This document shows, piece by piece, positions 1 through 64,000 of a stretch of DNA of 64,000 bases (its first letter is position 1; each line of letters opens with the position of its first letter). The stretch is taken from NCBI RefSeq assembly GCF_018977255.1, contig NW_024704805.1, forward strand, positions 248,001 through 312,000, in the 5' to 3' direction. Position numbers and translations under genes: made by a program. Source of the stretch: Callorhinchus milii (Eukaryota). A model generated the notes under the pieces. It did no database searches and was not told the DNA's origin. It worked only from the letters and a program-made list of their open reading frames with translations.

Positions 1-127
1 CACGTCCCACGCCCGACCTGTCCTACAATCGGCGGCTGGGTATTCATACTTTCTGCCCCTAACCTACAGATCTCCATCCCAATGCCCTTCGCCTCTCTCC
101 CGCCCTTGTCTACTTCAAGGCGCGTCT

Positions 128-456
128 TAATAATAATAATAATAATCCTTGCATTTGATATAGCGCTTTTCACGTCGGGAGGACGTCCCAAAGCGCTTCA
201 CAGAACACACTGTAAAGTGAATTGACTGTATATTTGTTGGCGAACGCGGCAGCCAATTGCGCACAGCAATGTGCCACAAACAGTCGTAGATTGAAAATGA
301 CCAATTTAATTATTGTTTTTTTTTTTTGGAGGGATTATTATTAGGCTCTGTGTGGAGTAAGGAAACTTGCCCAAGGTTTCGCCCTCTGCCTGGAATTGAA
401 CTCAGGTCTCACACTTGCAAAGCGAGTGCTCTAACCACTGAGCTACAGGACTCCAC
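128..456 (-). mobile_element. tRNA-derived SINE, near full length (young subfamily)
   Basis: Reverse complement gives a tRNA-like head with A and B boxes (GTCCTGTAGCTCAGTGGTTAGAGCACTCGC...GAGTTCAATTCC), a central body, and a tail ending AAAGCGCTATATCAAATGCAAGG(ATT)n. Near-identical copies at 20241-20555, 57309-57627 and 61131-61447. Confidence 0.85.
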
Positions 457-2457
457 TTCACTTAAATCCCTTCACTTCGAACGAGCTTTCAAGCACACTG
501 ATACCCTTACTCTCCGCCACCCTCTTTGATCCAGAACTCCAGCTCGAGTAGAAATACTTGTCTGTCCAGCGCTTTTGGACGTCCTCCAGACCTGAATAAT
601 AACAATCTTTTCCGTTTGACAGACCGACTTTTCACGTTTTCGAGACGTCTCGAAGCGTTTCACAGAATAAACACTCAAGTGTAGTGACTGATTTTTTTGT
701 GAGCGAAACAATGGACGGAAATATGCGCAGTAGTGTCCCACATACGGGCGTGGGTTGTTTTAGTCCAGTATAATTTTTTGTCCTGTTGACTTATTTTTTT
801 CCATGATGGATTATTATCTGGCTTGTGTTTATGTGTGTGGAGTAAAGAAACTTGGCCAAGGATTCGCCTTCCCGCCCGTGAAGCGAACCCAGATCTCTCG
901 CTTGCGAGTGGAATGTTTTAACCAGTGAGCTACAGACACCTCTTGGGTGTAAGGCGCCATACAAATGTAATTTTTCCTGTGTTGCAATACTTGTGATAAG
1001 CCCGTTGCTGAACGATATCGCTTACCCCATGTAGTTGCAAAGCAGACTTCGATATTTTCCGCTCGATTTCACCACAGATCCACGATTGAATTCATACGGT
1101 TCAGAACCAAAAGTCATTTGCAATCAATCCATGGCTACTCGGAATATTTTTCTATTTGCATATACCTTGGGTAACATGATGAAACTATCCCTTTAATGGG
1201 ACTGCCGTTTGATTATCTCTTTTGAAATGGTATGAAAACGTGAATAGGGTTCCAAAAGAAACCCATTCCCGAGTGATATGATTCGACGTGTGCAGAGTAA
1301 GAGGTGCTGTTGTTCGTTCCTTTCGCTTTTTCCTGTCTTTTCTATTGATTATTTGCTAGCATGAAAGTGAAGGAGTAGCACGACGTTCTGATTTGGTGCC
1401 AAGATGCCTAAATAACAACAACAACAACAATAAAAATGTGTTAATAACAATGATAATGTTATCAATAGTAGATGTAGTAATTATAATGACAATAGTAATA
1501 ATAAAAGCATTAACAGCAACATTAATATGAATAATAATAACAGTAATAATAATAATGAACCTTGCATTTGTTACAGCGTCTTTTCACGTCTTTGAGAAGT
1601 CTCAACGCGTTTCACTTGATCCACTGTGAAGTAAGTTAACTGTATATTTAGTGGTGTTGGGGACGGAAATATAATAATAATAATAATCCTTGCATTTGAA
1701 ACAGCGCCATATCTCGACTTTAAGGTTTATTCATAAGATACACTTTAAAGTAACTTTACTGCATATGTTGTTTGTCAAATGCCTGGCAATAGATTGTGGG
1801 AATCGTGTCAGGCCTCTTGGGCGGTCTCTCGCCCACTTCCTGAACGATGCCGTTCCGCAGTATTCCAAGGAATTGCTCATGAGTACACAGTCACATGAGA
1901 AGCACAGGACAGGACATACCAGTCACAGGAGGCAGGGAATCCTATCTCAAAACTACTGTTCTCCCTGCAAGCGAAAGATCTAATGGGTAGGATATTCATA
2001 CCTGGACAAGCAGGGTGAAAGCTTGCCAGACATCGATCTCAATGCCAATCAATGCGGTTTTAGCTGGGTAGATTCCAGCAGATACCCCAACGCACATGAT
2101 GAGCTAACCCAAGCCTTGGCTCTTGCCAACTTGCGCCGGAAACTCTGGTGAATTAATGAATCGGTTATCAGGATGCATTCCTCCAGGGAGAGAGAGGGAG
2201 TGCCCATTCCCATTCCAACAATCTATCCCTGATATTTCCACTTGTAGGTGGGATAGATGGAAGTGTCTGATTGGTTTATAGACTGTTAAGCATGGCGATG
2301 GGTTTCTTCACGTGTCGGACACCGGGTAGGTCAAACACAGTGAAGCAAATACATATCAGATATCGAAAGAGTGATGGGAGATTGATATCAACAACGATCT
2401 GTGTGGGTTATCATCAGCGTTTTTCACACACATAACCGCAAAGACTGAAGGGCAGCA

Positions 2458-3327
2458 ATGAGGCTGTTTGCTGTCTGCCTTGTGCTGGGAACGTTTATGA
2501 CAGGTAAGGTTGTGGAGAGCAAATTCAGTGTTGCATCTGATTGTTAGCTCCATTTCTACAACACCTGGTGGAGAGAAGCCTGTAGCTCATTATTTAGAGC
2601 ATTGGCTTCATTGCATGACAATTAGAGGTCGATTCCCAGGCGAAATCTTAGGTAAGTTTCCTTGCTCCACACGACTCTTTTTGCCTAGCAGTCAGTAGGA
2701 ACATGTTTGATATATAACCTCCGTTTGAACAAAAGAAGTAATAATTCCTTCCAAATAATAATGTATTCAATTCAACATGTGGTCCTTCAATTAATTTCCC
2801 ATGGATAAGAAACCATTAAAACAATCAAATAAATTCATAATTAGGTAACTCATTGCAAGAGTGAATGCAAGAGACACCTATGCGCATATGGCTGCCTTAT
2901 TTTGCCCCAAAAATGACTAATAGCGCCATTCCCATGGGTAGGACGCCCTAATGCGCTGAATAAATTCAGTAAACGTTTGAACAGTATATTGCCGTGTTCG
3001 TCCATGTTTATTACAGATGTCTGTGGGGGGGACTCTGTGACTCAGAAACATGGTGGTTAAGAAAGAAGGAGAAACTGTGACTGTCGAAATTACCTATCCA
3101 ACTACCGGAGGCCCATATTATCTGTTCTGGTACCGACATTACCCATACAAACAGCCAGAGTTTATTGTTCGGAGATATTCTTCTGGGAGCGACAGTCCAT
3201 TCAAAGGAAAAGGATTTGAAAATCGTTTCAATGCTCAATTACAGAACTCCAAATATATGACCAGTTTATCCATCTCTGTGCTGGTGGCGTCTGACAGCGC
3301 TGTGTACTTCTCTGCATTTAGCCTCAC
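2458..3327 (+). pseudogene. TCR alpha/delta V pseudogene (MRLFAV-leader family)
   Basis: Leader 2458-2503 (MRLFAVCLVLGTFMT, GT donor); V exon 3017-3327. A 5-nt deletion in FR1 relative to the 10364 paralog gives an early TAA, and the second Cys is Ser (YFSAF). RSS: CACAGTG 3328-3334, 23 bp, ACATAAACT 3358-3366. Confidence 0.9.
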
Positions 3328-4049
3328 CACAGTGAAAGACTGCACTGCAAGTGTCGTACATAAACTGCCTTCACTTTGTACAAAGGGAACATCCGCGTCT
3401 CTTTCTCCAGCAGTAAGTAGGAGCACGAGTGTTAACCGATTGGCAGGTTGCTTTTCCGGGAAATAATCTGAAAATAAGCAAATCATGTGGTCACTCAATC
3501 AAATGTACTGCTGGGCGTAAAATTCTAACAAGTTTCGGCCACAAAACGGACATTAAATTCAGTCGACAGTGCATTCTGTGAAACGCTTCGAGAGTTGTCG
3601 AAAACGTTGTAAGACGATATATCAAATATAGTTATGGTTATTTTGAATACTCATATTCCATGGTTTATTCTGTGTTACTTTTTTTCAATTTTGTTATGGT
3701 TTTCCCCACCGTGGAGTCCTGTATCATATTAATTAGAGCCCACGACTTACAGGCGAGAGGACCTGGATCCGATACACAGGCTGGATCGGGGAAGACGAAA
3801 CCAAAGGAAGTTTTCTGACTCCACACCCACGCCTCTGATACACTCGGGTAAGTTAGAAACTGGATGTCAGTGACTAGGTGGATCGATTATCCTGCGGTAA
3901 TATTTCCCCCAAAAAATCTTTAAAACATGTCTTCTTTCGATCCAAGACCATTAGTGGGTCACTGCTGTGCGCAGTTCGTTGTGCAGCATATTAGGTTAAG
4001 CACTTTGAGATGTTTCGACGACGTGATCAGGCGCTGTCCCAAAGAGGAT

Positions 4050-4490
4050 CGACTTCAAGTTCGTGACACTTTTCTGTAAATCGCTCGACTCCTCTGCACA
4101 CCACCCCCCACCCCACCCCCCCAACCCCACCACCCCGACTTCTCTGACCTCCTCTTTCCTCACAACAGCGCCCGTTGCCTTCGCTTCACCGGGTATGGCC
4201 TCCTCCTTGTCCCGCGAGTCCTCCTCTCAAACGTCGGCGGCTGTGCCTTCCACCACTACGCCCCGAGGCTCTGGAACACCCTTCCTCTCTCCCTTCGCAC
4301 CGTTCCCTCTCTTCCCACTTGCAGGTCGCCGCTGAAGACCTTTCTTGTCGACCGCTCCTTTTTGTTCACCTTCCTCCACCTCCCCGTGGCTCGTCCCCGG
4401 GATCCGTGACTTTGATGCGGTCTAAGACGCTGTCCGGCCTGGAGGGCGCTATACATACCCAAATTGTGGTTGTTATTGTTGTTGTGTGAA
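4050..4490 (+). mobile_element. L2-like LINE 3' fragment
   Basis: Pyrimidine/C-rich 3' region ending GGCGCTATACATA...(TTG)n, similar to the clearer L2 copy at 53.5-54.15 kb. Confidence 0.5.
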
Positions 4491-4914
4491 ATGCGGTTAT
4501 CATTATTACTTTGACTGTTGTCGTTTTGTGTTGAATAGTGTTATGTGGGCAAACAGAACAGCCGAAATGTGCCACAAACAGGAGAGATAACAAGCCTCGT
4601 TGTCCAGGTTATTGTAACCGTGCGACCTCGAGTGGACTCGGGTTCTGCGGGGCGGGGACTGTGTTTGCGGGGCAGTGACTGCGTCTGCCGGGTTCTGCGT
4701 GTGCGGTGCACTGTGTTGTCCGGGGACTGACTGATTGAGGGGGGACAATCTTTGGGCCGGACATTGACCGGTTCGGCTGGGCTCTGTTTGTGCGCGGCAG
4801 TGACTGGTCGGCTCCTGTGCCGAAGCCCCACATAGATAGGCATCAATCCAGATATGATGAACATTTCCAATAAACAGCCAAATGTTTGGAGTTAATGTCA
4901 GACTCGGGATCAGG

Positions 4915-5724
4915 ATGCTCATGTGGGAGACATGGGCTTTTTTTTCAATGACCCTCAGCTTACCTTTCCGTTTCAAAATATTTTGTCATATGTTTTTCAT
5001 AATATAATAATAATGACCCACGCATTTGATATAACAGCATATCATGTCTTTGAGATGTTTCAAAACGCTTCAGTGCATATTTTTATCAAGCGAATTGGTT
5101 TTCCATTTTGCTGGAGTAACGTGACAGCCAATTTACACAACAGGGTCCCACAAACAGTCGAAGGATAGAGGGACCAATACATATGGCCATTCACTGTTAT
5201 CTTTGAAGTGATTTACCCCTGGTAGATTATCGATTAATCGACTAACCATCTGGATTCTACTTTCTGCTAAGTAAACAGAGGCGTGAGGGTAAAGGAGATC
5301 CGCCTGAGGTTTCGCTCTGCCCGTGGCCACTCGTTTGCGAAGCGCGTACTTTATCGAATACCAACAGTAATCCACACAAGATAAACTTATCCCAGTAGAT
5401 AAGTGTTCATTTTAATCAGAGGAATCAGCCTGGAAGATCCTGCGAAACAATCGACTGCTGAAATATACGCTGAAGAGCGAGAAGGTGTGAAACTATCCTA
5501 CAGATTCAAGACATTGAGTGATGCCTATAATCTCTATGGGTACAGAGATGCTTCCAGGAACACTCCTGTTTACATTCTTCTCTCTGTTGGAGGAAAGGAT
5601 GAAAGGAATCCTAACTTCCCGTATCGATTTTCCTCCACTGTCCAACAAACGAGTGAAGACATTGAACTGAGAATTTTCATGTCCTGATCAATAACAATGC
5701 CGGGCATTACTGCGCCATGGATCC
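4915..5724 (+). pseudogene. TCR V pseudogene (MLMWET-leader family)
   Basis: Leader 4915-4969 with weak donor GTTTCA; V exon about 5422-5724 (GISLEDPAKQS...). First Cys is Tyr, FR2 Trp is Gly, and FR3 is frameshifted. RSS: CACACTG 5725-5731, 23 bp, degenerate nonamer ACTAGTTGT. Confidence 0.8.
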
Positions 5725-6791
5725 CACACTGCTGCCGTGCTATGGCAGCTCTGTACTAGTTGTTTTGCCAATACAATATGAGAGGGCGACTTTGCTTCAA
5801 ATAAAACACTAAAAAAGCTTTTATGTAATAACAGTACAGCTTGAAATTGATGAAGCGCATTATCTCTTCTTCGATGCATTGTAAAATTCTTCACAGAATA
5901 TGCAGCAAAGTGAACTGACTGTTTTTTTTTGTGGTAGAAGTATGGCATCCAACTGCGCACAGCACTCTCCAGGAACAGTCGTTCTTTACTAACCGATTTA
6001 TTGTTGATCATGAAGGAATGTTACCCGTGAAATCGAACTCAAGTCCTCTCGCTTCAGATACGGGTACTACTGCCGCCACATTACACAACAGTGCAGTCAA
6101 TTCCCATTGCAAAGTATTCTGTGAAACGCTTTCAGCCGTCACGAAGATTTATTAAGGTGATATCTCAACTGCAATGATTACTATTACTTATTTTTGACCT
6201 CCGGTGCAATTGGCCGCCAAGCTTTTTTCCACGAATCATTCAGTGACTGCAGTTTACAGAATTTCATGTGAAGTGCTTTGAGAAGACTCCGAGACGTGAC
6301 AAGGCACGGTATCAAATGTAAGCTTTATACTGTTTGTTTCAGTCTGGTTTGCGAATGTGTCAGACACAGAGTTTATAAAAAATAAATTTTAACATATGAA
6401 ACATGAAGAAAATACACCTTATAATATAATAACTTGAAATATGCTGGAAAACTTGTATTTTGTACCCAATTTTCTGTAATACAGATGCATAGAGCAGAAA
6501 ATAGGAAGGAAACTTGCAACTATCTGGGGCAGAGAAATCTCAGTAACTGCTGACATCACCTGGCTCTTCCGTATCGCTTTGAACCCTCTCAATATCTCGC
6601 TTCCTCTCGTTACCAAATTGACACCTGACCCAGGGGATGTGAAGCCAACACACATTAGGCCACAGTCTAACCACCTGCACACACTCAGGGGCTTCCACTG
6701 AATACCTCGTCCAACCTTCTTTGACACGTAAAACAATACCAATCGTTGTCATTTGATACAGCGCCTTATCTCGATTCTGACACGGATCAGG

Positions 6792-7583
6792 ATGCTCATG
6801 TGGGAGACGTGCGCTGTGCTCTCAATAACTCTCATCTTACTTTGCCGTACGTTACTTTTTATGCCTTTTTCGTTGTTAAATAACTTATGTTATGTTTTGC
6901 AAAAATATAGTAATATCTATGCATTTGATATCAAAATAATATTCATGCATTTGATACAATTTCGATAATAGTATTAAACCGTGCCTTTGATATAACGCCT
7001 TTTGATGTATTTGAGACGTCTCGAAGTGCTTCACGTTATACTCTGTAAAATGAACAGAATATGTATGTTGTGGGTCAAACATGGCAGCCAATTGGCACAG
7101 CAGTTCCCTGCAAGCAGTCAAAGGATAGAGTGACCAATATGTATTAGTATTCACTTTTCTTGTTGAACAGATTATTATCGCTAGTAAATTCATGCAACTG
7201 TCGACTGACATGTTGAGTAAGGAAAGTTGCCTAAGTTGCCTAAGCTATATCAAATGCAAGGATTATTATTATTTACGAACCGCTTGGTTCCTCTCGCATG
7301 CGAGTCGAGTGCTTTAACCAATACCCGAAAGGATTCCGCAAACGGAAACTTATCCCACTACAAATGTGTTGATTTTTATCACAGGAATCAGCCTGCAAGA
7401 CCCTGGGAAACAATCGATTGATGAAATATTGGCTCAAGAAGGAGAAGCTGTCAAAATATACTGCAGTTTAAAGAAAATCAGTGATGCCTCCTATGTCTAC
7501 TGGTACAGAAAAGCTTCCAGGAACGCTCCTGTCTACATACTTCGTTCTTTTAGAGGAAAGGATAAGAAGAATCCTGACTTTCG
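6792..7583 (+). pseudogene. 3'-truncated TCR V pseudogene (MLMWET-leader family)
   Basis: Leader 6792-6846 (MLMWETCAVLSITLILLC); V exon from 7385 (GISLQDPGKQ...KIYC...YWYRKASRNAPVYIL...NPDF). Homology to the 5422 paralog stops at about 7583 and LINE-like sequence follows; no second Cys or RSS. Confidence 0.85.
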
Positions 7584-7584
7584 T

Positions 7585-7990
7585 GAAGGGTGCAGGGCAG
7601 ATGGGGACGCAGAGTGATCGAAAGCACTGTGGAGAGGGTGGTCTAGATATTGGTCTTGAAGGACGCAAAAGGTAGGCCGAGGTGGCGGGACTACGGGATG
7701 CAGTTCGAGAGTTTGGGGGCAGATTACCAATTCAAGATGGTCACCCTAACCACTCAATCACTTTAGGTTGTTGCCCCTTCCTACATCTGAGTTATCCTGG
7801 AAAACTGCAAATCTCATCCATATTTTATGACCAAGCCTGTGACCAAACTGAATTGGTTCGAAAGAGACACATTGCCCCCTTCCCCTCACCCCCAGAGGAT
7901 AAACTGTGACACTTTAACTTCCCTCCCACAATGACCAGGAGGTGTTCACATCACACGATTAGGAAGTGAGGTCATGGCGATCAAGTGGCA
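7585..7990. mobile_element. L2-like LINE fragments of mixed orientation; paralogous copy at about 37680-38130
   Basis: Shared sequence with 37.7-38.1 kb (CCCCCAGA...AAACTGTGA...TTTAACTTCCCTCC) and resemblance to the L2 copy at 53.5 kb. Confidence 0.55.
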
Positions 7991-8064
7991 CGTATCTCAG
8001 TGCTGTACGTCCCAGACCTAACCCAATATCTTACCAACAAAAGAGCTCAGCTGGGGAGTGATTG

Positions 8065-8915
8065 ATGGACATCGCAGAAGCGTGTGTGTTTCTGACTCTG
8101 GCTGCCATTTCAATAGGTAATTCGTTGCAACAATAGTAAACGCTTCAATTATTTTCCATGATGACTTTTATTGAATCGGTTTCTCTTTTATCCTCAATAT
8201 GTTAAGCATTATAATATTATTCCTTGCATTTGATGTAACGATTCAATTTGACATTGATACGGCTCGAAGCACTTCACATAATATACTGCAAAGTGCAGTG
8301 AGTGTGTATCTTGTGTGGGAAACGCAGCGGCCAATAGTTTACAGCCCTCTTTCACAAACAGACGTACATTGACTGACCACATTGTTATTGTTATTAATTT
8401 GAAGGGATTAGTATCCCCAGAAAGCGATCTGCTATCGGACAAACAACAATGCTTCTCCTCACAGTTGGCTAAACTTTGATATATGCATCAAGTAAACTTG
8501 CCTTAGATTTTCACCTGTCCACTCCGGGAATCGACCCCGAGGCCCCTCAATTGCGAGGCGAGCGCTCTAACGATTCAGCTATATAATTCCATGTTCTGGT
8601 CTTTCAGGCCTGACCCAAGGAGATTCTGTGACACAGAAAGTGGCTTCAGTGACTGGGACAGAAGGAGGAAGTGTGATCATGGAATGTTATTATGATACGT
8701 CTCTAAGCAACTACTATTTAAGCTGGTATCGAGAACAGCAAGAAAGACAACCACAGTATGTGCTTAAGAAGTATTCCAATGGTAACACATATAAAGCAGA
8801 CTTTGCTGAGAAGCGATTCTCTATTGAGCTCCAAACATCGACAAAATTCTGTAGTTTAACCATCTCCCTTTTGGAGCTGTCTGACAGCGCTGTGTATTAC
8901 TGTGCTCTTGAACCA
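8065..8915 (+). CDS. TCR alpha/delta V gene segment, apparently functional (leader 8065-8116, V exon 8608-8915)
   Basis: MDIAEACVFLTLAAISI + GLTQGDSVTQKVAS...MEC...LSWYREQQ...DSAVYYCALEP, with phase-1 GT/AG splice sites. RSS: CACAGTG 8916-8922, 23 bp, ACAAAAACT 8946-8954. Confidence 0.95.
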
Positions 8916-9719
8916 CACAGTGATGGGCACCAGTCAGAGTCTCGTACAAAAACTAGCAGCGTTTAGTGGGTTTGTGCTTCTGTCTCTCTCGGCCGCAGCA
9001 GCGATTTCCTGTGGGAAGGGAAACGAGACAAAACACAAAGAGAACATCACATTCACAGCTCATCCGACTTTCACGCAAACAACTCAATGATCCCATGATC
9101 TCAACTGATCATGCAGTAACCGTGGTTAGAGCACAGGCCTCGAAAGCGAGAGACCTGGTTTGGATTCCCCTTAGGGCGAAATCTTTGCAAGTTTCCTTAT
9201 TGTACATACCTATGTTTAGCTTGCAGTATGTTGGAACCTGATTGGCTGATTGCTTTTCCGCCGATAGCAATTCCTTCAAAATAATAACTATGATAATAAT
9301 GCATAATTTGGTCACTCAGTCCACGAATCTTTATGAACCACATTTGTGTGCAACTGGCTGCCGAGTTTGGCGCACAGAATACACAGTCACTACACAATAT
9401 TGTGCATTCTATGAGGAGCTTTGAGGCGTGATTTTATAAGTTGCTAAAGCAAACGGAAGATTAATCATAATATTTATATTATGATCATCCTTACCGTTAA
9501 TGCTATGCCTTGCACGATTAAGAGAAGCTGAGTGAGAGGAAACCTTGTCAACAGTGACTGGTGAACGCCGCTGTATAAAAGCCATTGTTTGTTGTATTGA
9601 GACGCGGCTGAGATGCTAATGAGGTGACCTGAGACTTTGGCTCCGCCAATGACGCCAATCACTGCGGGTTATCAGCAAAGTGATGGCACAGACACAACCA
9701 CACAGACTGAGGAGCAGCA

Positions 9720-10676
9720 ATGAGGCTGTTTGCTGTCTGTCTTGTGCTGGGAACCTTTATGTCAGGTGAGGTCGTGTTGAGCTAATTGAGCAGTGTTGGT
9801 GCTGATGGTCAGCTTCATTACAACAACAACTGGTGGAAGAAAATCTGTAGATCAGTTGCTAGAGGCCTCGCGACCCAAGCGAGAGGGCCTGGGTTCGATT
9901 CCCAGGTAGAGGGAACCCTTCGTCAAATTTATTTAGTCCACCATCACACTCACGCCTCTGTTTACCTAGCAATATGTAGGAAACCCTTTGCTTTATAATC
10001 CAAGTGTTATACCCCTTCAAAATAATAACAATTTCAAACGTTTTCAGTGAATTGGCGGATCTCTTTTCCATCGGCTGTAATCCATCACTTTTTAAAAAAT
10101 GTAAATTTTTTGAATCGTTCCATGATTTTTTGTGAGACAGTGCTAAGCGAAATTGGCTACCGCATTTGGCCGGAAAAAATGCACAGCAATTCACTTGATG
10201 GTGTGCTTTTTGTAACGCATTCAGACGGTTGAACGGTGTAATACGCTATATAAAATACATTGTTTATTTTTTTGTCGTTATTAACAAAGAATATGTGTAT
10301 AAAGCCTTTCCCTTCAGGCAAAATTTTTATTTAAATTTTCTTCCTCTTCCACGTTTATTACAGAAGGTTTTAATGCGGACTCTGTCACTCAGAAAGCTGC
10401 CACAATGGTTAAGAAAGAAGGAGACCATGTGATTTTACGATGCACCTATTCCACGACTGAAAGCTTTTACTATCTCTATTGGTACCGACAATCCACAGAT
10501 AAGCAGCCAGAGTTTATAGTTGAGATGCATTCCAGCAATGAAAATCCAGTCAAAGCAACAGGATTTGGAAATCGAGTCTCTGCTCAGCTACAAAAATTCA
10601 GTTCATCAACCAGTTTGTTTATCTCTGGGCTGGTGGTGTCTGACAGCGCTGTGTATTACTGTGCCTTTAGTCTCAC
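9720..10676 (+). CDS. TCR alpha/delta V gene segment, apparently functional (leader 9720-9765, V exon 10364-10676)
   Basis: MRLFAVCLVLGTFMS + EGFNADSVTQKAATMVKKEGDHVILRC...LYWYRQ...DSAVYYCAFSL. RSS: CACAGTG 10677-10683, 23 bp, ACAAAAACT 10707-10715. Confidence 0.95.
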
Positions 10677-11169
10677 CACAGTGATAGACTGCACCGCAGG
10701 TCTCGTACAAAAACTGACTTTACTTTGTACACAGAGATGTTATGTCTGTTGAGGTATGTGCGGAACCTTGGTCAGGCCTTTAGGCCCTGAGGGGGCAAAA
10801 ATGGCTGTATCCAGACTCAGCGGAAACCACATTCACCTCACATCAAGTTGTCAGCTAACCGTTCACATCATTATCTGTCACATTAAATGCAGAAAACAAT
10901 TAGTGAACTACTTAGGCGTTACAGGCCCAGTTGCTGTTGGATGACTTCAGGTTCTAAATAAAATCAAACCAAATCATGTTTCTTTTGTTTTTTTTTAATT
11001 TGCATGGAGCTGTGTGGCGGAGTGGGAACAACACACGTCTGACAAACAAGAGGACCCTGGTTCAATTCCGGGCCTTGTAAATTCTTAGGCAAGTTTCCTT
11101 ACTCCACACACAGACCGCTGTTTATCTCGCAGCGATAAAGAACCCGGGTGTAAATTGATCGGCGAATCG

Positions 11170-11640
11170 CTTTTCCGCGGGAATAATAAATCCTTCAAAA
11201 ATAGTGTTGGTCTCTCAATCCATCACTGTTCAAATGAGCGTCAAATATCCTAAGGAACGAATCGAAGCGATCAGCGATATTCTGCCTGATCCATGTGAGA
11301 GTCCTGGAAGATTTAGTATTCCAAACGTATTGAACGTAGTGTTTGTGGAGGTCGCTGAAGTTCGGTGGCAGAGACCCTGTTAGCATCTAAAGTTGGAAGA
11401 GGATCTACAACATCTTCTCAAACGTTTGTGTCCCCTTGCCTCATTCAGTGCCTGTCTGAAGACCATCCTTCTCAACCGACTCTTCAGTGATCATCACTCC
11501 TGCACCCACCATCCTCTCTCCCCTCTCTCATCCCGAGTACAAACGCCTTCAATCTCCAGCGACTAAGGACGTCCGAACAACCCGAAAGACGTTAGTTATT
11601 GCTGTTTACTGTTGTAGTTGATGTCCAAAGGCGCTTTATC
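11170..11640 (+). mobile_element. Decayed L2-like LINE 3' fragment; paralog at about 58630-59040
   Basis: Homologous to 58.6-59.0 kb; ends in the shared ...GGCGCTTTATCAAATGCAAGGATT tail. Confidence 0.5.
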
Positions 11641-11869
11641 AAATGCAAGGATTAGTATGATCCTTCCTCACAAAACTTTTATCCACAGTAGCTTTGACAT
11701 CATCTTGTGGTGGCTCTGAAATCATTGAGCATGTAAATGAGTGTTGCCCAACGCCCATATTTAGCGGCGTGACAATGTCACGGTGTAAGTGTGTCAAGGA
11801 AACGCTGCTGTGGGGTCACGGATGTGATGTTGAAACCCTTCACCGTCGACACACACATTCAATCATCAA

Positions 11870-11899
11870 NNNNNNNNNNNNNNNNNNNNNNNNNNNNNN
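11870..11899. other. Assembly gap (30 N)
   Basis: Run of N in the sequence. Confidence 1.
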
Positions 11900-12640
11900 G
11901 TGCATGCCAATTAGAACTATTAAGCAGGGGACGATTCCTTCCGGTAAGGTTCAGCGCAGGGGTTCCGGATAAATTGTTGTTTTTATTGGTTTTGAAACGA
12001 GGACTCGTTTGCTCACGCATCTCTTTCATGGTCCGTATCAAGAATTTCCTCATTAACCAGGCACTTGTTTAACTTTCCTTTTCCCACCCACTTGGCAAAC
12101 ATCCCTTCCTCGTGTCTCAATACGCTATGTTCAATTCTATGTTCAAGTATGTGAGTGTAATATATTTTTAACTTTACACAATCCCATGCACTACCCGCAG
12201 TAATTCTGCATCATATTCGCCAGATATAGATACAAGAAATCCTGACTGTCTAGCGCCCTGGAACGTCTTTCCGACATGAAGGGCACGATGCAAGTCTAAT
12301 TTGATGTTTTGTTTTTTGCTCTATTTGTTCTTCTTGTAATTCCTGTAAGATGTTTTGAATAATATTGCTCCTTTCTTACTGCATTTATTTTATGCTACGC
12401 TTAATTTTTTATGTGGTTTTATGTGTCTAGTTTTCAATTCACGATAACAAATTTAATCCGAGTATTACATACGCAACTCTCAAGTGAACACGTCATCTTG
12501 TTTGTTCATTCGTCTGGAACTAATCGTATTCATGGTGCAATATGTATTGTCACGTTCCCTATAAGTACAAATTTATTTCAATGTGATGGCAGTGTGTTCA
12601 CTGAAGTCTCTGCCTTCGGCATCAATATGTAACAGAGAGC

Positions 12641-15600
12641 ATGGAACATCCAACGTTGTACACAGTAATTGCTATTTACTACCCCATTCTTGCAGCATTT
12701 GGAATTCCTGGTAAGTCTATTTGGTCGCAGTATTATCTATGATCAACAGGTTACTGCATTGGGTGACAGAAGATATTTATTAAAGTGGCATATCAGGTTA
12801 TTCATGTTCGTAGAGAAATATGTATGTGTCGAAAGACAGTATTTTTAATGCGCATAGGAGCAAATGTACCAGGGATTAGATGTGCATAAGTCTATGAAAG
12901 TAGCATCAGTAGTGTAAAGGGCTGTGTTAAAAGGTATACAACGATGTATAAAGATTGCACGGCACGGAATGGGGACACTGATATGTTGGTGTTTATAATG
13001 GCACCTCCAAGGCAAGTCCTTACCTATCCGACCTCTTCACTCCACACTCCACAACACAGCGCCTCCCGCTTGTCCCTAGCACCCTCCGCTCCACGATTGG
13101 ATGTCCGCCAGTCTTCTGTGGTGTGATTCGCTACTCTGCATGCAGAGCGCTGGATAAGTGCAAGTTGATCTTGGTGTTGTTGTTGTAATGCATAGAAGTC
13201 ATTACTCTCTCCCATAAACTTAAATTCTCCCCTCTCTCTCAGGTGAATGTCTATTTTCCTCTTCTATACACCAAATAAAATCATCAATTCAGGCAACAAC
13301 TTCTTCATTCACTCTGCCCTCTGGGAAGAGCAATTTCCTTTTGATGCCATCATCGCTCACGTATGCTTGTGTCCTTTAGTAACGAACACCCGTAAAGTGT
13401 CAACAGCTTCCGAAATTGGCACAACCTACACGACATGATAGATCCCGAACTATCTATCCTCCCGACATCTCTGACCAGAACGATTCGATTTCATGGTCTG
13501 CATTACGCACCTCAGACCATGTCTCATAACCAACACTAAAACCCTCATTGATTGACGGATCGATTTCGTAATCCTCACCGTTACTCACCAATCAATTCAA
13601 GTCTTGTCACCTCCCTGACCTCCTTATCTCTCTGACCTGCTTACATTGCACAAAATTACCCCGCTTTGACTCAGTTGGCTTCCATTCCATATGGTTCTTG
13701 TCTCCGTTAATTCATCACCAGTGGCTGTGGTTTGAGACACTACCCATCTCAGACTCTAGAACTGTCTACATCTATCCCTCCACTGCGTTCTCTAGTTACC
13801 TGTTTTCAGATCTTATATGAATACCTTACTATTTGGTGGACTCAATATTCACTTCCGCACGCTCTCCCCAGCTTGGTGACAAGCCCTTCTGCTTTTCAGC
13901 TCACAGGGTTGCTCCATGCATGAGAGTTATTTTTTTATATGCAAGCAATTTTTGCCGATAGAGTTCATAAAGGAGCGTAGAGTAGGATACTGAAGCAATA
14001 ATTCTAACTTTCTAACAAGGATTGCATAGGCAGCTGCTGGAGATTTGCATTCGATCTGTTTTTTAGGAAATCAGTCAATTATTTGGAGACTTGAGAGAAG
14101 CTTTACAAGAATGACACCAGCGATGATGGGTTTTGGTAATGAGGAACGATTGGACAAGTTGGGTCTCTTTTCATTGGAGCAGAGAAGGTTGGTAAGGGAC
14201 CTCGTAGACGAATACAACTATGTAGGAGTTTGAAAGAGTGAAGAGTGAGAAACTATTTGCACCAATGGTGAGTCGGTGCCTTGTGGCCAAAGTTAAAAGT
14301 TAATCACAAGAAGAAATAAATAGGGAGCTTTTGGTGATCTTTTAGCTCAGAGTATTGTTGGGATGTGGAGTGGGCTGACTATTACTGCGATAGAGGTATA
14401 GCCCATTTTGGGATTAAAGGGGTAACTGGATAAGATTTTAAAGAAAAGAGCATTTAAAAGCTATATGGATATTTTGGGCAATAAAACCGATACAAATTTT
14501 CTTCTGCGAGCCACTGTAGACCCTCTCGGCCGAACGGATTGTTTTGTGTTGTATAGTTCTCTGGTTCTATTATAACTTCTCTGAATCGAAAGTGGTTTCC
14601 AATCTGATATAATGTATGTAGGTTTTAATCCAGATAACCTGCTATTAAAAGAAGAGATTAGTTTTGCATTTAAAAATCAAATTGAGCCATATTGCGGGAG
14701 CTATATAGCAAAAGCTCAACAACAAATAATTCCCAAAATATTTTATTCCTGACAAAGCTTACTTCAGATCTTCTACATTATTGTTATATGGAACAGAGGA
14801 ATATGATTCCAAAGCACGATAACTTTAGTGGGTAATATTATTTTACGTCAAGATTGATTATTTGTATAAGATAGTGTTTCAATATTTACTGTGGAAGATA
14901 AATGGTTGCAAGAAATTATAAAATTCTTGTTTGCTTATGTTCTGTTATCGCCACTTCCATTGAATGAAAACGCAACCGTATATGACACATTTTTAACTTT
15001 TTAACATAGCAATTTTTATTTGTATAAGTAACGTTTTCTGCTTTTATTGCATCTCGCAGTTAATTTGCTGGCGATTGCGGTCCTCTTAAGAGGAAAGTGC
15101 GGTCTCTCCAAGTGCATCACTCGCTATTTGGTAGCCATGGCGGCGGCGGATCTCCTGGTTGTCCTTGTAGATGTGTTGCTGAATAAAATAAACAATCTGT
15201 ATTTCCCATTAAATATCTTATTCTACACTCCAGTGTGTAGTACGAGAATTGTGTTGCTTAGTGTCGCTATGCACAGCTCTCTGTGGTTCACTGTGGCTTT
15301 CACTTTCGATCGTTTTGTAGCCATTTGCTGCCAAAAGCTGAAACCAATATATTGCACTGAGAGGATGGCCACAGTGGTCATTGTAACTCTGTCTATTTTC
15401 ATCTGGTCACTGAGCATTCCCTGCTATTTTGCGTTTGATTCTTATGTTATAGTTAACAACACCCCGTGGTACTGCATCACCAAATCAAGCTTCCATATCT
15501 TGGACACCTGGAAAGCTTTTGAAAGGCTTCAACGTATTGTTCTTCCCATGTTTGGTTTTGCTTTCGTTTGCCTGTTTAACGCTCTGACTATCAGGCACAT

Positions 15601-15970
15601 TCTTGTGGCCAATAAGGCCCGCAGGAGGCTTCTGGGTCAGAGAAATGCTGAGAAAACTATTGATCCAGAGTTAGAAAACCGAAGAAAATCCGTCATTTTA
15701 CTCTTCGCCATATCGGGTAGTCTTATACTGCTTTGGTTAACTTTTGTTTCATATTCCTTCAAATGGCAACTTTCCAATTTTAATTACACTGCAATATTTG
15801 CCAATAATATGCGGTACATAGTGCAAGAAACCGGAATCATGCTTCAAAGGTTGAGTTGCTGTACCAACACCTGCATTTATGCTTTGACTCAGACCAAGTT
15901 CAGACAAGAGCTTCGGAAAGGAATAGTTTATCCATTTCGTATCGCTGCTAAATTCATAAAGTTATTATAA
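12641..15970 (+). CDS. Class A (rhodopsin-like) GPCR, GPR139/GPR142-like; two coding exons 12641-12710 and 15060-15970, about 326 aa
   Basis: Exon 1 MEHPTLYTVIAIYYPILAAFGIP with donor GTAAGT splices in phase 1 to CGCAG/TT AAT TTG (VNLLAIAVL...). Open frame with TM2 YLVAMAAADLL, TM3 FTFDRFVAIC and TM7 LSCCTNTCIY. Family call is from recalled motifs, not a database search. Confidence 0.9.
13390..13910 (+). mobile_element. Decayed L2-like LINE fragment in the GPCR intron
   Basis: Degenerate resemblance to the L2 3' coding region seen at 53.6-54.1 kb. Confidence 0.45.
14030..14575 (+). mobile_element. CR1-like LINE 3' fragment in the GPCR intron
   Basis: Residual reverse-transcriptase C-terminus (EERLDKLGLFSLEQRRL.RDL), typical of CR1-clade elements, followed by a GGCCGAA.GG 3' UTR motif. 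Confidence 0.75.
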
Positions 15971-16619
15971 GACTTGACTTTGCACACTGTTAAACTTAGG
16001 CAATATCAGTGAATGCATCCACTAAAAAGGGAAGCCTTATACCATGACGAACCAATTAACATGATTCGTTTGTTTTAACAAATAAGGAGGAATGTTTCTT
16101 GTGTATTGAAATACCATCTGTTGCAAACATGTTACGAAATGTGATTGAGAATGCTCAATGCGCTCTCCTACACAGAAGTGTTGAAAACCTGTTACTCGGA
16201 AGCATTTTATTTGTTGGGTGAGTATAAATATTGTGAATAAAATAAAACATATTGAGTTCTGATGAACATCTAAAAAGAAAAACAGTCTGGCCTGTTCATG
16301 ATTTGCATTCCATCGTGCTTCTTTGAAATAGAAATGAAAATCACAGATGACGTAACGCATTTCCCGTCTTCTAGAAGTGTCAATGAGCTTCACAGAATAT
16401 ACTGTGAAGTGAATTGACTGTACATATGTGGGCGCAACGTGGCAATGAGTTGCGCACATGAGGGTTCCACAAACAGAGGTGTATGCAGTCACCAAATTGT
16501 TACTGCTGTTTTTTCTTGAGCTATTAATATCCCTGTAATTATGATCCGCGAATCCACTAACAACCAGTTTCCTACTTCTGCAAGTTAAACAGAGGCTGGG
16601 TGTGGTTGAGTAATCAAAA

Positions 16620-17210
16620 AGTTTGTGAGTCGAATGGTGTTAGGTGTGGGTGAGGGCGTGTGGTTCTGGGTAGGGTTGAGGTGATGGTGATGGAGTGTGT
16701 GATAGTGGATGGGCTGGGAGTTGGTGAGGATTGGAGGGTCTTGGTGTGCTTGAGGAAGGGGAGGAACTAATTATACCTGAGTATGTGGGGCTGGGTGGCG
16801 TTAAGAATGGGGAAGGGATAGGTGTGGGTGAGGATTGAGAGGAGGTGAATGTACGTGTGGGTGAGCAATGGGAGGGTCTGAATGTCGGTGAAGGTGGGTG
16901 TACTGGGTGAGGGTATAGGTGAGAATGGGGAGGTGCTGGGTGTCGGAGCGCAGAGTGAGGTGCTGGGATTGTGTGTGGAGGCGACGGACTGGTTATGGTT
17001 GCGGATGGGGAGGGGCTGGATGCCATTGAGGAGGGGAAGGGGCTAGTTGTGAATGAGGACGGGGATGGGCTGGTTGTGGGTGAGGATGTGGAGTGGCTGG
17101 GAGTTGGTGAGAATCGGGAGGGACTGAGTGTGGGTGAGGCTGGGGTGTGACTGGGTGTTGATAAGGTTGGGGAGGCACTGAGTGTGGCTGAGGATATTGA
17201 GGGGAAAGAA
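16620..17210 (+). repeat. G/purine-rich low-complexity tract (TGGG, TGAGG and GGGTGAGG-like units)
   Basis: Strong G-over-C skew on the + strand with imperfect short repeats; it produces the spurious Pro-rich ORFs on the - strand. Confidence 0.8.
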
Positions 17211-18844
17211 CAATATAAAACATCAAATTACGCTTGTATAACGCCCTTTACGTCGGAAAGACTTTTAAATTGAACCACTGGATGGCCATTCATCCTCACT
17301 TTCCAGGAATCCCAAAGATGACAATAACCACACACTGAATGAGGGGGAATTTAAAATGCCCCCAAGTCCAGGCAGATTGGAGAGGCTTTGCGGGCTGAAG
17401 TACACGCGTATGTGCAATAGTTTTCGGTGCTGCACTGTAATTCCTCTTTGTGTTCACAATACATCAACACCTTCCAGTGGCTGACAGGTGTATTACAGCT
17501 TCCAGTGAATTCACTTAAATTATTCTTACTTTTTCAACAAAGGAACAAACAATCTGCGTTTATTTTCCCTCTTTCACGTAAGACCACGAGCCCTAGCTAT
17601 TATTCGGTGTTGCACTGTAATTGAAAAAATACATTATCATTGCCTTTTAATCTATTTTTTATAATTAAGCAATTCCTCACTGAATCCGATGTCATTAATT
17701 GTGTTACTCATTCCCTCTTTCTGGGTATCATCATCTAATGCTAGAAAGTGGTCAGACAGAGAAACCAAACCAGTTCTTCTACATCTCTCCGGGTGGCTGT
17801 TGTGCATTTGTGTAACCTTTTACTGTGATTTACAATGTGCTCAAATTTAAAATAAAGCCTGCAATACTCGTTACCTCCGCCAGGGGGTGATATTATGCTG
17901 TGTAACTGCCCACAATGTTCATCATTAAATGACTTGTCCTCCTTGAGGTGATGTAAACACAGGGGTGAGTTTGGGCCGATGGGGATTCGTGACGGTGGAA
18001 AACGGGGTTGGGTGGTGTGTTTCTGTTGGGAAGTAGGTTAACTGATGACAAGTTGGAAGAGGAGGGTTTTGAGATGGGTGTTGAAGGAACCAAGTGGTGG
18101 GGGGGGGCGGTGGCACTGCACCCTGAGGGCGGTCAAAGAGTGGCTGAAGGTCGGCCCGACAATGTTGGAGCAGACGTGGCAGGGAATCTGAAGCAGAAGG
18201 AGACTTCTAAGCAGAGGGAACGAATAGATTGCTGGAGAGGTCGGAGGTCTCTGAGGTCGGAGGACTGATAATACAACATTAATAATCCTCTTAGTATAAT
18301 AATATTATTATCACGTGACGAGATATAAATAATGCTATTTCTACTGCTAATTTCAATAATAATAATAATCACTTTATTTGATATGGCGACTTACGATGAT
18401 TTTGAAACGTCTCACACTCTTCACACTCTTCAATCTTCACTGAACATTTAATTCACTGTGCATTTTTTTGCGGAAACGTAGCAGACAAATGCACCGCATT
18501 GTCCAACATACAAACTTCGATTGAATCAAATTACCATTACTAATATTAAGGGATTATTAAACCTAAAAAGCGATCTGCCAATCGGATAACAAGCTTGTTA
18601 CTGCTCGGTAAGTGTGTGTGTCGAAAAAGGGAACCTGACTGACATTCCACCCTGTCTAAGAAAAGTAATCCTGATAATCTCTCTTGTGACCATAACCTAA
18701 CCTTGGGACAATCCCAGACCATGGAGACCTGCCCGATACCTCTAATCCTCTCACTATTGTCGGTCGGGCCCCCAGTCTATCCCGCTGCTCTCTGGAAATT
18801 AATCGGTAGAAATCCTTCAGATTACTGGTTGGAGAGGAATTGTG

Positions 18845-19135
18845 TGTGAAAGATTGAGAGAGACTGAGAGAGGGAGAGAGAGAGAGATGGTGATGGAGAC
18901 TGATTCATGGAGAGACTAAGTGCATGACTGAGAGAGTGTGACTGAGAGAGAGAGAGAAAGAGGGAGAGAGAGGAAGATTGGGATTGTGCTTGTTTGTCTG
19001 TGTGTTTGTGTGTGTTAGAAAGAGAGAGAAAGAGAGAGAGAGGATGAGATAGAAATAAAGAGCGATAGAATGAGTGAGAAAGAGATAGTGACAGCGAAAT
19101 CATGATTGAGATACAGAGAGAGAGAGAGAGAGAAA
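18845..19135. repeat. (GA)n-rich compound microsatellite
   Basis: Direct inspection. Confidence 0.85.
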
Positions 19136-19445
19136 GACTGCAGCGTTGTAGGGGAGAGTACATGTGTTCACTTCTCGAGCAGAGAGCAATGTTGGGATTG
19201 TTTTTTCATCAACACAATCGCCTCTGTTTTCATATCAGTAAACAGGAGACCAGGTGTTAGTCGATTCGTGAATGAATTTTGCACAACCAGATATACAGGA
19301 AGTGAGCAGTCAGTGAAGGCGTCACCGAGAATATAATCATAACCTTCACAGCTCACGGCGCTCGAAAAACGTTTCTAACCGTTTATCCGCCTTTAGGTGA
19401 TTAGCCTTTGCATTTCAACCCACAAAAATTACGTGAGAGTTGAGA

Positions 19446-20091
19446 ATGAAGCAAAATATCAAGGCAACATTTATTATTTAGAGTATAATGACATCATTCT
19501 TATGTAAGTAGGGAATGACTCTCTCTCTCTCACTGTATCTTTATCTCAGTGACTCTCAATGAATCTCAGTCAATCTCTCTCTCAGTCTCTCCTTCAAAAA
19601 ACAACGTCCCTACACATTATAATATATTTTCCTCCTTAGTATTTGTGTCTCCCTTAGTCACTCTATTAGTGTCTCCATCAAATCACAAAGTCCCGACACT
19701 TGATAATATATTCACTCGCAGTCTTTCTGTTCCCTTCTTTCAGTCTTTCTCTCGCTCAGTCTCTCTCTCTAATAACAAGAATAATTGTTAGTAATATTAT
19801 TATAATCACAGATACTTTGGCTGACAGCGATGTATCACAGAGACCCCAGACCGTGACACAGCTTGAAAATGGAAACGTATCCATGGAGTGCACCACCACT
19901 GAGTCGGGTCCAACTTTTCAGTGGTACACACATGATGGAAACGGCTCCATCCTGTTCTTGGTTTTGGGAAAAAGAGACATAACAGTGAAGGACAGGGTAA
20001 GAGCTTTGGCTAATACAAAACAGAGAAGCTGCACTCTAACAATCCAACACGTGCGAGTGTCAGACACCGCCACTTACTTCTGTGCGGACAG
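19446..20091 (+). pseudogene. TCR V with intact V exon (19812-20091) but a nonsense codon in the leader
   Basis: Leader 19446-19503 has TAG at codon 12 where the paralogs at 24496 and 26918 have TTG. V exon: TLADSDVSQRPQ...MEC...FQWYTH...DTATYFCADS. RSS: CACAGTG 20092-20098, 23 bp, ACGAAAACA. Confidence 0.85.
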
Positions 20092-20240
20092 CACAGTGAT
20101 GTGTGTCTAAGAGGGACCTGTACGAAAACATGCTGAGGTTACTGGAGCTCAAGGTTTAAAGCACTCGCCTCGCAAACGAGAGACCTGGGTTGATTCCCGG
20201 CAGGGCAAAACATTGGACATGTTTCCTTACTCCTTGTTGC

Positions 20241-20555
20241 TGAATCCTGTAGCTCAGTCGTTAGGGCACTCGCTTTGCAAGCGAGAGAACTGAGTTCAAT
20301 TCCAGGCAGGGCGAAACCTTGGGCAAGTTGCCTTACCCCAGACGCCTAATAATAATCCCTCCAAAAACCAAAAACAATAATAAATCGGTTATTTTTAATC
20401 TCCGACTGTTTGTGGGACATTGCTGTGCGCAATTGGCTGCCGCGCTCGCCCACAAATGTACAGTTAATTCACTTTACAGTGTGTTCTGTGAAGCGCTGTG
20501 GGTCGTCCTCCCGACTTGAAAAGCGCGATATCAAATGCAAGGATTATTATTATTA
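20241..20555 (+). mobile_element. tRNA-derived SINE, near full length
   Basis: Near-identical to 57309-57627; preceded by an older truncated head directly after the V RSS. Confidence 0.85.
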
Positions 20556-21867
20556 GGCGTCTTATTACCTAGCAATACGGAGGTTTTAGTTGATTGGCGG
20601 AGCGTCTTTCTCTGCATAATAATTCCTTACAATAATGATATAATTATAATAATGATAATCAGTTCTTTATCTCAACGCACATCTGTTTGTGGGACACTGC
20701 GTTGCGCAACTCGCTGCCGCATTTAGTCCATAACATGTACAGTCATTTCACTTCACAGTAGAGTCTGTGAAATACTATGTAACGTCTCGAAGAAGTGATA
20801 ATGCGTTATGTCAAATGGAAGGATTATTATTATTCACTTTATTGGTTTGCTGAGCCGCAAATATGAACCCGGTTATCAATAGATTGGAGGAGCGCTTTTT
20901 CGGTGGTAATATACCATTAAAAAAATTGGTCGCTCGATCAACGACTGTTTGTGAGACGCTGTTTTGCGCAACTGGCATTTTCCCCACAAAATACACTGTC
21001 GATACACTTAACCGTGTATCGCATGAAGGCCGTATAGACAGATAACTCGGACAAGTGATAAGGCGTTGTATCAAACGCAAGGTTGATTATAACTCACAGG
21101 TTGAGTTGGACAACCATAGGCATGGTGATTGGTTTCCATATGTGTCAGACACCACGGTAACAAAAATAAATGTTAATATATGAAGCGTCATTCAGCGAAA
21201 CAAATCGTACAACACAGAAGCTCGTAGAAATGAGTCATGCTTGAAAACGTGTGTTTTTCACCCAAACTGGTGTAACCCAGAAGTGTAGAGAGGAAAGGGG
21301 AGTGAAGGAAACTTTCAACTAATTGGGGCAGAGACATCTGAGAAACTGCTGACGTCACATGGCTCCTACCATTTCGCTTTGAACCCTCTCAATGGTTCGT
21401 TTCACCTCGTTACCAAATTGCCACCCGTCCCCGGGGATGTGAAGCTAACGCACAAGACGCCATTGTGCAGCCGTCTGCACACACTCAGGGGCTTCCACTG
21501 AGCAACTCGTCCTGCATTCTGTTGACAGTCTATGCCATAATAATCTTTGACCGTTGATAACGTGCCTTATCTCGTCTCTGAGGCGTCTCAAATCGCTTCA
21601 TAGAATACACTCTCAAGTGTTGTGACCGTGTATTGGTTGGGCGGCGAAACTCGAGAACGAACCGTGCACCGCAGAGTATCTCGAAGAGTTGTGGATTGAG
21701 TGACAATCTTTTTGAGGGATCAATAGCCCTGTAAAGCGATCCGCAGACCGACTCGCAGTCGGGTTCCTGTCTACTGTCGGTTAAAGAGAGACGCGTGGAA
21801 TAAGGAAAACTGCCTAAGCTTTTAAAGGCAATTTTAGTTTCTTCATTAAAGCGCTGAAAGATTGGCT

Positions 21868-22316
21868 ATGAAGGGCGAGTACAGTTTACTCTTCATCCTC
21901 CTGAAAGCTGCCGTGTTCCTCAGCGGGTGAGTATGTTTCACAGATAAACCCCGCTTGAGCTTAGTGAGACATTGCAGTTAATTCGACCACAATTAACGAG
22001 TGAGTTTCATTGAGAGATTTTCTTATACTTATCAGGAGTCAGTGGTCAGGATACAGTCTTACAGTCGCCATTCTCTGTGCCTGTTCGGGAGAAGGAACAA
22101 GTGCTTATCAGCTGTTCGGCAACAGGATCGAATACCGCCTTCAATGGTACAGAGAGTATCGGAACCAGGTTCTCAAACACTTGATAACAGGAAAGACAGG
22201 AGAGCAGCAGAAGGAGAGGATCACAGCTACAATGAACTATAGAGAGAAGGGCAGTAATCTGAGCATCACACGCACAGAAGTAACAGACGCCGCCACCTAC
22301 TTGTGTGCAGTGGAGA
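21868..22316 (+). pseudogene. TCR V, probable pseudogene with offsetting frameshifts (leader 21868-21926, V exon 22036-22316)
   Basis: Leader MKGEYSLLFILLKAAVFLS ends in phase 2. FR1 (QDTVLQSP...VLISC) and FR2-FR3 (LQWYRE...DAATYLCAVE) are in different frames. RSS: CACATTG 22317-22323, 23 bp, ACACAAACC. Confidence 0.8.
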
Positions 22317-22909
22317 CACATTGAGACAATCACATAGAGAGGCCGTACACAAACCCCCAGTGATCAGTCAGCAATTCCCCTCTTGTTCATCACAATAACT
22401 GCTCAGCACTCACTGCCTCTCAGTCTCCCTCAATTTCCTTGTTCATGACGGGATGTCCATGTCATGTCTGCAGGGCATGTGGCGTCCTATAGCTTAGTGG
22501 TGAGAGCGAAAGGACCTTGTTCGATTAGGGGCAGATGGCTATTACAGGGGTAAAGTTCCTTCAATACTGATAACAAATTAGTCACTCAACTCAATGGGAC
22601 ACAGATGCGAATGATTGGCTGCGGTGTTTCGCTCACACAATGTGCAGCCCATTCGTATACAGTGTAATATGTGAAGTACTTTGCGGCGTCTGGAAGGTGT
22701 AAAAATATGCAATAGCGAATGAAAAGATTAAAACTATAATTAAATATAATCATGTTATTGTCGCAGTAATAAACTCAAAGTCCTGCTCTCTGGGGCAATG
22801 CCGCCGCATTTACGAGCCTTTCTGTTGGGTATTATTCAGCAGTATACCATCAAAAACAACAACTCATATTCAGGTACTGCCATACACAACGGGAAATAAA
22901 AAATAGGCT

Positions 22910-23240
22910 GAAAAATATTTGCCATCAAATGTCTCCAATTGTACAGGTGATGTAGCTGCAATTCACCAGCAGAAGGTGAAACAAACACATATACAACATG
23001 AGCTGCAACTTGTACAACTTGTCACTTTCCTTTCTGCAACTATCTTCCTTGGTAACACTAACAGCTGCTTCCTGTTACATTTAACATTGGTTTACTCATA
23101 CAATATTGCTGCTTCAGCTGAAATATACAAAGTTTTCTCCAAAGCATAAGTAACAAAAGGTTTAGTTTACTCAAGAAGCAGCTTCTGTGTCACTTTTTAT
23201 ATATTATTGCCTGACTCCCAAATAACTAGTCGCCCTTAAT
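22910..23240 (+). promoter_or_regulatory. Conserved ~330-bp non-coding block with a CTCF-like motif (paralogs at about 30580-30920, 36130-36480 and 36890-37230)
   Basis: Four alignable copies, each with a CCACCAGCAGATGGCGC-like core (22963, 30621, 36178, 36925). CTCF binding is inferred from the motif only. Confidence 0.55.
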
Positions 23241-24495
23241 CCGATCTCTCTGCTGTATAATGCTTCTCTCCTGAAATGTCGTCGATTTGGCTACCACCAA
23301 TCTTTCAGGCAACATACTCATGCAGTATACTCTGCGAAGCGCTTTCAGACGCCTCAACGGCATCATATGTCAAAGGAACAGATGCAAGCATATGTATTAT
23401 TATTCCTGGTTCAGGGTAAAATTTATATTGCAGTGTCTTACCACTGGGTGTCTCTCAGGCGCTGAAATTCTGACAAGACACCACTGGCTTGAAAGCCTGT
23501 GAAAAATGGTTGAATAAAGCATATTCCTGCACACCGCTTACAACCGTTTTCAGAAGGTTGCTAACCGTATCCCATTGCTTGGTTGACACTTTCCATTCTG
23601 AACAACAGGTATACTCGAAACGAAGATTGTTGGAATCAAAGTTTGTAACAAATTGTTGGGGATCAGTCGACATAATATACGGGTGTTTCAGGATTCTCTG
23701 ACTGTTCTGCTCCCACGATTAATGAAAAATCTATTCCATATATCCGAATCAATCCTAAACCTGGTTTCTACAGAATATAGAGATTTTTGGTATCTCTTTT
23801 CCTGAAACACAAATTTCTTCATACAGTATTCCTGCAAGGCGACCGATTATCAAGATCTGTGCTCTTTGCCAAAGCACATCTTAGTCCTATAGGTTGGTGG
23901 TTAGAACACACGCCTCGCAAGCAGTGGAGATTCACAGCATTGAGCAATTCTGCGCAAATTTGCTTACTGCACACGCTTCTGTTTAACCGACCAGTAAATA
24001 GGAACCCGGTTATCAGCCGAATGGCGAACAGTTTGCCAGGGGAATAACACCCTAAAAAAGTGGTAAATTGGTCATTCATTCAAGGACTGTATGCACGGCA
24101 CAGCTGTGTGCATCAGGCTGCCGAGGTTCACACTGAAAGCACAGTCAAATTATTTTACCGTATATTCTTTGAAACAATTCGAAACGTATCCAAAACCTGA
24201 TAAGGCACTTATTATTATTATTTGTATAATTTGTTGAGTCTTTGTAATCAGGTCTCTCTGGACTGTCTCTTTAATGCGTTACTATTGTTTGCCACAGCGA
24301 GGAGAAGTGAATCTGAATGTAAACGGTAGGGGGAGTCGCAATGTACCTCCACCAAAAAACACAGACAAGATAATGACGCGGGGATAGGAGACAACTCCTC
24401 AAATGGAGAAAGGTTTATCAACCAGACGCTACGTTTAGATAAATTCTCGTTGCATTTCAACGGAAGACATTGACGTGAATCGACGGCAGTTGAGA

Positions 24496-24906
24496 ATGAA
24501 GCAGAATTACAATGCGAAATATATTATTTTGATTGTAATAATATTCCTACGGTGTGAGTAGATGATGGTTGTGTGCAAGCGAATGCTTTTATTTCCTGAT
24601 AAATAATTCCAAATTTTGGTGGTAGACTTTACCTCAATTCCGTTTCAACAATGTTCATTTCTGCTTTCTTTCGAGGCGTCTTGGCCGCAAGTGACGTCTC
24701 ACAGACACCGCAGGCCATGACAGTGAATGAAAATGGAAATGTTTCTATGGAGTGCAGTACCACTGTGACCACTTGGTTTTGGGAAAAATCGACGTAAATA
24801 CGAAGGATAGGATAAGAGCTTTCGCTGAGCGTAAACAGAAAAACTGTACCCTAGCAATCGAAAAAGTGCGAATGTCAGACACCGCCACTTACTTCTGTGC
24901 GGAGAG
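24496..24906 (+). pseudogene. TCR V pseudogene with an internal deletion
   Basis: Leader 24496-24553; V exon 24676-24906 lacks about 49 nt spanning CDR1-FR2 (including the WY motif) relative to the 27096 paralog. RSS intact: CACAGTG 24907-24913, 23 bp, ACAAAAACA. Confidence 0.9.
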
Positions 24907-26917
24907 CACAGTGTTCTGTGCCTAAGACGGACCTGTACAAAAACATATTAGGTTTACTGCAACTCAATGGTTAGAGCACTCAGCTCGCAAGCGTGAGGAC
25001 CTGGGTTCGGTTTCCGTCCTGGCAAAATGTTGTGCTTGTTTTCTTACTCATCATGCGTCTGCTCACCTGGCAGTCTGTAGGAAACTGGATGCTAATTGAT
25101 TGGCATATCGCATTTCACGATGCAAGAATTGTTTAAATCGGAAAAGAAAAATTCTCTTTATTCTGCAACAGTTTATGGGACACGGCTGTGTGCAATCGGC
25201 TGCCGCATTTTTCCCATAACAGACACAACCATTCACTTCACAATACAACTATGAAATACTGTGTAATATCTCGAAGACGTGATCAGGAGCCATATCAAAT
25301 GCAATGTTTATTATTATTTTTATTGGTTTACTGAGCGGGAAATAAGAACCAGGTTGATAGGAGTTTGGATGATCTATTTTATTCGATCAAAAAAGTGGAT
25401 CACTCAATCAAAGACCGTTTGTGAGAAGCTGCTGTGTGTATTTTGCTGCCAGGTTTTGTCCACAAAATACACTGTCGATACATTTTGCACTGTGAAGACA
25501 GTATAAATTACTAGGAATTTAATAAGGCTTGATATGAAACCAAAGGCAATTATTATAACAAACAGGTTGGTTTCGATACTCATAAGAATGGTGATGTGTG
25601 TCCCCACACACGTCAGACACCGGTTAAGAAAAATAAATGTGAATCTGCGAAGAATCATTCGGCGAAATAAATCTTACAACACAGTAACTTGTAGAACTGA
25701 ATTATGCTAGGAAACTTATGTTTTGTACCCAAACTGTTGTAACAGTTTACTCGGCGCTGTATCAAATGCAATCATTCGTATTATCATATCTGTTATTTTG
25801 GTTTTAGTAAATGAAGTGCGTTGCCTGAACACCGTGTGTCGCTGGTGCTCTGATATTTTCCCCATGCAACACTCGCTAAAAAGTCTGCTAAAAACTGGTT
25901 CAATAACACATATTCCTATACCTTTTTTTCAATAGTTTTCAGAATAACAGCTGTCACTCCCGTCCCTTTCCTCAGTTTGTACGTCCCATTCAGGAAAAAA
26001 ACAGATGTACTCGAAACATAGATTATTTGGATCACAGTTCATTTCAAGTGCAGGTAATGAGTCCACAAAATATAAGTGTGCATTAGGAATCTCTGGCTGT
26101 TCAGATCCCACAATTACTGGAAAATCTCTTACTTATATCCTAAACTATTGTAAAGTTCGATTCTACGGAACCCTGAGAAGCTATTGATCTCATTCCCTTA
26201 ATCACAACGTTCCTGATACACTATTCTGGCAATTCGCCAAGCTATCAAGATCTGGGCTCTTTACTAAGGACATCTGGGCCTATAGCTCAGTGGTTAGAGC
26301 ACTCTCCTCGCAAGCAGGCGGTATTGGTTCGATTCTTATTCGGGCAAAATGTTAGCCACTTATCCTTACTCCACACGGCATGGTTTAAACTTGCAGTAAA
26401 TAGTAACCCGGTTGCTACTCAAATGGGTGATAGATTTCAGTGGTAATAGTTACTCTTAGAAGGGCTAAATAAGTCATTCAAGCCACAAGTATTTGTGGGG
26501 CACGTCTGTCGGTAATTATCTGCAGTTCTGCGTCCACAAATTATGTAGTCAATTAACTTTACATTATGTTGTGTGAAGCGCTTTGAGTCGTCTCAATGAC
26601 CTGATAAGGTGTTACAACAAATGCAAGGATTATTGTTATTTTTTCTGTACCTTTGCTTCCGTCTTTGTAACTAGAACCCTCTACATTGTCTCTTCAAACG
26701 TTACTGTGGTTTGCCACTGCGAGGCGAAGTGAATCTGAACACAAGCGATAGGAGGAGTCGCAATACATCTGCAGCAATGAACAGAGACAAAGCAATGACG
26801 CGGGGATAAAAGTCAACGTCTCAAGTGAACAAACGTGTATCTACCAGGCGCTGACCTTGGATGATTTCTGGTTGCAATTCATCCGGATATATTGACGTGA
26901 ATCGAAGAGAGTTGAGA

Positions 26918-27375
26918 ATGAAGCCGATTTTCAGCACTACGTATATTATTTTGTATGTAACAATAAAGCTTTGGTGTAAGTAGTGTATGAATTTGGATAA
27001 ACCAATTCTTTTTACCCTCTAAATAATTACAGCTTATCGCGGCAGACACTTTACTAATTCCTTTGCGAGTATGTTAATTTCTGTTATTTTTCCAGGTATC
27101 TTGGCTGAAAGTGATGTTTCACAGTCACCTCAGGCCATGACAGGGAATGAAAATGGAAATGTATCTATGGAGTGCACCACCACTGTGTCCAGCCCAAACT
27201 TTCATTGGTACACACAGTATGGAAACGGTTCCATCCGGTTCTTGGTTTTGGGAAAAAGAGACATCAGTGAGAATGACAGGATAAGCGCTTTGGCTAATAC
27301 AAGGGAGAGAAACAGCACACTAACAATCCAAAATCTTCGTGTGACAGACAGCGCCACTTACTTCTGTGCAGAAGG
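26918..27375 (+). CDS. TCR alpha/delta V gene segment, apparently functional (leader 26918-26975, V exon 27096-27375)
   Basis: MKPIFSTTYIILYVTIKLW + CILAESDVSQSPQ...MEC...FHWYTQ...DSATYFCAEG. RSS: CACAGTG 27376-27382, 23 bp, GCAAAAACA. Confidence 0.93.
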
Positions 27376-29148
27376 CACAGTGCTGTGTGTCTAAGAGGGA
27401 CCTGTGCAAAAACATGCTGAGGTTCCTGCAGCTCAATGTTTAGAGCACTCGCTTCGCAAGTGAGATAATTGGGTTCAATATCGGGCAGTGCAAAATGTTG
27501 GCCAAGTTTCGATACTCCACATGCGTCTGTATATCGAGCAGTAAGTCGGAATATGGTTGTTAGTTGACTGACGGATCGTTTTTCCGATGGTAATAATTCC
27601 TATAAATAGAGAAAAAATTCAATCCACAACTGTTTGTGGGACACTGCTTCGCGCAAATGGCTGCGACATTTCGACCATAACATAATCAGTCAATTTACTT
27701 CACCGTACAGTCTACGAAATGCTTTGTATCATCGAATAGGTGATAGAGCGCTATATTAAATGCAAAGATCCTTATTATTTTTAATGTGTTACTGAGGCGG
27801 GACTAGGAAACGATTCATAGCAGTTTGGATGATCTCTTTTTCGGGTGTAATAATCCATCAGCAAAATGGATGACTCGATCAAAGACTGTTTGTGAGACGC
27901 TGCAGTATGCAATTGGCTGCCAGGTATTGTCCAGAAAATACACTTTCGATAAACTTTACAGTGTATCCTTTGAAGACCGTACAATCGAATCGGACATGTG
28001 GTAAAGCGTTATGTTAATTACAAGCGCTTTTATTACAACTCACAGGTTGGTTAGATAATCATATGCATGGAAATGGTTTCCAGATATGTCAGACACCAGG
28101 CTAACAAAAAACACATGTTTATGTATGGAGGATCATTCCCCGAATTCAGTCGTACAATACAATAATTTGTAGAAAGTGTCCAGCCGTCTGCACACACTCA
28201 GGGCTTCCACTTAATTCCTCGTCCTACCTCGTTTTAACCATCTATATCACAATAATTCTTGACATTTGATACAGCGCTTCATCTCGTCTCCGCGATGCCT
28301 CACAGCACTGCAGAGAGTACAGTATAATGTGTCGTGACTGTGAATTTTATGGGGGAAACTCGGGAACCAATTTCACACAACAGTCGCGGTTTCAGCGAAA
28401 AACTTTTGAGAGGTTGTTATACCCGTCAACAGGACTTGTTTTTCAAATGTGCTCACCACGTCTAGCACTGTTTGTGAGACAACTTGCGTCCACATGGGCT
28501 GCCGCATTTAGTCCACATAACAAACAGTCACTACAGTTTAATGCAAAAGCTGAGAAGCGCTATGAGAGGTCACAGTAATGTGATCAGGAACTATATCAAA
28601 TGCACTGATTACTGTCACTATAGAAGCAGAGATGTGAAAAATCTGCTGTTTGTGAAGGAACGGGAGGATTATCCTGCCAACAGACAGTTGGCATAAATAA
28701 GCCTGGACATGAGTAATAAAAGAGAATTAATAGGTACATGTCCAGAATGTAGCCGAACATAGATTCACATGCTTCTAGCCCTGGTTCAAAGTTAAGTAAT
28801 CAGGATGAGTCCTTCTAGTGAACACAAATGTGGGACACATGTATAAGTTTTGTTCAAACTTAATGAGGGTTTAACGTGATGCATGTGTCAGACACCCGGT
28901 TCAAAAGTGACATGTCAGTAATGGAAGAGAACCATTGGAGGATCGAGATGGTAGAGCAGAGAAGATGATGCATCATGACAGAGGCACAACGTTTGTACAT
29001 AACCCTCAGACCTGCTGCCTCACAGTATATGGCAACTTCTTTTATATCATTTCTTACTCAGCTCATCACTGCATCGTACTTCCTCCCAGTCAACATTCTC
29101 CAACTACGCCATCAACGCACTGTCAACACCCGTTGCCATTAAATACAT

Positions 29149-30006
29149 ATGACAATGTATATCTATGTGGCAGCCGCCATCATTATCTTGTCAGGTAAGC
29201 CATCAACTCGATTAAGAAGTCTCTATCCCGCAGATATTGTCCAATGCCTATTTTCTTGCATTAGATAAGCAAAACGCTACAGGAATTTTGGCGTTGTAGA
29301 GTCCTGTAGCTCAGTTGATATGGCGCTCGCATCGCAAGAGAGAGGACTTGGGTTGTTTCCTGGGCAGGAAGAAACCTCAGGTGAACTTCGTTACGAGGAG
29401 CACACGACGCTGTTTCAATAGCTGTAGGAATCCGTTGTAAGTGAATTTGCGAATGGATTTACATGGTAGGATAATCCCTACGATTTTCTTCACGATTCGT
29501 TCAATAAAACCACGACTGTTTGTGTGCTGCTGCATAACTGAGAGCTGCATTGTCCCAATAAATACAATTCACGTGTTTTCTGTGAAGTACTTTGTAATGT
29601 TTCGAAGACACGATGAGTCGTTGTATCAAATAGAGGTAATAGTATTATTATTAACGTTGTTGTTGTATTGAACGCTGATTTCTGTCTTGTTCCCAGGATA
29701 TTGTGGAGGAGATTCTGTGACACAGCTCCAATCTACTGTGACAGTGAATGAAGGGGAGACTGTTTATCTGCAGTGTAATTACACAGCCACAAGCGACAAT
29801 CCATATCTATTCTGGTACCGTCATTATGCCAATAAAGCTCCAGAATATATCCTTAATACGTACATCAGGAATAACAAGCAGCAACTTGCAGACTTTGCAA
29901 AAGAACGTTTCTCAACGAATGTGTCTCAAGCGGAGACAACGGTTCACATGAATATATTGCAAATGAGAGTTACAGACTCCGCGGTGTATTACTGTGCACT
30001 GAGCCC
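29149..30006 (+). CDS. TCR alpha/delta V gene segment, apparently functional (leader 29149-29194, V exon 29697-30006)
   Basis: MTMYIYVAAAIIILS + GYCGGDSVTQLQS...LQC...LFWYRHY...DSAVYYCALSP. RSS: CACAGCG 30007-30013, 23 bp, ACAAAAACT. Confidence 0.94.
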
Positions 30007-31727
30007 CACAGCGGCACAGATCAGCGATTCCGCCCTACAAAAACTGCCATGTGGAGTCCGGCAGCTCAATGATTAGCGGATTCACCTCGCATTGTGCGAG
30101 TTTCCTTATTTCACACACAATCATATTTAACGAGCAGCAAAAGAAGGAACCCGGTTGTTATTCGATTGCCGAATCGATTTCTCAGCGGTAATACTTTCTT
30201 CAAAACAACAATATTATTCTGTAGTATTCATTCAATCTTGTGGGACACTGATGTGAGCAATTGGCTGCCGCGTTTCACCCACACAATATGCAGTCAATTA
30301 GCGTACAGCCTATTCTGTGAAGCGATTTGAAGTGTCTGGAATACGAGATATGGCGCTATACCAAGTGAATTAATGCAATGAATTTTATTATCATTATTAA
30401 ATGTAATAAATGTATATTCACAGGAATAACTTTAAACATCTTGCTTCCTTGGGAGTCTCGCAGCGTGTGCATGTCCATTTGTGCTGTTTAAATAAGTAGA
30501 CGTACATCCGAAACAACAACTTTCTTTTATACAGCAACATTCGCAATCCGAAATGATAAGATTAGCCGTGAACTATTTGCTGTCAAATGTCTCCAACTGT
30601 ACACGTGCTTTAGGTACAATCCACCAGCAGATGGCGCACCAAAACATATATAACAGGAGCTGCAACTCAGATAACTTGTCCGGTTCCTTTCTGTAACTAA
30701 TTGACTTGTCACCAATAACAGGTGCTTCCTGTTACAGGTGACATACTTCCATCATACACATTGTTACTGGATCAACTCTAATTTACAAAGATTTGCCTAC
30801 GGCGTGGCCTCAGGTGACTCAAGAAGCAATTTAAATTGCTCATTCTATGTTTTATTCTCATGCTCCCAAGTAAGCAGCCGCGCTTAATGGTTCTCGTTTC
30901 GGGAACAAATGTGCTTCATTTTGTTAGCAGCAATATGTTCGCTTGTTTTGGTTTCAATGCAGAAGAAGATTAAAGCTGACTTTCTTTAATATGGTTCAGG
31001 TATCTTAGTTTGCAGATTCCTTATTTTGATGCAATGATAAGAAGGTTTGGCCATCGATAACAATAATAATAATAACAATAACCTTGCCTTTGATACAGCT
31101 CTTTTCACGTTGGAGGTGGTTCCAAGATATTAAATAACATTTCTGTAAAAAGCAGTAACTGCACATTGTGAGCCAAAACAAAAAAAGCAATATTCACGCA
31201 TTAATTTCCCCACGAATATTCATAACGTGGACACTGAGCTCAAAGTGCCGACTTGTCTCCTGAACCAACAACATTCTGACTCACAATAGAAACTACCATC
31301 AACAGAGAAAGGTTGTCACCTTAGCCTCGATGATAGAAATGAAAGCTTTAATCGCTTAGGTGAGACTGCATTCTTCAAAATCTGCCAAACTAAAGCAATC
31401 ATAGCAATGGTAATAGACTTTGCACTTTATACAGCGACTCATTACTATTCGAGACGTCTCAAATAGCATCACAGAATATAACGTAAATTACATTCTTTGT
31501 GTGTGAAAGGCGGTCGATGCTCCCATCTAATCCCAGGCCCATTGGCTACCAATCGCCAGAAGATCAAATTTAAGATCCTCTGGTGAGTGGGAGACGCCTA
31601 CAATTGGAAGTAATAAACCACTAAAGACGTCAGATCAGCCGCTTCCTCACAACTTTTCAGTGAAGCAGCAACACAACGATATACAAAGAAAGAGATTCCA
31701 TTATCTGTCCACACCTCAGCAGCCAAC

Positions 31728-32541
31728 ATGACAGCTCTCTGCCAGTTACTGATAGCAATCCTCACCATAGCCAGTAAGTATGAGTGGACATATACAGTGC
31801 ATGGCCTTTACATTATATTATATCAGAAGCTTAGTGTTGAGAGCATTCATCTCACAGGCGAGAGGAACTGCGATCGATTCTCGGGCAACTCGAAACTTCC
31901 AGCAAGATTGCTTACAGCTCAACCGTCTGTTTACCGGCAATAAGTAGCAACCCGGATGATAATTGTTTCAGGGATAGCTATCCGAGAGTAATAATATATT
32001 AAAGAATAAATCAATCAATAGTAATTTCGTCAATCAATCCATGACGGTTTGAGCGACACTGCAATGCTTAATTGGCTTCAAAGTTTCTCCTTCAAAATGT
32101 AGTCAATTCACATAATAATATATTCTGCGGGAGCATTGAGACGCCCAAACCGTGTGATAATGCGCTACAGAAAATAAAATAATTATTATAATTATTATGA
32201 CTGCAAATCATCACTGAATTTTGCTGAGCAAAATGTTTTGTTTTACTTGCAGAAGTCGGCGGGCAAGATGTAGTCACCCAACATACTCCCGAGATAACAG
32301 ATTTTGAAGGTCAAAACGTGACAATGAACTGCAGTTATTCCACAATAGACGTTGCCTTCTGTTACAGGCAATATCCTGATGGAGCTCTCCAGTACTTGTT
32401 CAGGATATATGTCTCTGGAAATGTAGACAATCCTCCTGACCGTTTCAATGCCGAGCTGATCAAGGAGAATAAAGTAATTGAGCTGCAGATACTCGGGGCT
32501 GTTGTGGGTGACAGCGCTGTGTATTACTGTGCCATGAACCC
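31728..32541 (+). CDS. TCR V gene segment, open frame but conserved FR2 Trp replaced by Cys (leader 31728-31773, V exon 32253-32541)
   Basis: MTALCQLLIAILTIA + KVGGQDVVTQHTP...TMNC...AFCYRQY...DSAVYYCAMNP. RSS: CACACTG 32542-32548, 23 bp, ACAAAAACT. Confidence 0.88.
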
Positions 32542-33336
32542 CACACTGTTACAGGAAGGCAGATTCCCCGTACAAAAACTCAGCAGAGAATCATGGCCTC
32601 GTCTCAGACATTTAAGTTCGTTTTTTGAACAGACGGATGTGCTTCCACAATTATAACAGGGAGTGTGGTGTACAGACTCTGGAGTCCTGTATTGTTGTGG
32701 TTATAGCACTCGCCTGAAAACAGAGTGGACCTTGGTTCGATTCCCCGGCAGGTGAGTGCGGAAACTTAGGCAAGTCTCCTTACTCCACCCACTCGCCACG
32801 GTGCACCGAGCAATAAGTAGGAATACAGCTGTTAGTCGATTGGGGGATAGTTTTTTTCTAGAGTATATTCCCTTCGTAAAGGAATAATTATGATTTAGTC
32901 AATTTACAACAGTTTGCTGTTCGCTGCTGTGTAGAATTGGCTGCAGCGTTTCGCAAACAAAATAAAGCGTAAATTGCCTCTCAGCTGTATTCAGCAACAT
33001 GCGTTGAGACTTCTCGAAGACGTGATAAGGCGCTGGAAATTAACCCAGTGTTAGTTTGCTAACCTCCAGGAGTTACCTTAAACCACACTCAGAGGATCCT
33101 AAATTTTGCCTCTTGCAAAACTTCAATTAATTTATACACTTTACTGTAGATACTGTGAAGGGCTTTCAGATGTCTTGAAGATGTATTGAGGCGCTATAAC
33201 AAATGCAAGGATTATCATTATTGTTAAAACTTTCAGCCACTCAGCAAGTACAAATGGTTATTCCAGAGAGACAGAGCGAGACTCAGAGAGTGAGAGAGCG
33301 CGAGTGAGTGATAGATAAGAGTGAGAGATATGAGAA

Positions 33337-33488
33337 NNNNNNNNNNNNNNNNNNNNNNNNNNNNNNNNNNNNNNNNNNNNNNNNNNNNNNNNNNNNNNNN
33401 NNNNNNNNNNNNNNNNNNNNNNNNNNNNNNNNNNNNNNNNNNNNNNNNNNNNNNNNNNNNNNNNNNNNNNNNNNNNNNNNNNNNNNNN
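33337..33488. other. Assembly gap (152 N) within a (GA)n microsatellite extending to about 33630
   Basis: Run of N flanked by GA repeats. Confidence 1.
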
Positions 33489-33561
33489 AGCGAGAGAGAG
33501 AAAGTGAGAGAGAGAGAGAAAGAGAGGGAGAGGGATGAGAAAGAGAGAGTGAGAGAGAAGA

Positions 33562-33624
<63 letters not shown>

Positions 33625-34963
33625 GAGAGAGAAGGATTTCGTTTGCAATATACGGAATACTCAATGTGCAGCTTGGAAGCACGGAATTGAATAATAAAAA
33701 GAAAACATAAAAAGTAGACAGTTTAAAATATTGCTACTCTGACCACCGCAATTTGTGTCACACTGCTTTGTGAAATTCGTCGATTCGTTTCCGCCAAATA
33801 AAACGCTGTCACTACACTTGTTAGAATAACCTGTCTTGCGCTTTAAAACGTCTCGTAGACATGATGAGGCGATATACCACACGCATGGATCATTATTATA
33901 TCTCCCAGTTTGATTTGAATCATCATAAGCATGGTCATGGGTTTCCACATATTTCAGATACCAGGTTAACAGCAATAAACGTTAATATATGAAGCGTTAT
34001 TCAGCGATTTAAACAGCAGAGCAAAATAACTTGTAGTAATGAAATTTGCCAGAAATTATAATATTTTGCACCCAAACTCCTGAAACCCAAATGCACAGAG
34101 GCCGGAAGGACACTGTCAACTAACTGGGGCAGAGACCGCCGAGAGACTGCTGACGTCACGTGCCTCTTCCGATTTCGCTTCGAACCCTCTCAATGTCTCT
34201 TTTAACCTCGTTACCAAATTGACATCTGCCCCCGGAGATGTGAAGCCAACACACATTAGACCATTGTCCAGCCGTCTGTACACACTCAGGCGTTTCCACT
34301 TAATATCTCCTACTACCTACTTTTGACGAGATATTATAAGAATACTTGCATTTTGAAGAGCCCCTTATCTTGCCTCTGAGACGTCTTAAAGCTCTTAGCA
34401 GAATATACTCTGATGTGTGGTCATTGTGCATTTCAAGTACGAAAGGGGTTATTACCCCCAACAAGGAAATCGACAATGGACTGACAACAAATTTCCGAGT
34501 TGATGCTTGGTGCACAGTTGTGTGTGCGGGAGTAAGGAAACTAGGCCAACATTTTATATTGACGGGAATGGAACACAGATCTCTCGCTTGTGTGGCGAGG
34601 GAGTGAGCTCCAGGACTCCACGGATGGCACACATTTGCGGAACTCATGTATGCGTTTTGGATGAACTTAAATACTGGTGTAACTTCCTGCAGGTGTCAGA
34701 CACTCAGCTAAACAAATGAATGTCAGCGATGGAAGAGAACCAATGGAGGAGCGAGATGGCAGAGCAGAGAAGATGACGGAAAGTGACAGAGACACAAGGT
34801 TTGTACATAACGCTCAGACCTGCTCCCTCACAGTATATGCCAACTTCTGTGTGTCATTTCCTGATCAGCCCTCCTCTCAGTGCCTTACTGAATCCCAGCC
34901 AAAATTCTCCAACTGCACCATCAACGGTCTCTCAACGCCCCGGGCCATTAAATATATAAGAAC

Positions 34964-35772
34964 ATGTATATCTATTGGGCAGCAGCCATCATTACCTTGT
35001 TAGGTAAGCGATAAACTCCCTCGTTAAGTCTGGTCCCTGCAAATAAAATCCAATGCTTATGTTTTATTGCATACAATAACCAATATGCTGCAGGGCTTTA
35101 GCGGTCGACTGGCGGCACAGGTTAAAACCTTCGGCAAGTATGCTTACTCCACACACAAGCCGGTGTTGACCTACCAGTACGTAGGCTTCCGATTATAAGT
35201 CGATCCGCAGATGCCTTTTGTGGTGTGATAATCCCTTAAAAAAAATTACCTATGATAATATGTGCTCGCCATCCAGAACTCGTTAGCGGTTACTTCTGTG
35301 CGCATACGATGCGGTGCTTTGCCCAGAAAATACACTTAATGTGAATTACATGAAGCGCTTGGACATCTCCAAGCTGTGGTAAGTCGCTATATGAATTGAA
35401 AGCTTTATCAACGTGATTATAATTATTGTATTGAATGTTGTTGCATTGTGTCTGTTTCCCAGGATATTGTGGAGGTGATTCAGTGACACAGCTCGAATCT
35501 TCTTCAACAGTGAATGAAGGGGAGGATGTTACTCTGCAGTGTAATTACACAGCTACAAGCACCACCACTCCCTATCTGTTCTGGTACCGTCATTATCCCA
35601 ACAGAGCTCCAGAATATATCCTTTGGACATACAGCAGGGGTCAACCGCAACGTGCAGACTTTGCAAAAGAACGTTTCTCAACGAAAGTGGAAGAACGTCG
35701 TAGAACCGTCCCATTAAATATAGCCCAAGTGAGAGTTACAGACTCCGGGGCATATAACTGTGCACTGAGTCC
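34964..35772 (+). CDS. TCR alpha/delta V gene segment, open (leader 34964-35003, V exon 35463-35772)
   Basis: MYIYWAAAIITLL + GYCGGDSVTQLES...LQC...LFWYRHY...DSGAYNCALSP; paralog of the 29697 V. RSS: CACAGAG 35773-35779, 23 bp, ACAAAAACT. Confidence 0.9.
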
Positions 35773-38204
35773 CACAGAGGCACAGATCAGCGATTGCGCC
35801 CTACAAAAACTGCCATGTGGAGTCCTGCAGCTCAGTGGTTACAGCACTCGCAAGCAGCAAGCAAGCGAGATACGTCGGTTCGATTCACGGCAAAGCGCTT
35901 TGAGGCATTGCGAAGATATGGTTTGGCACTGTAATAATTGCAACGATAATTATTGTTAAATAAGATTATTTTATTTTCACAGAAATAACTTCATATATTT
36001 TGCATTCTGGGGAGACCTGCACGTGGAAGTGTCTTTCCCTGTTCTTTGAAAAAAGAGTAAAACATCAGAAACCTTAACTTGCATGTACGTAGTGAAATTC
36101 ATAACGGGAAAGTTATGACGGGTCGAAAACTGTTTGCTATCAACTGTCTACAAATGCAGAAATGCTGTAGCTGCAATCCGCCAGCAGATATCGCACTGGA
36201 AACATATATAACAGGAGCTCCGACTGACATAATTTGTCACATTCCTTTCTGCAGCTAATACTTGGCAGCAATAGCAGGTGCGTCTTGTTACAGTTGACAT
36301 AGTTCACTCATAAACACTGTTGCTTCTTCAGCTGAAGTGTAAAAATCTAGTCTAAAACATGATTCGCACAAAACATACATTGCTCAAGAAGCATTATTTG
36401 TGACACTTTTTATATGTGTTGTGTTTCTGCAACATAAGCAGCGGCCTCTTTGTGGATCTCACTGCGGTAATAAATGTGTTATTTTTTGTAAAGAACAATA
36501 CGGTCATTGATATTGGTTTAGCTTGAAAAAGAGATTACAACCGACATATTTTAATTTAATTGAAGAATTCAAGAACTATCTCGTATCGCCTGTGAGATGA
36601 AACTGACGAACTGGGTCCAAAACCAACAACATTCAGACGCATAAAAGCAAGTACCAGTAACAGAGACAGATTTTCACCTCAGCCACGATGATAGAAAGTA
36701 AACTTTTTCTAAAGCTGGGCTGCTTGGTTCAAAATCAACCAAGTGAATGCATTCAGAACAGTATTGAAAATAAAAATGAGCATTTGATATAGAACCATAT
36801 TGCGTCATGGAGGCGTCTGAAAGCGCTTCATAGAATATACTTTAAAACAAAATTGTGAGTGGGTGAAACGAGACAAAAATTTTCTCTCAAGTGTCTGCAA
36901 TTGCACACTTGCTGTAGCCATAAGCCATCAGCAGATGGTGAACTAAACACAAATATAGCATGAGTTGCCACTTACAAGACGTGTCAGGTTCCTCTCTGTA
37001 ACTAATTTCCTTGGCAGCAATAACAGGTGCTTCCTGTTACAGTTGACATTGCTTCCCTCATACAAACTATCGCTGCTTCAGCTGAAACGTAGAAAGGTTT
37101 CTCTATAGCATGATTGACACAAGGTTTAGGTTGCTCAAGAATCAATTTCTGTTGCTCCTTTTCTATTTTATTGTCGCTCTCTCAAATAAGCAGCCGCCTT
37201 TAAGTGGACCTCACTGCGGTAATCAACCGGCTAGACTTTGCTAAGGACAACATTGTGGGTTTTTTCTGGTTATTTTGGGTAGGAAATTGAAACTGTCCTT
37301 GTTTAATTCAATTTAGGAATTGAATAATTATCTTAGCTATTTTTTCCCGAGCTTTTCTGGTAATTCCATGCAGGATTTTACCGCAATAATAATAATATTG
37401 CTTGTCTTTAATGTAGGCCTTTCATGATTGAGGTGGGAGAAAAGAGGATATTTTCAGTTACTGTGAAATAAGTGATACAATAGGCAATTTGCGCATATAA
37501 ATTTCCCCACAAGTATTAATAAAATGGGTGACGGCAAATTGTCGAACGAAAAGCATTCTGCGAGATCAGAGAATGCAAATGTAACAGAGAGAGGATGTCA
37601 TCTCAGACTTAATGATAGAAAGTAATCATGTATTCATTCAGGATAAGCTGCACGGTTTCATCACTCTACATCCAAATCCTTGCGATGATTATGTCCAGGC
37701 TAGATTACACCACAAGTCTGGTCACTCTACAATCTGACCCTTCCATTCACAAATTGCAGACTATCCAAAAATCTGTATGATCTGTTATTTTCACACACGA
37801 TTACACAATTTTTTGATCTTAACTTATCCCACTCTACTTGCTCCCATTCCACAGCGAATTCAACCGCCTGAGACCGAATTCAAGATCCTCAGACTCACTT
37901 TTAAATCCTATATGGTTATCTCTAATCCTGCCTCTGCGATATCATGGAAACGAACACATTTGGTCTTCATTTTAGTGTCAAGCCGGTCACCAAATCGAAT
38001 TGGCTCGCAGGAAATTCGCTCACCCCTCCCCCCAGAAAATAAACTGTGAAACTTTAACTTCCCTCCAACGTTGAGCAGGGGATGCTCACGTCAGTTGATT
38101 AAGAAGTGAGGTCATCGCGATCAAGTGTCACCTGATTCAAAACCATAAGCCTCCAATCAACACCAATAACTTTTCCACTCAAGAGCTCAGTTGCGGAGTA
38201 AGTG

Positions 38205-39059
38205 ATGGGGTTGGAGGGAGCCAGTGGGTGTCTGGCTCTCGCTGCCATTTTAATAGGTAATTTATTATAACAATTATAAATCTTTCAATTTTTTTTTAAA
38301 TCATTTAGCTGAATCGGTTTCCTTTTCTGCTCATATTATTAAACATATTAATAATTGTAATCGTGTTTTATATGGCGCTTCAATATGTTTTCGAGCAGTC
38401 TCAAGGCGCTTCAAGTAATATACTGTCAATTGCAGAGACGTTCTGTTTCGCGGGGGAGATTCGGTAGCCAATTGCGCACAGTAGTGTCCCCCAAACAATC
38501 AACGATTCACTGACTACATTTTAAATGTCTGTTATTTTCTTTTTGAACGGAATATTATTCCCGGATAGGGATCAGCTAATTGTTTAACCAACATATTTCT
38601 ACTTAGTGTTGGATAATCAGAAGTGTGTGCTTTAAGGAAATTAGCCTAATTTTATGCCCTGTCCTGTCCCGGAATCGAACCCGGGTCCTGTCGCTTGCCA
38701 GGCGAGCGCTCTAACTACTGAGCTACAGGATTCCACGTTCTTGTCTTTCAGGCCTGACCCAGGGAGACTCTGTGACAGAGAAGGTGGCTTCAGTGACTGG
38801 GAAAGAAGGAGGAAGTGTGACCATGGAATGCCATTATGAGACATCTCTTAACGGCTACTATTTATACTGGTATCGAGAACAACAAGAAAAGCAACCACAG
38901 TTTCCGCTTAAAAAGGGTTCTAGTGGTGATATAGATAAAGCAGACTTTGCTAAAAAACGTTTCTCTGCAGAGCTCCAAACCTCGACAAAATTCACCAGTT
39001 TAACCATCTCCCTGTTGGAGCTGTCTGACAGCGCTGTGTATTACTGTGCTCTTGAACAA
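38205..39059 (+). CDS. TCR alpha/delta V gene segment, apparently functional (leader 38205-38256, V exon 38752-39059)
   Basis: MGLEGASGCLALAAILI + GLTQGDSVTEKVAS...MEC...LYWYREQQ...DSAVYYCALEQ; paralog of the 8608 V. RSS: CACAGTG 39060-39066, 23 bp, ACAAAAACT. Confidence 0.95.
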
Positions 39060-39871
39060 CACAGTGATCGGAAACAGTGAGAGACTCATACAAAAACTGA
39101 CGGCGTTTAGTGGGTTTGTGCTCCCGTCTCTCTAGGCCGCAGCAGCGATTACCTGTGGGAAGGGAAACGAGACAAAAACACAAAGAGAACATCTCATTCA
39201 CAGCTCATCCGACTTTCACGCAAACAGCTCAATGATCCCATGATCTCAACTGATCATGCAGTAACCGTGGTTAGAGCACAGGCCTCGAAAGCGAGAGACC
39301 TGGTTTGGATTCCCGTTAGGGCGAAATTTTTCAAGTTTCCTTATTCTACATACCTGTGTTTAGCTTGCAATATGTTGCAACCTGATTGATGGTTTGCTTT
39401 TCCCCCGATAGCAATTCCTTCAAAATAATAACTATAATAATAAGACATAATTTGGTCACTCAATCCACGAATCTTTATGATCCACTTTTTGTGTGCAACT
39501 GGCTGCCGAGCTTCGCGCAAAGAACATACAGTCACTACACAATATTGTGTATTCTATTAGGAGCTTTGAGGCGTTTGCATGGTTTGATAAGTTGCTAAAG
39601 CAAACGGAAGATTAATCATTATATTTTTATTATGATCATCCTTCCCTTTAATGCTATGCCTTGCAAGATTAGAAGAAGCTGAGTGAGAGGAATCCTTGTC
39701 ACTAGCGACTGGTGAAAGCCGCTGTATAAAAACAATTGGTTGTAGTATTGAAACGCGTCTGAGATGCCAATGAAGGTGATGTGAGACTGTGGCTCCGCCA
39801 GTGAAGTCAATCACTGCGGGTTATCAGCAAACTGATGCCACAGACACAACCAAACAGACTGAAGAGCAGCA

Positions 39872-40720
39872 ATCAGGCTGTTTGCTGTCTGTCTTGTGCT
39901 GGGAATCTTTACGTCAGGTGAGGCCGTGTTGAGCTAATTCAGTGTCGCTGCTGATGGTCACCTCAATTTAAGCAACAATTGGTGGAGTCCTCTATCTTGG
40001 TGGGTAGAGCACTCGCTTCGTAAGAGAGCGGACCTGGGTCCGATTTCCGGGAATGGCGAAACCTTGGGCAAATTTCGTTACTGAGGCACATTTCCACTTA
40101 TAATCCTTGCATTTGATTTTCCCACACATACGCCTATATTTACCTAACGGTAACTAGGAACAATATTGCTCTGCAATCCTGGGCTACACACCCGTCGAAA
40201 CCATAATAATTTCCATTTTGATGCGTGTTTAGTGGGTTTAGAATCTGTTTTCCAGGGGCAATAATATATTAAACTATTTAAATAATAATTTGTTGTCTCT
40301 GGAACGTGTACGGTGCCTTTACAGTCGGAAGAACATGACAAGGCGCTCAAAAATGACTCATCTAAGGACAAAGATAATATTTTCATGCTCTTTCATGTTT
40401 ATTGCACAACTCTGTGATGGTGACTCTGTCACTCAGAAAGCTGTCACGATGGTTAAGAAAGCAGGAGAAACTGTGATTCCACAATGTACCTCTTCCAAGA
40501 CTGAAAGCGATTTCATTCTCTCCTGGTACCGACATTACCCAGGCAAACAGTTGGAGTTTATAATTAGGAGATATTCTTGGGATGACGATCCGTTGAACGG
40601 AACCGGATTTGGAAACCGTTTCTCTGCTCAGCTGCACAAATCCAATCCATCCACCACTTTGTCCATCTCTTAGCTGGTGGTGTCTGACAGCGCTGTGTAT
40701 TACTGTGCCTTTCGTCTCAC
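39872..40720 (+). pseudogene. TCR V pseudogene (MRLFAV-leader family)
   Basis: Start ATG is ATC (39872), the acceptor AG is lost (TTGCAC/AACTC, about 40407), and there is an in-frame TAG at 40671. RSS: CACAGTG 40721-40727, 23 bp, TCAAAAACT. Confidence 0.92.
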
Positions 40721-41224
40721 CACAGTGATAGACTGCACTGCAAGTCTCGTTCAAAAACTGCCTTCACTTTGCACATGGGGATGATCTGTCTGTCGACGGA
40801 AACTTGGTCAGGCCTTGTGGCCCAGCCGGAGGCAGTCATGTCTGTCGCCAACTCAGAGGAAACCACATTCACCTCAAATAAACGTAGCAGCAAAACCTTC
40901 ACATCATTTTCTGTCACAACAAATGCAGACAACAATGAATTATGGAATTAAGTATTGCAAGTCCAGGTGCTATTTTTCCTTTCGGTTTTCAACTGTAATA
41001 AACTATCTTGTTTTTTAAAAAAACTACATCCCCGTTTTGGTCATATTTGACATCTTATTTTAAAAAAAAATATTCAATTAATTCAACGTTTCGCCGACAA
41101 TTTAAGCATTCAATTCGCTTTAGAGTATAATCTGTGATTCGCGTTGAGACGTCTCAAAGTATTGATGAGGCGCTACAATAATTGTAGGGATTATTACTAA
41201 TATTATTATTATTGTTTTGATTAT

Positions 41225-41315
41225 TGCTCAGTGTGGGGAAGGCGGTGCTTCAGTATCTCTGCTAACAGCGGTTGACAGCGTGGGGTGTTACTGTACGCTG
41301 AGCCTCAGATGATCT
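41225..41315 (+). pseudogene. Possible V 3'-end remnant
   Basis: Translates as ...ASVSLLTAVDSVGCYCTLSL, resembling FR3 (DSAVYYCALSL); no intact RSS. Confidence 0.35.
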
Positions 41316-42195
41316 AAGCCATTGGAAACCACAAATATTATTATTACAGTCATTGCTTTCATTCATGTTTTCCATCAAATATGAAGCAATGATGAACTGT
41401 GTCACATTGGCCAATAGAGGGCATCATCTACTATTATTTTCCAACTCACGATGATATAAAGAGTTCCTGCCAACTGACATGCTGCAACGACAGAAGGCTG
41501 TTAAGAATAACATTTTGTCAAGAATTATTGGTGCCTGATCGGAGAAAGTTATGAATGATACACCAATATCACCACCGAAGAGTGAGAACAATTTCCAAGT
41601 CAAATAATTATGCAAGTAATTGTGATCCTTTATGCATTGCAGTTTCAGTCTCTCTGTGTGATTTTTTTTTTGCAATGGGTTTGGGTGTTTGTTGGGGTAA
41701 GAAAATGACGAAAACCGCCAAGGAGTATTAGAGTATCCGAACCAAGCTGAGATTTCCATTTATCCTTCCATCAATTCGCAAAGACGCATTATTGAAATGG
41801 AATGCAAACTCTCTCATTGGAGAGGATTAGGCAAGAGACAAAACTTGGGGAACTCCGAATGTGCGACGGGGTATCTGCTGGAGTCTGACCAGCTAAAACC
41901 ACATCGTTTGCCATTGATATCTTCTACTGGTAATCTTACCCGTTGTTTGCCCATCAATCACCATCCTTCCCGTTAGTACTTTTGCTTCTAAGATTGTCAG
42001 GAGCTGAGTGAGAGGATTACCTGCCCCCTGTGACTGCTGAAAGCCGCTGCATATAATCAATTGGTTGTTATGTTGAAACGCGGCTGTGATGCCAATGAGG
42101 TGACGTGAGACTGTAGCTCCGCCAATGCCGACAATCACTGCGGATTATCAGCAAACTGATGGCACAGACACAACCACACTCACTGAAGAGCAGCA

Positions 42196-43088
42196 ATGAG
42201 GCTGTTTGCTGTCTGTCTTGTGCTGGGAACCTTTATGACAGGTGATGTCGTGTTGAGCAAATTCAGCGTTCAACAGCAATTAATGCAGTCCTGTATGTTA
42301 TTAGATAGAGCACTCGCCTCACGTGCGAGAGGAGGCGGGTTCGATTCCGAGCCAGGATAAATCCTAGGGTATATTTCCTTACTTCGCACACTCGCGTCTT
42401 TTTGCAGAGCAAACTCGGTTGCTATTTAACCACCTGTTGATCGCGTGTGTAATAATCCGATCCAAATAATAATTTGTTCACTCAATCGACGACTGTTTGT
42501 GGGACACTGCAAAGTGCAATTGGCTGCAACATTTCGCCAACGAAAATAAAAGTGTTCACGTCATTTTGTATTCCCTGCAGCGCTTTGAGTCGTCTCAACG
42601 ACGTGGCATTGTGTTGAGTGAAATAAATTACTTATTATTTTTTCATTGTTAACAAAATGTAAACTGCATTATTAACAAAATGTCGGGAGGAGAATGTCCC
42701 AGTTTGGTGTAAAATAATTCAGGCAAATAGCGAATAATGTATTTTCGTGATCTTCAATGTTTATTACAGACCTTTGCGGTGGGGACTCTGTCAGTCAGAA
42801 GGATGCACTGATTCTGAAGAAAGATGGAGAAACTGTGACGTTTGAATGTAGCTATTCCACGACTGAGAGACATTACTACCTGTTCTGGTACCGACATTAC
42901 CCAGGCAAACAGCCAGAATTCATACTACGAAGGGATTCATATTACAATCAGGAAAGAATAGGAGAAGGAATTGGAATTCGATTCTCTTCTCGGCTTCTCA
43001 CTTCCCAATCTGCCACCAGATTATCCATCTTTGAGTTGCTGGTGTCTGACAGCGCTGTGTATCTCTGTGCTCTCTCTCCTGATATACC
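42196..43088 (+). CDS. TCR alpha/delta V gene segment, apparently functional (leader 42196-42241, V exon 42770-43088)
   Basis: MRLFAVCLVLGTFMT + DLCGGDSVSQKDAL...FEC...LFWYRHY...DSAVYLCALSPDIP. RSS: CACAGTG 43089-43095, 23 bp, ACAATAACT. Confidence 0.93.
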
Positions 43089-43329
43089 CACAGTGATCGG
43101 AACCAGGCACAGCCTCGTACAATAACTACCCTGGGTGTGTGAGCTTGGTCTATCCATCTGACCTCTTTATATATATTCAGAGTCAGGCTTTGTGTGCAAC
43201 GTGTTTGAGGGAAAACCACATTCACCACAAGTGAATCTGTCTGCTGAAGATCCTCGTTATTATTTTTCTCAATATCTTGAGAACGCAAAATAAACATTCA
43301 GTTAGCTGCAACAGTCCACGTAATATAAG

Positions 43330-43975
43330 TGAATCATTGAAGGTGGCAGGACAGGTAGATAATGCTATCCAAAAAATCATACGGGAAATATTAGGCTTTA
43401 TAAATACGGGAATAGAAGAGAAAATCAGAAAGTTATGACAAACGTTTATAAAACACTATTCAAGCCTCAGCTGGAGACTGTGCTCAGACTGGGCCCCACA
43501 CTTAAGACGGATGTCAATGCATTGGAGATGGTGCAAAGTAGCTTTACCAGGACGGTACCAGGAATGAGGGACTTCAGTTGTCAGGGCGGTTAAGAGGAGA
43601 CATGATAGATTGTTTCAAAATGATAAAGGACTTCATTAGGTTTACCAAGGTGAAACTATTTCCAAAAGCGGATTGTTCGGAAATACGAGGGCACCGATTT
43701 AAAATCGTTGCAAAGGAATAGAGGTTAGGCGAGTGGAAATGTTTTTTTCCCAAAGCGATTTGTTTGGATTTGGGATGCATTGCCTTAAAAGTTGATGGTC
43801 ACTGATTTGATAACAACTTTTAAGAGAGAGGTAGACAACTATTTGGAGACGACCAGTTTTCAGTTTAATGGCGAAAGTGCGGGGCAGGTGTTTGAATTGA
43901 GTAGCTCTGTTCAAAGAACCGGAACAGAAACGATGGGCCGAATGGCCTCCTTTTGTTCCGTATAATTCTATGATT
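43330..43975 (+). mobile_element. CR1-like LINE 3' fragment
   Basis: Decayed RT C-terminal coding (LGFINTGIE...YKTL.KPQLE...LEMVQ..FTR.VPGMR) and 3' end GGCCGAATGGCCTCC...ATTCTATGATT. Confidence 0.8.
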
Positions 43976-46900
43976 TCATCATTTCCATTGATTTGGTGTA
44001 TTATGGAAATGCAGCGAAACAAAACATTTTGTAACAGTGCTTGATTGACTCTAAGGAAGAAAGGAGGATAGATACAAACTGCAATTTCCACATTTACCGA
44101 CAAAATCTACAGAAAATTCGCGTTACACTGTATTCGGTGAAGGCTTTAGTCATATAGAAGACGTTTTAAGGCGCCACATCCTATGCAATGATTATTATAT
44201 TTTTATGTCAGTTACCCTGTCAAGTGTTTTGAGACATTTCAGACATAATAATAATTCTTGCGTTTCATATGGAAACATAACACTGCTTCAATGCGACTAC
44301 ATCTCTGAACGTCAACCCCCAAAGGGAAGATAAAGGGATTCAGATCAGCACACATGTTGAGCCTGACAGTTGAACTATTTGACAAATTGAGAAATTGCTG
44401 CTGTGTCTCTCAAAGGAAACACTGATTAGTTTCCAACCACATAAAAACATTCAGTGGTATCACATTGAAAGAAATATTTGTAAATGGTGGAAGAAATAAT
44501 ATTAAACTTCACATTTGATAAAGCGCGTTTTTACGTGATGGAAAATCCTCAAAGCGCTTCATATTATACACTGCAAAATGTATGCATGTTCCTCACCAGC
44601 TATCCATGAGACCAAATAAATCTTTTACCTTGATGTCTGTTTCTGCAAACATGTGCACCGTATATTGTAAAATATTCTCACAAACGTTTGCACAGACACT
44701 TACTTCACCGTCGTTTGGGGTCATCCTGTTTTCTATTACACAGTGCAGCCCATGGACATGATTAATTGTTTCCAAAGCAAGCTGATATATCCAATGATCC
44801 CACCTACACGTGGAAATTGCAGAGACAGTTTGTTGGAATAGAAGCCCCACACTCTCCCTGAATGCCAAATTCCAGAAAATATTAGGCGCAGTTTCTCGAG
44901 AGCCGAGACTTGATCAAATCCAGATTGTGCTGCTTGAGTATCGGCTGGAGACTAAGCAGCTAAAACGGCACAGCTTGGCCTTGATATTGCTATTTGGCAA
45001 GCTTTCTCACTGCTTCTCCAGCAAGGGCCTAGCTGTTCGGTTTTTGGCTGCAGGGTTCACAGGAGATGAGTGGGAGATTTCCCTACCCCTAGTGACTGGT
45101 CGGCCATTCCATTTCTTGCAGTTGGACCAGGCTGGGCTGTGCTGCCATGAGCAATGAGTGCCTGGAATACTATGGACCCTCTGGCTCATGAACCGGACTA
45201 GAAACCATCAAAGACGTTTGCTCGATCCAAATATTCCTTTTGCAAAATGTGTCACATTTGGGCCATTTAACTTCAAGCAGAACCCCCTTGCAAACTTACC
45301 AACATTGCCGCTTGCACTTCAAAGCAAAGACTAAGTTATATTGGTATAACCATTTTTACTTCGGGAAAATATCCCAATGCTTTGGATAGTCGAGCTTTGT
45401 AACCAAGATTTGGAGGATGTGTGGGTGGGGGGTATTGAAGGAAGTGTTTAGAGATGGTTGGGGTGGGAGTTTGGTGTGGGGAGATGGGAGGTGGGATTGG
45501 ACGCTGCGGTGGTGAGTAATTGGGGGCGGAACTGAGTGAAAGGAGTAAAGACGTTGGGAAAGGGTTGATGAGCAGGAATGTGTTGAGATGGAGGTTCTTT
45601 ATCCGAGAGGAATATTAATGTTATACGACTTGTACTGCTTGCACTGTATACAAGGATAAATCTAAACCAATTTGCATGATTCATAAATCAACTCATCCCG
45701 AGACCACACATACACTGTCATTCTCCTGAAACACCGTTAGATGCCGCCATATAGCAATACAATAAAACTGGCTGTTCCAAAGCAGCTTTCGCATCCAGAG
45801 AACTCCTCACCAGCGCTTAGCATTGTAGTAATTTGTTGTCCTGCAGTTTAGAGTTCAGAGTACTGGTGCCGCAAGCGAAATGACCTGGGTTTGGCCCATG
45901 GGGCGAATAAAACTTAGACAATTTCCTACACCGTACGCCTTTCTTTAGTCAGCCGTGAGTCGGAACCCGATTGACCATCCATTCTCGGATGGCTTTCTGC
46001 AACAACAACAACAACAACATTTATTGAGCGCCTTTCACGTCGGGAGGACGTCGCAAGGCACTGCAGTAAACTACGGACACCAAATGTAAATAGACAAGCA
46101 AGTACATCAATTTGTAAGTAAATAAAGAAAGACATGAATACATACAAACATGAGTAAGATAGTAGTTCGGTCAAACTGTTCACCTCCGTTTCTGGGAAAC
46201 TGTTGTTTCCAATTTTGCTCACAATATATAGTCAACCCACTTTACAACGTATTTTGTGAAACGCTTTGAGACGTGATAAGTGTCCATGTGAATTATGAAG
46301 ATTATTATGATTATCTGCATATCCCTGGCTCCAGTATCTTCATATTGTCACCTCACCCTCACACACAGAGCCAAATTGCATAGACTTTCAGGATGGACAC
46401 AACCACCCAACCCCCCCCCTCCCAGTTCATCATGGTTGCATTCCGGTATATCAGTGGTTCGATCCGTCGATTCGCATGCGAGAGTCCTGGGTTCGATTCC
46501 CAGCAGGTGGCGGAACCTTGTGCAAGTGTACTTACTCTACACACAGACATAAACACGGACACAGACACACATACATACACAGATATGCCTGATAATAATC
46601 GCTCAAGAAATAAAACACAATAATAAATTGGTTTATTGACTCCACGACTGTTTTTGCGGACACCGCTTGGCGCAATTCGCTGCCGCTTTTCGCCCACAAC
46701 CAAACAGTTACTACACTCCACGGTGTATCCTGTGGAGCGCATTAAGATATTCAGAATATGTGTAAAATTTTATACTGAATACAAGGATTATTATTTTTAT
46801 TAACAGTCTAAAATATATAAGATAATCCTTGCATCTGATATAAGACCTTATGATGTCGTTACGACGTCTCAAGGGAGTAAAGACACTGGTAATATTGTAG

Positions 46901-47284
46901 ATAATCACAAAATTCTGTTATGCACGAATGATCAGCTCCACATAACACTTCCTCAATCATCTCGATCCTCAACACAAATGCCGATTGTAAAGAAGATTGT
47001 TTCATTTCGAAACAGACAACATAATAATAATGATTCTTACATTTGATATCGCACCTCGTTACATCATGGAGACGTCTCAAAGCGCTGCGCACGATATACT
47101 GCCAAGTGCAGTGACAGTGCGTTTTTTGGCGATACTTGGCAGATAGTCTTAAATTCACAATCCACAAACAGTCGTGGATATAGTGAGCAAATAATTATTA
47201 TTATTTTGAAGGGCTTCTTGTCACTGGAAAGCGATCAGCCAATGGATAAAAACGCGGGATCATATCTACTGGTCGGTGAAGAGA

Positions 47285-47665
47285 CATGTGTGTGTGTCTC
47301 TTTGTCGGTCTGTGGGTGTGTATTTATGTGTGTGTGTGTGTCTCTGTCTGTGTATGTATGTCTGTGTGTGTGCGTGTGTGTGTATCTGGGCGCGATGGGA
47401 ATATTGATGGGAGTGGCGATGGGGGTGTAAATAAACTTGCCTGAGGTTTCAAACACAGACAGACTCAGACAGACAGAGACACAGACATAGAGGCAGCCAC
47501 AAAAACAGTGAGTTAGATAGACAGACAGACATACACATAGAAACAGAGATCGATAGACAGACAGACTTACACACAGAAACAGAGACAGACAGACTTACAC
47601 ATAGAAACAGAGACAGACAGACAGACAGACAAACAAAGAGCGCGATAAAAAGACAGGCTTAGACA
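47285..47665. repeat. (TG)n and (GACA)n compound microsatellite region
   Basis: Direct inspection. Confidence 0.85.
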
Positions 47666-48327
47666 CAAACAAATAATGCGACTTGGATGTAATACAGCGC
47701 ATGTTCTGTCCATTGAGGCGCGTTAAAACGCATAAAAGGATATCATGTAAAGTGTGCACCATGCTGGCTCCCTCCTCGTCCTGCTCTGTGTCCCCCTGCA
47801 GCACCCAATCCCTGTATCACACTCTCTAAACTCAAAGACTCCAACTACTGCCCCAACATATGGACTCCACCCTAAATTTTTCCTCCTCGCTGCCTTGCAC
47901 GGCGTCCTCAGCCAGACGAGTAGCTCCATTATTTTTCATTCCCGACTCTCAGTAAAGCCACTCTCTACATCACACAATCTTCTCCCAGTCGCAGAGTAGG
48001 TTTATACTTCCTGAAATTGGTGTTTCGTCAATTGTCCATTTAATCTTAATTGAGTTACCCTCAAATCCCACACATCTACAACCTGCTCTGGGGCAAAGTT
48101 TGTTTGTTCCCTTTAGTTTCAGTTAGTTTTAGTCCCTTACCTCAGGTAGAGTCAACCCCCAACCAAACCAAACCCCGTCCACCCCTCAAAGCCGCCGACA
48201 CCAGCCACGAAGTGACGCTGTTCATCACAAATGAACCAAATCTCAAACGCTCTTACAGGACAGTCCTGTGTTACTCACAGTCACTCTGAGGTGTCCGGGG
48301 CTGACGGTGTCTCCGAGCGGTGAGAGG

Positions 48328-49037
48328 ATGTCTCTCCTCTGTGTCTCCATCTCCTTCCTCTTCTTACAATGTAAGTGTTTGTTTCCATTAAAAATCACCA
48401 CACAGCACCAGAGAATGTCATTACAGTGTGCGATATAATAATAATAATACTTGCTTTGACATAGCGCCTGTCACTTCGATGAGGCGTCTCAAAGCGCTTC
48501 ACAGTGTATACTGTAAAATGAATTGTCCGCGCTTCTTGTCGGCGAAACACGGCAGGCGATTGTGATCAATTATCTTACTCTCATTATATTATATATGATA
48601 ATTCTTTATGTAAATCGATAATGATATTACATGTCATGGTTATCAATTGATATCAATCGCATACTAAGCCAAGCTTTGGGATGTCATTTTAATCGAAGTG
48701 GTCAAGATACAAGATGATTCAAACTGATTTAAGATTTTAAAATATTTTCAGATGTTTTCAGTCTCACAGTGAAGCAGACGCCATCGTCTCTGAGGAAACA
48801 AGAATGCGAATCTTTGACCATCAACTGCGCTTTTCTATCAGAATGGTATGAGAATATCCGGAGACTGAATTTCTTTTGGCAGTTCTCGAATGGGAGACAT
48901 TGGAAGAGCATTAGCCATGGAGGACGATTTGTTGTAAAGACGGACACGGGATCAAAGACGTCTGCTTTGCAAATTAATGATTTGAAAGTTGAAGACAGCG
49001 CTGACTACAGATGCAGAGCTCGATATGAGCGGAATAC
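48328..49037 (+). CDS. IgNAR-like V segment of NAR-TCR cassette 1 (leader 48328-48370, V exon 48752-49037)
   Basis: MSLLCVSISFLFLQ + YVFSLTVKQTPSSLRKQECESLTINCAF...GGRFVVKTDTGSKTSALQINDLKVEDSADYRCRARYERN. VNAR-type motifs (ESLTINC, GGRF, INDLxVEDS) and only 61 aa between the canonical Cys (no CDR2 strands). RSS: CACAATG 49038-49044, 22 bp, ACAAAAAGG. Confidence 0.93.
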
Positions 49038-49391
49038 CACAATGCTGTATCGGGACTTCCGACAATACAAAAAGGCCCTTCACCCACCTCATAGAAATAA
49101 TATAGAAAATGTGAACTTGCCAAATAATTCAACGCACATTCCCCATTCGTTTCTGAAAAGCTGTGATGTTGAATAACACTTCGTTGGAGAAGCAATCATC
49201 ATTTATGAATAGTTAGGAAAAGAGAGTGTATACAAATTGACATCGGCTGCTTTTCACATTAACAAATTTAATCATAAGAGACAGATGGATTGTCCAGTCC
49301 CACTTGGTAAATATTCAATAGAATTTTACTTGTTATGTCATTGATTGATCATTTCAAAGGCAGAAATTATTTCAATTGTTTCGCAAAACAG

Positions 49392-49464
49392 CCATTTTGC
49401 ACTGACATAAAATACTGTGCTGGTTTTCTGGGAAGCCACAATGGAAAACCTTAGCGCAAATACA
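49392..49464 (+). other. D segment of NAR-TCR cassette 1 (coding 49420-49436) with 12/12 RSS
   Basis: CCATTTTGC, 12 bp, TACTGTG [CTGGTTTTCTGGGAAGC] CACAATG, 12 bp, GCAAATACA. Confidence 0.85.
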
Positions 49465-49779
49465 GTACCGCTATTTTCATCAAAAAGCATTGGACGTGAA
49501 CACTGATTACTGCGTAAACTTTTCATTTTGTTCAATGTGTCGAATGCTTGCTTCCGAAATTAATTATATTAAGCATGAATTTCTGGAGTTATTTAAAGGA
49601 AGAGATTCTCTGTGCGTTGCACGTTTATTTTATTTCTGTGGAAATATTATTGAAGCTAAACGTGACTTGGCAGATGAAAAGTACGGAGATGCGACAGCGG
49701 TGGAGAGATACGCACTAATGATCAATTTGTCAGAATTTAGCGGTTTTGGTGCCCGTGTGAAAGCATGATCTATAAGAAC

Positions 49780-49876
49780 AGTTTTTGTACCTTGTGGAAT
49801 GAGATCTGAGTGCCTGTGGTACATTGGAAAACAGAAACGAAAGATGGATCAGAAACCAAAGTAACTGTAACAAAAC
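49780..49876 (+). other. J segment of NAR-TCR cassette 1 (coding 49819-49876) with 23-RSS
   Basis: AGTTTTTGT, 23 bp, GCCTGTG, then VHWKTETKDGSETKVTVTK and a phase-1 donor GTGAGT. Confidence 0.85.
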
Positions 49877-50904
49877 GTGAGTGGGAATAAATTCTATTGA
49901 CATAAAACAAAAGAATATTAACCTGCATTTGTAAAACGCATTACTCGAAATAGTTATTTGCTATTTGCTATTTGCAAGTGTGCTATTGAAACAATCCACT
50001 TGACCAACCGTGAAAATCTGTATGTTTTTGATGTGGAAAAGTTTATTCTGTTTCCACTTCGAAGCGTATTTTTTCAATTGACCTACTTTAGTCCTTGTTT
50101 CGTAAAGTGAATGATTTTCTCTGGAGAGTAATTGCAAAGGACTATGCGCAGAGGACTTATTTCGTGTAAATTCGGGTAATCAATATATGTAGCCTTTGTC
50201 AGATAGAAATGTTGTCCCTAATCTCCTCTGTCCTCCCGAGGGGAAGGAAAAGGCGATCTAATCGGAAATGAATTGGCTCCAATGTGACATGAGTTGGAAG
50301 AACAGAGCAATAACTGAGGTTAGCTTCCTTCACCACTCTGCTCCCATTAGACCTGCTGGGAAAAGTGCAATAAATGGTAGGACTTTTCAAGCTGGACAGG
50401 ACATGCAGCCGATTAGTTAGTCAGAAAATTTTTTCATAAAAGCGTGTCATGACGCTTTCCTGTTTGAACAACGTGTGAATATTTGATGCAGGCGCAATGT
50501 CATGTGGGAACTAAATTCACAATTTGGATAATTTTAATTTTGATGGCTTCTGCCCCAGTTGAGCAAAGTATAAACATTGCATCGTTAATTATTAAAGCAC
50601 AGATTGGGGCCATTCAGACATTTTGAAGAGCTAACAGTCAGTCCCTTTCCCCATAACATTTTTACTCATATATTAAGAAATGTATCAATTGTTGCCAACA
50701 TATTCGGAGACAGAAAGTAGATAGCGCACCAGTGGTGATTTGTTTCTGTTTACTCTCTCGCTAGTTCAAATTACTGATGTACACTGTAACTGGTATCGTT
50801 GAGCTAATAATTATAACTTGCGTATACATAGTGCATTTTTCCATCTGGAGAGCATCCGAAACAAATGCATTCAGTTGGTTCGTGACCGAAAGAAATTCCA
50901 CTGA

Positions 50905-51035
50905 AAGAACGACAGAAAGATAAAAGATAAAAAGATGGAAAGAAATAAAGAACGAAAAGAAAAAAGAAAGAACGAAATAAAGAAAGACAGAGATAAAGAG
51001 AGCGAGAGAGAGAAAGAGAGAAAGAGAGAAAGGGA
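50905..51035. repeat. GAAA/GA-rich simple repeat
   Basis: Direct inspection. Confidence 0.8.
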
Positions 51036-51699
51036 GTGACATACACAAAACACTTCACTGATGGCACAAGTGGAACTGAAATGAGCAGTTCACAGACTGA
51101 GAGCAACTGATATTGGCAACAAACCAGAGATTAAACCTCCTCCAGCAGCGATGTTAAAGAAACGACATTTACAGCAGGAAACTTTCCATTTGCCTCAACT
51201 GTAAACCCTCCGAGTCAATGTTACAAAACTGACACCTGGTTCTCTGCTAAACATTCCCATGATCACAGACACCAAAAGCCTCAGTGTGGATTTCACCACA
51301 GCAAACAAGTATAAGATTAGACAAACAAAGCTTAATTAAAATGGTGAATTTATTGCATATCATAAACGTTGTCATAGAAGTAGCCATGTGGCTTGTGTCT
51401 GCACTCAAGTGTCTGATTTTCAAGAGCTGGCTATTTTAGTGCATTAATCTGCTCTTTCTACCATTGTTACTAAAAGCATCCTTACATTTAGTATAGAGAA
51501 ATTCCATGCCTTGGGCAGGGAGAAAAGGGAATTTACCAGAATGATTTCTGGGAAGAGCGGATTCATGTTATGAAGACAAAAGTGCCTGAAAATGTTCTCC
51601 TTAGAGAACTGAAGTTTTACTGCTAAACTAATGCCAGTTTTGAAACTTGTGAGAGATTTCTTATGGAGTAGAGAGTGAGAAATTGTTTCGCTTGTCAAG

Positions 51700-51998
51700 T
51701 GGGTCAGCAACCACGAATCGCAAGTTGAAGATAATTGGTCAAAGGTTCAGAGTGGAGAGAAGGAGAAATTATTTCAAATGAATGTTGCTATTAACTGCAA
51801 TGCACTGCCTGAAAGAGTCGCGGGAAGCAGATTCGATAATAAATTTCGGAAGGGAAAGGGAATAGATGCATCAAAATGAATGATAGAGTGTTATGCGACA
51901 CGAGTGGGGGAGTCGGGTTTAATTGAATAGCTCATTTCAAAGAGCCAATACAGGCAAGAAGGGCCGAATGTCCTCCTTCTGCATAATTCCATGATTCT
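51700..51998 (+). mobile_element. CR1-like LINE 3' end directly upstream of the supporting V acceptor
   Basis: Ends GGGCCGAATGTCCTCCTTCTGCATAATTCCATGATTCTA, matching the CR1 3' end at 43.9 kb. Confidence 0.65.
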
Positions 51999-52025
51999 AA
52001 GTAACCTGTAATTTGCATCCCGCAG

Positions 52026-52327
52026 GATCCAGTTGTACAGTTTCCCAGTCACCGCCTGAACAAACTGCTTTTGCTGGTGAGAGGATAAATTTACATTGCC
52101 AATACTCAGGATCCTGTGGACAAAATTTCAGCGTCTCCTGGTACCGTCGGTCCCCTGGTGAGGGACTGAAATACCTGCTCCACAGAAACCCCTCAGAAGA
52201 GGGAGGAAATTCCAATGGAGATCACATTTCTGCTTCTCTTGACACTGCCAAGAAAATCTGCGTTTTAACCATCACCGGCCTGGGGCTGACAGACTCCGCT
52301 ATGTATCACTGTGCACTCAGTCTGCAC
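52026..52327 (+). CDS. Supporting TCR delta V exon of NAR-TCR cassette 1 (no leader recognised)
   Basis: Acceptor CCCGCAG/GA is phase 1, compatible with the upstream J donor. SSCTVSQSPPEQTAFAGERINLHCQYSGSCGQNFSVSWYRR...KICVLTI...DSAMYHCALSL. RSS: CACAGTG 52328-52334, 23 bp, ACAATAACC. Confidence 0.88.
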
Positions 52328-53138
52328 CACAGTGATACACATCATAGGAAGCCTCGTACAATAACCCTCATCACAACCAAAGCTGGGAAACAGTACAGTG
52401 CAGTTTGTGACAGAGAGTGTAAGCAAACCCTTTCCAACTGCCACCGTGGTTTATACCTTATTCAGTTCATTTCAAATCAATTTGCTCATTTTCTGTTCTT
52501 TATATTTGTTTTTCTCCAATGTTTAGCAGAATTCGGCAAATGTTTGTTGCAATTCAGACATGTAATGATTAGTATTTGCACTAAAATATGCCTCACCTGC
52601 AGGAGCTCTCTGTTATAATAATTTCCACTGTTCTTTCTACCATTGCTATAGATAATTGTCGGCGAAGTTCATATTCGCAAGGCTATGGGGAGAGAGTAGT
52701 GGATTGAAATTGAATGGGATAACTCTTTTCAGAGAGCCGACACTGACACAATGGCTGGAATGACATTCTTCTGTGCTGCAAAGTTATAAGTTTGTATGAC
52801 TAAAGATATTTATAAAATTATAATGCCATCTCTGCGGGAAACGTCCCAAAGGGTTTCACATGGTACAATTTAAAGTGAAGTGACTTTGTGATTTGTTGGG
52901 TAACGCGGTAGCCAATTTGTTAATAGTAAGTTCCGACAAATATTCGTGAAGCAAAACACAGTTTTTTCTTAATTAGTAGATTGTCATTCATGAAAATTAG
53001 AGAAAGAAACATCCTTCTCGTTTCGAAAACTGCAGTGGGAACTTAAAGTCCATCTGAACATTCATAGGTGGCCGAATGTATTAATACTGTGATATAAGAA
53101 GCAATGAATCTAAGTAACCTGTAACATACATCTCGCTG

Positions 53139-53441
53139 GATCGAGTTATACATTTTTCCAAATCACCGCCTGAACAAACTGCTGTTGCTGGTGAGAGGAT
53201 AAATTTACATTGCCAATATTCAGGATTCTGTGGACAGGATTTCAGCGTCTCCTGTTACCTTCAGTCCCCTGGCGAGGAACCGAAATATCTGTTCCACAGA
53301 AAACTCTCAGGAGAGGGAGGAAATTCCAATGGAGATCACATTTCTGCTTCTCTTGACACTGCTAAGAAAATCAGCGTTTTAAACATCGCCGACATGCGGC
53401 TGACAGACTCCGCTCTGTATCACTGTTCACTCAGTCTGCAC
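53139..53441 (+). pseudogene. Decayed tandem duplicate of the supporting V
   Basis: Highly similar to 52026-52327, but the acceptor AG is TG, a +1 insertion in FR1 gives TGA, and the FR2 Trp is Cys. RSS intact: CACAGTG 53442-53448, 23 bp, ACAATAACC. Confidence 0.92.
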
Positions 53442-53491
53442 CACAGTGATACACATCAGAGGAATCCTCGTACAATAACCCTCATCACAAC

Positions 53492-54150
53492 AACAACAAC
53501 AAGATTCCATTTATAAAGCGCCTTTCACGTCAGGAGGACGTCCCAAGGCGCTGCACAGTTGGGTCATGACCCGAGCAGGGGGGAAATGGTCAGGGTGAGG
53601 GGAGGGAAGGGGGGGAGCGAGGAGGGGGAAGAGAGTCGAGAGGGGAGCTGAAGGCTCGGTCAAAGAGAAAGGTTTTGAGACCGGCCTTGAAGGAGGAAAG
53701 GGAGGAAGCAAGGCGAAGGCACTGGGGGATGGAGTTCCAGAGCCTCGGTGCTGAGAGGCTGAAGGCCCGACCACCGATGGTAGGGCGGTTGGGGCGGGGG
53801 ACGTGGAGCAGACCGGAGCCAGAGGAACGGAGGGTACGGACAGGTAGGTAGGGGGATGGTAGATTGGAGAGGTAGGAGGGAGCAAGGCCGTGAATGGCCT
53901 TGTAGGTGAGGATGAGGATCTTGAAATCAATCCTCTGGGGGATGGGGAGCCAGTGGAGGCGAGCGAGTGTAGGAGTGATGTGGTCCCGAAGCCTGGTGCG
54001 GGACAGTACACGAGCTGCAGAGTTCTGAATGACCTGCAGTGTGGAGGGAGGTGGCGGGAAGGCCGGCGAGGAGAGAGTTCCCATAGTCTAGCCTTGAGGT
54101 GACAAAGGCATGAACTAGGGTTTTAGCAGCGTGAGGGGTGAGGTAATGCC
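53492..54150 (-). mobile_element. 5'-truncated L2-clade LINE, recent insertion
   Basis: Minus-strand translation HAFVTSRLDYGNSLLAGLP...LQVIQNSAARVL...HITPTLARLHWLPIPQRIDFKILILTYKA is a typical L2 RT C-terminus; (TTG)n tail. The empty site is visible at 52367-52390. Confidence 0.9.
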
Positions 54151-55164
54151 CAACCAAAGCTGGGATACAGTACAGTACAGTTAGTGACAGACAGTGTAAA
54201 AAACCTTTTCCAAACTGCCACCATAGCTTTCACCTTATTGATTTCATATCAGGTCAAATAAAATATGTGATACACTTCTTTCTGAATGTTTGAGATATTT
54301 TTCACCGACAGATATTAAATTGTGATAAGTGTTCGTTGGAAATTAGACATGTTGAAAGTAACAGTTGGAGCAAGTAACACAATGACAAATAGAGTTATCC
54401 CTACTTTTGTTTTTCCGCTGCAGCTCGTCATTGAGACGTCTCAAAGCGCTTCACAGAATATTCTGTAAACTGAATTGACAGTATACTTTGTAGTAAATAT
54501 AAAGCAGCCTATGTTTTTGATTGTCAGAGTGAGCTCTTAAAAGATGCGACATACATTTCCACACAGTTTTTGTAAAGTGATATTTTGATGTCAGTGGAGA
54601 CTTGTACCTCAGTGCTGAGTGAGATGACTTGGGTTGGAATCCCAGGAAGTGCGAAAAGTTGGACAAGTTTCTTTACTCATTACTCGCGTCTCTCTTTTGC
54701 TTGCAGTAAAAAGGTACGCGGTTGTTGGTCGACTGTCGGATTATTTTCTGGGGTAATGACCCCTGCGAAATTAATTGGCAAATATAGGTTTTGCTCCTCA
54801 ATCCACGATTATTTGTAGCTCACTGCTGTGCATTAAAGTTGAAAATATACAACACTCCATCAAATGCAATAATTGCAATTACGTTACTTGCAGAGGTGAA
54901 GTCAACATCATCAATGATTTGAAATGGCATTGGTATCGCTTTCGGTATGGAATATAACTTCAGTGATATTTTGACTGTAAATTTGAGTTGCTATGTGCTT
55001 TCTAGGAAAACACGGCTGCGCATTTATGCTGTTAAATCCTTTGAGCTGTTAAATTCACTATTATTGGGCTTAATGTTTAAGTCATTCTCTCTCGTCGTTA
55101 CAACATTTTGAGGAGTTACCTCTTGCGTCTGTGTGGCAGTGAATAAAACGTTCTTTCTGGCTAT

Positions 55165-55455
55165 AAGGGCAGCGTTGAACCACCACAGATGAAGTGTCTG
55201 TTACAGCAGGCCAGACTGCAAACCTGAGCTGCATCAACTCTGCTGATTTCACGAATGCTTTAATGATCTTGTAGTGTCACTATCAACTGGAACGTCCGCT
55301 GTACACACTGCGACAGGAGTTTGATGGAAACACTTTTAGTGGTGAACTCCACGCAACATGTCACCGCTCATCTGGACACGAGCAGGAATAGATCCACTGT
55401 ACTTGTGCTCCGCATGGCTCCAACTGACACGGAAACACTTTATTGTGCCATTACA
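55165..55455 (+). pseudogene. Highly decayed TCR V pseudogene
   Basis: DEVSVTAGQTANLSC...stop...frameshift...HVTAHLDTSRNRSTVLVLRMAPTDTETLYCAIT. Heptamer-like sequence at about 55454 and a perfect nonamer ACAAAAACC at 55538. Confidence 0.75.
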
Positions 55456-57110
55456 CACATATAGCGCTTGATCACGACATCGAGGCCTGTTAAAGCGCTT
55501 CACAGAATACACTGTTATTGTTAGAATACATCAATGTACAAAAACCTCCAAAGAGGAGAGAAAGGGCTTCATCTCCGCACAGATGTTATTCCTGACAGTT
55601 GACCTATTTGACAAGTTGTGACTTTGATGCTTCGTCACTCATGAGGAAACACCTGACTTACTCCAAACCACAAGCAAAATGTGATAGAGTGGTTCATGTG
55701 GGGAAATAGTGAAAGAAATAATGCTAATACTTACATTGAACATAGCGCATTATCCCAATTTTGAGATGTCCCTAAGCGCTTCATAGTTTATACTGTAAAG
55801 TGAATTCATTGAATTAACTGAAAGATGCAGTTGCTGCGCTTCACAATATATCAATGTCATACGACCAGCTTTCTCAATATATTCATTGGTATTTTGGAGC
55901 ATTCGGCAGAGTGAAGGTTAACTGTACACATTTTAGCGAGATAATGTGTTGATATTCATGTTTTGTAAGTGAATAATAATTTAAATGGGTATCTATTTTC
56001 AGTCCAACCTCTTAACTGATACTGTATGTCACACTTCGTTTACACATTAAAAGTTTACACCTTCTGAATTTATTTCACAGTTTGACGACATTTTGCAAAA
56101 TAACCAGAGGGGAGACGAGAAGACAATCTTTAACAAATAATCTTGTTACGGTCCAGAATGCACAGTCTGAAAATATGCTGGACCCAGATTCGATAGCTCT
56201 AGATCTTGAAAGGAATTGGACAGTTAGCTACAAATGAAAACATATGTGGAAACAGTGGGGGATTGGGATGGATTGATAGCTTTTCTCTATCACATCATCT
56301 ACATGGGTCAGACCTGTAAGTCATGTCTAAAATGGAAATAATATTGTGCAAAATTAATAGCTAATTCAACTTTGCATTATACAGAGCGCTTTATCACGAC
56401 TTCGAGGCGTGCTAAAGCGCTTACAGAATATACTGTGAACTGAATCATCTACATGTTATGGGCGAAATACGGCAGTCCATTTTGCGTCCCACAAACAACT
56501 GTGGATTAAATGACCAATTTGTAATTAATATTTTTTTGAAGGTTTTATTAACCCCGAAAATATTTGATGGAGCTCAGACGACGTGGGAGTTATTATGTGG
56601 GTGACCCAGGCTGCTATTCTGATAGGTAATCAATTATGACAAATAATAGTCAACAGCGATTGCATAGCTTACAATCGTGGAGTCCTGTACCTCAGTGGTT
56701 AGAGCGCTCACCTCGGAAGCGAGAGACCCTGTTCCGATTCCCGGAAAAGAGAAACATTGGGCGAGTTTCCTGACTCCACACACAACACGTAGGAACCCGT
56801 TTGGTACTCGACTGGCGAATCGCAGTTTCTCAGTTAATAGTACTTTCAAAATAAAATATTATTGATAATCTTATCGCTTAGTCTTCGACTCTTTGTGGGA
56901 CATGGCTGTGCACATTTGGCTGCCGCGTTGAGGCCATAAAAGACGCAGTCAGTTCGCTTTGCGTACAGAGGGTGAAGCGATTTCAGTCGCCTTCACGACG
57001 CGTCAAGGCGCCGCAGCCAATGAGACTGTGGTTCCGCTAATGACGGTAATCACTGCGGGTTATCAGCAAACTGATGGCACAGACATAACCACACAGACTG
57101 AAGAGCAGCA

Positions 57111-58390
57111 ATGAGGCTGTTTGCTGTCTGTCTTGTGCTGGGAACCTTTATGGCAGGTGAGGCCTTGTTGAGCTAATTCAGTGTTGCTGCTGATGGTCAG
57201 CTCCATGTCAATAACAACCGGAGTAAGAAAACCGGTAGCTCAGTGTACAGAGCTCTCGCCCAACAAGCGACAAGATCTGGGTTCGATTCCCGGGCAGTGT
57301 GAAACCAAGTGGAGTCCTGTAGCTCAGTGGTTAGAGCACTCGCTTTCCAAGCGAGAGACCTGAGTTCAATTCCAGGCAGAGGGCGAAACCTTGGGCAAGT
57401 TTTCTTACTCCACACACCTAATAATAATCCCTACAAAAACAAAAACAATAATAAATTGGTCATTTTAAATCTACGACTGTTTGTGGGACATTGCTGTGCG
57501 CAATTGGCTGACGCGTTCGCCCGCAACTATAGAGTCAATTCACTTTACAGTGTGTTCTGTGAAGCGCTTTGGGACGTCCTCTTGACGTAAAAAGCGCTAC
57601 ATTAAATGCAAGGATTATTATTATTATAAGGCAAGTTTTCTCACTCGATACATACAGACACACTTCTGTTCATCAAGCTGTAAGCAGCATGCACATTGGT
57701 ATACAGCGCGTGGGTAATAAACCGTCCAAATAATAATTCTCCCTTCATTCATTTTCAGTGGATTGCCGGGTCACTTTTCCGGCGAGAATAACACATTAGG
57801 TTTTTTTTCAATAATAATTGGATAACGGATTCCATAACCGGTCGTGTTATACTGATGTACAGCAATTTTGCCCACCAATTTCACTTTATAGTGTACTTTA
57901 TGCAGCGCAAAAAGACGTCTCAACACCGGGAAATTGCGCCGTAAAAAATATTATTTTATTCTTAAAAAATGACATGTGTATCGGTCCTTTACTTTGTGGA
58001 GGATAACCCAATATGTGGTCCGAATGTCAGCCAAGGAGCAAATAATATACCGCGGTGCTCTTCCATGTTTAATACAGAACTCTGTGGTGGGGACACTGTC
58101 AATCAGAAAGAAGCCTCGAGGCTTAAGAGAGAAGCAGAAACCGTGAAGTTAAAGTGTACATATTCCACGATTCAAAGCAATTACCGTCTCTTCTGGTACC
58201 GACGTTACCCAGTCAAGCAGCCAGAGTTTATAGTTGTGCTATATTCTTCGGATGACGATGAAGACAAAGGAGAAGGGTTTGGAAACCGTTTCTCTGCTCA
58301 GCTACAGAAATCCAACTCCACCACCAGTTTAACCATCTCTGAGCTGGTGTTGTCTGACAGCGCTGTGTATTACTGCGCCTTTACTGTCAC
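57111..58390 (+). CDS. TCR alpha/delta V gene segment, apparently functional (leader 57111-57156, V exon 58078-58390)
   Basis: MRLFAVCLVLGTFMA + ELCGGDTVNQKEAS...LKC...LFWYRRY...DSAVYYCAFTV. RSS: CACAGTG 58391-58397, 23 bp, ACAAAAACT. Confidence 0.95.
57309..57627 (+). mobile_element. tRNA-derived SINE, near full length, in the V intron
   Basis: Head with A and B boxes, a CCTTGGGCAAGT motif, body, and an L2-like tail with (ATT)n; preceded by a truncated older head at about 57230-57300. Confidence 0.88.
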
Positions 58391-59299
58391 CACAGTGATA
58401 GACTGCACTGCAGGTCTCGTACAAAAACTGCCTTCACTTTGTACATGGGATGATCTGTCTGTTGAAGTGTGTGCGGAAACTTGCGGATCTTGAGGCCCTG
58501 CGGGGAGCAGATATGTCTGTAGCGAGACTGAGAGGAAACCACATTCACCGCACATCAACTTGTCAGCTGAACATTTGCACAATCATTGTAAATCGATCGA
58601 ATTATCGCTTTTGTGGGGGATATTAAGCCCGTCATATTTAATATTGGTAGCTCCATCCATGTCTGTTCAAGTGTATGTTAAGTATCTCACGTAACGACTC
58701 GAAACGATTATCGATATCCTGACAGAGCGAAATAAGTGTCCGGGACGGTAGTGTTCGTGCAGGCGCTGAGGTTGGGTAGCACTGATCGTGGTAGGAGGAT
58801 ATATAACAACAAATAAATTGTCTCCGTCCACTCGCTTCCATCTCAAGAGCTTCCCTTACAACTGTGTCTTTAGGGATCATCCCTTGTCATCACAACAGGC
58901 TCTCCACCCCTCTCTCTTCCCAAACTGCAGCTCGAATGCAAAAGCCTTCACGCTCAAGTGACCTTGGACGTTCTGCAGTAACAAAAAGCGCTATTTAATA
59001 CAATTTGTTGGTGTAATTGTTGATTCAACGACGCTTTATGAAATGAAAGGATTACTAAGATTCTTTCTCACCAAAATTTTATTCACATCAGTTTTTACAC
59101 CGTTTTGCGGTGGATCCGAATTGAATGAACATGAAAATGAGTGTAGCCCAACGGCCATATTTAGCAGTCTGACAACAAGATCACGGGGTAATTTTGTCAA
59201 GAAAACACTGCTGTGGTGCCACGGATGTGATGTTGAAACCCGTCACACACTTTCCATCATCAAACTCTGATGGCAAACGCTTCTTGCTGAAGAGCGACA

Positions 59300-60209
59300 A
59301 TGTGGCTGTCCATTGACTACCTTCTTCTATTGAACTTTATGTCAGATGAGGTTGGGAAACATACAGTGCAGATTAAGATTGATATAGAGGCTTTTTCATC
59401 AGTTGGATGATTCATTTTGTTTGGCAGTCCTGCCTAGTCACCCAAGTTGGGTTTGCGACTTGACATGTTAGGAACGGAAAGCTAATAACAGTAATTCTTA
59501 TATTTGATAAAACGCCTTAACATAAAGAGGCGTCTCAAAGCACGTCTTAGTATTCATTGACAAGTCAAATGACCGTATATGTTGTGAGAGAAAGGCGGCA
59601 GCCCACTGGACACAGAATACTTCCACAGAAAGTGGTGCATTGAGAGACCACGTTTATTTTTTATCCATTATTATCCGACGAAAAACAATCCGCCAATCGA
59701 CTAACAACTGGGTTCCTCCTTATTGCTTGGTTAGTAGGGCGTGTTTTTAGTAGTAAGGAAACCTGCCTAAGGTTTCTCCCTGTCCTGCCCGGGAATCGAA
59801 CTCTGGTTCTGTCGCTTGCTGGGCGAGTGCACAAACCATTTACCTACAGGACTGCAATAGCGCCATGTTTGATGTTCATCCATTCCTCTAGTTGCAGATG
59901 TGATGCTGGGAGATTCAGTCTGACAGCAGACAGCGGGGCTGAGCAAACAAGAGGGAGACACAATTAGTCTGAGCTGCTCATATACCACCAGCTCGTCCTT
60001 TGCTGCTCTGTATTGGTACAGATATCACCCAGGCTTCGCTGCCCAATACATTCTCTCTCGTGATACCGATGGAAATGACAACACTGCAGATTTCGCCAAA
60101 GGGCGTTTCACTTCACAGCTTGACAAGAATCAGAGACAAACCACATTAAACATATGCTGTGTCATTATTACTGACGCTGCCACTTATTATTGCGGCTGAA
60201 GTACAGAAG
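59300..60209 (+). pseudogene. TCR V pseudogene with a perfect RSS
   Basis: Leader 59300-59345 (MWLSIDYLLLLNFMS) with donor GT changed to AT; V exon 59898-60209 has TGA in FR1 and TGA after YYCG. RSS: CACAGTG 60210-60216, 23 bp, ACAAAAACC. Confidence 0.92.
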
Positions 60210-60828
60210 CACAGTGCTGCAATTCAATGACTTCCCTGTACAAAAACCCAACCAACGTGGAGCCTTCTAGCTCAGTGGTAAGAGCACTCGCCTCGCAAGC
60301 GAGAGACTTGTGTTTGATTCCCAGCCGAGCAAAATATTGGGCAACTTTCCTTACTCCACACACCTCAGTTTGTTTAGCAGTAAACAGGATCACGATTGTT
60401 AGTCGATTAATGGATTGCTGTTCTGGGGATAATAAGCTCTTTATAAAATAATAATAATTAGGTCACTCAGAACAAGAATACACACTGACATTCTACTGAA
60501 ATGCCGACAGATGTCGACATATAACAATACAATAAAACTGACTTTCAACAGCAGTTTTCACATTAGGAAGATACCTCATTCGTGCAATAATGTGGAGTCT
60601 TTTAGCTTAGTGGTTAGATCGCAAGTTTCGCAAGCGAGAATATCTGAGTTCGATCTCGGGTGGGGAGAAACGTTAAGACCCACTCGCCTTTGTATATACA
60701 ACAGTAAATAGGAACACTTATGTTATTCGTTTGTAGATCAACTTACCGGCGGCCATAATCCCTTAAAATAAACCAATTACATGTTTATTTTAAAACATGT
60801 CAATAATTTCATAAGTAAAATATTAATT

Positions 60829-60978
60829 NNNNNNNNNNNNNNNNNNNNNNNNNNNNNNNNNNNNNNNNNNNNNNNNNNNNNNNNNNNNNNNNNNNNNNNN
60901 NNNNNNNNNNNNNNNNNNNNNNNNNNNNNNNNNNNNNNNNNNNNNNNNNNNNNNNNNNNNNNNNNNNNNNNNNNNNNN
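60829..60978. other. Assembly gap (150 N)
   Basis: Run of N in the sequence. Confidence 1.
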
Positions 60979-61130
60979 ACTTTCCTGGGGAATCAAATAA
61001 ATATAGTTGACGACAGAGACAGAGAGACAGAGAGAGCGAGAGAGAGAGAAAGACAAACAAACAGAAAGAGAAACACACAGAAATACAGACATAGAGATAG
61101 AAAATTCGAGTTAATTAATAATAATGATAA

Positions 61131-61447
61131 TAATAGTAATAATCCTTGCATTTGATATAGCGCTTTTCACGTCGGGAGGACGTCCCAAAGCGCTTCACAG
61201 AACACACTGTAAATTGAATTGACTGTATATTTTTGGGCGAACGTGGCAGCCAATTGCGCACAGCAATGTCCCACAAACAGTCGTAGATTGAAAGTGATCA
61301 ACTTGTTATTGTTTTTGGTTTGATGAGCGATTATTTTTAGGCTCTGTGTGGAGTAAGGAAACTTGCCCGAGATTTCGCCCTCTGCCTGGAATTGAACTCA
61401 GGTCTCTCACTTGCAAAGCGAGTGTTCTAACCACTGAGCTACAGGAA
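61131..61447 (-). mobile_element. tRNA-derived SINE, near full length
   Basis: Near-identical to 128-456. Confidence 0.85.
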
Positions 61448-61848
61448 TCTGTAGTAGTTTCTTTATGTGCCTTTCCGAATTCTCAATAAAGCCCCTCTCC
61501 ACATCACACAGCCGTTGACCCTCTCAGTGACAGATTACACTCCCTCCCGTTGGCTTCCCCGTCAATTGTCCATTTAAAATAAAATGATCCTGGAACAGTC
61601 ATCCCCAAATTCCCCTCTATGCCAAATGCCCTCCGGCACTGTTATTCAGCCACTCTCCTCATGTATGTTCTTCCCCTCCACACGCAAATCACTACCCCGC
61701 CCTCCCCTGAAAGCAACTGACACCAGCCATGATGTGACGTTGTTCATCACAAATAAACCAAGTCCCCAACGCTCTTACAGAACAGCTCTGTTTTACTCAC
61801 AGTCACTCTGAGGTGTCGGGACTGACGGTATCTCCCAGCGGTGGAAGG

Positions 61849-62547
61849 ATGTCTCTCCTCTGTATCTCCATCTTCTTCCTATTCTTACAATGTAAGTGGT
61901 TGTTTCCATAACACAGCACTACACAGCACCAGTGAGTATCATCAGTAGTATAGTTAAACAATATAAATTATCCTTGAAATTGATGTATATCGTTACGATG
62001 TGGATGGGACGTCTCAGTTCGCTTCAAATAATAGTTTGTGCACTGAATTTTGTGGTCGAAACGCGGCAGTCAATTATTTAGCTTTAATTTCATTATATAT
62101 TATAATCATGTGTATTAATTAATATTATAATTATACTACATATTCCTGATTATATTATATCAACTGATATCAAGGCAGATCTAGCCAAAACTTGTAATGG
62201 AATTCTAATAGAATTGTTCAATGTTGAAAATCTGTTAAACTGATGTAATATTGGGTATAATTTTCAGATGTTTTCAGCGCCTCAGTAACGCAGACACCAT
62301 CCTCCATTATGAGAGAAGAATGCGACGCTTTAACCATCAACTGTGTCTTCTCACCAAGTTGTCGAGACGAATTCACAAGTATGGAGTTCTTTCGGCAATT
62401 CCCAATTGGAACAGATTGGAAGCCCATCCCTCGTGAAGGGAGGTTTGCTGTAAAGACAGACACGGAATCGAAGTCGTCTTCTCTGGAAATTAATGACTTG
62501 CAAGTTGAAGACAGCGCTGACTACAAATGTACAGCTCGAATTTGGAC
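61849..62547 (+). CDS. IgNAR-like V segment of NAR-TCR cassette 2 (leader 61849-61891, V exon 62268-62547)
   Basis: MSLLCISIFFLFLQ + YVFSASVTQTPSSIMREECDALTINCVFSPSCRDEFTSMEFFRQ...EGRFAVKTDTESKSSSLEINDLQVEDSADYKCTARIW. RSS: CACAATG 62548-62554, 22 bp, ACAAAAAGC. Confidence 0.93.
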
Positions 62548-62899
62548 CACAATGCCGTATCTGGGCTTCCAACAATACAAAAAGCCCCTTCACCAACTCG
62601 CATGTAAAACACAGATATTGTGAACTTGTCAATGAGTTCAATGCACGTTCCCCATTAGGATGTGATGTACAATGCTGTTTAATAGCACTGCCTTTGAGAC
62701 ACGACCAATGGTTATGAAAACTTAGGAAAAGTGAACGAGTTTGAATCTGATGTTAGAACTTTGCTCGTATTCGTGTACATAACAGCTTATTGCAAGAGAC
62801 AGATTGTAAAGAATAATATTCAAAAGAATGTTCCACATTACATCATTGATTGGCCATGTGTAAATGGCAGAAAATATTCCAATTGATTTTCCATCCATT

Positions 62900-62971
62900 G
62901 ATTTTTGTATTGACATTAAATACTGTGTTCGCTGTAGGATGGTCACATTGGACAACATCAGCACAAATACT
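62900..62971 (+). other. D segment of NAR-TCR cassette 2 (coding 62928-62943) with 12/12 RSS
   Basis: GATTTTTGT, 12 bp, TACTGTG [TTCGCTGTAGGATGGT] CACATTG, 12 bp, ACAAATACT. Confidence 0.9.
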
Positions 62972-63286
62972 GCACAGTTATTTTTGTGAAAATATATGAG
63001 ACTTAATCACTGAAAACTGTGTCCTATTTAATGATGCTGAAGGTGACCAAAGTTTGCTTTCAAAATTAATTATTTGAAGCAGACATTTTCTGGAATTATT
63101 TGTAAAGATTTATTCAATGAGACGTGCACTCTATCTGTGTTTGGTAGCAATAGTATTGAAGATAAACATGATTTATACAAATGAAAGCTATGAAGATGGG
63201 ACAGTTTTGGAAAGATAGGAATCAATGACCATGTTGTCAGCATTTGTTTGTTTTCGTGCCAGTATTAAACCAAGATCTCATAGAAC

Positions 63287-63384
63287 AGTTTTTGCACCTC
63301 GTAGAACGAGATCTGTGGGACTGTGGTATGGACACACAGAATACACAGAAGATGGAACTGGAACCAAAGTAACTGTAACGAAAT
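63287..63384 (+). other. J segment of NAR-TCR cassette 2 (coding 63326-63384) with 23-RSS
   Basis: AGTTTTTGC, 23 bp, GACTGTG, then YGHTEYTEDGTGTKVTVTK and a phase-1 donor GTTAGT. Confidence 0.9.
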
Positions 63385-64000
63385 GTTAGTGAGAAAAAAA
63401 TTCTATCGAATTGCAATTACATTTTATTCACAATAATATGTAAAATGCATTTTTCGAACTCATTGCTTCCAATTGTATGCCACTGTGCCATTTTAGCAAT
63501 ACACTTGAGCAATCTTAAAAAAAATGTTTATAATGTGGAAAACATTATGCAGCTTCCAGTGTGAAGCTTGCTTCTGAAATAACCTGCTTTTATTTCCGTG
63601 TTACGTAAAGTCACCGACTTTGCCTGGACATCGTTTCCAGCTGAATATGCCCAGAGGACGTATTTCAATTTAATGGATGTAACCAATTCACGTAGCCTCT
63701 GCCAGATCGAAATACTGTCCAGAATCCCCTCTATCCACCCGAGCGGAGTAAAAAGGCGAAATCCTCGGAACTGAATTGGCTCCAAGGTTACATGATTTGG
63801 AAGAGCAGTACACTAACTGGGGAAATAGTCTCTTACCACTCCGCTCCCATTAACCCTGCAAGGAAAAGTGGCAATGTTTTGTACGTTTTTCCAAGCTGGA
63901 CTAGCAGTGGCATAGTTCGCAAGAGATTATTTTCAACGACAAGCTTTGCAGCATGTTTCCAATGGGGGTGAATAGTGTAAATTCTAGGGGCATATTGTTA

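Follow-up and report, generated by a model that had tools for sequence, protein, structure and literature searches.

A probable second NAR-TcR V-D-J cassette, diverged from its upstream paralogue, among TCR alpha/delta V segments of Callorhinchus milii

NAR-TcR, a doubly rearranging TCR delta, was reportedly described in nurse shark by Criscitiello, Saltis and Flajnik in 2006, and to our knowledge it is the oldest known case of a T-cell receptor that carries a single, antibody-like V domain. IgNAR, whose clusters in elasmobranchs are the source of VNAR domains, has three D segments, and the D segments of TCR delta and beta are of the 12/23 type, with J segments that carry a 12-RSS. The elephant shark has a NAR-TcR gene family with the same hallmarks as NAR-TcR V domains in general, namely a leader, a cysteine in the a-b loop (a putative interdomain disulfide), and absence of the canonical Trp from the WYRK sequence (Venkatesh et al. 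2007, PMC1845163). The 2014 C. milii genome paper noted NAR-TCR and no IgNAR or IgW, and NAR-TcR in this species is thought to be older than IgNAR (PMC3964593). A 2025 study mapped NARTCR V genes among the TCR alpha/delta V genes of several cartilaginous fishes. The features that we used to define the NAR-TcR family were drawn from PMC1845163, PMC3964593, PMC3457774, PMC12227049 and PMC5931798.

The window analysed here is a 64,000-nt stretch of C. milii DNA. It looks like a V-segment region of a TCR alpha/delta locus of the cartilaginous-fish type, in which a six-frame motif scan and tblastn found about 20 V-type exons, every one of them on the + strand. Positions 61849–63384 are probably (at roughly 85%, in our estimate) a germline NAR-TcR V-D-J cassette, cassette 2, set among TCR alpha/delta V segments and related to the cassette at 48.3–49.9 kb, cassette 1, by what would be an old tandem duplication. 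In comparison with the described NAR-TcR genes, nothing essential differs. Cassette 2 has a leader-bearing V of NAR type with an a-b loop Cys and without the canonical Trp, it has its own D and J, it lies among TCR alpha/delta V segments, and it would belong to a multigene family in C. milii. A layout in which J is followed by a leaderless TCR-delta V bearing a CDR1 Cys, for splicing to J, is seen for cassette 1. The particulars of cassette 2 are an extra CDR1 Cys, a terminal T of J and a GTTAGT donor. The RSS layout (V 23, D 12/12, J 23) is shared with mammalian IgH. The predicted three-domain chain, in which an antibody-like N-terminal V from its own V(D)J rearrangement stands on a supporting V, resembles TCR mu of marsupials and monotremes, which is regarded as convergent; its V domains are VH-related, it uses a C of its own within tandem clusters, and in marsupials its supporting V is germline-joined (PMC3457774).

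Anatomy of cassette 2 and comparison with cassette 1

Every element that a preliminary description had listed for cassette 2 is present at its listed position on the + strand. The cassette is preceded by a block at 61694–61848, a putative promoter and 5′UTR, which is 85% identical to 48172–48327 of cassette 1 and carries a CRE-like TGACGT motif; we infer that this block is the promoter. The leader exon (61849–61891, ATG at 61849) encodes MSLLCISIFFLFLQ plus 1 nt, ends at a phase-1 donor GTAAGT, and is 93% identical to the leader of cassette 1. A 376-bp leader intron (61892–62267, acceptor ttttcag), 60% identical to its counterpart, leads to the V exon (V2, 62268–62547), which is open over 93 codons. 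V2 is followed by an RSS at 62548–62585, consisting of CACAATG, a 22-bp spacer and ACAAAAAGC, with 87% identity to the V1 RSS.

The D segment has a 12-RSS on each side. Specifically, the 5′ RSS (62900–62927) reads GATTTTTGT, 12 bp and TACTGTG, matching 6/7 heptamer and 8/9 nonamer positions, and is 82% identical to that of cassette 1. The 16-nt D core (62928–62943, TTCGCTGTAGGATGGT) encodes a Cys in one reading frame, and the 3′ RSS (62944–62971) reads CACATTG, 12 bp and ACAAATACT, matching 6/7 heptamer and 7/9 nonamer positions. Reading the D 3′ RSSs with a 23-bp spacer was rejected, as the nonamer then matches at only 3–4/9 positions by hand count (4/9 in D2), compared with 6–7/9 for the 12-bp reading. 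J2 is preceded by a 23-RSS at 63287–63325 (AGTTTTTGC, 23 bp, GACTGTG; 82% identity to the J1 RSS). J2 itself (63326–63384) encodes YGHTEYTEDGTGTKVTVTK plus a T, ends in phase 1 and is followed by GTTAGT, the donor of an intron that runs from 63385 to 64000 and continues beyond the window. The KVTVTK core of J2 is common to J1 and to the mRNA-like NAR-TcR sequence P0007.

In both cassettes the RSSs follow the order 23 (V, with the 22-bp spacer), 12-D-12 and 23 (J), in correct orientations. This geometry is of the IgH type, which would allow V-D and D-J joins and forbid direct V-J joining. A loose RSS scan of the window gave 113 matches, and isolated RSS-like matches are therein common; four correctly oriented RSSs at homologous sites in both cassettes are nevertheless, judged from the sequence, not a matter of chance. 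The RSSs of cassette 2 score equal to or above those of cassette 1 in the RSS scan.

Cassette 1 (48172–49876, + strand), the homologous reference copy, comprises the upstream block at 48172–48327, a leader at 48328–48370 with a 381-bp intron after it, V1 at 48752–49037 with its RSS at 49038–49075, D1 at 49420–49436 with a 12-RSS on either side, and J1 at 49819–49876, which is preceded by an RSS at 49780–49818 and ends in AAA C directly before GTGAGT. Blastn aligns 61694–63901 with 48172–50397 at 70.2% identity over 2274 columns (E = 0), and a MAFFT alignment gives the same register. As had been proposed, the spacing is nearly equal in cassettes 2 and 1 (leader intron 376 and 381 bp, V-D distance 380 and 382 bp, D-J distance 382 bp in both). 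The proposed homology downstream of J also holds: 63680–64000 matches about 50177–50502 at 66% identity (69% ungapped), with the BLAST-level match reaching 63901, and the intron from its start matches 49877–50502 at 65–66%.

The level of conservation differs sharply between elements, in agreement with the earlier proposal that the signals were kept while V, D and J diverged. The upstream 155 bp (85%), the leader (93%) and the RSSs (79–87%, the lowest being the D 3′ RSS at 79%) stand above a background of introns and spacers at 60–68%, among which the V-D spacer has 61% and the D-J spacer 67.5% identity. The V exons share 71% of nucleotides and 57% of amino acids, the J segments share 68% of nucleotides, and the D cores share only 41% despite their conserved flanking RSSs. 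Furthermore, Nei-Gojobori comparison of V1 and V2 gave dS 0.65 and dN/dS 0.42 overall, 0.31 outside CDR1 and 1.07 in CDR1. The value of 0.31 at dS 0.65 indicates that the V frameworks of both cassettes have long been under purifying selection. Such a pattern, with regulatory, splice and recombination signals and frameworks kept and the antigen-contacting parts diverged, is the signature expected of an old duplication.

Predicted splicing of J to a supporting V

The full unit is visible in cassette 1. The J1 donor is followed by a 2150-bp intron and then by a supporting TCR-delta-type V, supV1 (exon 52027–52327, 23-RSS 52328–52366, + strand; Pfam V-set, E 1.6e-14), whose phase-1 acceptor reads cccgcag before GA TCC. 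SupV1 has a CDR1 Cys (SGSCGQ) and a perfect 23-RSS, of the usual V type, for joining to a TCR delta D. No phase-1 leader was found within 600 bp 5′ of supV1, where conventional V genes carry theirs. SupV1 is 75–85% identical to at least 10 C. milii supporting-type V models; in a PDB sequence search its matches are dominated by multi-domain scFv and diabody chains, which do not separate TCR-type from Ig-type domains. The junction predicted for cassette 1 reads ...KVTVTK-R-SSCTVSQSPPEQ. P0007, a mRNA-like sequence of 214 aa, has a leader and reads MSLLGVSISFLFLQ..., then a NAR V, ...KVTVTK-R-KSYTVSQSPPEQ... and a supporting V. Since the P0007 junction is that predicted for cassette 1, a J-to-supporting-V splice at a cassette 1-type junction is seen in this related sequence, which represents a relative or paralogue and not cassette 2.

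The intron between J1 and supV1 also contains a signal-peptide-like ORF at 50486–50567, MQAQCHVGTKFTIWIILILMASAPVEQ, here called the MQAQ ORF, which ends at a weak phase-1 donor, GTATAA, and is identical at 24 of 29 residues to the N-terminus of the C. milii gene model A0A4W3HC63. We rejected it as a leader of the supporting V, given the weak donor and its absence from all the supporting V models of C. milii. That holocephalan NAR-TcR supporting V segments are not strictly leaderless and use the MQAQ ORF as an alternative first exon therefore strikes us as very unlikely. If true, such an exon might permit expression of the supporting V without the NAR domain; alternatively, as in A0A4W3HC63, it might be spliced onto the NAR V exon that comes next, at the second AG acceptor of that exon.

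For cassette 2, the preliminary description had placed a leaderless V near 65.5 kb. The best pointer to such a segment is P0013 (UniProt A0A4W3GGH8), an automatic C. milii model that is identical at 17/17 residues to an arbitrary spacer-DNA ORF at 59339–59389 of the window and at 25/25 residues to 59930–60004, the N-terminal half of the pseudo-V at 59.9 kb. These matches by themselves assign the window to C. milii or a near-identical relative. Its positions 43–107 (NFSVSWYRQSPGEELKCLF...), 65 residues with the sequence NFSVSWYRQSPGEELKCLFRRKPSGEEGNPTGDNISASLDTAKKISILTIAGLRLTDSAMYHCAL, form a supporting-type V, whose identity to supV1 is about 77% by our own count. This 65-residue segment has no occurrence within the window, and a 150-bp run of N is too short to hold it, so that it should lie on the + strand beyond 64000, downstream of cassette 2. 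The most likely place for the supporting V of cassette 2 is thus a few kb downstream of the window. A position near 65.5 kb is plausible if the intron resembles that of cassette 1, which is 2150 bp long. P0013, like P0002, P0009 and P0015, is a chimera of neighbouring V genes, and its source could in principle be a near-identical duplicate at another genomic site.

The end of J2 differs from that of J1 in two respects that the preliminary description had missed. The donor is GTTAGT in J2 and GTGAGT in cassette 1 (T rather than G at +3), and the last J base, which is contributed to the junction codon, is T in J2 and C in J1. SupV1 starts with GA after its acceptor, as do most C. milii supporting V segments, judged by the residues at the junction or in the read-through of P0003, P0004, P0012, P0016 and P0007. 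A terminal T joined to a supporting V that starts with GA would therefore create a TGA stop codon at the junction. The terminal T and the GTTAGT donor of J2 could, on this reading of the sequence, affect function.

Both differences raise the alternative that cassette 2 is competent for recombination but a dead end, in which J2 is not productively spliced to a supporting V and nothing is added to the repertoire; the donor might be too weak, the junction might contain a TGA, or the supporting V might have been lost or have degenerated. The surroundings would suit such a fate, as V neighbours at 55.2 and 59.9 kb and an acceptor-less copy of the supporting V at 53.15 kb have decayed. In cassette 2 itself, however, leader, V exon and J are all intact, as are its four RSSs, the RSS scores match or exceed those of cassette 1, and the framework dN/dS of 0.31 at dS 0.65 speaks for long-term constraint on both copies. 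Nor is a stop codon the necessary outcome of a terminal T. A different NAR J of C. milii also has a terminal T, with a good GTGAG donor after it (P0002, with the read-through '...VTVTKCE'), the supporting V model P0009 apparently starts with AT, which would give TAT after a J2-type T, and supV1 holds an in-frame alternative acceptor, tacag before TT. We therefore consider a dead end unlikely, although it is the alternative that survives best, and retain the reading of cassette 2 as a NAR-TcR cassette.

The V2 domain and its setting in the locus

V2 matches the Pfam V-set family (E 8e-8), and its best full-length matches in a PDB sequence search are shark VNARs (E 2.6e-13 to ~1e-10; residues 5–90, 85 aligned). 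In a direct comparison with VNARs, V2 scores 62 bits at 41–42% identity with one gap. V1 and V2 together align with two VNARs at 41–44% identity over about 84 residues, with a single gap and 60–67 bits, whereas for the window's supporting V and conventional V genes the values are 21–27% identity, 9–22 gaps and 23–37 bits. The exons at 48752–49037 and 62268–62547 are outliers in the window, sharing 57% identity with each other and 23–28% with its other V genes. The two canonical cysteines are 62 residues apart in the NAR V domains (Cys22 and Cys84, both present, in V2), compared with 71–73 residues in most other V genes of the window.

V2 carries all three hallmarks of a NAR-TcR V. In addition to the leader, it has an a-b loop Cys (REEC, with KQEC at the equivalent position of V1), and the canonical Trp is absent, with MEFFRQF in V2 and LNFFWQF in V1 where VNARs read WYRK. 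V2 further has an additional CDR1 Cys (SPSC) that is not in cassette 1, and a Cys-encoding D reading frame is likewise present in D2 and not in cassette 1. Because V2 has this extra CDR1 Cys and one frame of D2 encodes a Cys, a CDR1-CDR3 disulfide is possible in the product of cassette 2. The earlier view of cassette 2 as a second, diverged NAR V-D-J is borne out by its anatomy, its pattern of conservation against cassette 1, the purifying selection on its framework and its similarity to VNARs.

The likeness to VNARs could also be read as pointing to an IgNAR-type heavy-chain cluster, in which constant exons would follow V, D and J. V2 is closest to IgNAR V domains in the PDB search, the short, CDR2-less V domain and the IgH-like 23/12-D-12/23 geometry are shared with the elasmobranch IgNAR clusters, and a phase-1 J donor would equally fit splicing to a C exon. 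We nonetheless reject this reading as extremely improbable. Cassette 2 has a single D instead of three, lacks the canonical Trp, has the a-b loop Cys specific to NAR-TcR and is embedded among TCR V segments; in the paralogous cassette 1, whose post-J intron is homologous, what follows J is a leaderless V instead of a C exon. Moreover, C. milii is reported to have NAR-TCR and neither IgNAR nor IgW (PMC3964593).

A phase-1 leader exon lies 450–610 bp 5′ of most conventional V genes in the window, and the RSS scan of the window found a + strand 23-RSS after nearly every conventional V. No D-delta, J-delta or C-delta was found within the window, and tblastn across its first 48 kb (1–48 kb) found no further NAR cassette. 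The preliminary description placed conventional V genes at 55.2, 58.1 and 59.9 kb between the two cassettes; the positions stand, but only V58.1 looks intact. V58.1 (leader at 57111, 23-RSS at 58391, + strand) has a V exon that is open and a 23-RSS that is perfect, and its leader lies 975 bp 5′ of V, shifted there by a SINE-like repeat of about 320 bp within the leader intron. The V at 55.2 kb (psiV55.2) has a stop codon and a frameshift, and the RSS scan found no RSS at it; the V at 59.9 kb (psiV59.9) has a TGA in FR1. As had been claimed, cassettes 1 and 2 are interspersed with V segments rather than clustered; much of the intervening material is decayed.

A further supporting-type V, which the preliminary description of cassette 2 did not include, lies at 53154–53441 (RSS 53442–53480, + strand). 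It is a tandem copy of supV1, with 90% nucleotide identity, that has lost its AG acceptor and has Trp41 replaced by Cys.

An assembly artefact, such as a collapsed or duplicated haplotype or a mis-join at the 150-bp run of N at 60829–60978, 870 bp before the start of the block homologous to cassette 1, deserves almost no credence and was rejected, as the divergence of the cassettes (70% nucleotide and 57% V amino-acid identity, dS 0.65) is far past that of alleles or assembly duplicates and the pattern of conservation fits selected paralogues.

Proposed receptor assembly and significance

From the anatomy of the NAR-TcR cassette, taken together with the published NAR-TcR system, we infer how a receptor would be made. 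In developing gamma/delta T cells, RAG would join V2, through its 22/23-bp RSS, to the 12-RSS of D2, and the other 12-RSS of D2 to the 23-RSS of J2. Transcription would start at the conserved upstream block, and the leader would be spliced onto the V-D-J exon. The phase-1 donor after J2 would then be spliced to a leaderless supporting TCR-delta V downstream, itself already rearranged to a TCR-delta D, J and C. The product would be a three-domain delta chain whose membrane-distal, unpaired NAR V domain binds antigen; a link from its a-b loop Cys to the Cys in CDR1 of the supporting V would probably tie the two domains together.

A protein identical to V2 was not found in UniProt, where the best match has 63% identity, and V2 is thus apparently not represented there; the database relatives are all from Callorhinchus milii, except P0007. 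Cassette 2 is one more copy in a family that is already known, in a genome already published; it leaves current understanding unchanged and refines the annotation. What it adds is a map, at base resolution, of two diverged units within 16 kb, from putative promoter block, leader and V through 12-D-12 and the J with its 23-RSS to the predicted phase-1 splice onto a supporting V without a leader exon close by. This map is a substrate for studies of the repertoire and for mining holocephalan NAR V scaffolds, and it helps to ask how TCR delta rearrangement and an RSS geometry of the IgH type can exist side by side.

V segments between and around the cassettes

Three V genes lying between cassette 1 (the reference NAR-TcR V-D-J copy) and its diverged paralogue, cassette 2, had been described as conventional. 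V58.1 (57111-58429) is intact, with its leader (MRLFAVCLVLGTFMA, starting at 57111) located 975 bp upstream because a SINE-like repeat of roughly 320 bp (57312-57627) occupies the leader intron. Other copies of the repeat, with 87-93% identity, are at 130-453, 20242-20555 and 61127-61449. The remaining two are pseudogenes: V55.2 (55170-55460) carries a frameshift as well as a TAG in the region of Trp41, with no RSS detected, while V59.9 (59897-60248) has a TGA in FR1 (GDSV*QQ), despite which its 23-RSS is perfect (7/7 and 9/9).

A second supporting-type V, resembling the TCR-delta-type V onto which the NAR J of cassette 1 is predicted to splice, is located at 53154-53480, including a perfect 23-RSS (53442-53480). 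The stretch 53104-53491 is 90% identical in nucleotide sequence to 51991-52377, which contains the supporting V of cassette 1. This copy retains an open reading frame and the CDR1 Cys but has lost its AG acceptor (gcag to gctg), and a Cys replaces the canonical Trp41. The copy is probably a young tandem-duplicate pseudogene, and a GC-rich insertion lies 3′ of it at 53.5-54.1 kb. The supporting V of cassette 1 itself carries two additional cysteines, at position 3 (SSC, 52033-52035) and position 78 (KKIC, 52258-52260), neither of which was found in the retrieved C. milii supporting V paralogues.

A distinct family of short V segments, with a Cys22-Cys86 spacing of 64, is present at 19832-20130 and 27116-27414. 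Its members have normal 23-RSSs and the motifs WYTHDGNGSI and WYTQYGNGSI, and are as compact as NAR V domains but only ~25% identical to VNARs, the V domains of IgNAR.

Intronic leader-like ORF and gene models

The intron between the J of cassette 1 and the supporting V contains a signal-peptide-like ORF (MQAQCHVGTKFTIWIILILMASAPVEQ, 50486-50567), which ends in a weak phase-1 donor, GTATAA, and shares 24 of 29 residues with the N-terminus of A0A4W3HC63, a C. milii gene model. In that model a NARV2-like V exon follows the N-terminus, joined at the second AG of its acceptor; the ORF could be an alternative leader, or else a gene-model artefact. The UniProt/Ensembl-derived C. milii 'Ig-like domain' models P0002, P0009, P0013 and P0015 are chimeras of adjacent V-segment halves. 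Specifically, P0013 (A0A4W3GGH8) combines a spacer ORF (59339-59389), half of the V59.9 pseudogene (up to 60004) and one half of a supporting-type V. Automatically generated gene models are thus unreliable at the TCR alpha/delta locus of the window.

Junction codon and cysteines of cassette 2

The J of cassette 2 ends in T followed by GTTAGT (63380-63390), the corresponding bases in cassette 1 being C and GTGAGT. The junction codon formed with a supporting V beginning with GA would be TGA.

The V of cassette 2 has an additional Cys in CDR1 (SPSC, 62343-62351), and one reading frame of its D (62928-62943; tt cgc tgt agg) encodes a Cys; cassette 1 has neither. Together, these cysteines would allow a CDR1-CDR3 disulfide similar to that of type-II IgNAR.
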